A stretch of DNA of 59,358 nt, filler included, from Sluysia triapertura (taxonomy: Eukaryota): the NCBI GenBank assembly GCA_046118255.1. It is 5 parts of 5 records of this genome, joined end to end, with 100 filler letters (N's around TTAATTAATTAA, not from the genome) between each part and the next. Parts side by side here need not be neighbours in the genome. Positions count along the whole stretch, not along the records: positions 1 to 13,053 come from JBJNIA010062974.1; 4 more parts are not named here. One strand, written 5' to 3'. Shown piece by piece: positions 1 to 59,358 of this stretch; positions within the stretch are counted from its first letter, which is position 1; every line of letters starts with the position of its first letter. Made by a program: the position numbers and the translations under genes. The notes beneath the pieces are model-generated. The model had not been told where the DNA came from. It worked only from the letters and a program-made list of their open reading frames with translations, and searched no databases.

Positions 1-195
1 TATTATTATTATTATGTTTAATTTATTAAGTTTGATTGCTTAACATGCCAAAATCCATTTAAAAATAATTTAATAAATTAATTAATTTAGCAAGACAAAG
101 AAAACAATATCAATACACCACCAAAGGTTATCTTATTTTATTTGCTTAATAATAATAATAGCATTAAATAAAAAAATTAATTAATTAATTAATTA

Positions 196-212
196 ATAAT
201 AATAATAATAAC

Positions 213-257
<45 letters not shown>
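196..257. repeat. (TAA)n microsatellite
   Basis: Directly visible taa run. Similar (TAA/TTA)n tracts occur at about 11620-11730, 18228-18283, 19020-19150, 22470-22620 and 28745-28820. Confidence 0.95.
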
Positions 258-258
<1 letters not shown>

Positions 259-3200
259 GCAAAAAAGATGTGTTCAACTGAACGTGGTTATTTAAATTTA
301 ATGGTTATTTATATTTTAAAATTAGAACGTGTAAGAGTATTATCTATTAACTTCATAAAAGTTGAAAATGTGTATTTTATAAATAAAATTTAACAAACAT
401 TTTGCATAAAGGAGAAATGTTTAAATGATTAATAAAATATATAGCACCTGAAAGCGAACACTAATTTGGAAGGATATGATTGGTTGTTGAAACAGGTTAA
501 TGCGTTAGAGTATTCTTTTGAATTTGGTGTCAGTGATTTGGAAATAGGTTTTAATAGTTGGTTTTGTTTGGTTTGTAAGATTGATTAGTTTTGTGGTATA
601 TATCCATATGGTTGATTTTAATGGATCGATAATGAGCTTAACACTACTGGATTGTGGAATAGTGTTTCGGGTGAAATGGGTATGCGTGATGTATATTTTC
701 GGGACGTACTGGGTACATTTTATTTTATTTTTTAGTAGTCAAAGTCTATTCTAATAGTTAGTTAAACAGAAAAATGAGTATAATGTCACTAGATTTTTTA
801 TTATCTGCTATTATTTAATCTGGAAACCTACCATATTTATATAATTTGAGCAAGAATTTGATATTCAATATTATATATTAGATACCCATGATAGTTACCT
901 TGGTCATACCTTCGAAGATTCTGCTGTTATCATAGTTTATATAAAATAATATACACTCAATCTTGTAGTTATGACAATTACACTGTTTAAGGATTTTATG
1001 ATCATTCAAAGACAATTTTTATTTCCTAAAACTACATATATCTTGATAACAAACACATTTGTCAAAGAAAATGTGGTTATAAAACGAATATTATCTCCCC
1101 TTCTAATGATGTCGTTGCTAACACTTATTAACTATTACTTAATGATAACTGAAAAACATCGATATTTAAGATTATGCTTATCTATTAGGAATAATAGACT
1201 ACAAATCTTAAACGCATATAAAAACTGTACTAATATGTTATATTAGTATAAAATCTACTACCATGAAAAACTTAAATGACAAGAAAAATAACAAATGAAT
1301 ACACTTATTCAAAATCAGAAAATTTAAAAGCGTCCTCATTAATACCATCTCTGATTCTTTTGCAGTGTCATCGCCCTTTAAAAATGTAATTTTCCGTGAT
1401 TTTATTGCATACAGATTATTCATGCAATCGATTTCGTACCTATGAGAGAGTCCTTTAGCCTTTCTACATGTACTAGTACTAGAAAGTTATTAATATTGTT
1501 TGGGCTTAAAAATATTCATTCAGTACATTTACCTTATCTTGACTTTTGACCGAAAATTTACCTCTTATATTATAATTTGACTTATCCAGTAATCAATATT
1601 TAATAAAGTATCTAAATTAACGTAAGTGCATTTTAGAAAGAAACTATAGTATTACCAGCCATAATTTCAATCTTATAATTAAATTGCTCACTATTGTAAT
1701 TGAAAGATTCTTAAATTATTTAAAACGAAAATAACTTGGCCTATCTAAACAAATTACATTTTTCCTAATAAAAAATGCAATCAAAACGTAAGAAACTTTA
1801 AATGTATTTTTAAAATTAGCTTTATTATGCAAAAATTTTACTATATGACGTTTTAAATTTTCTAAAGCATTATCATAAATTTGCAAGTGTTTCTTTTATA
1901 ACCTTGTGTCTTGCAAAATAGAATTAAATATTCGAGTTCGTCGATATGAACGGTTTATACTACACAGAGAGTATTTATAAATTGAAAGAGCAAATAAGAT
2001 TTTCAATAAATTGGGAACTTCATTCTCGTGGAAGATCCGTCTAAATATGTGTGCGGAATATAAACTAGCTTATGTTAATTAGATACTCCGTTATGATTTC
2101 CTAAAATTCATCCTAAATTATTTCATTTAAATGATTTATACATTTTAATCCTCTACCTATCTGGTTGTTTATAATTTTTTCTAACTTTTTAGATAATAAC
2201 AATATTAAGGTTTATGACCAAAATTAATATAAAATTTTTGTAACAATTATTCAACAGACTGTTATCAATAAAGTGTAATTATGTATAACAAACTTTCGAC
2301 CGTAAATTATTATTATTATTATTAATATTAATAATAATTTGACATATTAAGGCAAATCTTAATATTATTATATTTTTTAATGGATTCTAAAACTAATTTT
2401 AAACTAACTAAAATAAATGATGAATTTAACCCTCACTTTAAATAAGGGAAGCATTTACGATAAACAAAACTGAGTCTTTATGGAATAAAATGAGCTGGAA
2501 CAAGATGAAACGAAGTGACTGTGACTGATTAAATCAGAAGAAACGATAACTTTTTGAAACTTCAATAATATTCTGGAGAACTGATAATATTCTGAAGTTC
2601 ACATCTAATTTAGAGCTTTTTCTATCTACTGAATTTTTGGTTTACTGAGTGCCCTACATACTCGTTTATTCCATCAGACTTCATCCATTAAATTGAAATA
2701 ATCCATTAATTTAGAAAAGTCCATAAATGTAATAATTCATAACTTTTCTTATTTATTGTTTAATGCATTAACAATTACTTTAGATTTTTTTAAAAATCCA
2801 TTAGTTTTTAAAGTATTATTTTGTGTACATTATGTGCATTTATTTTTAAACTTGTAAAAGCTGGACTGGAATTTTCCTGTTGATTGATTACAATCAAACC
2901 TGTTTTTGTGCGATGGATAGGGACCGCATAAAAGAACACATAAAACTTCACGAGTACCTTAAAAAATAGTTTTCGAAAAACGCACAAAAAAAATCGCATA
3001 AAAACAGGTTTGAGTGTACACTTATTTGAATTATAATCTATAATTTCGTTTTGTATTTTCTTAGCAATTTTACGTAATTTTATATGCATTTATAGGATAT
3101 GCCAATGGACTACATAATTAAATTAATGTTCACATTTTGATAATAATTTTTAACTTTTGAATTTTGCCGACAGTTAAATTAAAGAGCTAAATGTAAGTCA

Positions 3201-4082
3201 TCTAACTTACCCTATAAGTGAGCTCAAATAAAGTATAACCTATTTTACTATTTATAGTATCGATTTTTTGTAAATTTATTTATAATAAATCAATTCGATA
3301 TCATTATGCTATAAAGCCCAATTATATAAATTAATAATATCTCATTACAATAAACTAGAAATATTATCTGCTTATAATTACAATTTTATTTTGCTGTAGG
3401 TCCACCAGCAAAATATTCACCAGATATTCAAAATCTTTATTTAATGCAAAGAAATATTTTGATAAATTACTAATATATCTATGATTTTTATTTGCAAAGT
3501 TATGTTTCAAAATTGATATTATTGAATATAAAAACATAAATTGTCATTATTTTGAACATTAATAACACTATGAGCTTGCATTAATCTGACTACTATCTTA
3601 ATATATTAAGTCTGAAAATTTGGTTATAATGAAGTAAACTCTAAATTTTGGTTTGCAACCTAATTGCTACCTAATTCTGTTTATTTCTACTTTTTTATTT
3701 ATTGAATCAGTTACAAAATTTATAAAATCATTCTAGTACACTTTAGCTGGTACAATTCTTTAGCTGCTGGTTGGATTTTAATATTCCCTAATTGATCTAT
3801 AATTTTTCTTAACCTTTCTATCATTTCATTGTAGAAAACTACAGATTTTATATTTTTTCCTTAAAACTTAAAATTTAATGAATATATTTCACTCAGTCTC
3901 TGAATAAATTTATTTTATAATTTCATTTTAAGATAAATAGTTTTTAAGTTTATTTGGAATTAAATTTTTTATTTTATTGTAATTTACAATTTTACAAACA
4001 ATATTATTTTATAATTTAGTAATTAATTAATTCTTACGCATTTCATTTTCACAACAAACATTATGACTGATAAAACAACTAG

Positions 4083-7036
4083 ATAGTGACTTTCTTATGG
4101 AAGATTTATTTAATAATACGTAATGTAATTGAAGTTTATTACTTATTATAGAAAATAATAGAAATTATGGATGAAGAAGAAATATTTGAAGAAGAAGGCG
4201 TAGTAAATATACCAATAATTGTTGTTACGGGCTTTTTGATTTTCTATATGTTTATTGGAGCTGTTTTATTTCGTATTTGGGAAGTAAGTATTAACTCTGT
4301 ATCAGCATTTAAAAAAAAGTAAAAATGATAATTTATTATTTTGTTTACTTGTTAAAGAATACTCATTTTATGAGTAAAATAATGTTTTAATTTACAAACA
4401 CAAACCGCTCAGTTAGCATTATTTAATGTCGCTTTAATTTAATAATTAAAAAATATGAAAATCTGTGTTAAAAACTGTATAAACCAATAATATTTATTAT
4501 TTTTATGTTTATTTTAATTAAGAAATGGACAATTATCGAAGGCATCTATTTTGCCTTCATTACAGTATCTACGATTGGTTTTGGCGATTATTATCCTGCT
4601 AAAGATACAATTGGATCTGTATGTTTATTATTTTAAAATTAAGTACACAATACGAACCATTAATTAGTCTTCCAAAGAACATTGATTAACACTGAATTTT
4701 TATTTTTAGATTTTAAGCTTGTCAAAAGGAGAAAAACTAGAAATACTTGTCTCAAATCTTTTTTAATTACCGTCATCAGTCAGGTTCCTAAGATAATAAA
4801 TTCTAAATATATTTTTGATGAAATTTTGCCATAAGTAAAAATTAATGATTTTCTAGTTAAAAGATGCCGAAAAAAGGGAAAATACTTGGTTTTCAAATAA
4901 TGATGAATAAAAATGGAAACCAAAAATAATTAAGTTTTATTTAAATGTTTACCAACCGTAATAATATTATATATTACTTTATAATAATAATATATCTTAT
5001 GCGTAAGTACTCAAAAGCGCTTAAGGTAAATCATTCCCCACAATATTTCTGAAACAGAAAGAACTTTGCCTTTTTCTTAAATAAATATTTCATAATCTTT
5101 CAGTAATTTGACGTTCTCTGGTAACTACTTGTATATTTTTGAAACATAAACGGTATCACATAGCTTGCTATCACTGTCGATTCTGTATAGATTATTATGT
5201 CTCAATGAATATTCATCTTGGTTTCCAATTTTCGTATTATTTCTAAAAAATATTCAGGACTTCTGTAATGTAAGCATTTGTAAATTATATTCATGATTTT
5301 GAATTCTATTCTTGCTTTTATTGGCAACCAATGTAATTCGTTTTACCTCATACAATATTGTATTTGCTTAAAACATTCTTGTCTTTGATAGGTTTACGTT
5401 GGGAATTTGTTAAAAGCTTCACTAGCATTTAATTTACTTTAGAATAAGCTTCCGATGAGATAAGAGTAGTGAAATGAGGTTTATTTGTTCTCTAATCAGT
5501 TCGTAAAAATGTGACAAACATTTATAATATTTGGTTCTTCAATATTCACTAGCTGATGATCGTGACGGTATTGTGAAGGAACATCATAGATAAATAGTTC
5601 GAAATCCGTTGGTCCTTTTACAGTGAATGTGAAGTAACTTCTTACTTGTACAATTTTGATCCTCTTTAATTAATAAATTAGAAAAGTTAGTACTTATAAA
5701 GTATTCTGAAAGACTTCTATTTTCCGATCTATTATAATGAGGGAGATCCATCATAAAATATTTGTTGATCTCATTAACAACCCGAAATGACCAACGATTT
5801 TCCAAAAAAGAGAACTAATTTTCGAAAAAAGAAAAAGAATTTTATAGAATATTCTAGAAAAATCTGGATTACTACATGCATCTGATTGGCTGCTAGCTAC
5901 TTTATAAAGCTTTGTATAAAAATTGATTACGAAAATGTTGTTGTCGTTGTTCGAAATAACCTGCGTATTTTTACTAATAAATACTGTAACCGACCTGTTT
6001 ATTTTCTCCGTTTTATTAATTCCATGAAATTTTGGTAAGTTATTTGTTGTAAGGTAGAATTAACTCTTGGAGTTAACTTCTTAAAATCTATGTAAAATCT
6101 AATTTCTATATTTTGTTTCTCGATTATAATTATAATTATATTATAATTATTAAAAATTAAAGACCTTAACATGTTTTAATTTTACAAATTCATTTTATTT
6201 ATTCTAAATTCTTATAATTCTTATGTAAAACATAAATTTCAAATCATTTTTTAAGTATGACATTGGTTTACAACTTCTATTGTATAATAAAAATTTTGAG
6301 TTATAAACTAATATAAGTTAATAATTTACTATATTATTTGAAAGAAAATTAAAAAGCTTCAACTCGTAATAAAAATCGCTCTAATACTTCTGTCAAATGT
6401 ATGACAATAATCCAAAGTTATAATAATACATTTCAAAACATCAACTAAGTACATTATTATGAATTAAAACAAGGTGAGTTAAGATAATCAAACAACAAAT
6501 TTCAATAAAACTATAAAACTAAAACTTTATTAATTAGCATGCATGTCTAAAATTCAAATGTATAGCGGTTTATATATTATGCTATTATTCATTTATGATT
6601 GTTAAATTTTAAGTTTGCATACTACATATGATATTTTAAATATCTAAATTTTTTGGCTTAGGATGCTGCCACAATAGAACTTATAATTGGATCAATCTAT
6701 TCTCTCGTTGGCCTTGCTGTATTAAGTATGTGCTTAACTCTAATACAGGAAGAGATTTATGAAAAATTTAACTGGATCGGGTCGAAATGCGGTATCGTTA
6801 AAACTCATCAAGAATTAGACAACGAAATAGATACGACAATTAATGCTGCATCTATAATTTCAGGACCTATATCTGTTAACAAAACCTCGACCGATTTTGA
6901 TTCAAATTATGATGAAAGTAAACCGGTTCGAGTCAATAAGCACATGGAATTTCAAAATGAAACATATTACGACTCTATCAATGATCTAAAAGGAATGTTT
7001 AATGCATCGCAAATTGACAATAAAAAATCAATTTGA
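4083..7036 (+). CDS. Two-pore-domain (K2P, TWIK/TWK-like) potassium channel, 3' part. Exons about 4083-4124 (tentative), 4152-4283, 4523-4618 and 6662-7036; 5' exons not found
   Basis: Phase-0 GT-AG exons join in frame: M3 'NIPIIVVTGFLIFYMFIGAVLFRIWE', P2 loop 'WTIIEGIYFAFITVSTIGFGDYYP' with the TIGFG selectivity filter, and M4 'IYSLVGLAVLSMCLTLIQEE'. The stop is TGA at 7034-7036. Confidence 0.92.
5000..5345 (-). mobile_element. L2-clade LINE 3' remnant inside the K2P intron
   Basis: The minus strand encodes 'ELHWLPIKARIEFKIMNII', the L2 ORF2 C-terminal motif. The DNA is visibly similar to 47707-47920. Confidence 0.85.
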
Positions 7037-7137
7037 ATTTTATTATTTGTACTACAAAAATATAATTAAAAATTATTTAAGTATAGCAAAGATATTAGCA
7101 TTTGTAAATGTAGTTATTTTGTTTTATATAGTACTAG

Positions 7138-8298
7138 ATGAAGAATATATTAAATTACGCAATTTCTAAAAATTATAATTTTGATAATTATAAAAAAATC
7201 AATAACCTGATCATGTGTAACGATGATAATGAAGTTGAGAAGGTTACGGTATCTAGCGATAATGAAGAAGAAGATGATAATATAAATGTAACAATCAATT
7301 TCGATTCTTCTACGAACAACGAAGTGAAATTAAGTTTTAAGAATTATGTGAACCTAGCTATAAATTCCTTATACGATATTATCTTAATTTTAATAAACTC
7401 AGGAAAATTAAGTTATGGCGACTACGTTGAAAGCGGAAGACTTGAATCAATGATAAGAAGAACTGAATGTAATACAAATGCGTCAACAGTTAAAAGTGGT
7501 ATGTCCGCCCTTCGAGTAATATTAAAATCACTGAAGTTCATTCGGAATATTATATCATTGGCTTACTTCCTTTTTATTTTGATAGCAAATTTACCTTTAA
7601 CTATTTTTCAGAACTTTATTCGTTTATTGAAATGTGTTACTGATACAGAACGCTTGTGGATCGTTCCATTTAGATTATCAGCAACTTCGTATTATTGGAC
7701 AATATATTCTATTCCGAACAGTTTCACGTGCAGAGATAGATTGGTGCCATCAAAATGTTCAATTAAATCTTTCAATTTGAGTAACACTACTACGTCAAAT
7801 AATGATAATTGCCTTAGTAAATGCGAGAATATTTATGATACAACTATAAAAAAATGTACTACAGTTGTTGCAATAATTTGCATTATTTTTGTCGCTGGTC
7901 ATTTAAGTCGAAGTACATCTGGAAATTATGACATTGAAAGTGTAGCTATTTTTGCTATGCTTCTAACATTTTATGTATGCACTAAGATTTTTGATTCTGG
8001 TTATTTATATTTGTCTGTTCAGTGTTTATTGGTTATTTTATTTTTATTAAAAACATATCTACCATACTTTGTCATGAATATTATGATGTTAATTAATCTT
8101 GTCGCTTCATTAAATGTTCTAATTATATGTTCCCTTTTAATCATTTCGGGCCTTAAGCCCATGTTTGTAAATAGAAATAGAATTGATTCAAATAGTTTTA
8201 TTTTAATTACGATTTGTTTAATTAAAGGAATGTATAAACTAAAATACATAATAATGCCCTCCACACTTCACTATTGTTTGTTAATATTTCATTCATAA
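7138..8298 (+). CDS. 386-aa intronless multi-TM protein containing an STT3 (oligosaccharyltransferase)-derived segment
   Basis: Long open frame in AT-rich DNA. 'GHLSRSTSGNYDIESVAIFAMLLTFYVCTKIFDSG...LINL' (from about 7897) matches the recalled STT3 '[35 protein letters not shown]...LINL'. The N-terminal 250 aa are not STT3-like. Confidence 0.65.
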   Translation: MKNILNYAISKNYNFDNYKKINNLIMCNDDNEVEKVTVSSDNEEEDDNINVTINFDSSTNNEVKLSFKNYVNLAINSLYDIILILINSGKLSYGDYVESGRLESMIRRTECNTNASTVKSGMSALRVILKSLKFIRNIISLAYFLFILIANLPLTIFQNFIRLLKCVTDTERLWIVPFRLSATSYYWTIYSIPNSFTCRDRLVPSKCSIKSFNLSNTTTSNNDNCLSKCENIYDTTIKKCTTVVAIICIIFVAGHLSRSTSGNYDIESVAIFAMLLTFYVCTKIFDSGYLYLSVQCLLVILFLLKTYLPYFVMNIMMLINLVASLNVLIICSLLIISGLKPMFVNRNRIDSNSFILITICLIKGMYKLKYIIMPSTLHYCLLIFHS

Positions 8299-8332
8299 AT
8301 AAGGTGTTTGATTAAAATAAAATATAAAAAAT

Positions 8333-8536
8333 TTTGGGAACCTTTCCCCATCCGAGTTCTTTGCCAAAATCAAAGCAGAGCCACGCCCTTTTGGATGCGA
8401 TAAGGATGAAAATCACGACATCATTAAAAGGCTATTCCTCGACGCCGTGCCAGACATAGTCAAGGCAGTTCTGGTCCTCTTTGAGGGCATTGGTTCAAAT
8501 ACCACTCCTGACATCATTGTGATGGTCGAGTTGTAA
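8333..8536 (+). mobile_element. Ty3/gypsy gag fragment (GC-rich island)
   Basis: Abrupt rise in GC. The frame reads 'GNLSPSEFFAKIKAE...IIKRLFLDAVPDIVKAVL', resembling the gypsy gag pattern 'GDRKPSELLRRM...LRELFLQRLPxxVxAIL'. Confidence 0.5.
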
Positions 8537-9524
8537 TTGAATTACGAAATTTGTGTTACAATAAATGATTAAAAAATGGTCTCTATTAAATTAATTTACA
8601 AAACTTGGACTTAAGGTCCGTACCAAATGTTTATTCAAAATAAAACACAGGCTTAGAGCCAAGAATGAACTCCTTAATTAAAAAACATAAAGCAAAATAA
8701 CAACTTGGCTCATCTATTTCACAATCGATAGTAAAATTTTTATGAGTTATAAAACATAAAATGCACAACATGAATTGTTACCGTGAAATTAAAATTTGAA
8801 TTAACCAAAGGATTACTGAACTGTCTTTCGACACAAACATTAAGTTGTGCATCTCCACGATTGATTTTCATTTCTAGTGCTCCATGATTTACCGTTTCTG
8901 TCTTAATTATATCAGTATTATATATCGTCTCATCATCAGAAGCAACCGCTTTACTAATAACCTAAATCTGGTTTTCTTTTTTAAAATGTAATATTTCGGA
9001 TACTTTCAATTTGATGTCCATAAATTTGTCACTTAAAAAGGCTACTAAGGTAAACGTCTTATTTACATTTGCATTCATATGATATTTGTCAAATGGGATA
9101 ATATTTAAAATTAATCTGAAAGGTTAAAATTTTGAATATTTAAACAAATGTTAATTTTCTAAAAATTTCAGCATATAATAATGAAATTAATAAAAATAGT
9201 AAAAATTATAAAAATGGTAAAATTATAAAAATAATTAAAATAATTAAAATATTAAAATGGTACAAATAACATTGAGAGTGATGATAATGATGGTGTGGAT
9301 GACATTCAGAAGGAAATGAACTATGATATTGATATAAATGATTTTAGTATGAGTTTTGGAGAGCATGATTTGCAGTTTATGTTAATGTAGGAAAGTAACA
9401 ATGAAGTGTATAGGTTGATTATGAAATTTTATAAATGTTGAGGATGACAAAATTATTAACGATAGGCGTGATATAACAAATGCAATAATTTTTTTTAAAT
9501 AAATTCAGTTAAGACATTTTATCC

Positions 9525-9640
9525 TACAGAATTACATTGGTTACCGATAAAATCAATACAAATTCAAAATATTGACCATAATTTATAAATGTTTACAAGT
9601 CTTGAATATCTCTGGGAAATACTAAATTTTAGAAACCCAA
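9525..9640 (+). mobile_element. Diverged L2 LINE 3' remnant
   Basis: 'ELHWLPIKS' followed by frameshifted 'FKILTIIYKCL', homologous to the other L2 copies. Confidence 0.7.
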
Positions 9641-10199
9641 ATGAATGTCAGTAAAATATAATAATGTAAGGAGAATCTACAATTATAGTAAGCTAGGTAA
9701 GAGATCATGTACTCTTTATGTTTCAAAAATATAACCAGCTCTAGATAATGTTAAGTTACTGAAAAATTATGAAATATTTAAGAAAAAGGACAAGATTTCA
9801 GAAATATTATAATGAATAACTTATTGTAAACGGATTTTAATGCAATATAAATTAATGCATTATTAATATTATTATTATTATTATTACTATTATTATTATT
9901 GTGATGGCCGGGTTTATCACGATGATCTTATCATTTATAACAAAACAATTACGAACAAAGTTACAAAATTTGGGCTTAAGGCACGTTCTATCTTTAAAAA
10001 TATCATTATTGTAATTAAGATTAATGAACATGGACTTAAGGTCCTTTTTACTATTAAAATTATTAAAGAAAGCCTTGTAGCAAAAGTAAGAACAAAATTT
10101 TATCACACGTAAAAAATTTTTATAAGAAAAACAGTTAAAATTATATACTTGCAATTTTAATATAGTTAAATTTCGATTCCATAATTGATGTGTGAGACT

Positions 10200-11059
10200 T
10201 TAAAGATTCTTAGCTGTCACGAAGATAGGTGATTGATTTGGTAGCATATCATCGGCATAAACTGGCGTACATACGAGACCAGCTACAACTTTTACAACTA
10301 ACTTTGTACAAAGTATGACATCAGTTAGAATTTCGTCTGTAATTTTATCTAAATCTTCAATCTGTTCTTGTAATGTAAGATAAATTAATAAATTGATGTT
10401 ATCATCAGATTCCCGAGTTAACGCAAACCGACCAAGTGCATCTAATCGCTGTACTTGCGTCATGGAATTTAGCACAACGGACTCCAAATAAACCCAGTAA
10501 CACATAAAAATGGTGGCATAATTTTTAGTTGATGTAAAAGCAATGACATGATCATGATAACCTGTACGTAAAATTAATGATAAAAAGATTGCTTGTCGGA
10601 TAAATTCTGGTTTCATTTGTTTATTTTCTACTGCATCATTCTCATTGTCCAATCCACTGGTTCAATACGAGATGATTTATTGGAACTGTCAATATTTCGT
10701 ACTGGAATAAATTCTGATTTATTAATAATTTTGTCAGTTAATATCGTCAAATCTTCTGTCATTGCAAATGAAAACAAAAATATTTGGCGATTTTGTCCGC
10801 ACTGTTTAACAATTTATTCAGCTTGATCTTTAAATCCAGTTTCTGAAATCTTATCTGCTTCGTCAAACTCTGGTGTAGCGACGATTATATCATTTTTCAA
10901 GATTTCCTGTTGTTCCGTTCGACGTAGACCACTGGTAACTAATTCCAATGTTAATTTTTTGGTTTATATCATCACCACTTGTGCTACTTTATGAATCTGC
11001 ATTACCAATTTCTTTGTTGGACTGACGATTAAAGCACGAGGAGAAAAACTATCTTCATA
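10200..11059 (-). pseudogene. DDX27: Intronless, degraded DEAD-box helicase of the DDX27/DRS1 type
   Basis: The minus strand gives 'PRALIVSPTKKL' (motif Ia), 'DIIVATP', 'DEAD' (10853-10864) and 'RQIFLFSFAMT' (motif III). It then gives 'EFIR..AIFLSLILRTGYHDHVIAFTSTK...MTQVQRLDALGRF', which follows DDX27. There are two in-frame TAA codons, a frameshift, and a deletion between motifs Ib and II. Confidence 0.8.
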
Positions 11060-12779
11060 ATATCTTTCATAGAGTCATAAAATAAAACATTTGATAATAC
11101 CTCAGAAAATTTTGAAATAAAATTTTAAAAACAAATGCTACACTAAACTTTTAATAATTCGTTCAATTAAGCCTTAGTACATATTATACTTTAATATAAA
11201 ATATGGCGAAAAAATACAAAAATAAAATTCATACATTTTCGAAGTTTGTAAATAATTATACAAATGTTAAAATCTATATTACTTACAAAACACAAATCAA
11301 AGCTTCGTTAAAACAAGCATAAAAAGACACAAAGGCATAAAGAGTCCAAAGAAATATAATTGTTTTCAAAAAGTAATAAATAGTAATATAAAAGGAAAAA
11401 TACAATAATGATGTGAAGTTAATGCATATGAGAGAAGCGATATTGGTGGATTAAACGCAATACTAGTATGATTAATTTCTATAATTTAGGTATATTTATA
11501 ACTTTATTTTAGGTGTTACAGTGTGTACAAGATGTGGTGAAATTGTACAAGATGTAGTGAAAGTGTATTAAATATTTATAATTGATTTTATTGAGAATGT
11601 ATGAATAAGTGGGATACCACAATTATTATTATTATTAATATTGCAGTCATAATAATAATAAGAATAATAATAGTAAGAATAAGAATAATAATAAGAATAA
11701 TAATAATAATAAAGTAATAATAATAATGATCTATATAGTTAATTAAAACAGTAATATAATGCTAACAAATAATCCAGCAGAACAATATTATTAATTGAAT
11801 TACAATTTATATAGATTTATAATGTTGGTTAATGAATTTAAATTATTAACTGTATTGAAATAAATAATATTAACATAATAATAGTATGTTAAAAATATTA
11901 TAATAAATATATGAACACATGAACTGAATTAAGTTAAGAAAAGTCAAATAAAATTTTTACTATAAATAGAGAAGCGATATTATTACAGCTTTGAGATATT
12001 TTTTAGACTACTAATTATTAAATATTCTGAAGTATTCTATATTTGACTATGTATGGAGTATTATCATTTTTTGAAATATATTGGAATATTGATTTTTCAA
12101 TACATTGGTAATCGATATTCGAATAAATAAAATTATCGTATGAAATTTATTGGAGATATATTGGCATTCAGTCAATATAGTTGAATAGTAGTAAGGTTTT
12201 ATTAATTAACATTTAAACATTAAAATTGACCATTATTTGATAATTTCATTAATAAATATGAAGCAAGTATAAAATATAATATAAATAAAATAAAATCCTT
12301 TGTTATTTCGTTAGAGTGTAGAAAATAAATTTTATATTATGTTTTGCAATAATTTTGTAAAATTTTCTTTGTTGTGTTACTAATAAATTTAGAACCTTGT
12401 TAATTTTACAGAAAGATTGAAAGACAAGACTTAAAGGTAATAAATTCATCTTTAGCAACAGAGATGAATATGAACTCAGCGTCCAAGATAAATTTATACT
12501 AAGTCATTTGGAGATGTAATGGAAAACGTTTTTCAACTCATATAAAGAATTCATCAGTGAACCAAACTAACAAAAATACAAATACAAATTAAATTTACAA
12601 AATCAGAAATAGACCAAATAAATATTAAATTATATTACTATTATTATACTTATTATTATACTATTATTCTCGGCATACTCCGGTTTCATTGGGCGTTCCT
12701 GAAACAAAATAACAAATAGAGAAATCTAACTTTAGATTTTCTTACTCTTCAACATACTGCTAGAAAGTCAAAAAGTATA

Positions 12780-12955
12780 AACTAAACTGATGCAAGTATA
12801 TACTAGTCATCAGCAAATCAAAATCAATGGAATTTCTCGAAAATTCTAGAATTTTCGATTTTCTTTTAAGAAAATGTTATTTTCTTTTAAGAAAATGTTA
12901 TTTTCTTTTTTTATCTATGTATTTTGTAAGGGTTTAAAGGGTTATTATGACAACC
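12780..12955 (-). repeat. Repeat family A terminal segment (ends GGGTTATTATGACAACC)
   Basis: Homologous to 46920-47091 in the same orientation, and to 42429-42600 and 45821-46010 in inverted orientation. Confidence 0.7.
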
Positions 12956-13053
12956 TTATTATTAAGTAAATATTTTTCGAAACATGTGTTACTAAATGAT
13001 TAAACAAGAATTTATATAATTAAATTTCAAATTAAATACTTATTAAGAGTTCT

Positions 13054-13153
13054 NNNNNNNNNNNNNNNNNNNNNNNNNNNNNNNNNNNNNNNNNNNNTTA
13101 ATTAATTAANNNNNNNNNNNNNNNNNNNNNNNNNNNNNNNNNNNNNNNNNNNN
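13054..13153. other. Assembly spacer N44-TTAATTAATTAA-N44
   Basis: Exactly 100 bp with a six-frame-stop linker. Confidence 0.97.
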
Positions 13154-13194
13154 CTAAGTATTAAAAATTCAACATTTCATAATTAAAAATTAAT

Positions 13195-13940
13195 TAAAAT
13201 TTGACTTTGCTCAATATTAAGGCTTTCCTTACATGAACTCGGTCAAAGCATACCTTCATCGAAAGATCTTTTCAAAACAAATACATACAGTTTCAAATTT
13301 AACATAGCATTCCACATTCAAAAGTTATTCACAAAAACATACTTTCTCTTAATTAAGTTAAGATTTTAATTAATTAATCTATTTTTAAACTTAATCTTAT
13401 TCTATGTTTAAAGGTTTTGTTTAGGTTCTAAAGTTATTTAGTAGTTTATAAGGCATTCAGAAGGCTCTAGATGTTTTCACCTTCACCTCCCTGATTCCTT
13501 TTTTTACTTCTTCATGTTAATTATTACTATGTTAAACTTATCTTTATTATTTTAAGCAAAGATTCTATTTCTCAAACATTTTAAAGATTTTATACACTTT
13601 ATAAAATTACTCGAAGATCTTAGATGCTTATCAAGGTTTCATGAATATTTAAAGGTTAATAAGATCAAAATTAACAAGCCCAAAGTATTCTAATGTCTTC
13701 AAAGGTTTTACAAGTCCACTTCAAGCCTCCACAAGGTCTCGCCACTTTGCATCTATCTTTGTAATGTCAGAGTATTCTTTAGCTGTTATAATTATTAGAC
13801 ATGCTTTTATTTTCATAATTCTTGTTTCCAACAATGTTTATAATTTCAATCTATCACTTCGTATCAATTCTTCCTTCATTTTATGGTCCCGTGTCTATTA
13901 CTCATCTTCTAATCCACAGTTGGACAATCCCATCATATCT
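13195..13940 (+). repeat. Repeat family B, possibly a CR1-like LINE 3' region on the minus strand
   Basis: Clear similarity to 24815-25200 (+), 57607-57665 (+) and 58497-59040 (inverted). The minus strand has a weak 'TRDHKMK' match to the CR1 TRGH motif. Confidence 0.8.
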
Positions 13941-16900
13941 CATTCCCGAAGAAAATGTCTGACTTCAGACATTGAAAAAACTATAAAATTACAGAACATC
14001 CATAAAGAAACAGTTAAAGTAATTGTTCATTAATTAATAATTAATATTATTTACCTGAGCAATGGCACATTGCATTCAATTACAAAGAGAAAAAAATAAT
14101 TTTAAATAAAGACACAACATTAGCGTTAGCTGACAAGTGTAATATTATTTAGATTTTTCTCCAAATTGCTTGATTTCATCTGAATTTTATTTTGATTTAT
14201 TTATAATTATAATTATTTAGATCAATATGCAGTATTTATTTTGTTTTCTATTATATTAACACGCTCGCTGCTAAGCAACACAAACTTCTACCTACGAGAT
14301 AAATTGTAGTTGGCAGTGATCGTGTTACTCATTATTAATTAAGATAAACACACATGTTAATATACTTTTGGGTACAAAATTTTATCTGCATATCAAACAA
14401 CAGAGACAAGTTCAGAACCAACCTTCGTAAAATAGATTAATAAAAATTGATTGGCCAAATTTATACAAAATAAAAATGACCGATTATATAGTGCACTCAT
14501 AGTACTTAAAGTAATAAAACTAAGTTAAATATTTTTATTACACAAGTAATAAGACATTTGAATTTTACTGCAAAATTACACATTTATTATCAACTTAATG
14601 ATATAATAAAAACTAATAATTTATAAATAAATTTATTTACATGGAAAAATATAATATGTACAAAAAATAGTTTAGCACTGTCTCATTTAATTTAATACAA
14701 TTAAGGAAAAAAATCGATATATTTAGTTTAAATAAAAATTAATAAATATCAAAAATTGACGATTCAAAATCACAAATTCTAAGTTTCAAACAGATTTTAT
14801 TTTACCAAATGTAAAAATTAATTCTTTCGATATATTCATGTAATGCATGAAAACAATCTAATAACAAAGTGACATTAACATTACAAACAAACGATAATTT
14901 CGTTTAGAAATTTACAACGTACGTTAAATATTCATTATAAACGAATTATCATTATCTAAATAAATTTTAGTACAAATATTTATAAATAAAAATTAAAAAT
15001 TTTTGTTTACAAATTACTTACATTATAAATAGTATATTTCATATTATAAAAATAACTGGAAATATTATTTTGTTTCTAAACAATAATGTTTTAACAATCA
15101 TGGACTAATAGTATCGAACTCTATTATAAAATGTTTGTTATATTTTATTTATTTATTTCGAAATATTTTGGCCGAGAACTAAGTTTTCTCAAAAGTCTTG
15201 TACGATGTTCTGTGCAAGTGTTGAAGTCCATCATGTCATCAAATAACTTAGTACTTGTATCGTTATGATAAGAAGACCTTTTTATAACATAATGATTGAC
15301 AGTACAATAACATCACATCATATGATTGAAATAGGAATTCTTTTTACGACTACAATTACTGTTTTTATAACTGGAAGAACTAAAATGAGCACCTTCATGC
15401 AATCCTTGAATGTATAATTTCTAAGATCCTTATCTCAGTTGGCTAAGAAAACTCATAAAGCGAAAAATTTCTATATACATAATCTATGTCAAATCTCAGT
15501 TACACAAACAATATCTAAACAATTTTAAGTTCCTGGAAGAATGCTTTGTTAGATATTTACTAAAACAGTAAGTAATATCCAAAAAGATTATCACTAAATA
15601 TTTTACAAATTTATCAAACATATCCTTTTTTTATTACTTCATACATTACAGTGTATATATGGTTAACGTATCTACATTTTCAAAAAATTAGACAAGTTTT
15701 GTTTTTACAAAAGTACAGGCTTATTCATAGTTATATGTCAAATGAATTGAAATAATTTTATGTTCGAAAATGATTACTTAATTTAACGAGAACTTGAATT
15801 TAACAATCAAGATTGAACGAGATTTTAATTTAATAAATTGATTTCCTAACTGTTCTTATTTCTACTATTTGGCTTTAGCCGATCGACATATAACTATGAA
15901 TAAGCTTAGATATTATAAAATCAAATGCTTATATTTGAAATAGATAACAAATTAATACTATTAAATGCCTGCCAATATTAAAATAAGAAATACTTCCATA
16001 GTATTTTTACTACATTTTGTTTATTTCTAGTTTTACGAATATTACATGGCAAACACTAAACAATTATTAACTTCAACATGAAAAGAAAATAAATTACCAA
16101 GCTTCTACACGTTATTTATTAACATTTTTCCTTTTATTATTGGATTAAAGTACAAATACATGTAGTAAACATGAAATGTAGACAAAATAACATTAATCTA
16201 ATTTATACAGCACAGAATACACCAGAAAAAATTATACTACGAATAACTGATGCTAATTTATCAATTCGTTCGTTGATTAAATATAAAAAACTTTAAGATG
16301 GATCAACTAAGTACGATTATTTCATATCAAACCAAAGTAGATTATTCAATGAATTCAAATAATAATAATATTAAAAAATGGTCATCATTTAATAAATGTC
16401 TAAAGTAACATTATGACAAATACATTTTTCTAGTTTTTATTCAGGTACCTCATGTACATATCAACATTAATGTATTAATAAAATACAAGAAATAAATAAA
16501 TCAAAATAATTACCCAACGAAAATTTGAAAACAATATTCTCTCAATTTGAAGATTATACTACTTGAAAGTGGCTAAATAAATGAACAATAAAGGAATAAC
16601 GTTACACCGGAATTACAAAAACCAAACAAGATTCAATCATTGGACAATTATATTTCCGATAAAAACATTTGTTACTTTTGTGGAATAATATTATTTTAAT
16701 TTTATATTGTAAGATTCGATTAATTTTATAATTATCTTGTACATTAATTGTCATGATGCAATCGATATTATTTATTTATTTATTGATGTAAAACTGATTA
16801 GCTGTCAATATGCTAATTTCTGTCACATGCTATTATTTTTTTGTTCCTATTGTATTTTTGTTACACAAAAAATAAATACATAAAAATTTGGATTTAATAA

Positions 16901-18226
16901 ATTATCAAAGTGAAAAAATGATATTTGCGAAATCACAAATTTAATATAATAATAAATATATATAAATTTGAAAGACAACCATAGTTAATTTGAATTAAGT
17001 TTTGCATTTTGTTTGTGTAAAATATTAAAAAGTTACTTTAAGAATTAACGAAATTATAATGAAAATTATGAGTTTAATATGAAATAATTTTTATCGATTT
17101 TGTATGATTTATGTTAACACATTGAGTACAATATGCAGTGAATTTCCATATTTATTTTGTAAATAATTAATAAACAATGATAACAAAAGTTATTAATAAC
17201 ATAGTGTAACATTTATTAAAATACATATAATGTTTATCATATACATTTAAAATATTTTTCGTGACTTCATGTTTTACTTGTAATTTTAATTTATTATACA
17301 ATATTGTATTAAATTTAAAAAAAGTGATTTTCTGTCATCTGTCCTCAATGTGTTAATGTCATGGACAAAGAACTTTCATTTTGATTCTATATGTCATAAA
17401 TCTACTTGTAAATTAGTCATTTGAAATGATGGACATTTTACTAAGTCAAAACAATACAAATCACACAGGATTTAATGTCATTAAATAAGCAAACACAGAG
17501 TTAATTTTATTGGTGTGATATTTCATATTTTATGCTCTCATTTATTGCTTTACGTCAATATTATTCAATCAACGAAAAAAACTGGTCGAGATAATAAATT
17601 TCTACGTCCAAGTTGTCTTTGTGCTTAAAGAAAATTGTGGAAAGCGTTAAAATCTGTTTAAAAAAAGACTCTTAAAACGAATGTGCTGGAGTGACAGTTT
17701 ACAAAATATTAAAAATTAAATCTTGAATCATATCATGAATATTATAATCAGTTTTAATTGTCGTTCCACCAAAGTCTAATGTCAGAAAAATAATAAAATA
17801 ATTTATGCTGAAATGTCAAGGTACAAAGCAATTGTTTATAAGCTGCTCTTCACACAATTTGTGTAAGTTTTGTACAATTATTAGCTTAATAAAAAATCAA
17901 TGTGCCATTTAATGAATTGCAATTATTAATAAAGCATTAATTTTTTAATCATAGTCGCTACTATCTTTATACAATCGTAATGAAGAAATTAAAAAAAAAC
18001 TGAATCGTATTTGAAAATATCATGAACGATGACTGATTTAAAGTACAAGTTAAAAATATTACTATGAAAATAGGGTTTTAATAAATAATTTAAAAAGGTA
18101 TTTTAAAAATCAACAAGTACTAGATACAGTTATAATAATTCAAATTTAAAATAACTAACAAAAAATCGTCCTTTAAAGGATAAAATTTCAAGAATAATTT
18201 AATATTTTACAACTTGTAAAATGCAA

Positions 18227-18282
<56 letters not shown>

Positions 18283-18443
18283 TCATACCTAGGGTAAACA
18301 CAATTATCATTATACTTAATGAGAATAAAAATCACATAAACAATTCGAAAGGCTTTGAATATTATTTATATACATACGCCAGTAAATCTTATAACTATAC
18401 ATCTGAATAAATTGAACCAAGATTTCATAAAACTCTTTATTGT

Positions 18444-19707
18444 TCAAGATTCGCTTTCTGATTCCGATTCTGAAGATTCGTCGTCATCATCGTCATCGTC
18501 ATCATCTGATTTTGAAGATGATGATTCTGAAGAATTACTACTAGAATCACTGACTTGACCTTCTTCCATAGATTCATTTGTATTATTAGTAATATTATTT
18601 GTGCTAATATTATTTTTGGTATTGCTTGTGTTGACAGTATTAATTAGATTTAATGAACCTGGAGTACTGTATGAGGCATTTCCTTTAATCATCGGATTAT
18701 TGATTTCTTTATTAGAACCTAAATAAAATAGAAAAATGTTAACATATAAAAAAATGTACATTCATCTTCAAAATATTAAATTATTTTTTCCTAATTGTAA
18801 AACTTTTCTTCGATTGTGAGCAATTCCTTGAAATGGTTATTTCATTAGAAAATTCGGTTTTCAAATCAAGCAATTTTGAAGTACCGAAATTTGAATTTTG
18901 AATCAGTTTTAAAATAATCAAACACCTAATGTCTCATGTTTCTTATATCTTTTATTTAATATATACAACAAAACAATTTATAACATTTTATTAAATTATA
19001 GTTTTGTAAAGTTATAATTTCTTTGAGTAATAATAATAGTAATAATAATAATAATAATCATAATCATAATAATAGTAATAATCATAATAATAACAATTAT
19101 AATAATTATAATAACAATAATCATAATCATAACAACAATAGTAATAATAAGATTTGATTTATTATTTTGCCAAATTATTTTAATTAAAATAAAACCTAGT
19201 TGTGCAAAAAAATTGATATCCCTTTTATCTTTGTATTTTTTTATTCTATACAAAATATAATATATCGTTAAATACTGCATTAAATATATTCAGTAAAATC
19301 AATTTTTAAAATTTTCGGTATTTTTCAAGCCCTAGATAAAATAAAGTACAAAAATTAATCAATACCTATATCAGTTTGTGGATTAAAAGGCATCTGATTG
19401 TGCTGTAGAGGATTATTTGAATGATTCTGTTGTGATAACAATAAACTGTGTTGTTGCCTTTGTTGCTCTGCAACAAAGTTGACTCCATCTACAACTGGAG
19501 TTGTGATTGAAGTAGTTATAGGAGTTTGATTGGTAGCAGCAAACGTGGAATGTCCAGACTGAAATGTAGATATAACAAAACGATACAATTCTTTCAGAGT
19601 TTGAGGTGACAATACTTCAAAATCAATATCCAATTCATCTAAATTCCAATCTGAATAAGCAGCTTCGTTTTCCTTAAGTATTTCAATAACACGACCTAAC
19701 TGCTTGC
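18444..19707 (-). CDS. BET-family bromodomain protein (BRD2/3/4, fsh-like), last two exons: 19707-19366 (ET domain) and 18718-18444 (SEED tail)
   Basis: 'GKQLGRVIEILKENEAAYSDWNLDELDIDFEVLSPQTLKELYRFV' is the ET domain. A phase-1 GT-AG intron joins it to a Ser/Glu/Asp SEED tail ending in TGA. Confidence 0.9.
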
Positions 19708-20689
19708 CTAAATTTATTTATAAATTTAATAGTCTATTAAATTGTATTTTCTGACATTGTTCACATTTTAAATATGAAAATAATTTTTGCTTACAGTAAT
19801 ATTTATTTAAACATTTAATCACTAAATCCAAACAAGCTTCAAGAATTTTGTTATGCCTTAGAAATGTTAAGAAAATATGAAAATCAAATAACTCACAATA
19901 TTATTTTAAAAAATCATTACTTACTTATACGTAAGATAAACGGCACACAATAACAACAATTTATTCATGTCTGAAGATCGCATATAAACATGTCTATACA
20001 TTACAAAACAAAAATACAATGCAATAATAAAAATGAGAATTTACTGTTAGAATATCCTAACAATCTTCAAATAAAATAACTGATAATAAAATATACAAGC
20101 ATAATTTATAAATAAATCATAAAACATCTTAAAAGATATAATAAATTTAATAAGGTATTAGAAAGCGTTTACAAAACTCAAAAACCATCAGAAATTGCAA
20201 GACAAACGTAATAAAATTAGGATGAAATTCATTATACTTATTCAACACTTATAAATAGCAACAAATTAAATGTGTATAAATGTACTTATAAATAAATGTA
20301 CTTATAAATGTGTACAAATAAATTCTAACTTGCAAGATAGGCAATTAAAATTATAATAGAATAAAAAGTTGCCCAAACAACCAACAATTTAGAATCATTT
20401 AAATTATTGTAGAACTAAATTGGTCAGGTAGTAGAATATGTTATAAGGAAATGTTATGCGATGGAAATTGGACAAAATTGTTTACAATTTTCAAAAAATC
20501 AAAAAAATACTGAAACAACACTATAATTTTGTGAAGAAATTGTTAATTGTACTGTTAAGTGTCATCATTATTAGACCTTAAAGTTATTGTTTAGACTAAT
20601 ATCCTATTTAATCTTAATTCTAGTCATAGGAAAAGTGCTTTTATTTTTACTTTGATGCTAACTTCCTGCTCAGATTTATTTCAATCTGA

Positions 20690-21570
20690 ATACCAGGTAC
20701 TTCATACTTGAATTAATTAGGAATAAACTTTATTTTTTGATAGCTTTAATTTATGAGGTCCATAGAATCAATTTGACAGATAAAATTAACTAAAATTTTT
20801 ACTTGATGAAAGTGATGTTGGTCAAATCGAAAAAAATATAACCAAAAGTGCTTATTATTACCTAGAAAACCAGCATAAACATAAATAGATTTCAGTTGTT
20901 TGAAATCTAAAATTTAACAGCATGTCAAATTCATTTACGCGATGTGCATATGACGTAATTGATTTATAAAATGTATCTATAATTGTTAAGAAAAATCTTC
21001 TACATTAGCTGCTTTGCGAAAGGAGGGTTGGTACTAGAGATTTAATTTACTTAAAACTTACTTGCATAAAACATTATCAGGAAATGTGATTCATATAAAT
21101 TAGCAATGTTAGGATACACATTATTAGACATGATCCACTTATATAATTAGAAACATTTCAGCATATGCAAATGATTCAAGTATTCGTTCATTAAATAACA
21201 TAACACCCGCAGATTCAAAAATAAAAACATCAACTGGTTGTGAAAGATTGATTTCTAACAACAATTATTTTTCTGGATAACTTATTATTTCGTATAAGTG
21301 TATTATAAAATCTAGACAGGATGTCTTCTTTACTCCTGTCTGGCAAAATCTAGCACAACTTTTCCGTAAAAATAATTTAAATTAAGTAGAAGTACGCACA
21401 TATTTATTGTTGACTCATTTAAGAATAAAATTGAAAATATTGACTATAAGACCAGTTTCGTGTACGATAATCAAAGATATCATTCGATGAATCAAGCCGA
21501 TTTTTAGATGACTTTTGTTTAATATAGCATCACTCATTGAAATACTTGAATTAACTTTTATTCGTCGTTT
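20690..21570 (+). mobile_element. Highly decayed RLE-type (R2/NeSL/Utopia-like) non-LTR retrotransposon
   Basis: Broken motifs appear in the expected order: '*LGINF' (KYLG), 'LRKGGL(G)TRDL' at about 21014, 'IIKSRQDVFFTP' (like IKARLNLLPT) at about 21302, and 'ILELTF' at about 21542. Confidence 0.45.
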
Positions 21571-22466
21571 TGATTAACAAAAAAATTAGGATAAAAAACA
21601 TTCACTATTAGCAAAACTCATTGTTTGTGTAATTTTTTAACAAAATTTCCAACTCACAACTTTCATCTTTGCATTTTTATATACTTTTCAATTTTCTGAT
21701 TTTGTAATTGGGCCAATTGTATTTTTACAGTTCGCCAATTATATAATATTTAGAATTTCTTAATGATAATGCATAAATTATTACACAATTCGTTTGAATT
21801 TTTGTTCTTGTTTATAATAGTTTTTATTATAAAAATATTTACTCTATAAATAAAATTTCCTTCATTTTTCTTTAAGCATAAATAAACGCATTAAAATATT
21901 TTGAAATGTAAATTATAATGTATAAAGCATGAAGAGTTAAAGACAAGGGTGACCTTGTTGTTAAATTGTTTAAAGAATAACATTCTGAATTAAGTGATTG
22001 TAAAACGTGCGAGAATTAATGATTAAAGATGTAAGGTATAAGATGTTTGATGATCTTTGAGTGATTAAGAATGCGAGTTTTGCTTAGTGTTTCACTGTTA
22101 AATCTTTTATATATACAAACAGGATTTTAAGTATATTCTTAGTATCTTTTTATAAATTTGTTGTGTCATCATCCTCACTATTTCTATTATCACCATCTAT
22201 GAATTTCAATTATTATTTGAGATTCATTGGCAGCCTTTATCAAATACTTTTATTATGCAATTTTAGCAATTTATATTTTTAGTACGTTTTATGTTTCAAA
22301 TTATTTTAATAGTTCTCTTTTTCAAAAAATAATTCTGACATTGTTAAAACAATGTGATATGCTGATAGAGGTATTACAAAGTGGCGTATTGTGTGCGTAA
22401 TGATAGTGATGATAATTTTATGATATTGATATCGATAATAATTACATATTTTAATTTTATTTATTA

Positions 22467-22534
<68 letters not shown>

Positions 22535-24054
22535 ATATTGATAGTAATGATAATAATTATAATAATAGCAATATTAATGACAATAGTGATAAAAATAATA
22601 GCAATAGAATATAATAAAAGTTAAATATAATTATAATTATAATAAAATTAGACATAATATTGAATAGTAGCATTAGTGATAATGGTCAGGGGTTGTAATG
22701 ATATAAGTAGTGTAGAAGATGGATAATTTTATATAGATTCGTTTGTTGCTTAAATGGTTTATATGTTTGTACGGTTATAATGATGAATGAGAGTTTTGAA
22801 TCACTAGAATAACTTTTAGAATGAAAATATTTTATTAACGTTTTGAATGTAACGATTGATTTTAAAGTTGTGAGGTATATAATGTACGAATTTCTTTAAA
22901 CTTTCAGTTTGAGGACAAATCTTCCCAAAGTATTTGTCAGGTCCATATGTCTAAGTATCATAATAATAACGATAGTAATTGAAAATAATAATAGGAATAA
23001 TATTTAATAATTAATAATTATTTTAATTATTATAATAAATTGAAATTTCTTCATCAGATCAAAGCCCGAAAAAATACATTTACTAACTAAAAGGTGTAAC
23101 GTCCATATAGCGTCACGCCCAATTTAAAAGAAAAAAATATAAAGTAGTCATAGCGTTTAAAACGCTAATAGTCTCACAGATAGAATTTAACGACAATAAA
23201 TTAATTTAATTTAATAAATGATTTTAATTTATGACGGTAGTCATTCCTCACAAAATGTATTACATAGTGTCATTTCAATAAAATTTTAACGAACAAATCG
23301 GGGATAAACTTAACATGACATAGTTCATTATCTAACCATAATCAATATCGTGTGGAGACAATTTGAAAAAAGCAATTTAATTAGATGCAGCTCAATATTT
23401 AGTTAATTTTACAATTCATATCCTGATTAGATTCTTGTAGATTAGACCGACAAAAACTAATAATTCATAAATTTATATTACAGAAGTTTTTTGTTTCTCG
23501 ATTAATTCAAGGATTAAAATCCACTCAAAATCTAAATTGTTTTAAAATTATCAACACTTAAAGGTCAGGCCATGTAACATTTGTAACATATGTAACATTT
23601 ACATTAAGTGAAAATTTTACCTTACAATAATGTATAGTAAAAATTTAGAATGATTTTTCTTTAACAAGTTATATTCTTAAAATTCGTAAAATATTGCCGA
23701 ATGTTTAAACGCAACGGTAAAATAAATATGCGGACATTTAAGTGTTAATATTAGTAATAATTTGTATGAAAGTTTGCTTACTGAAGTGAACTAATTTGTT
23801 TTGTTATTTTATCTATTTTTCTACCTTTCAGTTCTTTTAATTAGCATTTATAAAAAGAAATGTTGATAATAAACCTTCAAGACTGATATTTTATTTCTTC
23901 TGTCGATAATTTTAAATTACAAAATTGTTTTGGAAGTTGCATTAAACGACTATTCGTTATAAAACGAATAAATACAAAGAACTAATAAAAGGTTCAGAGA
24001 TTGATCAAAGAAAGTAATTGTAGAAAATTACATTATAAATTATAATTATATAAA

Positions 24055-24154
24055 NNNNNNNNNNNNNNNNNNNNNNNNNNNNNNNNNNNNNNNNNNNNTT
24101 AATTAATTAANNNNNNNNNNNNNNNNNNNNNNNNNNNNNNNNNNNNNNNNNNNN
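24055..24154. other. Assembly spacer N44-TTAATTAATTAA-N44
   Basis: Same 100-bp linker. Confidence 0.97.
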
Positions 24155-24765
24155 GTTATAGATATATACAATGTGATTTGTGGTTGCTGCTTCACAGTGT
24201 AATAATGAACTCTTTGAAGTTATTTTAGTCTTAAATTTGAAATGTCATGGTTTAAGTTTTAAAAAACGAGATTTATACATTGAATTTAAAAGTTAAAATG
24301 TTTGTTAGAAGGTTTGAGTTAAAAATGTTTGTTAAAAGGCTGGGATTAATTCGATTTTAAGTGATGATTGCAAAACAAATTTATATATGTTATTATGTTG
24401 TTACAATGATTGAGGATGATGAGTATTGTTATGTGAAATGAATTTGGATCGTTATTGTTGATTATTGTTTTAGGTGAGATGATATTTGTTTCCGAAATAG
24501 TTATTAAGAACATTTGAATGCTATTGTATTTGTGGTTTGTGAGATTTATGTTGTGATTCTGACTTGTTTGATGAAGTGTTTAATGAGTGGATGTTATGAA
24601 TTGTTTAGACTGGATGTAAGAATTTATTGAGTTGGGAATGTTAAGATATGGATTAATTTGTTGTTGGATGTAGTTTTTGGTGAAGTGCTAAGGTTGTGTA
24701 TTATTGTTTGATGATGAATTGCGTGGTGTTTAAAGTTAAAAGTATGGCTTTTAGTAAGGTTATTA
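24155..24765 (-). repeat. Repeat family C (strand-skewed, A/C-rich sense strand)
   Basis: The reverse complement matches 30720-31420, for example tgaagcagcaac and aatcacaacata...aaccaYaaataca. Confidence 0.7.
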
Positions 24766-24814
24766 TTTGTAAGATTTATTTTAATCTTAAGCCATAAGAG
24801 TTGACCACTACAAT

Positions 24815-25200
24815 TAGGACTTTCCTTGCATGAACTCTGTCAAACCTTATCGAAAGGTCTTTTCAAAAAAATACATACACAGTTTCAAATTTAACATAGG
24901 ATTCTGCATTCAAAAGTTATTCACAAAAACGTACTTTTTCCTAATTAAGTTAATTAAGATTTTTAATTAGTTAATCTATTTTATGTTTAATCTTAATCTT
25001 ATTTTATGTTTAAAGGTTTTATTGTGGTTCTAAAGTTATTTAGTAGTTTATAAACTAGTTTATATTACTTCTCTTATTCATTTTTCTATTTCTTCATATT
25101 AATTATTACTACACCAGATTTATTTTTAATACCAATATCAATGATTTTATTTCTCAAATATTTTAAAGATTTTAGACACTTTATATTATTATTTTTCACA
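24815..25200 (+). repeat. Repeat family B copy
   Basis: Near-colinear match to about 13222-13610, with an internal deletion. Confidence 0.85.
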
Positions 25201-27719
25201 TATTTTCTATCACTTTTTATTACATATTTTAAATTATCCAACCTTTTAATCTATTTTCTACTCACTAACTGGGCATTCCCAACACAATCATTATTTTCTT
25301 TTTATTCTGCTAAATCTATTATTCTACCAGGTCCATCAATGTTAAATGGAGTTAGGAAGCCTGTTCCAATTCTGATTTTACGTATTACGAGTGATTTTGA
25401 ATTTATTTATATTAAAAAAATTATGATTATTTTGAATTGAAGTTCGAACTGTATTCTGAAAACTATGAAACTGCCAATAAATAGTATGTCGTCTCCCTGC
25501 ATGCTTTCTGAACTGGATTTGTCACGTGATTCTTAAATGAATATTGTTTATATTATTACTAAGCTTATGGTTTATATTATTGTTCTCCGGCAAAACCTTG
25601 TTTTAATAACCTTAAACTGATAAGCTATCCAAAAAATGAGATCTCGAAGACATTAGTTGCAGTACCAGTAAAAAAGAGGTTGTCTATTCTAAAAATTATT
25701 AAATGAAACTTTAATGTGATCTCGAACAGTGTCCGAAGATACAAGTAAAAGAAAGGTGATGTGTGTTTCTAAAGGTATTAATATTGTAAGTTTTGTAAAT
25801 GTTTAAAATATATCAAAGTTTTATGCTATTCAAACAATTTTAATATAATTGTATCATAAATTACACCACAAATTAAACAATAGATTATGATAATTTAAAA
25901 ACTTTTACAATTTAACTAATAGGCTAAATAAAGTTAAAATGTTACCTTGAATTTACGAACGTCCTAACAAGCTTCTTATTTCTTACTTCATAAGTGTAAT
26001 AACATTATAAATCACCTTGAGCCAAATTAACTTAACCAAAGCTTATTAAACAAATTTAGGAATCTTTAAATCAGGCTTAAAAATGAAAGTGAAAATACTA
26101 TTTATCATTATTTTTATGAAATGTGCAGCATGAATTCAAATTTTCAAGTTATGTAAATTGCGCAGGATATTAAAGGAGATAAAATTAAAACGTCATCTGA
26201 ATTTAAACCAACACCATTAATGAGTTAATCAATATTAATAACCTTTTTTATTTTTGAAATATTTTAAGTTTAAAATTATTTCGAATTCAAACCTGTTTAC
26301 CTGTCAGAAACTTAAGAATATTTTATGATTTCCAAAATGCTTATTCTTTCGTCAATTTTAATCAACTGTCTTAACTGTTATTTTAACGCAAGAATATGCA
26401 TTTTACATTAATATAGATGAAATGAAGAGAAAAACAATATTTTAAAATTCGTAATTTGTAAAAAAATACTAAGATAATACAGTTGCCTAAATATAGATTT
26501 TAATGTAGTTAAAAATGAATCGTTAATTCGTCACTTTCTGTTACTTTTCTACTGCATTAGAAAAATTTAATGACTGAAAATAATTTTACTTTTTTTCTTT
26601 TAATTACGCACACATCTGCTACCAAATTACATTTTATTTGAATATGCTTTAGTAATAAACTTTTAAAGCAAAATTTGACTGCAATTATATTAAAATGTTT
26701 GATTTATTTAACTTCTAAGTGGAAACATTCAAATTGTAATGAATTTTAAGATCGTTATGCATGTTTCTAAAAATGAAGATTGATAATAGATAATGTCTAA
26801 AAATAAAATATAAGCAAAATCAGTGGAACCATTTTTCTGAACGTCCATGAACTGTATTGGATTTCTTTAAGCCAAAAATGCTCGTACACTTACATAAACC
26901 CATTAAAGTTGAAATAATAACTCAAATTAAATAAGACTAACTAAATAAACAAAATTACTATAAACCAACTCCAAAGAAACAATACTAAATTCAATGTGCT
27001 AAGAAAAGTCCCTGTGTATGGTTTTATAAAGGTAGTTCTTTATTTGGAAGAATATTCATAAATTAAAAAGTCATGAAATATGAGAGCATTACTTAAAGTT
27101 GGACTTATTAGGGTTAGTAATTTATAAAAAAGAAAATTGTAAAATTTAATTGGTTTTATTGAAACATCAAAATAATAATCCAATCACAATTTCTAATTGA
27201 ATTCATAGGTCAAATAAAATATTTCCAGTTATTGTATCACAAAATTCAAAAATTGTTTTTCAAATATTGATAATTAATCGAAATTGCTCCTGAATATACA
27301 ATAGTAGCACGAATTTGAACCTATATTTTTCTACTTTTTAAATTTCAATTTATTAGTTTTTTCGAATTCTCAGATATATTATCAAAATATAATTAGTATT
27401 TGCTTTTTAACAAGATCAGTGTAACAAAATTAAAACACCAAATATTACTTTTGAGTACATATTTTACAGTAGATATTAACGCAGTATAAGTTAATATTAT
27501 TGTTTTTGAAAAATAAAAAATGTAATGCTTTAATAAATGAAATCAAATAACAAAAACTATAAAAATTAGTGAATTTTTCCATAAAATAATCATGAGAAAA
27601 ATGTAGGTATTAAAAAATTAATAGCAAAATAATATATTGTGTAATAATAAACAAATCAATCTTTACCATTTTATTGGTCGAAATGAATCAGATTTCTAAC
27701 CAATCAAAATGAAGATATT

Positions 27720-28153
<434 letters not shown>

Positions 28154-28743
28154 CTTTATGCACATCCAAAAGAAGAAAACAAATTAATAATGAAAAATTT
28201 AACTCACTTTTAATAATAATCAAGATGAAAACAAACCACACATAGAAGTTTGTAATGATTGGCAAAATGGTATCGATGAGCTGGATAAGTAATTTATTCA
28301 AGTGTCATCATGATATAAGTCAAACACCTACGAAAAAACAATACCAAGGTATTCTGATTGATCAAACGACGCGCATGTTAGTTCTTTTCACAAACGTTTT
28401 GTCTAAATCGTTTTCCTTATGCTTCAATTTTTATGTTTTTCGGCGTTTTTATAAAATTTTTATCAATAGTTTATATAATATAAATGGTGTTCATTTAATC
28501 TAATTTTTAATATTTTCAGTCCTTACGACTTTAACGTTTAATAAAATAAAAGTAATAACAGAATTGTTTCAAAAAATGCAAACTTTATTTCGTTAATTTT
28601 AAAAAGTAACAAATAACAAAGTTAAAAGTTTCCATTGTAATTATTTTCATTGTTTAACCATAACCCATCAACCAATAAACCCCCACCAAATTGGTGCCAG
28701 GAGCGTTTCAAAAGAACCACCTCTCACAAGATTCATCAAATAA

Positions 28744-28786
<43 letters not shown>

Positions 28787-30719
28787 TATATTACTATTAT
28801 TATTACTATTACTATTATTGCTATTGTCAACATTGTTGTTCACTTTATAACCAAGCTTATCTTGCTCACAATTCATTAAACTTTTCTTCTTGAAAAATTA
28901 CAATCTACTAGCATAAATACTCTACAAATAAATTCCTCTATACCAAAATCACTACCACCACTAAAATACAAGTTACTTGGGCACTTCATACTAATACCAA
29001 ACTCACAATTCCTCCACGAAAAAACGCACTATTTAATACCCAACATGAAAATATTGCGGACAAAAAACACAAATTTTTCAAGCATTACTCACACAGGCGG
29101 ACATGCAAAATTTTGACCTATTGGTTCGCCACTACATTACCCCTGACTTCGATACCTAAAGATGTAAATCTCGATTCCAATAAAATTAATTCTAAAGCAA
29201 ACCGACATCAAATCAAAACCGAAAACCCCGAAATCAATACAGATTTTAATAAAAAAACCCTTGTTCCTAGTCCAAGAATAAGTTTATCACAAATCCCACA
29301 TCTTATGCGCACGCGTGTAGGGCAATACGCCATCAAGGCAAATTAAGGTAAAGAAACATCGAACAAAACCAAGATAACAAGGACAAATTTCCAAGTCACT
29401 ACCATTGATAAGAAATTCCTCATTCGTAAGAAACAGACAAGGAACCATTTCCTGTACAAAAGAGTTACCAGAAGAATCACAAATCTCAAGCTACTATTGC
29501 TCTCCTAAATAAACAATGACCACCAATAGGATTACCTCACAACAATGAAGCCTCTCATGAGATTGAAGTGTCACCTTCTCTAGATGGAAGCCAGGTAAAC
29601 CACAAATTAATTCATAACTCTGCTAAAACAAACACTAGACTAAAGTCAATTTTGAAAAACACCCAACAATTTGGACAACAGAATGCTAAGAAATTGACAA
29701 GTCCTCGTAAAATCAGCCATCAAACAAAAGTCAATACTATTCTCAACAAGAAAACTTTCAAGGACTAAACAATCGCAACCTGCGCTGAGCAATACAAACT
29801 TAAGGTTGATCCCTCAACTAAAATAAAATCAATATATTCTCTTACTAATCACAGAGATGTACGGGAACACTTATCATCTGAACAATACAATATCACCAGA
29901 GGATCCACCATTTCAATAAATCATAAACTACCGGGCGGCATGGATGACGATCGTGAATTTACATCACTTCAATCAACAGAAACACTTACTAATGTCGCTT
30001 TGTCATCGCCAAAATGGGTTTTTCCTCGACGAGTTAGGTTCTCCTAAGACCTGAGTCATGGTAGTCGAGGCGATATTTAAAAGTAACTCCACTAAGCATC
30101 AAAAAGCTAAGTTTAACCAAACGTTATCAATGCACCCACAAACTTTACTGAGTAAACTTAGCACTAAAATGCAAGGCTATATTCAATCTAAAACCGCTCA
30201 TGATGATCTTAAAAATATCATCAAAATGACCAAAAGGTTTCTTTCAAAGATAAGGATCGACTTGGAACCTTTTCGATGCGACACTGACGAATCATGACGT
30301 TCTAAAACGATTATAGTATGACCAATAAGTATTATAAAAAAATTAAATGCATAGAAGAAATTAGACATATCACGATACATAAAATGAAATTTAGTTATTT
30401 TTGATTAATTGAACATCGCGGAAAAAACTGTTGGGTGAAATTAACGTGAAATAGATATTATAGAATGGAATTAAAAAATTAATTGACCATAATATAATTG
30501 TAGTAAAGGATAATATATAAAACAAGTCAAAAATAAAGTAACACACTTTTTAAAGTTATTTCGGTTTTATTGAAAATTAGCAATCATCTATAGTCATCGA
30601 AATTTCGTTAATTTTAAATAATTGTGAAATTGAAAAAGTATTTTCACAATTATTAAATTGTTGGTCGAAAATTGTAGTGGCCAACACCCATAATTCAAAA
30701 ATTTTCTAAAATCTCAACT

Positions 30720-31420
30720 TTTAAATAACAATCACACTTAACATTATCAAATCACAACAGTTTGTTCGCAAAAAACATAAAATCTAAATTAACTACATTT
30801 CACACTACCGAATTACATTAACCCATGCATAATAAACAATATTCGACATTTATAATAATTCAACAACATAGACATATCAAACAATTCGTCTAATACTCTC
30901 AATCATTACTTTAAACTATATTTTGATAATTAATACCGAATAATCCATAACATTCACTTAATAGTCATCCTCCCAAACCAAATCACAATCACAACATATA
31001 ACACTTAAACCATAAATACATTAACACCATTTAATGATATTAACAAGTACCTGAAATTTAGAAAATATTACGTTACAATCTCGAATCAATTACACGAAGC
31101 CAAACTCATTTCATCCACACATAATCACCACCAACCTTTTACAACAGCATTGTAAATACGCCAAGATTATTTTGTAATTGCCTTTTAAACTTAATAAACT
31201 ATAACCTTTTATCAAGCCTTTCAAATCATTATATATAATGCATAAATACTATTTTTAATTGTAAACCTTAAATTAATTTATTAATTTAAATTAAAATAAA
31301 TTAATTTATTCCATTTACAACTTAAATCATTTCTTTGTCTTTACAAAATAAAATTTATACAGCACTAAATGAATTAAATTCAGAAATGAAGCAGCAACGA
31401 CAACTAGAGCATAATGTACC
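30720..31420 (+). repeat. Repeat family C copy
   Basis: Homologous to the inverted copies at 24155-24765 and 34045-34435. Confidence 0.7.
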
Positions 31421-31540
31421 ATGTTACCGTTGCTACTTCATTTATTATCAACAGCTTTTATCTTTCATTTTTATCTCAATATGTAAGAAATAAAGAATTC
31501 GATAGAAAAGCTTGTGTAAATTTTAAAAGAAAGATTTATG

Positions 31541-31671
31541 NNNNNNNNNNNNNNNNNNNNNNNNNNNNNNNNNNNNNNNNNNNNNNNNNNNNNNNNNNNN
31601 NNNNNNNNNNNNNNNNNNNNNNNNNNNNNNNNNNNNNNNNNNNNNNNNNNNNNNNNNNNNNNNNNNNNNNN
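31541..31671. other. Scaffold gap (131 N, no linker)
   Basis: Directly visible. Confidence 0.98.
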
Positions 31672-32031
31672 TTCAAATTGAGCTGAATAAAATCGTCTGT
31701 GTTACCGCCATCATCAAGTGTTGTGATTTATTCAATTAAAAATTAACTAACTGAGCGAATTGGTTGTCCAATCAAATCAGGTATTATACTGATTCTTACT
31801 AAGCGATTTGGTTGGACAACCAATCAAGTTTAAAGGTATGAAAGAGTAGTCATAAATAAAAATAAATGTTTAATAGTTAAAAGAAAATAAAAATAAAAAA
31901 GTTTAAAAAATTTCTGTCTCAATTTTTGCAGTGTCAATCTTAGAATAATTTAAAACACGATAAAAAATAACTCTCACTTTATTTCTTGTTGAAATTATGG
32001 AAATTGATGTTACGAGTTTAGCTGCAAAGAT

Positions 32032-32775
32032 ATGTTTGGTTTGGATATTCATAAAAATACTTTTGTTCCAACTAATACATGTCATTTTATAACCTGTGTA
32101 TTATCGTCATTAACGGTTTATAGAGATAGTGCTGAATTATCGAGATATGTAAGACCAAAATTAGTAACTGACAAGATGTTAATTATATTGTTTAAAGAAA
32201 TATCACCAATGGTTGATAAAGATTTATTTAATAATAAAAGTTTATCTCAAACCGATCGAAAAATTTCGGGTAAGCTTGATAGAATTAAATATAGTGGTTG
32301 TCTATTCGAATTGATGTCACATAATAGTGCAAAATGTATTGGCATCACTGTATTGATATATTATTTAGATCTACCAATTGTAAATATCATTTCTTTATCA
32401 TATACTATGAAATTATCTACTCATAAGTGTAATAAAAAGAATATCACAATCGTCGTTGATGAAAGACAACGTAATTCAGATAACTATGGATGTCTACTCT
32501 TGAGACATAATAACTTTGTTAATCGTTATTTTTACTGTTACAATGAAGTGCATCGTATTGTTGAAGGCAGTAAGTATTTAAACAATATTAGTATATTTCT
32601 AGAATTTGTTCTAAACGAAACTATATTTATTGTGAATTTATCATATAATGAAACGATTTTAAAAGTTTATAAAGAAATTAAATTTGATAATTTTTATAAA
32701 TGCTATGAGAATTACATTGTTCAGAAAAGCATTAACTATGATCAAGATAATAAGAACAAAGAAGTAAAAACTTAA
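32032..32775 (+). CDS. 247-aa intronless ORF with an N-terminal DUF4140 (F37C4.5-like) fragment
   Basis: 'LSSLTVYRDSAELSRYVRPKL...IILFKEISPMVDKD' resembles the DUF4140 start 'I.SVTVY.DRAEV.R.V...L..G..EI.I..LS..ID.DS'. The remainder is unrecognised. Confidence 0.45.
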   Translation: MFGLDIHKNTFVPTNTCHFITCVLSSLTVYRDSAELSRYVRPKLVTDKMLIILFKEISPMVDKDLFNNKSLSQTDRKISGKLDRIKYSGCLFELMSHNSAKCIGITVLIYYLDLPIVNIISLSYTMKLSTHKCNKKNITIVVDERQRNSDNYGCLLLRHNNFVNRYFYCYNEVHRIVEGSKYLNNISIFLEFVLNETIFIVNLSYNETILKVYKEIKFDNFYKCYENYIVQKSINYDQDNKNKEVKT

Positions 32776-32793
32776 AGTTCATCCAACGTTTTA

Positions 32794-33078
32794 ATGTCGT
32801 TAACAACTAACATAAATTATATATGTATGATAAAGATTACAAAGTCTTTTTACCAATACAAGTACAAGAATGTTAAGATAAAAATGAATTCTGCAATCTG
32901 TGATATTGCTTTCTGCCCATTTTCTTCAACTGGTTTAGGAGTTTGCTCAAAATATGAAGATAAATGTAAATATGTACACGGTATGAATGATGGGCAAATC
33001 ATGGAACTAGTTAAAAGCATCAAGTTGGCGACTTCTAAATTTATAACAAACCATCATAGTGATACTCTAATAAAGTAA
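32794..33078 (+). CDS. Short ORF with one CCCH zinc finger (makorin-like)
   Basis: 'FCPFSSTGLGVCSKYEDKCKYVHG' resembles the recalled makorin finger 'LCPYAAVGECRYGENCVYLHG'. Confidence 0.4.
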   Translation: MSLTTNINYICMIKITKSFYQYKYKNVKIKMNSAICDIAFCPFSSTGLGVCSKYEDKCKYVHGMNDGQIMELVKSIKLATSKFITNHHSDTLIK

Positions 33079-33121
33079 AATTTAACTTAATTTTTGACCA
33101 TAATGATGATTTTATTAAATT

Positions 33122-33634
33122 TTATTCAGGTAGTGTTTGGGGGTAATTTATGTTTCGATGTTTGCAACCAATTTGGAATTTTAGTATCAAGAGTAATTTA
33201 CACCAGTTTAGGGTGTATATGGTTGCTGACTTCTTATAGAGATCTAGAATCTTATTATTATTATTTGAAATTGAACAATTCAAGTCTTTAGATGTTATAC
33301 TTTTATATTGTAACTGAAAATTATAGTCTACAAGTGGTAAGGCTTCACTTTTAGCAGTTAGATTGCAGTATTGATATTTAACAAGATCTCTATTTTTAAA
33401 GAAATGTTTTATTGAGTCTATTTTTATTTGGCTGAATAATATTTTCAAACAATTGTTACAGAAACAATCAATTATATATTTATGACATTTACAACAATTA
33501 AGACCTATTAAATTACTCATTTTTATTATCAAATTTAAATCAGTTTTGATTGTTATTGTCCTTGGCACTACCTCCTTCGGTGTTTCATCGGATCCAGTTC
33601 TGAAATAATGTCCTAAAAATATATAATATAACAA
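33122..33634 (-). CDS. 170-aa ORF or exon with a degenerate B-box-like Cys cluster
   Basis: 'CCKCHKYIIDCFCNNCLKIL' fits C-x2-C...FC-x2-C. There is a possible acceptor near 33613 and a possible upstream exon at 33727-33915. Confidence 0.3.
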   Translation of the reverse strand: MLYYIFLGHYFRTGSDETPKEVVPRTITIKTDLNLIIKMSNLIGLNCCKCHKYIIDCFCNNCLKILFSQIKIDSIKHFFKNRDLVKYQYCNLTAKSEALPLVDYNFQLQYKSITSKDLNCSISNNNNKILDLYKKSATIYTLNWCKLLLILKFQIGCKHRNINYPQTLPE

Positions 33635-34044
33635 CAGGATTTATAATAAATAAAATAAAATTTTACTATTTGTTCATTATGGGATGGTTTTTTCTGTAAC
33701 GAATTCCGAATAATTCTCTGGATGCATCATTTTGTTGAAGAATAGTACAACATATCGTCGACTTTATGGTTCTTGAAACATTCATCAGCCTGCGAACAGG
33801 TAACATCTAGTTCTATCGTATTTTTAAAAGGTATTTGAAATACATCGATTTGAGTCATTAACTTGGTCATCATGTTTTCTAACAATTCGTACGAATAAAT
33901 TTTCATATAGACCATTTTGATTGCAGTGAGGTACTTTGATATAAGATTTACTTAATTACTATAATTCGAAACTAAAGTGCTGTCAATAAAATATGACAGT
34001 TGATTAGAGTTATCAACTTCCATAATTTTTTTCGTTTCGAGTAG

Positions 34045-34435
34045 ATTTATTGGTGTTGTGAAATGGTATTAAATGTAATTGTGGTTTAAGTGTTATAAGT
34101 TTATGATTGTGACTTGGTTTGAGCAAATAAACTATTGAATAAATGTTATTAATTATTAGGTATTGATTGTTAAAGTGTAGTGTAAAATAAAGGGTTCGAA
34201 AGTATTACATGGATTATTTCGAATGAGTTTGTTGTTGGATTATTGTGAATGTCGAGTAATGTTTCTGGTGAATTAGTTGATGTGAATTGGTAATGTTGAA
34301 TATAATTGTGATTTATATGTTGTAGAATTGTGAATACAATTTGATTTTAAGGAATATGTAATAGATGAATGTGTGACTGTTGAGATGTAATGAAATGAAA
34401 AGGAAAAAAACTTTAGTGGTTAGTAAGGTTATTAA
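34045..34435 (-). repeat. Repeat family C copy, inverted relative to 30720-31050
   Basis: The reverse complement shares tcgacatt...caacaaca...tcacaatca...tataacacttaaacca with 30843-31013. Confidence 0.7.
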
Positions 34436-34884
34436 GTCTGAAAGGGTCATGCAGACTTTGACGTCTAGATATAAAAATTTTAATTCTTCATTGTAATAAT
34501 AAATATTTTTTAGTTGGTGTATCTTTTATTGTTAATCGAATTTATAATGACATTTTAAATTTTAAGATAATATTTAATGACAATATAAAGAATACAATAA
34601 AGAAAGTTTTAATTACGATTTTATTAAAAATAGAATCTTTTGTAAATAAACATACAGTTGTAACATATCCATCAAACGTAATAATACCAAAGTCACAATC
34701 ATAAAGTCAAACTTATTTCAAAAGTTCCACCCCAATGAGATAATAATGGAATACTGAGAAACGTCTTCCAGTATAAATCAACAGTTCTTGAAATTAAAGG
34801 TACGCTAAGACATTAAAGGTACAGACAAAAGGACTACAATAAGCTCACATAGGATTATTTATATTATTTTACTAATAATACTGA

Positions 34885-35090
34885 TTATATGCTGATGACG
34901 TGCAAATATATACTGAATTTGAAATGAACAACATAGAAAATACTATTCTAGGAACAAAAGAACTAGTATCTGAATTGATAAAATGGTTTGGAAATAAATA
35001 CTTGAAAATCAACGAAGAAAAGTCAGAATTTATAATCTTCAGTAATAAAAATAGCGACAATGCCAAAATAAATGAAGCAAAGTTAATTGT
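34885..35090 (+). mobile_element. L2 LINE reverse-transcriptase fragment, cut by the spacer
   Basis: 'YADDVQIY...WFGNKYLKINEEKSEFIIF'. About 60 bp is identical to the reverse complement of 48210-48270. Confidence 0.9.
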
Positions 35091-35190
35091 NNNNNNNNNN
35101 NNNNNNNNNNNNNNNNNNNNNNNNNNNNNNNNNNTTAATTAATTAANNNNNNNNNNNNNNNNNNNNNNNNNNNNNNNNNNNNNNNNNNNN
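35091..35190. other. Assembly spacer N44-TTAATTAATTAA-N44
   Basis: Same 100-bp linker. Confidence 0.97.
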
Positions 35191-35241
35191 CCGCGGAGGC
35201 AAATCATGCGGCCCGTAAAGCAAAAAGGTTTGACACCACTG
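35191..35241. mobile_element. End of a hAT (Charlie-type) non-autonomous element
   Basis: 'TGCGGCCC...GGTTTGACACCACTG' terminus, followed by CTCTAGAA, which matches the nTCTAGAn target preference. Confidence 0.7.
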
Positions 35242-38200
35242 CTCTAGAATAAGACTTTCAGTTCATTGAAATATTTCAACTTATTATTCGCTAAAATATG
35301 AACATTTCGTTTACTTTAGCATATTTAGAATTTTTCCTGAATAAAATAAAAATATATTAGATTTACAAATAATAATAATAATTTATTTATTAAATTATTT
35401 ATTTTTTAAACATATCTCTTCTTGCAATTATAATAAATTTATAATAAAATAATATTATAACTTTTAATAAATTTGAAGACATTCGCAACAATTAAAAAAT
35501 AAAATAATAGCTAAAAATAAATTTAAAAAATAATTTAAAATATTTTCAAGTAAAAGAAATAATAATTATTCTTATGAATAATAATAATGATAATAATAAT
35601 AATAAGTGAGACCTATAACTAAACTAAAGATAACTTAAATTAAAATAATTATTAAAAAAAATTAATAATATTTTAAATTAAAAATATATTAATTTAAATT
35701 TTAATATTTATTATTTAATTTTAATTTTAATTAATAATATTTAATTTAAGTTCAAAAAATTAAAAAATATTTTGATAAACTAAAACAATGTATCGTGAAA
35801 ATATTTTAAAAAGAAAACGAAAAATCAAATAGAACTCACCACATTTCATTAGCACGATGTAAATAAATAAATTGTATGGCCGAAGATTTACTGTAGAATT
35901 AGATTAACTTTTATACTGAAACTCTTTGCCAAATATTCACAAAACTTCCAATTATAACAGGAATGATGCTTTGGGAATTTACCTAGAAGATAATGACGCT
36001 ATTTACGAATGAAATGACAAATGATAGTTAACTTTATTAAGTAAGCGAGATAAAATGAATTTTGAATTAGAGTTTGTTAAATCGAATATTTAAGATAATT
36101 TTTATTTACTAAAGAATTCGTGTAAAAAATTATTTCGAATTAAAGAAAAACAGAAATATTTACGAATAAATTTTTATAATAAAAATGATATTCGATTTTA
36201 AGTAATATCGTGGAATCGAAAAGTAGAAAATTTTCGAACATTGAAAATTTTGTATAGATTAATTTAATATAATAAACCTTTGATACGATATGGTAGAATG
36301 TGGATAATTAAAATTATCTTTAATAAGAAATGTTACTGTGAATAAAAGAAATTAATTATTTTTGTTTTATTATTATTATTATTAGTTCTGTTTTCACAAC
36401 ACATAATAAGACTTATCATATTATTTTAAAACACGAATATAATATGTATATAAATCTATTGAATTTGCACGGTTTCAAAGGTACATTTACGACTGCAAAT
36501 GCTAAAATTTTAAAAATGGTTTTAATTGTTTTAAACACCTCATTTAATTCTTATTTAATATTTAATCGGAATTATTTTCTGATCCGGATATATTGTTTTT
36601 GCTCCCTGTCAATGTGTATATTCATTGTTTGGCATGAGATCAACTTTTATATCAATAATCAATATTTCAATAAAATTTATGATTGCATGTGTTTAAAGAA
36701 GAAGAGTAGAAAAGTAACTTTATTATTGATTGTGATATTATTCCAACTTATATTCCAATTTAAAAACAACTGTTTTAATAAATTTGTAATTCAGTAATAT
36801 AAAGATTATTTATTATTAATTAATTTAGTAATATTAACTTAATTATTTTATTGAATTTATTATTTCTTGTTTTCACCAAAATCAATGAATAAAATTCGAA
36901 AGTAAACTTTTTTACATCATTTTAAAATTTCAACAATAAATTTGAGAAAATTTCTTATCAATATAAATAGAAATTATTTCGATGCTTCTTTTACAATAAT
37001 AATAATAAAATTGAAAAAATATAGTTGCCGGAAGATATATTTCTCACAGACAGATGCAAAAAATAATTAAAAATTTAAATAATTAAATAAGTCTTTTTTC
37101 TGAGATTTAAAGTATATTTTACTATTACAACCGAAGTATGATACTGACTGAACCATCTGTCATAATCAAAGAGTTTGTCAGAGTGGCACTTTCAGAACTT
37201 TAATTGAAATTGGCACTTTTAGTACTTTTATTCAAAGTGGCACTTTTATTTAAAAATAAAGAGTACTTTATCATGAATTAAGGAATACTAAAATTATAAA
37301 TTAATTAATGATTTTAGAATACTTTTCAAATAATGCACACTGAATTTTTGTATAAAATTTAATGTGATTTAATTTGAATTGATAAGCATTTTTAGAATAA
37401 TCAATAAATTGAATAAATGAAAATAATGTAAGATATTTTGTTGTAATTGTTTTTAAATTATATGCGAGTTTCTGACGATGTCAGGTTTATTCACTTAAGG
37501 GCATATAAAAGATAATTAGTGGAGAAAAGTTATATTTGTTAAGTTTTTTAAACCACCAGAAAGTGTCAAAGTACGAGAAAGATTTGCTAAATTGAATAGT
37601 AATTTTACATAAGATTCCGATTTAAAAGGATATGTAAATGAAATATATAAGGTAAATTTTAAATGAAAATTAAATCTACATAAGTTATTTGCAAGAAAAA
37701 TTAAATCGAATAGGCAATTAATTGTATACAATATTTATACATGTTCAGAAGCTTTTAATATTATTTGACAAATGAAAAAAAAATTTTAGAAGATTTTGCA
37801 GAAATTAATAACCAAAGCTATTAATTCAGACTTAAAAATTTTATAAATGAAAGTTACTACAATCAATTTAAATGATTGAATAAAACTTTAATTTAATTTA
37901 TAATTTGTACAATCTTAAAATTAATCTAACAAACGATAATTTTTTTAATAATATTAAAATTCGCAAACAAGATGACGATGATCAAAAAGAAATCATTGTG
38001 AATAGAAATTCTCTGATGATTTTAAAATTCTCTTCAGACAAATCGTTGTTAACCAAAATTTTTATAACTTTAAATAATTTCATTTATGTTATTGTGCGAC
38101 AATTTCCATATTTATATCCTCTTTTCATCATCGAATGGAAGTATAATTACAATATTCTTCATTTGGCAACAATATAACAAGTCATAAAATGACGAATGAC

Positions 38201-38341
38201 GGCCTGACAATGTAAACAGTATTTGTAATTGGGTTATTCGTCTTCCGATTTTAATTTCAATTAAAAGTGGAATATATTGAATAAGTATTTAAATTAAATA
38301 CATAAATAAAGAAAAATTAAAAAACAAATGTTTTTATTTAG

Positions 38342-38495
38342 GAAAACGAAAAAGACAAAACAAATTTATATATATCGAATATTCCAAAATCGTGGTGCAA
38401 TAAAGATAGTGATAAATTGAAAGATTTATTTTCGAAATACGGAGATATTCAGTCTGCCTTTGTAATGGTGGAGAAGTTTGGAAATAAACCTTTAG
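38342..38495 (+). CDS. Internal exon of an RRM-domain RNA-binding protein
   Basis: Bounded by TTAG and GTACGT. It reads 'KDKTNLYISNIPKSW...LKDLFSKYGDIQSAFVM...KPLG', covering RNP2 and stopping at the start of RNP1. Confidence 0.85.
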
Positions 38496-39432
38496 GTACG
38501 TGAATTATTTACTAGTAATTAAATTAAATTAATAATTTCAACTTCATTGAAATTATTTTTATATTGATTCACTTTTGATTACTGTTTTTATGTGCACCGA
38601 AATAAAAGTTTGAAAATTTTTCTTTTTAAGTTTGAAATTTTCTCTTTTCAATGATTTTTTTAATTTTTAGGAAGCAGAATAATTATTTTAAAACAATTTT
38701 ATAATTATTTTAAATATTTTTTAAATTACATTTTACAATTTATAAAAAAAGTATTCAAAAAATACACATTTTATTCTTATTTTAAATTACATTAATTTCT
38801 CTAAGAAAATTGAGGAAAAAACAAAAAAATTGATTAAAAACTAAAAAAAGATAGTTTAATTAACTTTATTGTTGTCATGGCTTAATTTTACAAATAATAA
38901 ATTTGGTTTTGAAAACATTTAAAACTATTACAAAGTAATTTCTTAAATGTGTTTATAAATAATAACCTAAATTTAGTTCAATAATTTCGAGGGGTTTATC
39001 ACCAAATAATCTGAGAATCACCTTTGGAATCTCAGATTATTTCTGCAAATTTATGCAAGAAAAAATGTAAAATTAAATTCAATTTTTTAATTATTCTTTT
39101 TTGGAAAAGAAGTACGCAATAAAACTTGAAGTAAAAATGTATTGGACTAACGACAATGATGATAATAATAATTATAATAAGTAAATAACCAGGTCATACA
39201 GCTCACACAAACTCACAAACTCAGATTAAATTCAGTGAAATCGACACTTTAATTGCAAAACATTCGAACATCATTTAGAAATGGAAAACATTTGATATAT
39301 TTATGTAGATTTCGATAAAATAGTAATTCATTATTGTTTATTATGTAAATTTCACTACTTATTTATTTTCTAGTAATATGTTACATGAAAAATGTTTGAC
39401 TTCCTGATTTTTTAAATAAATGAGAAAATTAA

Positions 39433-40423
39433 CTTTGTTATTTTATGGGTCCAGTGGACTCTCGCACGGTATGCAATGCACATATACTATTTTTGGTAGA
39501 TGGAAGGTTAAATTTTATTCCATACATTTTAATTTTTATAGGAATTTTATTTTTTTATTTTTATTTTATTTATAGAATGGTTAATCACATTGTGTAATAT
39601 ATTTCTGCTTATGCTTTTATCTGCTTTATTTATTTTTATTTTCTATATTATAACCAAACTGTGTATCGTAAGCCACATGCGACTCTTCGAAGGATTGTTT
39701 GTGGCTCTCAATAAATGTACCCGAGTTCCCTTTTCGTTTTTGTGTTATTATATTTTTAAAAAATATTATCGTTCGTATGTGTTTCAAGATGTTTTTTAAA
39801 TTATACTGGCAACAAATACGAAAGACTAAGTGCAACGTTGTAACAAATTTCATTTCCGTCCAAGTTAAGAATGATATTCATCGAAAACCGCGCGAATGAA
39901 CATAAACAGTGGCACGACATAATGGACGAGTTTATAAACTTTCATAAACTTTGATATTATGCTCCGGAGGAAACAATTTCTATCACTCTTTCTACGGATA
40001 TAATTTGTAATCTGGAATATTTTTTGCATACTTTTTTAATACGTATTTAATTGCGGCACGTGAAAAATTTATTTCAAATTTTGAATAATGGCTCGGACTA
40101 TCATGTTCTTTTACTTTTATAAGGTTCTTTCTTATTCTGTGTAGCTCCTTTACTGGCTCTGTATTTATTTTTCTTTGATTATTTCTGAGTGCACTGTTTT
40201 CTTTCACATTTTCAAAAATGTGAGTTATTTATTTATTTATTGAGTAAACATTTATTTATTTTATTAAATATTTATTATTCTGCGTTAGAGTAATTTCTTT
40301 AATAAACTAAGTAACACAGATCATTGTATATTTGTTTTTTGTGTATAGTGGATTATATTTTGTAAATCTATCTTATGTTTACATCTTCAAATGACTCCCC
40401 TGGTACGCAATGCATACGGAAAG
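39433..40423 (+). mobile_element. Decayed piggyBac element with a transposase relic
   Basis: TTAA-bounded ends, a subterminal palindrome GGGTCCAGTGGACTC, and a repeated ggtaYgcaatgca end motif. Broken peptides 'AFI...VYRKPHATL' and 'MDEFINFHKL*YYAPEETISI' resemble the region before the piggyBac 'IDE' motif. Confidence 0.55.
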
Positions 40424-41407
40424 TTAAGGATTCAATTAATGAGTTTCCGATTTTTGTCAATAAACAGCTACATTAATTAATTTAGTTTGCTACTTTACTC
40501 GAGTTCACTTTTAAATTATTAATTTAATTCAAGAAAAATAGTGGAAAAGTAAGAATTTTTAAATGTGTTATCAGAATACAAAGATAAGTATGAGTTTGGA
40601 ATTGCTTTTCATTTTCAAAAAAACTATAATTTATTATATAAGATGAACTTTAAGCTCGATATGGTGTAATAATTTTTATTATTAATATTATAAGTAAAAT
40701 ACAAAAATTGAAAATTCGAAAAAACAAAATAAGTGTGACTGGCGCCCCTGAATAATATTGCACCTGTTAACGAATTGATTTTCTCAACGAAATCATTATT
40801 AAAATACGAACAAAAATTTAATAGACAATTTTAAAATGATTGATTTAATTTTTTGTATAAATTTTTCATAGTTTTATTTACACAATGAACCACCACACAA
40901 TATAATAAACAAAGTTTACTAGTATGACTATGTGTTTTATCATATACAACGTCATTGTAAAACTATACTATATTCAACAATTATCATTAATATAGAACAG
41001 TTACTTTCACATATTTACTAAACAATAGAAATTATAATTGAAGTTATTGTACTCATTCTAAAAGGCTTTGTTTTTATAATGAAGTTTTAAATTTCGCGAA
41101 ATGTTGTGCTACTACAATATCGTATTATTTGAGGTCGTGTATTATTTTATAGAAAAAATCATGTATTGTCTGTGTCAAAATATCAAAGTTAATTGACTGT
41201 GATCCGAATTAGTGATATTTATATACGTATTCTTTTTTTTTACCGAAAACCCTGTTTGTTTTTAAGTGTTGATATATTATTTCCTGTTTCCAATTTAAAT
41301 AAAAACATAATTTTATATATAAATTTGAGCATATTATGTATGAATAATAATTCTGTATTTTAATTTTTTGTTTACTAAGAATGACTCAAATTATCGTGCA
41401 TTTAGAA

Positions 41408-41429
41408 ACACACACACACACACACACAC
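41408..41429. repeat. (CA)n microsatellite
   Basis: Directly visible. Confidence 0.95.
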
Positions 41430-42428
41430 CAATTTGTAAAGAAATTTCGACCACCACATGATTATTTTTCAAATTCGGAAATGTTAAACAGCGACGAAAA
41501 TAACAATATTAATAATAAAATAAATGAGACGTGACGTTTCTAAAAATAACTTTAATTATTTGGGTGTGAGACTCCTACGATAGTGATTTAAAACATGGCA
41601 ATAGTAAATTTATTAATAACATTAATCACAAATAGCTTTAGTAAGAAATTCTCCTTTCCAAGATTTAAAATAATCACAAACAATTTCGAAAACAAAAAGT
41701 TCAACTAGGACTATGAAGGTGCAGCCTAATCGTCTGCTATGAGTGGAAGTGTTGCTGAGAGATATATTTGAATCATTTAATAACATCGTTTAATAAAAAA
41801 ATGGACTTTAACTTATTTTTATAACTCAGTGTAGATCTGTGAATTAATTAAGTGACAAAAGTTCTAATCGGCGTGTCTTTTCAAGTACTGTTTAACGATA
41901 TTTGAATTGTTTTTAATAATAATGAAAATTATCTGTGTAACTTCATTGTCAAATGTCATTTCTATCGAAAATAAATTGTTTCTGTTCGTCCGATTTTAGA
42001 ATTTTTTTTTTCAAATAATTTCACTAACATTATGGTCTCTTTTATGTCGACCTACAAATTATATAAAAATGAAGCACCCCAATAACCAAAAGATATTAAC
42101 TTCTTACATGGACCAAGACGTTATGTATAAATGAACTATTGATAAAGGAAATTTTTTATTTTAGTTTGACATACATTCATACATAAACTCTTCTAATAAG
42201 AAAAACTTTATATTTATAATTTATTATCATTTACATTATTGTTTTTTAAGATTAGCTTGTGAAAATAACATTGTCTTTATATTTTTCTCTTAAGATAATA
42301 CAATGCATTTTTATAGTATGTAGCTCATTTTCATTTGCATATTCAAAAATAAAATGTTTTATTCGTGATACATATTGATCTTTGAAATCGGAATATTTAC
42401 CAACAAAAATAATCATAGAATTTTTTTA

Positions 42429-43140
42429 AGTTGCTATCACAAACTTTAAAATCATTTAAAATTTTTATTTTCCAAAAAAGACAATTCGCTTCTAAAAATA
42501 GGATATAAACTTCTACAGTGATCTAGAACATTCCACAGATTCCTATTGGTTGATGACTAGTATTGCATAAACTAGCCTCAGTTTATTGAAAATAGCCAAT
42601 TTGATTTTTGGTACTACTTTTATAAGACTTTAATAATTAGCCGTATTGGAAATTTCGAGGAATTCTACTACTAGTCCATTCAATAATTTCATAATTCCTA
42701 GTAAATATGTATAATTTCGAAGTTGAAATTATAAAATACACTCAAAATCTCACTTATTTTAATTATTGTCCTCGATATATTTATGGGTAAACTACACTTA
42801 ATATATTGCAGTTATGCAATTAAACGGTCTCAGAACTTTAATTTTAAAATATCATCTTTTTATATTTTATTTTTAGTTCTGTTATTATAACGTTTAATTA
42901 TTCGTTTTTTGTGCAAAATCGTTATAACCTTGTTTTATTTAATTGAATATATAGATTAAATTACGTAGTTAATCGAGCATTTGATAAGATCCTAATCAAG
43001 GAGCTCTGCCACTTAGATAAAGTATTAGCTTATGGGGTTATAGAGACACCATCTGCACGGGATAAAATGTTTATTGTAGCCGGACGAAGCTCAAAAACAT
43101 TTTGCCTTAGGTTAAATGTTAGAAAAACCACACCGTAGAA
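42429..43140 (+). repeat. Repeat family A end plus internal segment
   Basis: 42429-42600 is the inverted homologue of 46920-47091. 43021-43135 ('VLAYGV...SKTFCLRLNVRKT') is the inverted homologue of about 46530-46605 ('VLAYTV...SKIFCRSLSIRKT'). Confidence 0.65.
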
Positions 43141-43981
43141 GGTTTTAACTTTTTGGATCTTTCATCTGAAATGTGATTTATGAATATAAAGTGACCAATC
43201 ATTTTGTTTACGAGCATTAAATTGGATATTTTGGGACTTAGTATTTAATGAGTATATCCTTTAGCATTAATGGTGCTACTAACATTTTCACAAATGACTC
43301 TAAAAGATTCCTATCAAGTCAGAAATTTCTATGTTAATACAAGTTTGAGAGATTGTGGAATCTATTAGTAGTAGATCCAATTTTTATTTGGTATCTGTCG
43401 AGTTTGCTAGGAAAATCAATTCTCAAAGTGAAATATATCTAAATTTCTCCTAAGAAAGAGAATGCATAATTTTTTTGTAATTTTTAGTTAACCTTGTAAT
43501 TTTCCAGTATCATGTCAAACAAATTGATAAAATTATATATTCGTAAATTCTTATTGTTGGTCTCTGAATAATTTTCCAAAATCGGTTTTATTTTTATATT
43601 TTCAGAAAAGAGAATCAACAGTCATTTTGATCGTTTCCGCATTTATAGATAGCTCCAAATATTTACACTTTTTTCACCAAAATTACTCGTTAATATACAT
43701 TTGAGAATGATATATTTTTGTTTCTGAAAGAGTTGTCCACATTAATTTAATCGAAGTGTCAACTCCTACTTGCAGACAAGTGATATTGGACATATCTTAA
43801 ACATATTTCTGAGGAAAAAATATTAAAAACTGATATTGATTGTGTCAGAGATGGGCATCCTAAACTATCTGATTATTCGAAATTAACGTGAACTAAAGAC
43901 ATGTTTCAAAATATGATGTTTATGAAGAATTACTTAAATTTGAAAGTGAGCCTTACTGATTTTCAATAAGCATATTACATA

Positions 43982-44616
43982 CAAGGTGTCCCAAAAGTAA
44001 CTGAACCGCAAGTTAGATATCAAAAACGACAAATTTAATAGGTATATTTAGTATTTACAAATGTTCAAAATGTCCACCTTCAATTACCTATACAAAATTC
44101 TAATCAATTATCGGGGTCATTTTCTTTTAGGGCATGAAGAAGATGAGGTCTGTAAGGTTTTAGACCAATATCATGGTGAAATGTGGTTCGAGAAACGTTA
44201 AAATCTTTCGATGCCTGACACTATATCCCTGTTTTCAGATGAACGAACTGTTTTCGGACGACTTTCTTTAGGAGCATTTGACACACTTCCAGTTACTTCA
44301 AATTTGGATGCAAGATGTTCTGAAGTTTTCTTCCCATCTTTCTTCAACATGATTGTAGCTAGCCCTTGCATAATAACGAAGATGCATTCGTTTAAATCTA
44401 AATGCATTCGCTGCATTTTTAAGAATGAGGGTTCTGAGCGCACAGTGAACCAATAATCAAGCAATGACGTCAGAACAAAATCAATAAGATCACGCAACAA
44501 AAGTCAATCCAAAGACTACTATTAACGCAACTAACATAAAATGACATAAAAGAAGAAATTTCATTTGTCGTTTTTGATTACTAATTTTTATTTAAGTTTG
44601 CGGTTCGGTTACCCTG
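43982..44616 (-). mobile_element. Internally deleted Tc1/mariner element (DUF4817-HTH, maT/rosa-like)
   Basis: Imperfect TIRs (TA|CAAGGT...GTAACTGAACCGCAA and TTGCGGTTCGGTTACCCTG). Transposase pieces are 'KFEVTGSVSNAPKESRPKTVRSSEN', 'DIGLKPYRPHLLHALKENDP..LEFC' and the C-terminal 'GGHFEHL*'. The catalytic domain is missing. Confidence 0.9.
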
Positions 44617-45820
44617 ATATAAGTAAATGACGGATGAATTCATTTTTTAAAAAGTTTGCATTTATTATTTATTATTTAATATTTAATTTGTAAAATTTTC
44701 AAACAGATGAATATTTTTAAGATTGTTTCACTCATATGTCGTATGTGTGACGAAACTACTTAGAGTTGTGTTACTTTCAAACAGAAGTTCGTCTCTTTGA
44801 TAAGAAGATAATGCAATTCTATTAGAAATGAATTCCTTGAGTGTCACTATTAGCTTCATTATTTAAAAATAAAACTAAAAAGCGAATGTATTCACATTAT
44901 TTAGTTTTAATTTTGAGAATGAAATTTATATTTCTAGTTTATTAAACATATGGTTCACTTTTCTCTAAAAAGGCTTTTATTATAATATTGTTGTTCGATG
45001 ATTATAAATGTGCTTTTTTCAGATAATTAATTAATTGCAAGAACATATAAGTGCTTGCAAAGAATGTGGCTGGTGTCACAGTATCTCCAAATTTGCAAAA
45101 GATTTATGATTAACTATTCGAAAATTAAAAAACAGTAATCTAAATATATATTTAGTAATTTGAAAATGTTATAAAATCAAAATAAAATCGAAACACAATA
45201 CATATATGCACATAGATCTGAACTTGTACTTAATTAGCAACTCAATAATTAAAAAGTAATTTCGGAAGAATATAAAAACATTGATTTTATTAAAATGGAA
45301 ATGAAGAAATGAAATAAAATTAAATCAAATGTAGAATAGTTCTTATAGAATGGAACTAAATAAGATAAATCTATCCAGATGTAAATTGTTTTCACAAAAC
45401 TATTTTAAACAATTCAAATTTAAGCAATTTCTACATTCTAGAATCGATTTATTATAGATATCATTTAAGTGTCTTTGTAAGTCAGTTTGTCTACAACCAA
45501 ACATTTGCGATTAGTAATACAGTAATAACTAGAAATTAATTATTAATAATTACAAATTACTAAATAGAAAAATATCGATTGAATGTAACCTTATTGATTT
45601 TCATTATGTAACCAAAAAGTTATATTGATTATTTAAAATTATTCAATATTTTTTAGTTAATTACATGCGACCCTTTCTAAATTGAATTTTCATTAATAAT
45701 AATATAGTAATAATGGTAGTGGTGGTGGTAGTAGTAGTAGTAAAAGCTAATTCAACTTAACAAAGGTTATTAAAACATGCATCCACTTTAAAACATTGTC
45801 ATAAATATAGAAATGTTTTA

Positions 45821-47091
45821 CGTTGCCATCACAACCCTATAAAATATGTAAAATGTCACTAAAAAACTCTAAAATCATTAAAAATAATTTTAAAGCTCTC
45901 TAAATCATCAAAAATATTTATTTTCCAAGAAAGAAAACAAAATATCGAAAAAAGATAATTAGCTTCTATAAATCGATTCCTATTGGATGATGACTAGTAT
46001 ATAAACTAGCATAAGTATGCATAATTTTATACACCTTTCTGACGTCATCTTGTTTTCTAATTGTAAATTTTTGGTAATTCAATCGGATTAATTAATTAAT
46101 TTAAATTAATTTATCGAGGATTATTTATTTGATTTTACTAAGTTTTGTTATTTTAAAAGATTTCAATCATCGCTACGATTATTGGAATCGTAAAATCCTT
46201 AATTCTTTTTATTTTATTCTGTCTTTTAACAACTTAGTCATTCAGCCATTTGTCATTTATTTATTTTTATTTATTTTGGAGTTGTTATTTAGTGAAAGTG
46301 AACTAGTGAATTAGATTGATCGATAGTAAAAGTAATCGAGTGTAAGACCCTCTAATTTAGTTAACGAATTTTATTTTAAGTTCATACATAAATTTTTACA
46401 TTGAGTCTGGTTTTGTTATAGCTCCAGGACGCCTTCTTTATGCCATAAGACATTTACTGTAACCGAATCCTACTCAAATTTTAATTTTACCGTAGGGTTG
46501 GATTTAAGTACTATCGGAATATATTTTGCTCTGGTTTTTCTGATACTTAAACTACGGCAAAATATTTTTGAGTACGATTCTGTAACTGTATAAGCTAATA
46601 CTGTGTCTAAATAGCAATGCTTCTTAATTATAGTCTTATATCAAATGGTGAATTAAAATTTTAACTATGTATGTAGTTGCCTTAAAAAATTTATTCATTT
46701 AATTTATAATTCCCAACAAAATGAAAATAAAGTTGTAAAGTGATTTGTACAAAAAAATAGTAAGTTAATAGTAAGAACTAAATGTAAAAATGTAAGTATA
46801 ATTTTCTACATGTAAAATATTAAGCTGGAATAATAATTGAAATAAATATGAATTTGTGTTTATTTTATAATTTCATAGTTTGGTATCAGCTACAAATATA
46901 TTGCGAAAACCAAAATGGTGATTTTCAGTAAACTGATACTACTTTATATATTATTCATCAGCCAATAGAAATCTTTGGAACGTTCTAGAGCATTCTAGAA
47001 GCTTCTATTCTATTTTTTAAGAAGCGAATTTTCTTTTTTATAGATATTTTATAGATATTTTTAAATGGTTTAGAGGGTTGTGATGACAACC
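45821..47091. mobile_element. Putative non-autonomous TIR element, family A (about 170-190-bp imperfect TIRs, TA flanks)
   Basis: TA|CGTTGCCATCACAACCCT at the left end and AGGGTTGTGATGACAACC|TA at the right end. Confidence 0.55.
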
Positions 47092-47689
47092 TAACAATAT
47101 TATCGATTATGCGCAATGTTTGTACAGGCATATAATAGTGCAAAAGAACTAAGAATAGAAATATAGATTCAGAAGTTTAAGGTACAATTTAGTGAAGATG
47201 AAATAAATAATAATAATAATAATAAAATAAATAATTACTTATTTTATTATTTCAATTTATTGATAAAGTTTCACTTATCATTTCATAAATTTTTTCAGTA
47301 AAATTCGATTTGAATAAATAAATAACAATTAAAATAAATAATTAAAAAATTAATTTTAATACCTTTGTAATAAATTATCTTATCAGATATTTCTGTGATG
47401 TAAAGTCATATTTTAAAGATCGAAAACTTTTTATAAGTACTACAAAATTATATAATAAAATATGTAAAATAAACATTCGTAATACTTGCAGAAACGTTGA
47501 GTAAATGCCGCAAAAGTAAATTTAATTAACACATTGCTATAACAACTAAGTTTATCTTTATTACGAACATAAATAGAGTTTGAAATGCGTATGTTATACA
47601 ATTTGTTGTTTCAATTTAAATAATAATATTAATAATATTGATATTAATATTAACAATAAAAATAATATTAACATTAATATTAATTTATA

Positions 47690-48720
47690 TGGCGCTCATC
47701 AATTCTCTAAAGTATGTAGTTACAAGCGCTTAAGGTAAATAATTCAACATAATATTTCTGAAGCAGAAAGAACTTATTATCACTGTGGATTCTGTATAGA
47801 TTATTGGTTATTATTTTTAAAAGATATTCAGGGCTTCCGTAATGTAAGCATTTGTAAATTATTGTCATGATTTTGAATTCTAATCTTGTTTTAATTGGCA
47901 ACCAATGTAATTCCTTAAGATAAGCTGTTACATGAGATCTTCTTCCAACTTGGAGAATTAGTCTTGCTGCTTGATTAATTATTAATTGTAATTTTATCAC
48001 TTTTCTATATGAAATTGAGTAAAAAAACATTATTAAAATCTATATTGTTAGTTATCAATGAATGAACAATAAGTTTAGCTGTTTCTTTATTAATAAATTT
48101 TCGAATATGNNNNNNNNNNNNNNNNNNNNNNNNNNNNNNNNNNNNNNNNNNNNTTAATTAATTAANNNNNNNNNNNNNNNNNNNNNNNNNNNNNNNNNNN
48201 NNNNNNNNNAATAGTATTTTCTATGTTGTTCATTTCAAATTCAGTATATATTTGCACGTCATCAGCATATATATGGTATTTAAAACAATATGATTCGATT
48301 ACACTTGAAACATTATAAACAATAATGGAGAAATCATTGATCTCTGAGGAACTCCATGCTTTGCGCTAAGTGAGAGACATTCTTTGATCACAATATTTCA
48401 TGATCAACTGTATCAAAAGCAGCAGACATGTCTAACAAAACCATCAAAACGCATTTATTGTGATTAAAACAATTTAAAATATAATTTATTCTTAAAATTG
48501 TAAAAAATTTATTTTCATCTAAGAACATTGACAATAGGAGAACTGCTTTTTCAATCAATTTTGATAAGAATGTTATATTTGTAATTATTTAAAAGCAATG
48601 AATCACCATGTTTCAGATGAGGTAATACAATGGATACTTTGTCAATTGAAGGGAATTTTAGAGTACATAATGAATTATTAATAATTTTCAATAAAATCGG
48701 GATAACTTTAGTCAAATTTG
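47690..48720 (-). mobile_element. L2-clade LINE ORF2 relic spanning the spacer
   Basis: Ordered RT motifs: 'ITNITFLSKLIEKAV', 'LLDMSAAFDTVDH', 'HGVPQRS', 'YADDVQIY', then 'NQAARLI...HVTAYLKELHWLPIKTRLEFKI'. The 3' end GCGCCATATAAAT is followed by a (TAT)-like tail. Confidence 0.92.
48110..48209. other. Assembly spacer N44-TTAATTAATTAA-N44
   Basis: Same 100-bp linker. Confidence 0.97.
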
Positions 48721-49658
48721 AATTATTTTTGATAGGTCAAAAGAACTTGTTTTCGACATTTCTGCCATAATTTTTTATTTGTAATTTTGATTTTTTCGTC
48801 GCTTCCATCTTTAGTATTTTCAATTTTAGAGAATTCTTCAGACAGTGTTTCTAATTCCTTATTAGAAGAAATGACTTTTCCATTTACAAAAACTTCTGCT
48901 TTTGATTTCTCTTTTTTCGAAAATTGTAAATTATCTTCAAAAAACTATCCAATAATTCACAAATTTCACTGATTTTTAATAATAAAGTATCCTTTTTCAT
49001 TTTTTTAATGCTATCTATAATTAACATTTTTATAACATTTTCAATATCATTAAGAACCGTTAAATTCGTTAATACGGTTAATCTTAATAATTGTTTTCAC
49101 GTAATTTTTACAGGTACGCCATTAGTAAGTCGTATACTGTAAACGGATTCGGAATAATAATTTATTTTGCTGTAAATTAGGTTTTTGTAATAAGAAAAAC
49201 TCCCAGCAATAATAATAACACTATTACTAATAATAATGATAATAATAATAACCTAAATGAATATTACTTTAATTATGTTACATGATCAATAAAAATAGAT
49301 GAGCAAGAATGTGTCATGATTGAATGCCAAAAACAGAAATAGTAAAGAGAAAATGAACAAATCACAGAAAACTAGTTTAAACTTTTTGGTATGTTTAAAA
49401 ACTATAGTAGCTATCAACGTGCAACATGTTTAAAAAATTAATGTTACATTTGTTAATGTATGCTTTTGTTTGTGCAGTAAAAAGGTAAATGTTAATAAAA
49501 ATTTGTCAAAAAGCAAAGATTTGTCCCAATTACTGATAAAAAATAAATAGTTTACTAATTTTATTAAAAGGCAAAAATAATTAAACTAAGAAATCTGGCA
49601 ACTTAAACTGTTCAGTGACAAAATATTTTGATGGATTATAATTTTATTAAAAGTAAAA

Positions 49659-49842
49659 ATGGTTACAGTACGTAAAAAATAATTATTGGTGATGGAGCTT
49701 GCGGTAAAACGGGTTTTTGATAGTGTTTAGTAAAGATTAATTTGCGGAAGTTAATGTTCCGGTTGTATTTGAGGTTTACGTGAAAGATTTTAAAGTAGAT
49801 ATAAAACAGGTAAATTTAACACTTTTGGATACAGCGGTTCAA
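49659..49842 (+). pseudogene. RhoA: RhoA/Rho1 GTPase 5' fragment (pseudogene)
   Basis: '[18 protein letters not shown][fs][41 protein letters not shown]' compared with RhoA '[38 protein letters not shown]...VELALWDTAGQ'. It has two stops and a frameshift, and similarity ends after G3. Confidence 0.92.
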
Positions 49843-50198
49843 GTTGCCACAAATTCGGTTGAATATGGTGTCACTGACAGTAATTGTACTATTTCATTAT
49901 TTCGACAACGTTGCAATCGTTAATAAGAGATAATTTGTTTTATCATTCCATGAGCATAAGGTTCATTACAATTACAATGAAGATTATTCAAGTATTTCTG
50001 ACAATGCTTGTATTCTATCACAACCAATAGAGTTCATTTAACTTTTCAAGCATAAACAGTGTTGTGATATTTTATATTTTAACGCTGTACTATTATAAAT
50101 TAACTTTTTATTATAATAAAAAAAGGATGAAAATATTTGAAATTTATTTTTAGACTTTACAACAAACGATAATAATTAAGAATTACATAAAAAATTTT

Positions 50199-50648
50199 TT
50201 AGTGTATACATAAAATTACTGTCCCGAACGATGTGCCATGTATTTCTCTCGCTCCTCTATCTAAACGTAAAGAATAAAGAAGTATACTGTAGTTTTTATC
50301 ATTACAAAAATTAATTATCTTACGTTCATTATGTAATTGAAACAGTTTGCAAACAATCAAAACTAAACTACTTAAATTAATTTCACAAAATTTTTCTTCA
50401 TTGTTAAAAAAATCATCAGAACGCATTATTATGATTTGTTCCACCATACAAGTAACGTCGTCAGAGGTCGTTTCACTGAGAATAAATGGTGTGAACAAAT
50501 CATTAATATTTTGAATACATTGTTTAAAACTTTTAGAAGTAATTTTACATTTATGAATCAAATCTACATTAGGTGAAACATGATTTTTCAGAGTGAGACT
50601 TTTTATTGTTGTACATAGGTTTAATTTAATTGAAAAAGAAAGAGTCAA
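50199..50648 (-). CDS. Unassigned 149-codon open frame, possibly a gene relic
   Basis: ORF length only, with no ATG start. A weak LRR-like phrase 'DRGAREI' is present. Confidence 0.2.
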   Translation of the reverse strand: MTLSFSIKLNLCTTIKSLTLKNHVSPNVDLIHKCKITSKSFKQCIQNINDLFTPFILSETTSDDVTCMVEQIIIMRSDDFFNNEEKFCEINLSSLVLIVCKLFQLHNERKIINFCNDKNYSILLYSLRLDRGAREIHGTSFGTVILCIH

Positions 50649-51682
50649 ATTAAATAAACGTATTACTAATACTATTTGCGATTCAACAATTAAAGTGCAA
50701 ACTTCGATTCTTGTATGAGGGCTGCTTCAACATTTTTTGTGGTAAATGCCGTGATTGAAGCTTGATCTTCAGTAACTGATTAAATTCTACAGTGTTATTT
50801 TTGCTAAGGTTAGTTGGACTTTGTTTTTATTACATTTTTTGCTATATGCGGAAATACATTTTACATATTAATTTTTTTAGTCTTGTATTTTGTTACTTGA
50901 TTGTGTAAATACATTAATTTGCAACTGAAAATATTGAAAGTAAATTGTGATTAAAGAATAAATAGAATGTGTATCCGTTTTGTGATTATTGATGTTTTAT
51001 CGAGATTTCAGACTAATTTAATTAATGAGTTATTGTTAATAATTTTAAATAAAGACACAACAATGCTAACCTTTTTATATTTCAACTAATGACACTCTTC
51101 TTTAAACCTCATCCTTCTGTAACTCCAACATAATGTTTTCATTAGTATTAATATTTTATAATTCTTTTCTAAAAAGTAATTTAGCATTACAAATATCTAA
51201 TGGATTTAATGTTTCAAGAATCTGAAAGTAATATCAATTGAATTATTAAGATTTTCTATTAAACCTGATGTAGGTGAGTGAATATTTAATCGAAATCTAA
51301 TTTATTTTATAATTATTGTTTTTCATGTTTTAAGAAAAAGTTTAATCTATCTCAATTATTAAGAAAAAATATTAACGTTTTATTGAATTTATTTTTTAAT
51401 TTTTCTTGTGTTTGTGTTATAAAATTCTGTGATTTTGTAAATGTAAAATTCTTTTTTTGTTTCTTTCAAAAAACTTTCACCAAAATTCGTCTGTTTAATA
51501 AAATTATTTTAAATTTATTATTTATAATATCTCAACCTTTTATAAATTTGTTAAAAATGTCAGTTTTACTTATATCTGCCGTAAGAGATAAAAGTTGAAT
51601 TTTCTTTTTGAAATTTTATTCACAAAAAATGATACGTAAGTTAATGCACAAAATTATACGATTTAAAATTATAAAAATTTAA

Positions 51683-51927
51683 CCCTTCGGCTCCAAGCCT
51701 AATTTGTATGACGTTATTCCCTATGCCCGTTCTGTTTTCAGTGCTATTATTAGTTGGGAAGTAAACATAACAAATTAATAAATAAAATAGAATTTTTCTA
51801 AAAACAATTTATTTGTAGATTTTTTTCAAGTTTTTACACGTGTGTATTTATGTTTGTGCCCGTAAAAGTTGTACGTTATAATATATTGAAAGTATCACGA
51901 GTACATTCGTGGTTGGCAGCAAATGGG
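51683..51927. mobile_element. piggyBac-type MITE (245 bp)
   Basis: TTAA|CCCTTCGGCTCCAA at the left and TTGGCAGCAAATGGG|TTAA at the right, with the subterminal palindrome CACGAGTACATTCGTG. Confidence 0.75.
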
Positions 51928-53056
51928 TTAATGAATATGAGAAACAATTGTGATACGTGATAAGTTGTACTTTAATATTAATTTTACAAAATCTATTTCA
52001 TGGATGTTGTATAGTAAATTATTACCTACAGATTAACTCAATCACTTATTATTTGATAGTCAAGGAATTTATTCTACTAGTTCTGAGATAAAGACTACTC
52101 CAAAATTCCACCACATTGTGATCCCGTAAAAATTGTACAAAATTCAATAACATCGCATATGGCAAACTGTCTGTAATATTTATTATTCGATATTATTGTC
52201 TATAACGATGCTGTGAATGTTCGCTTTAAAACTAACAATTTGTTTTTTGTAAAAGTTGCTCTTTATATTGTAATTCACCTCTTCTAAATCTACTGGCCAA
52301 TAAATTCTATAATAACTCTTCTATAGTAAATTTATCCTTCAATTTCCATTATTTGGCCAATTATAGTATTCAATAATATTTAATAAATTAATAGTTAAAC
52401 TAGTTAATTTAGACACAATGACTATTTTAACAATACAATATTATTTATTCATAACTATTCACAATTGTCAATATGACTTAGTTTTACCCAAGCTTTTCGC
52501 TATGGAGTTGTAGTCTATTTTATGCCACAATAATTTTAGTATCGAAGAAAAAATTTTACATTGAATTCTTTCATTTTTTATCAAGAAAATCATTTTTATG
52601 CAAATAGTAGAACCAAATTTAAAAAATTGCATTCTTAAAGTGAAATTTGACGTTCTCGATAGAATACAAATTGAACTAATTTGATGTCTTCTCTTATACA
52701 TTACTATTAAATAAATATAAGTGAATTGACAATATATTCCCTAATGTAATTAATTTTAGAATTTCATACATCTGATACCTTTTTCGATAAGATAACACGT
52801 GACCAAGTTTACTTTTGGACATTTAAATTCCTGAAGAATTTTGTAGTCGTAACTTTTAACTTTTATAGTTATGATAACAGTATGCTTTTTCATTTCTTTA
52901 GTAATCTAAGTCTCATTATTTCTGCAAGAAAATGCAGTTAATACAGAAAATATGTTCTCAAATATCTCATGATAAGCAAATTACAATGATAAAAAACATT
53001 TACCAAATTCATTCATTATTTTTTATAAAATATTGATCAAATTATGTTTTATTAAA

Positions 53057-54310
53057 ATGCCTATTTTATCAACTCACCAAATAAATTACCTTCGAAATGA
53101 AAATAAAAACAATAAAATACTTCATAAAAAAATTGAATCTAATACTTTATTTAAAAAATTACTGAATAAAGTAACGATAAATAATGTTGATTTGGATCGT
53201 TCTAATAATTCCAATAATTATGTTCAAACAAATGATAATATCAGTTATGTGGATTTTATTATAAAAGATCTAAATGAAGCTATTAAAGATTATTATTACA
53301 AAAAAGTTGTTTTTGGAGTAAGTGTATCTGAAAATGTAAAACCGGAGATAATGTTTGCTAAACGACAACCAGAAAAATTTAATTCGGTGGAAAGTAGTAG
53401 TAACGTAAAATCAATTCATGATATGTTTTCACAAATTACAGATTCTTTACAAAAAACTCATCGACCAATTTTTGAACCCCGCTGTCCATGGTTAGAAAAA
53501 CGATTATATATTGAGGATTTATGTGAAGAAAATACTGATTGGAAAGATGTTTCAGCAGCAATTAAAGAAAAATTGCTAATTCTTGCTACTGATATATGTA
53601 CATTTCATGCAACAAAATCTAATTTAATTGCAACAATTATTAAATTAGAAGTTTATAATGTTATTACATTGTTGCTATTACCGGTTAGTAAAAACTATTT
53701 ATCTAATTTATCAGACCAATTATATAAAAATTTGATAATGCTTGTTACTCAAGATTTATTTGTAGATTCGATTAGTTATTACAAAATAAAAGATATATCT
53801 GAAGAATTTATTGCTAATTATAGAAAAATTCCAAAACAATATTCAAATTTAAAATTTAAAATGACTAAAAACTGCCCAAAAGTAGCTTATTATTCAATGT
53901 TAGTTAATGATTCGGATATTCCTTATTTAAATGATGATTATATTGATCCACGATTTATTAAAATTGAACGGAATTATTTTTGTAAAATTGTATTGCAAAA
54001 GAATTTTAAAAAGGTATCAAAAGGAAACGAAAATCTAACTTTATTTGAAATATATTTTGATTATAACAAAGGTAATTTTCCGTTAGCTATAACAAATATT
54101 AATAAACTTATACGACAAAATAATAAATTACTTTACCGTGATTTAAGTTGCTATCAATGTATGTTATCATATTTTACTGACGATTTTTTTGGTTGTGATG
54201 AATTGTCAGCATTAATTAAATATGAATATGCCATGGATAGTATGTGTTCAGAATTAAGCAGATTAATGAAATGGGTACGAAGTCAAAGAATTTTGCATTA
54301 CTTTATGTAA
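53057..54310 (+). CDS. Intronless protein of about 417 aa, possibly a divergent Mab-21/cGAS-like fold
   Basis: Long ORF with its first ATG at 53057. The C-terminus 'LSCYQCMLSYF...SELSRLMKWVRSQRILHYFM' resembles the Mab-21 C-domain 'SSYHLKT.FF...L..CL....L.HYF'. The ORF is well supported; the family call is weak. Confidence 0.7.
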   Translation: MPILSTHQINYLRNENKNNKILHKKIESNTLFKKLLNKVTINNVDLDRSNNSNNYVQTNDNISYVDFIIKDLNEAIKDYYYKKVVFGVSVSENVKPEIMFAKRQPEKFNSVESSSNVKSIHDMFSQITDSLQKTHRPIFEPRCPWLEKRLYIEDLCEENTDWKDVSAAIKEKLLILATDICTFHATKSNLIATIIKLEVYNVITLLLLPVSKNYLSNLSDQLYKNLIMLVTQDLFVDSISYYKIKDISEEFIANYRKIPKQYSNLKFKMTKNCPKVAYYSMLVNDSDIPYLNDDYIDPRFIKIERNYFCKIVLQKNFKKVSKGNENLTLFEIYFDYNKGNFPLAITNINKLIRQNNKLLYRDLSCYQCMLSYFTDDFFGCDELSALIKYEYAMDSMCSELSRLMKWVRSQRILHYFM

Positions 54311-54565
54311 ATATATTTCGTTAAAATTTATGACAATTTACTTAAATCTCTGATGATTTTTACTTAAAGCAGTAATTATTTTCCTTAATTTTATATTAAT
54401 AAATTTATTTATTTTCTTGTTTTTTTTAATTAGTTAATTAGTAATTTCTATAATAAAACTATGCTTTATTAATAAAAATATTTAAATAAAGTAAATAGTT
54501 AAATTCTATGTAATAATGTACATTTGAAATTAACACATTTTTGTTTAAATAAGATAAATATAAAT

Positions 54566-55591
54566 TTAATTTAAACTTAACACAGAATAATGGCGATAGT
54601 TTCGATTTAATTCCATACATTTAGCACGACATAATGCCGATGCTAATCGTATTCTCATAAAATTATCATCATTAGATTGATTGATTACCGCATTTGATAA
54701 TTTTCTATTTTCAGGAATTATTTTTAATGAACTTGAACGATTTAAATTCGCTTTGTTGATTGATTTAAATGATAAAGTCTTGCGTAGTGATCTTGATGAT
54801 ATTTCTATGGAAAGCTTTCTTTTAATTGATGGTGAATTTGGCTTTATTGTATTATGACTAATTAACCAATCAATCACTTTTTGTCGCTTAAAGGAATTAG
54901 TTGGTCGTTTCCATTTAATTATGTTTTGTTTTTTATGTATTGGCTCGTAATATGCAGATGTTTCTTCAATGTGACTATTATTAATTTCGGGTTTTGTTTC
55001 TGAATTAATCCATGTTTTAATTGCTGGAAGATGCTTCACTAATGATTTTAATGACAATTGTGAATTATTACAAGATAACTGAGGTGGCAATTTTGCAATA
55101 TTAATTACTGAATTAGTAGTTTTGTGATGTAAATGAAATTCTGATTTGTGTTTTAATTTACGAATTGGATCGAAATTTGTTCGATTTCTAATTGTCTTTA
55201 AAGTATTTTCTATAAATCTTGTTATACTATTTTTGGTTTTTATTAATTCAACTTCTGGACGGTTTGATGAATTGAATTTTTCGATTTCATGCTTTTTCAC
55301 AGTATTGTCATCAAGTATGTTTTGTAAAGGTTGTCTAGGTTGAGGCAGTAAATTATTTGACGATTTTGATAATGAACGTATATATGGATTACTCACATTT
55401 CTGTTTAAAGGATTACATCGACGTGCGAGCTTCTTTTGTAAAGAACTCACTTGTGAACATTGTGATAAATTTCTGAATGGTTTTATGGGAGGTTTGTTAG
55501 TCAAGTTAACAAGATTGGACATAAAATCATAAAACTTAATTTTTATTGATTTACATAAAAATACTTTAATGGTAAAACATATTAATTTCAT
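54566..55591 (-). CDS. 341-aa basic, Ser/Asn/Lys-rich, probably disordered protein of unknown function
   Basis: Long ATG-initiated ORF, convergent with 53057-54310. No domain recognised. Confidence 0.7.
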   Translation of the reverse strand: MKLICFTIKVFLCKSIKIKFYDFMSNLVNLTNKPPIKPFRNLSQCSQVSSLQKKLARRCNPLNRNVSNPYIRSLSKSSNNLLPQPRQPLQNILDDNTVKKHEIEKFNSSNRPEVELIKTKNSITRFIENTLKTIRNRTNFDPIRKLKHKSEFHLHHKTTNSVINIAKLPPQLSCNNSQLSLKSLVKHLPAIKTWINSETKPEINNSHIEETSAYYEPIHKKQNIIKWKRPTNSFKRQKVIDWLISHNTIKPNSPSIKRKLSIEISSRSLRKTLSFKSINKANLNRSSSLKIIPENRKLSNAVINQSNDDNFMRIRLASALCRAKCMELNRNYRHYSVLSLN

Positions 55592-57294
55592 TATTGATAT
55601 TAAACTTTAGGAAAAAATATTTTAGAGGAAAAATATTTTATTCTTGATTGTGAATAAATTGGCATAGAAATTTCATAAAATTATAAACAACAATGTTGAA
55701 ACTACTACATTAGTGTATATTTAAATATGCTTTTACATTAATTAAAATTGTTATCAATCATATTTAAGGTTTGTTTTAAATCACAAAGACATCAACTTTT
55801 GATAATGTTAAAAAGATTATTGCAATAAATCTTCAATATTTTTGTAAAAATAGCTGCAAGCAATTAAAGTTACTTTTCTTTTTAAAACAAAATCAAGTTA
55901 CTCTACTCGAAACACTTCGTCGATGTCAACTTAAATGTACGTAGATATTTTATCTTAACTCGTTTAGTTTGTTATCTTAATGTCAAATTCAAACTATGTC
56001 TTAATAAAGAGTGTCTCTCTACGATCTGTATTCTATTAACTTTAAAATTATGAAGTGAGTCCTATACTCGTCTTAGATGTTCGAGATGGAAGTGCTTAAT
56101 AAATAAAATAACAATTTAAACTTTACTAATTAAGGCTTATGTACTCTCACTTTATTTCTACGAATTTTATTCTCTCAGCTTTTGTTGGGTATTAAAATGA
56201 GTATTTGATATTATAATTTGTAAAATTTATTTATTTTGTGAATAAATATTAAATTTGTATAAAAATATTAATTTAAGTATTAATATATAAAATAAAATAT
56301 TAATATTAATTCTACAAATACAATATAGTAAAATTTAAAATATTAATTGCAAATTGTTTGAGTAAAATAATTCAAATTTTAATATAAAGAATTTGTTTAA
56401 TCGAAATAATTCGTTTAAAAAACAAGATTGTGACTAAAATTTAATATAAATATACAATGGATTTTCAGTAGACTAACAATTAAAAAGTTTTCTAGATAAT
56501 TAGATTTTCTAGCAATGCAAAGATATTAACAATAATCTTGACACAATAATTAGATTTTTAAAAGTGATATGAGAGAATAATTACACGATAAATTAGATAA
56601 ATAATTTCTAACTATTCTTCATGATCTTTCGAAGACTAATATTTATCAATTCATGTACATGCGTAAGTTCATTTTGCTAAGTTTATATATGCTTCTCTTT
56701 TAAATGGAGGATCTTAAAATCACGTTAAAATCTAAAAATATTAAAAGCTTATCTTAATATTAAATAAATATTATCATTATTATATTTTTACGAATTGTGC
56801 ATGATGTTTACATTTTATGTAATTGTATCTTAATGATAATAAACTTTAACTATACATTTAAGTTGTTTTGTTTTGAATATTAATTGAATTGTTAAGTAGA
56901 CATATTACGTAGTCGATAAAATTCATTAATAACGAATAGAGCATCACATTTTAATATACATTGCTTTTAAAGTCAGAATTTCTGATTAACTTCAGTAATA
57001 AAAATTCGAATAGCACGTCCTTTAGAAATAAACGTAAATCGTGTTTATTAGGCGAATTAACCATTAGACAAAACTAAAAGTTAAATTTTATTCACTCTCT
57101 ACTTCTTAGGATTTTATTTACACTTTATTCTTTAAGATTTTGTTGATACTTTATACTTCAAGATTTTATTTATGCAAGTTTTATCTATTCAAATTTTATC
57201 TTTTAGTCTCTTTTTACCTTTTCGGACTCTATTTTCAATTCCCCTTCTAAACTTTTATAAATTCAAAAAAATTAATTTGTTAGACTTCGTAAAT

Positions 57295-57350
57295 TGGACT
57301 GACCGGGGATCGAACGCAGTTCGAATGCTCTACTACTGAGCTATCAGCCC
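57295..57350 (-). pseudogene. tRNA-Ala-derived sequence with an internal deletion (56 nt)
   Basis: GGGCTGA-TAGCTCAGTAGTAGAGC-ATTCGAACTGC-GTTCGATCCCCGG-TCAGTCC-A. It has a 7-bp acceptor stem with G3:U70, an A discriminator, a D arm, and A and B boxes. About 17 nt of the anticodon/variable region is missing. Confidence 0.75.
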
Positions 57351-57606
57351 CGTCTAACAAATTTATTTTATTATAGTCAATTTAACCCAACAAATTGAAC
57401 AAAAAATAGATTTTATTCAGACAGCGCAAAATTATCGATAGTACGAAATATATAACTAATAAAAATTCTAAAATTCATTAAACGAAAACTATTAACAAAT
57501 AAAGTTTTGTTTAATTTACTTTACAATGAATAGAACTAAATAAAAAAATAGATCCACATAAACAGGTAAGTATTGTTAATTGTGTAATTAATTGATAGTT
57601 AATTAC

Positions 57607-57665
57607 AATTTGACTTTGCTCAATATTAAGGCTTTCTTTGCATGAACTCCATCAAACCATATCAT
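57607..57665 (+). repeat. Repeat family B terminal fragment
   Basis: tttgactttgctcaatattaaggctttc is identical to 13200-13227. Confidence 0.85.
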
Positions 57666-58496
57666 CATTGTTACTTTTGCTTCACACTATCAATTATAAC
57701 TCAATAATTAAACAAATTCGGAATCTCAGTATACTTTTTAAAATATCACAATATTCTTTTATAATAATAAACCTCTAATAATACACCTCTAATGAAGTCA
57801 AGTGTACAATAAAGTGCTTAACATAATGTGATTTCACCTACGATCCTAGACTTACGAGTTACGGCTAGTCCTTAGGATTTTAGAGATTAGTAATGATTAT
57901 GCACTTTCTGGAGGTCAGTACTGTTAATTTAGGTTTTCGTTTTTATAGTGTCTTAATATTATTTAACTGAGACCTACTTATTTTTAGTAATAAATGAAAG
58001 TTATTTTATTCGTGTCACTCGTAAATAGAACCTCAGAAAATTTATTTTATTTAGCTTTAAATTCTTAAGAGTATTTTTACAAACTTATCGTATCACTCTT
58101 AATCAAATTTAAAAAATTTATTATTAAATTGAATTTATCAATTCAGTTTACTTTGGTTCTATATTAAATAGAACCGTTATCAATTTGTTAAGTTGGAATT
58201 TTACTGCGATTCATTATTAAATGGAATCGTTTAAAAAATTAGTAAGTTAATCCGGTTCTTTTGGTTAAAACATTTATCTAATCAAGATTTTATTTTGATT
58301 CCATAGTAAATTCAATCGTTTAAAAATTATGGTTTTTTGATTAAATAGAATCGATAAAATTTTATTTAATCGAAGTTGTTTAATTGAATTTAATTCTTAT
58401 GAAATCGTCCACTAACGGAACCGTTACTAATTATATTTTTTCTTCTAATTAAATATTATTTTCGCCATTATTCTTTAGAAATTATTTTCAAATTAA

Positions 58497-59040
58497 TTAT
58501 GAAGGATTGCCCAACTGTGGATCAGGAGATAAGTAAGAAACATATAGAACTATAAAATCAAGGAAGAACTGATACAAGTAATGGATTGAATATTATAAAC
58601 ATTGTTGAAATAAGAATCATGAAAGAAAATATTTGTAATGATCTTAACAGTTAAAGAATATCTTAAGGTTCCAAAGACCTATATAAGAGTTTGAGACCTT
58701 ATGGAAGCTTGAGATGGACCTGAAAAACCTTGAGAAGCATTAGATACCTTAGAACTTTAGATCATTTAAAACCTTATTAATTTTTAAGTAATCTTGGAAC
58801 ATTGATGAGCATTTGAGATCCTTTGATAATCTTATAAAGTGTTTAAAATCTTTAAAATAGTTGAGAAATAAAATCATTGTCATCGGTATTAAGAATAAAT
58901 CTAGTATAGTAATAATTAACATGAAGAAATAGATAAGGGAATCAGAGAGGTGAAGGTGAAAACATCTAAAGCCTCCTGAATGCCTTATAAACTACTAAAA
59001 AAATTTTAAAACCTCAATAAAACCTTTAAACATATAATAA
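58497..59040 (-). repeat. Repeat family B copy (inverted)
   Basis: The reverse complement aligns with about 13400-13940, for example gatgttttcaccttcacctc and tccacagttgg. Confidence 0.85.
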
Positions 59041-59358
59041 GTGTAGGGAACTCGTCATATGGTATTCACCATAACTCATCTCATATAGTTCATCACAATT
59101 CATCGCTTAAAAAACGATACAAATAAAGTGTTGAGGGCAAATTTATTAGTATTATCTTACAATTTTCTATTTTAAACGATTCAACAATAATTAAAACAAA
59201 ATTATTGTTTTTTATTTTACTATTAATTGTTAAAAAGGGCTTAAGGCCCAGATTTATTACAAATAAACAAATATTTACTATACGCGAAAACATGGCGAGA
59301 TTAAACAAATTGATATAACAAACAACAAAATGTATTAAGGACAATCCATTTACATAAA

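What the first reader, a model, noticed from the sequence alone, without database searches (positions are those of the whole stretch)
7138..8298. Open chimeric gene: orphan N-terminus fused to the STT3 catalytic DxE-loop/TM segment
Seen: a 386-codon intronless ORF starts only about 100 bp after the K2P stop, in DNA where random ORFs rarely reach 100 codons. It contains a stretch of about 85 aa (about 7864-8150) matching STT3, with roughly 20 of 45 core residues identical to recalled human STT3A. Known: this loop carries the metal-binding DNE motif (here DIE), whereas true STT3 is about 700 aa and also has WWDYG and DK motifs, which are absent here. Inference: a captured enzyme fragment has been recycled into a new membrane protein and is kept open by selection.
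Basis: partly seen in the sequence, partly recalled or inferred. Interest (0 to 1): 0.72.

Follow-up and report, generated by a model that had tools for sequence, protein, structure and literature searches.

The report
STT3-fragment repeat copy, not unique gene
The 386-codon reading frame with a real STT3-like stretch is one young, neutrally drifting copy of a repeat family present in hundreds of copies in this genome. It is not a one-off chimeric gene held open by selection.

Summary
ORF 7138-8298 exists and residues 244-323 match STT3 (E 1.4e-10 to STT3A). The rest of the ORF has no detectable STT3 similarity, and WWDYG/DK are absent.

The interpretation does not hold. The STT3 piece plus a non-STT3 tail is a repeat unit:
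- Its 15-nt 3' terminus occurs 558 times in the genome (reversed control 0).
- About 71 copies carry the STT3 26-mer.
- At least 110 loci match the ORF at protein level.

Copies share a sharp 3' end at window 8270 and have variable 5' ends and unrelated flanks. The STT3 part lacks the 34-nt introns of the genome's genuine STT3B-like gene. Many copies carry intronless N-terminal fragments of unrelated genes upstream (GH47, bestrophin, amino-acid and sugar transporters, a UBAC2-like gene).

The window's nearest copies are 94-96% identical, give dN/dS of 0.8-1.4 and carry frameshifts. The window's own changes are 6 non-synonymous to 2 synonymous, and they include DNE>DIE.

Best reading: a composite, RNA-mediated, non-autonomous retroposon-like family, analogous to exon-capturing SVA subfamilies. 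No mobilising element, target-site duplication or RNA evidence was obtained.

The parts
7138..8298 (+). 386-codon ORF of the finding. It is a mosaic of repeat modules read through in one frame.
   Evidence: ORF; module-wise matches elsewhere in the genome
7138..7205 (+). Start codon and first ~23 codons, in locally unique sequence between the K+-channel gene's stop and the repeat.
   Evidence: Contig depth in run X1 is 78 in the 7018-7156 bin and about 1250 in the 7157-7295 bin, and loose ends appear at 7205. No other genome match starts before 7216.
7216..7409 (+). Module W: an acidic/Asn-rich stretch, also found at G000:C187578 (90% identity).
7403..7515 (+). Module B1 (KLSYGD..SALR). In another copy (L010) it sits behind an EF-hand-like coding fragment.
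7516..7611 (+). 96-nt GT...AG-bounded, intron-like segment (32 codons, no stop). It is precisely absent from copy L013 and from one contig of run X1.
   Evidence: junction sequences; joint 7515->7612, ends GT..AG
7612..7893 (+). Module X (NFIRLLKCVTDTERLW...). Its start at 7607-7612 is a recurrent junction to at least 5 different upstream sequences. No STT3 similarity is detectable.
7894..8056 (+). STT3-derived fragment (PGY/H-LSRSTSGNYD-I-E-SVAIFAMLLTFY...), corresponding to STT3A residues ~146-226. D-I-E lies at 7930-7938, with the private A>T change at 7934.
8057..8270 (+). Non-STT3 tail shared by all subfamilies. It has a conserved core TTCGGGCCTTAAGCCC (8145-8160) and the terminal motif GCCCTCCACACTTCA (8256-8270). 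Homology to other copies stops at 8270.
6662..7036 (+). Last exon of the neighbouring K+-channel (K2P-like) gene. It is not part of the repeat.
   Evidence: X1 contig spanning 6809-7188

Best explanation
The ORF is one recent copy of a lineage-specific, high-copy composite repeat.

Proposed origin of the family: it began when the 5' ~45% of a processed (intron-less) STT3B-type mRNA became joined to a ~210-bp non-STT3 tail. Copies are anchored at this tail's conserved 3' terminus and are truncated or replaced at the 5' side. Many carry intron-less 5' fragments of other host mRNAs, joined at recurrent acceptor-like points such as window 7612.

Most likely mechanism (inferred, not shown): RNA-mediated, non-autonomous retroposition by an unidentified reverse transcriptase that recognises the tail. 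Host exons would be picked up by splicing or read-through into the element, as in the MAST2- and STK40-SVA subfamilies of hominids.

The window copy: it landed just downstream of a K+-channel gene. It inherited an open frame from its source, has since drifted neutrally (including loss of the Asn in DNE), and has no evident function of its own.
For: Copy number:
- 558 exact 3' termini against 0 for the reversed control.
- 71 STT3 26-mers with up to 3 mismatches against 0 for the control.
- At least 100 Pfam STT3 matches and 112 matches to the ORF.
- X1 contig depth is 13-50 in unique flank and 500-6300 over 7157-8268.

3' anchoring:
- About half of the 45 DNA matches end at window ~8270.
- Flanks beyond that point are unrelated in 19 copies.
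- Tails are about 8x more frequent than STT3 parts.

RNA origin:
- The genuine STT3B-like gene (L004/L050) has 34-nt GT-AG introns exactly where family copies (L001, L005) are contiguous.
- L005 aligns with human STT3B 71-377 without interruption.
- The 96-nt GT..AG segment is removed precisely in L013.

Host-gene fragments upstream, all 5'-proximal and intron-less:
- GH47 profile positions 1-101, Bestrophin 1-215, Aa_trans 7-58, Sugar_tr 101-165.
- A UBAC2-like fragment plus unit, amplified to at least 9 copies and starting near its ATG.

Neutrality of this copy.
Against: - There is no poly(A) or regular microsatellite at the 3' end.
- No target-site duplication of 8 bp or more was found for the window copy.
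- No partner LINE or reverse-transcriptase gene carrying the same tail was identified.
- The tail shows no significant RNA structure (z -0.21) and no Rfam match.
- The STT3-to-tail junction of the longest copy does not coincide with an exon boundary of the extant STT3B-like gene.
- Family-wide omega is below 1: 0.65 for window-type copies (2dlnL about 11) and ~0.75-0.78 for canonical-type copies. Some coding constraint in source lineages therefore cannot be excluded.
- No RNA data were available.
Confidence: 0.75

Rival explanations
1. A DNA-level mechanism spreads the unit. This could be an unrecognised DNA transposon that captures gene fragments (Pack-type or Helitron-like), or repeated segmental duplication. 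Under this reading the RNA-like features are inherited from a single ancestral retrocopy.
For: There is no poly(A) tail and no clear TSD. Internal-deletion derivatives keep both the 5' start (AACTTTATT) and the 3' end, as MITE-like derivatives do. An inverted ~380-bp repeat pair brackets the region.
Against: No terminal inverted repeat matches the 3' terminus, and the ends are not 5'-TC/CTRR-3'. The 5' ends are variable while the 3' end is fixed. Several different host fragments are all intron-less and 5'-proximal. One copy has an exact GT..AG excision.
Confidence: 0.12
2. The copies form a genuine, rapidly expanding multigene family that encodes truncated STT3-like membrane proteins, often fused in frame to N-terminal parts of other membrane or ER proteins. 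The window ORF is a functional member.
For: Many diverged copies keep long open frames of 290-470 aa, some in frame with upstream host fragments. Omega is 0.65-0.78 and significantly below 1. L001-type copies retain the DPWFNY, WFDDKAWYPLGR and DNE motifs.
Against: I chose those loci for their long frames, so there is ascertainment bias. Omega is far above that of a conserved enzyme. Most of the window's closest relatives have frameshifts, and dN/dS is about 1. The element's frame has no stop of its own and runs into the flank. No predicted protein of 212-675 aa in 5.8 billion resembles the ORF. Most contigs break inside the repeat.
Confidence: 0.1
3. One reading: a unique chimeric gene in which a captured STT3 loop/TM fragment was joined to an orphan N-terminus and is maintained by selection at this locus.
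For: The ORF is long for 25% GC DNA, and the STT3 similarity is significant.
Against: The unit is not unique. Private changes are neutral-like and include a hit in the catalytic-loop motif.
Confidence: 0.03

Closest known systems
Non-canonical SVA subfamilies (human SVA_F1 with MAST2 exon 1; chimpanzee STK40-SVA), per PMC6139936
   Same: Both are non-autonomous composite retroposons whose subfamilies arise when 5' exons of host genes are spliced onto an acceptor inside the element and are then co-amplified. Further host exons are added as 5' transductions. Here, a UBAC2-like fragment plus unit is amplified to at least 9 copies, and GH47, bestrophin and transporter fragments are joined at recurrent points.
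   Different: There is no Alu-like, VNTR or SINE-R architecture, no poly(A) tail, and no L1-type TSD was seen. The core of the element is itself a fragment of a protein-coding mRNA (STT3). The mobilising element is unknown. The host is an AT-rich invertebrate-like genome with ~34-nt introns.
Processed pseudogenes / chimeric retrocopies made by LINE reverse transcriptase template switching (e.g. PMC2104539)
   Same: Both show intron-less copies of cellular mRNAs fused head-to-tail with other transcripts, 5' truncation and neutral decay.
   Different: Ordinary retrocopies retain the mRNA's 3' end and poly(A) and are low-copy. Here the STT3 part stops mid-CDS (about STT3B residue 377 at most) and is followed by a conserved non-STT3 tail. 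The unit is present in hundreds of copies.
STT3, catalytic subunit of oligosaccharyltransferase (PF02516 plus C-terminal domain; PDB 6ftj, 6s7t)
   Same: ORF aa 244-323 align to the STT3A 146-226 segment that carries the DNE-type motif. The family's best copies (L001, L005) align to STT3B 71-377.
   Different: The window ORF lacks the N-terminal DxD-containing loop, TM8-13, WWDYG and DK. Its DNE is mutated to DIE. The Pfam score is below the cut-off.
Stringent-type SINE/LINE pairs that share a 3' tail (CR1/L2/RTE-like partners)
   Same: Both have a conserved 3'-terminal sequence without poly(A), 5' truncation, and far more tails than full-length copies.
   Different: No partner LINE was found here, there is no tRNA/5S/7SL head, and the body is mRNA-derived.

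Membership tests
STT3 / oligosaccharyltransferase catalytic subunit | Pfam PF02516 at or above its gathering score | tested here: not met
   16.9 bits against a 24.5-bit cut-off, aa 241-338 only
STT3 / oligosaccharyltransferase catalytic subunit | Full-length architecture: ~700+ aa with N-terminal TM1 and first luminal loop (DxD), later TMs, and a C-terminal domain with WWDYG and DK/MI motifs | tested here: not met
   The ORF is 386 aa. Only aa 244-323 align to STT3A 146-226. There is no similarity of aa 1-243 to the STT3 N-terminus. WWDYG is absent from the translation.
STT3 / oligosaccharyltransferase catalytic subunit | Acidic D-N-E type motif in the loop after TM5 | tested here: not met
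   The window has D-I-E. All seven close copies compared and 31 X1 contigs have A at 7934, which gives DNE.
Non-autonomous non-LTR retroposon (SINE/SVA-like composite) | High copy number with a fixed 3' end, variable 5' truncation and unrelated flanks | tested here: met
Non-autonomous non-LTR retroposon (SINE/SVA-like composite) | Evidence of an RNA intermediate: loss of parental introns and spliced host exons | tested here: met
   The 34-nt introns of L050 are absent from L001/L005. There is an exact GT..AG excision in L013. Host fragments are intron-less and 5'-proximal.
Non-autonomous non-LTR retroposon (SINE/SVA-like composite) | Target-site duplications and a poly(A) or simple-repeat tail | tested here: inconclusive
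   No direct repeat of 8 bp or more flanks the window copy. No poly(A) was seen. Only a few copies are followed by (ATA)n-like repeats.
Non-autonomous non-LTR retroposon (SINE/SVA-like composite) | A partner autonomous element that shares the 3' tail | not tested
None of the 79 loci in hand shows a reverse-transcriptase ORF next to a tail.
Helitron / Pack-type DNA transposon with captured gene fragments | Characteristic termini (5'-TC...CTRR-3' with a subterminal hairpin, or terminal inverted repeats) | tested here: not met
   The 3' end is ...GCCCTCCACACTTCA. The 5' ends are variable, and no matching inverted terminus appears in the alignments. There was no exhaustive TIR search.

The most novel reading that the evidence does not exclude
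Source copies of this family may be translated and selected to keep an open frame. The family would then be an engine that repeatedly fuses N-terminal halves of ER/membrane proteins (GH47/EDEM-like, bestrophin, transporters, UBAC2-like) in frame to a truncated STT3-derived transmembrane module, creating chimeric membrane-protein genes in large numbers.

Three observations leave this open: omega of 0.65-0.78, significantly below 1; many 300-470-codon frames in diverged copies; and retention of the STT3 catalytic-loop motifs in L001-type copies.
Probability: 0.1. Interest if true: 0.7.

Novelty: new variant of a known kind. Interest (0 to 1): 0.35.

Why it matters
For the finding as posed, the result is deflationary. 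The long ORF is explained by recent copying of an already open repeat unit, so it should not be annotated as a new STT3-related gene.

The family behind it is still a useful case. It is a high-copy element whose body is a fragment of an essential ER enzyme's mRNA, and it repeatedly carries spliced 5' exons of other genes. That parallels the exon-trapping SVA subfamilies of hominids, but in a distant, AT-rich, tiny-intron genome.

There are also practical consequences. Such families inflate gene counts: there are more than 100 'STT3' hits here. They seed false chimeric gene models and break assemblies. They also provide raw material for exon shuffling.

Tried and rejected
1. Idea: ORF aa ~126-243 is a degenerate STT3 N-terminus (by eye, ERLWIVPFRL resembles DKAWYPLGRI).
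- Rejected. BLASTP found nothing. Local alignment scored below shuffles. The nhmmer DNA profile of canonical copies hits only 7894-8056. hhalign without the known anchor scored 9.5, against 8-17 for shuffled controls.
- Language-model neighbours of aa 1-243 are GT-C/STT3-like, but at 0.80, which is chance level.

2. Idea: the SGLKP tail is the STT3 'GFQP' region or an intron of the parent.
- L005 shows STT3 continuing to about residue 377 before the tail.
- The tail is absent from the genuine STT3B-like gene.

3. Introner or intron reading of the element: its ends are not GT/AG on either strand.

4. Searches that returned nothing:
- Rfam.
- RNA fold of the tail.
- Exact-protein look-up.
- Word-based protein search, which covers only lengths of 212-675 aa.
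- RNA sequencing runs: none on record.

5. Branch-wise dN/dS needs ancestral states. The machine does not offer ancestral sequences, so I did not pursue it. I used a whole-tree omega with a likelihood-ratio test instead.

Full report
**What is at the coordinates**

The window is G000:C62974, from a 619-Mb genome in 263,945 contigs with about 25% GC. ORF 7138..8298 (+), 386 aa, is present. It starts 101 bp after the stop of ORF 6728..7036. That upstream ORF is the last exon of a K+-channel-like gene, with a pore signature TIGFGD at 4472-4633 and an M4/C-terminus exon at 6662-7036. I did not formally test the K2P assignment.

The STT3 resemblance is genuine but short:
- phmmer against PDB chains gives STT3A at E 1.4e-10 for aa 244-323 against residues 146-226.
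- Pfam PF02516 reaches only 16.9 bits against a cut-off of 24.5.
- The motif reads D-I-E (7930-7938).

**It is not unique**

Four searches of the window's own genome show a repeat:
- The Pfam STT3 model gave at least 100 matches.
- The ORF protein gave 112 matches.
- The DNA of 6900-8700 gave 45 matches at 76-96% identity.
- The 15-nt 3' terminus GCCCTCCACACTTYA occurs 558 times, against 0 for the reversed control. An STT3-part 26-mer occurs 71 times with up to 3 mismatches, control 0.

Most small contigs end inside the repeat. In an independent public run (X1, contigs), summed contig depth is 13-50 over unique flank and 500-6300 over 7157-8268. A second organism's run (X2) holds pieces about 96% identical.

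**Anatomy of the unit**

All copies lose similarity to the window at 8270, right after ...GCCCTCCACACTTCA, and their downstream flanks are unrelated. Within the tail, TTCGGGCCTTAAGCCC (8145-8160) is at least 90% conserved in 27 diverse copies.

The 5' ends vary, with recurrent break points at 7403, 7607-7612 and ~8023. Short forms join the 7612 start directly to ~8023 through a shared TGTTTATTG.

Only 7894-8056 is detectably STT3-derived. The tail is also present behind much longer STT3 segments:
- L001 encodes a near-canonical STT3 N-terminus (DPWFNYR, WFDDKAWYPLGR, SGNYDNEN) followed by the tail.
- L005 aligns with human STT3B 71-377 (E 1.6e-79) before switching to the tail.

**RNA origin**

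The genuine STT3B-like gene of this genome (L004/L050) has 34-nt GT-AG introns after '...GLMVTSG' and '...CFIAI', and a ~100-nt intron after '...ALLQ'. The family copies are contiguous across all three positions.

In the window, the 96 nt at 7516-7611 begin with GTAATA and end with TTTTTCAG. They are exactly missing from copy L013 and from an X1 contig (joint 7515->7612, ends GT..AG).

**Captured host fragments**

Upstream of the unit, different copies carry intron-less 5'-proximal pieces of other genes:
- GH47, profile positions 1-101.
- Bestrophin, 1-215.
- Aa_trans, 7-58.
- Sugar_tr, 101-165 (all).
- An EF-hand-like piece.
- A UBAC2-like piece by eye; Pfam found no match for it.

The UBAC2-like piece plus unit forms a ~1.1-kb composite found in at least 9 copies. 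These begin within ~30 bp of each other near the fragment's ATG and have unrelated flanks.

This is the pattern described for SVA_F1 (MAST2) and the chimpanzee STK40-SVA subfamily, where host first exons are spliced onto the element and co-amplified with further 5' transductions (PMC6139936).

**Is the window ORF under selection?**

Against its four closest copies (94-96% identical), NG86 dN/dS is 1.05, 1.12, 1.36 and 0.81. Most of the close copies carry 1-, 2- or 7-bp frameshifting indels; the contig-end fragment L014 does not.

At sites where all available close copies agree against the window, the window has 8 private substitutions over roughly 650 bp (7612-8270), where at least three close copies overlap. 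Six are non-synonymous and two synonymous; the neutral site ratio is about 3.6:1. One is 7934 A>T, which turns the family's DNE into DIE (confirmed by 31 X1 contigs reading A). With so little private change, an inherited open frame is unsurprising.

Across the family, a GY+F3X4 codon model gives omega 0.65 for 16 window-type copies (2dlnL about 11 against omega = 1). It gives ~0.75-0.78 for 12 canonical-type copies. That is near-neutral but not fully so. Masking of stop codons and source-lineage effects may contribute.

**Mechanism**

Shown:
- A high-copy, 3'-anchored, 5'-variable composite.
- An intron-less STT3 part and intron-less host parts.
- Neutral drift of this copy.

Inferred:
- Retroposition by an unidentified reverse transcriptase that recognises the conserved tail.
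- Exon capture by splicing into acceptor-like sites.

Against or missing:
- No poly(A).
- No TSD of 8 bp or more for this copy.
- No Rfam match and no significant fold for the tail.
- No partner LINE.
- The STT3-to-tail junction is not at an exon boundary of the extant STT3B-like gene.
- No RNA runs are on record.
- No similar predicted protein of 212-675 aa exists in the large collection; the length window limits this search.

**Rejected leads**

My by-eye idea that aa 126-243 is decayed STT3 N-terminus failed four tests. The Atlas feature hits to GT-C families at 0.80 are at chance level. Further loci could not be fetched.

**Verdict**

It is best filed as a new variant of a known kind, a composite, exon-capturing, non-autonomous retroposon-like family with an STT3 mRNA fragment at its core. 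Interest is modest for the ORF itself and moderate for the family.

Noticed in passing
window 4959-5342 (+) and 9513-9884 (-): An inverted pair of a ~380-bp repeat brackets the K+-channel 3' exon and the ORF. The same repeat occurs in loci L042, L014, L020 and L079 (68-84% identity). It could be a MITE-like family or two independent insertions.
   Followed up: partly
window 8330-8535: A GC-richer island directly after the element contains a 71-codon open stretch (8321-8533). It is itself very high-copy (X1 depth ~6900 at 8408-8546) and has no Pfam match. It is probably another repeat family.
   Followed up: partly
window 9103-9500 and 5767-5905, 6045-6183: Further segments show very high summed contig depth in run X1 (1100-4950), so most intergenic and intronic DNA around the channel gene is repeat-derived.
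   Followed up: no
L050 (G000:C206850) 1230-1520 and 600-900, minus strand: The genuine STT3B-like gene has 34-nt GT-AG introns, so this genome has very short introns.
   Followed up: partly
L003 (G000:C248902): A second STT3-like locus matches Pfam positions 2-256 and 224-404, separated by ~3 kb. It is 58% identical to the L001 copy and is possibly the STT3A-type gene of this genome.
   Followed up: no
L040, L041, L039 (G000:C193516, C71129, C212721): Another chimeric subfamily: an unidentified coding-like module ('...HERLF.NTKC..DNL...CENNYSK') is joined to the STT3 part at '...TIYPGLMLTSG', a different junction from the window type.
   Followed up: no
L042 (G000:C242237) about 3460-3840: The STT3 part here runs in frame into sequence that, by eye, resembles a carnitine/choline acyltransferase ('NYEHSVAEG'). 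This is a fusion on the 3' side rather than the 5' side.
   Followed up: no
L043-L046, L065, L069, L074 upstream of the short form: The short (~245-290 bp) forms share a further conserved upstream module ('..GERKEAI.F..RSM..MLNV(Q/K)'), so the 'short form' is part of a longer unit whose 5' limit was not determined.
   Followed up: partly
window 147-257, 9858-9900, 11649-11730: (ATT/ATA)n microsatellites. The same type directly follows or replaces the element's 3' end in copies L010 and L067.
   Followed up: no
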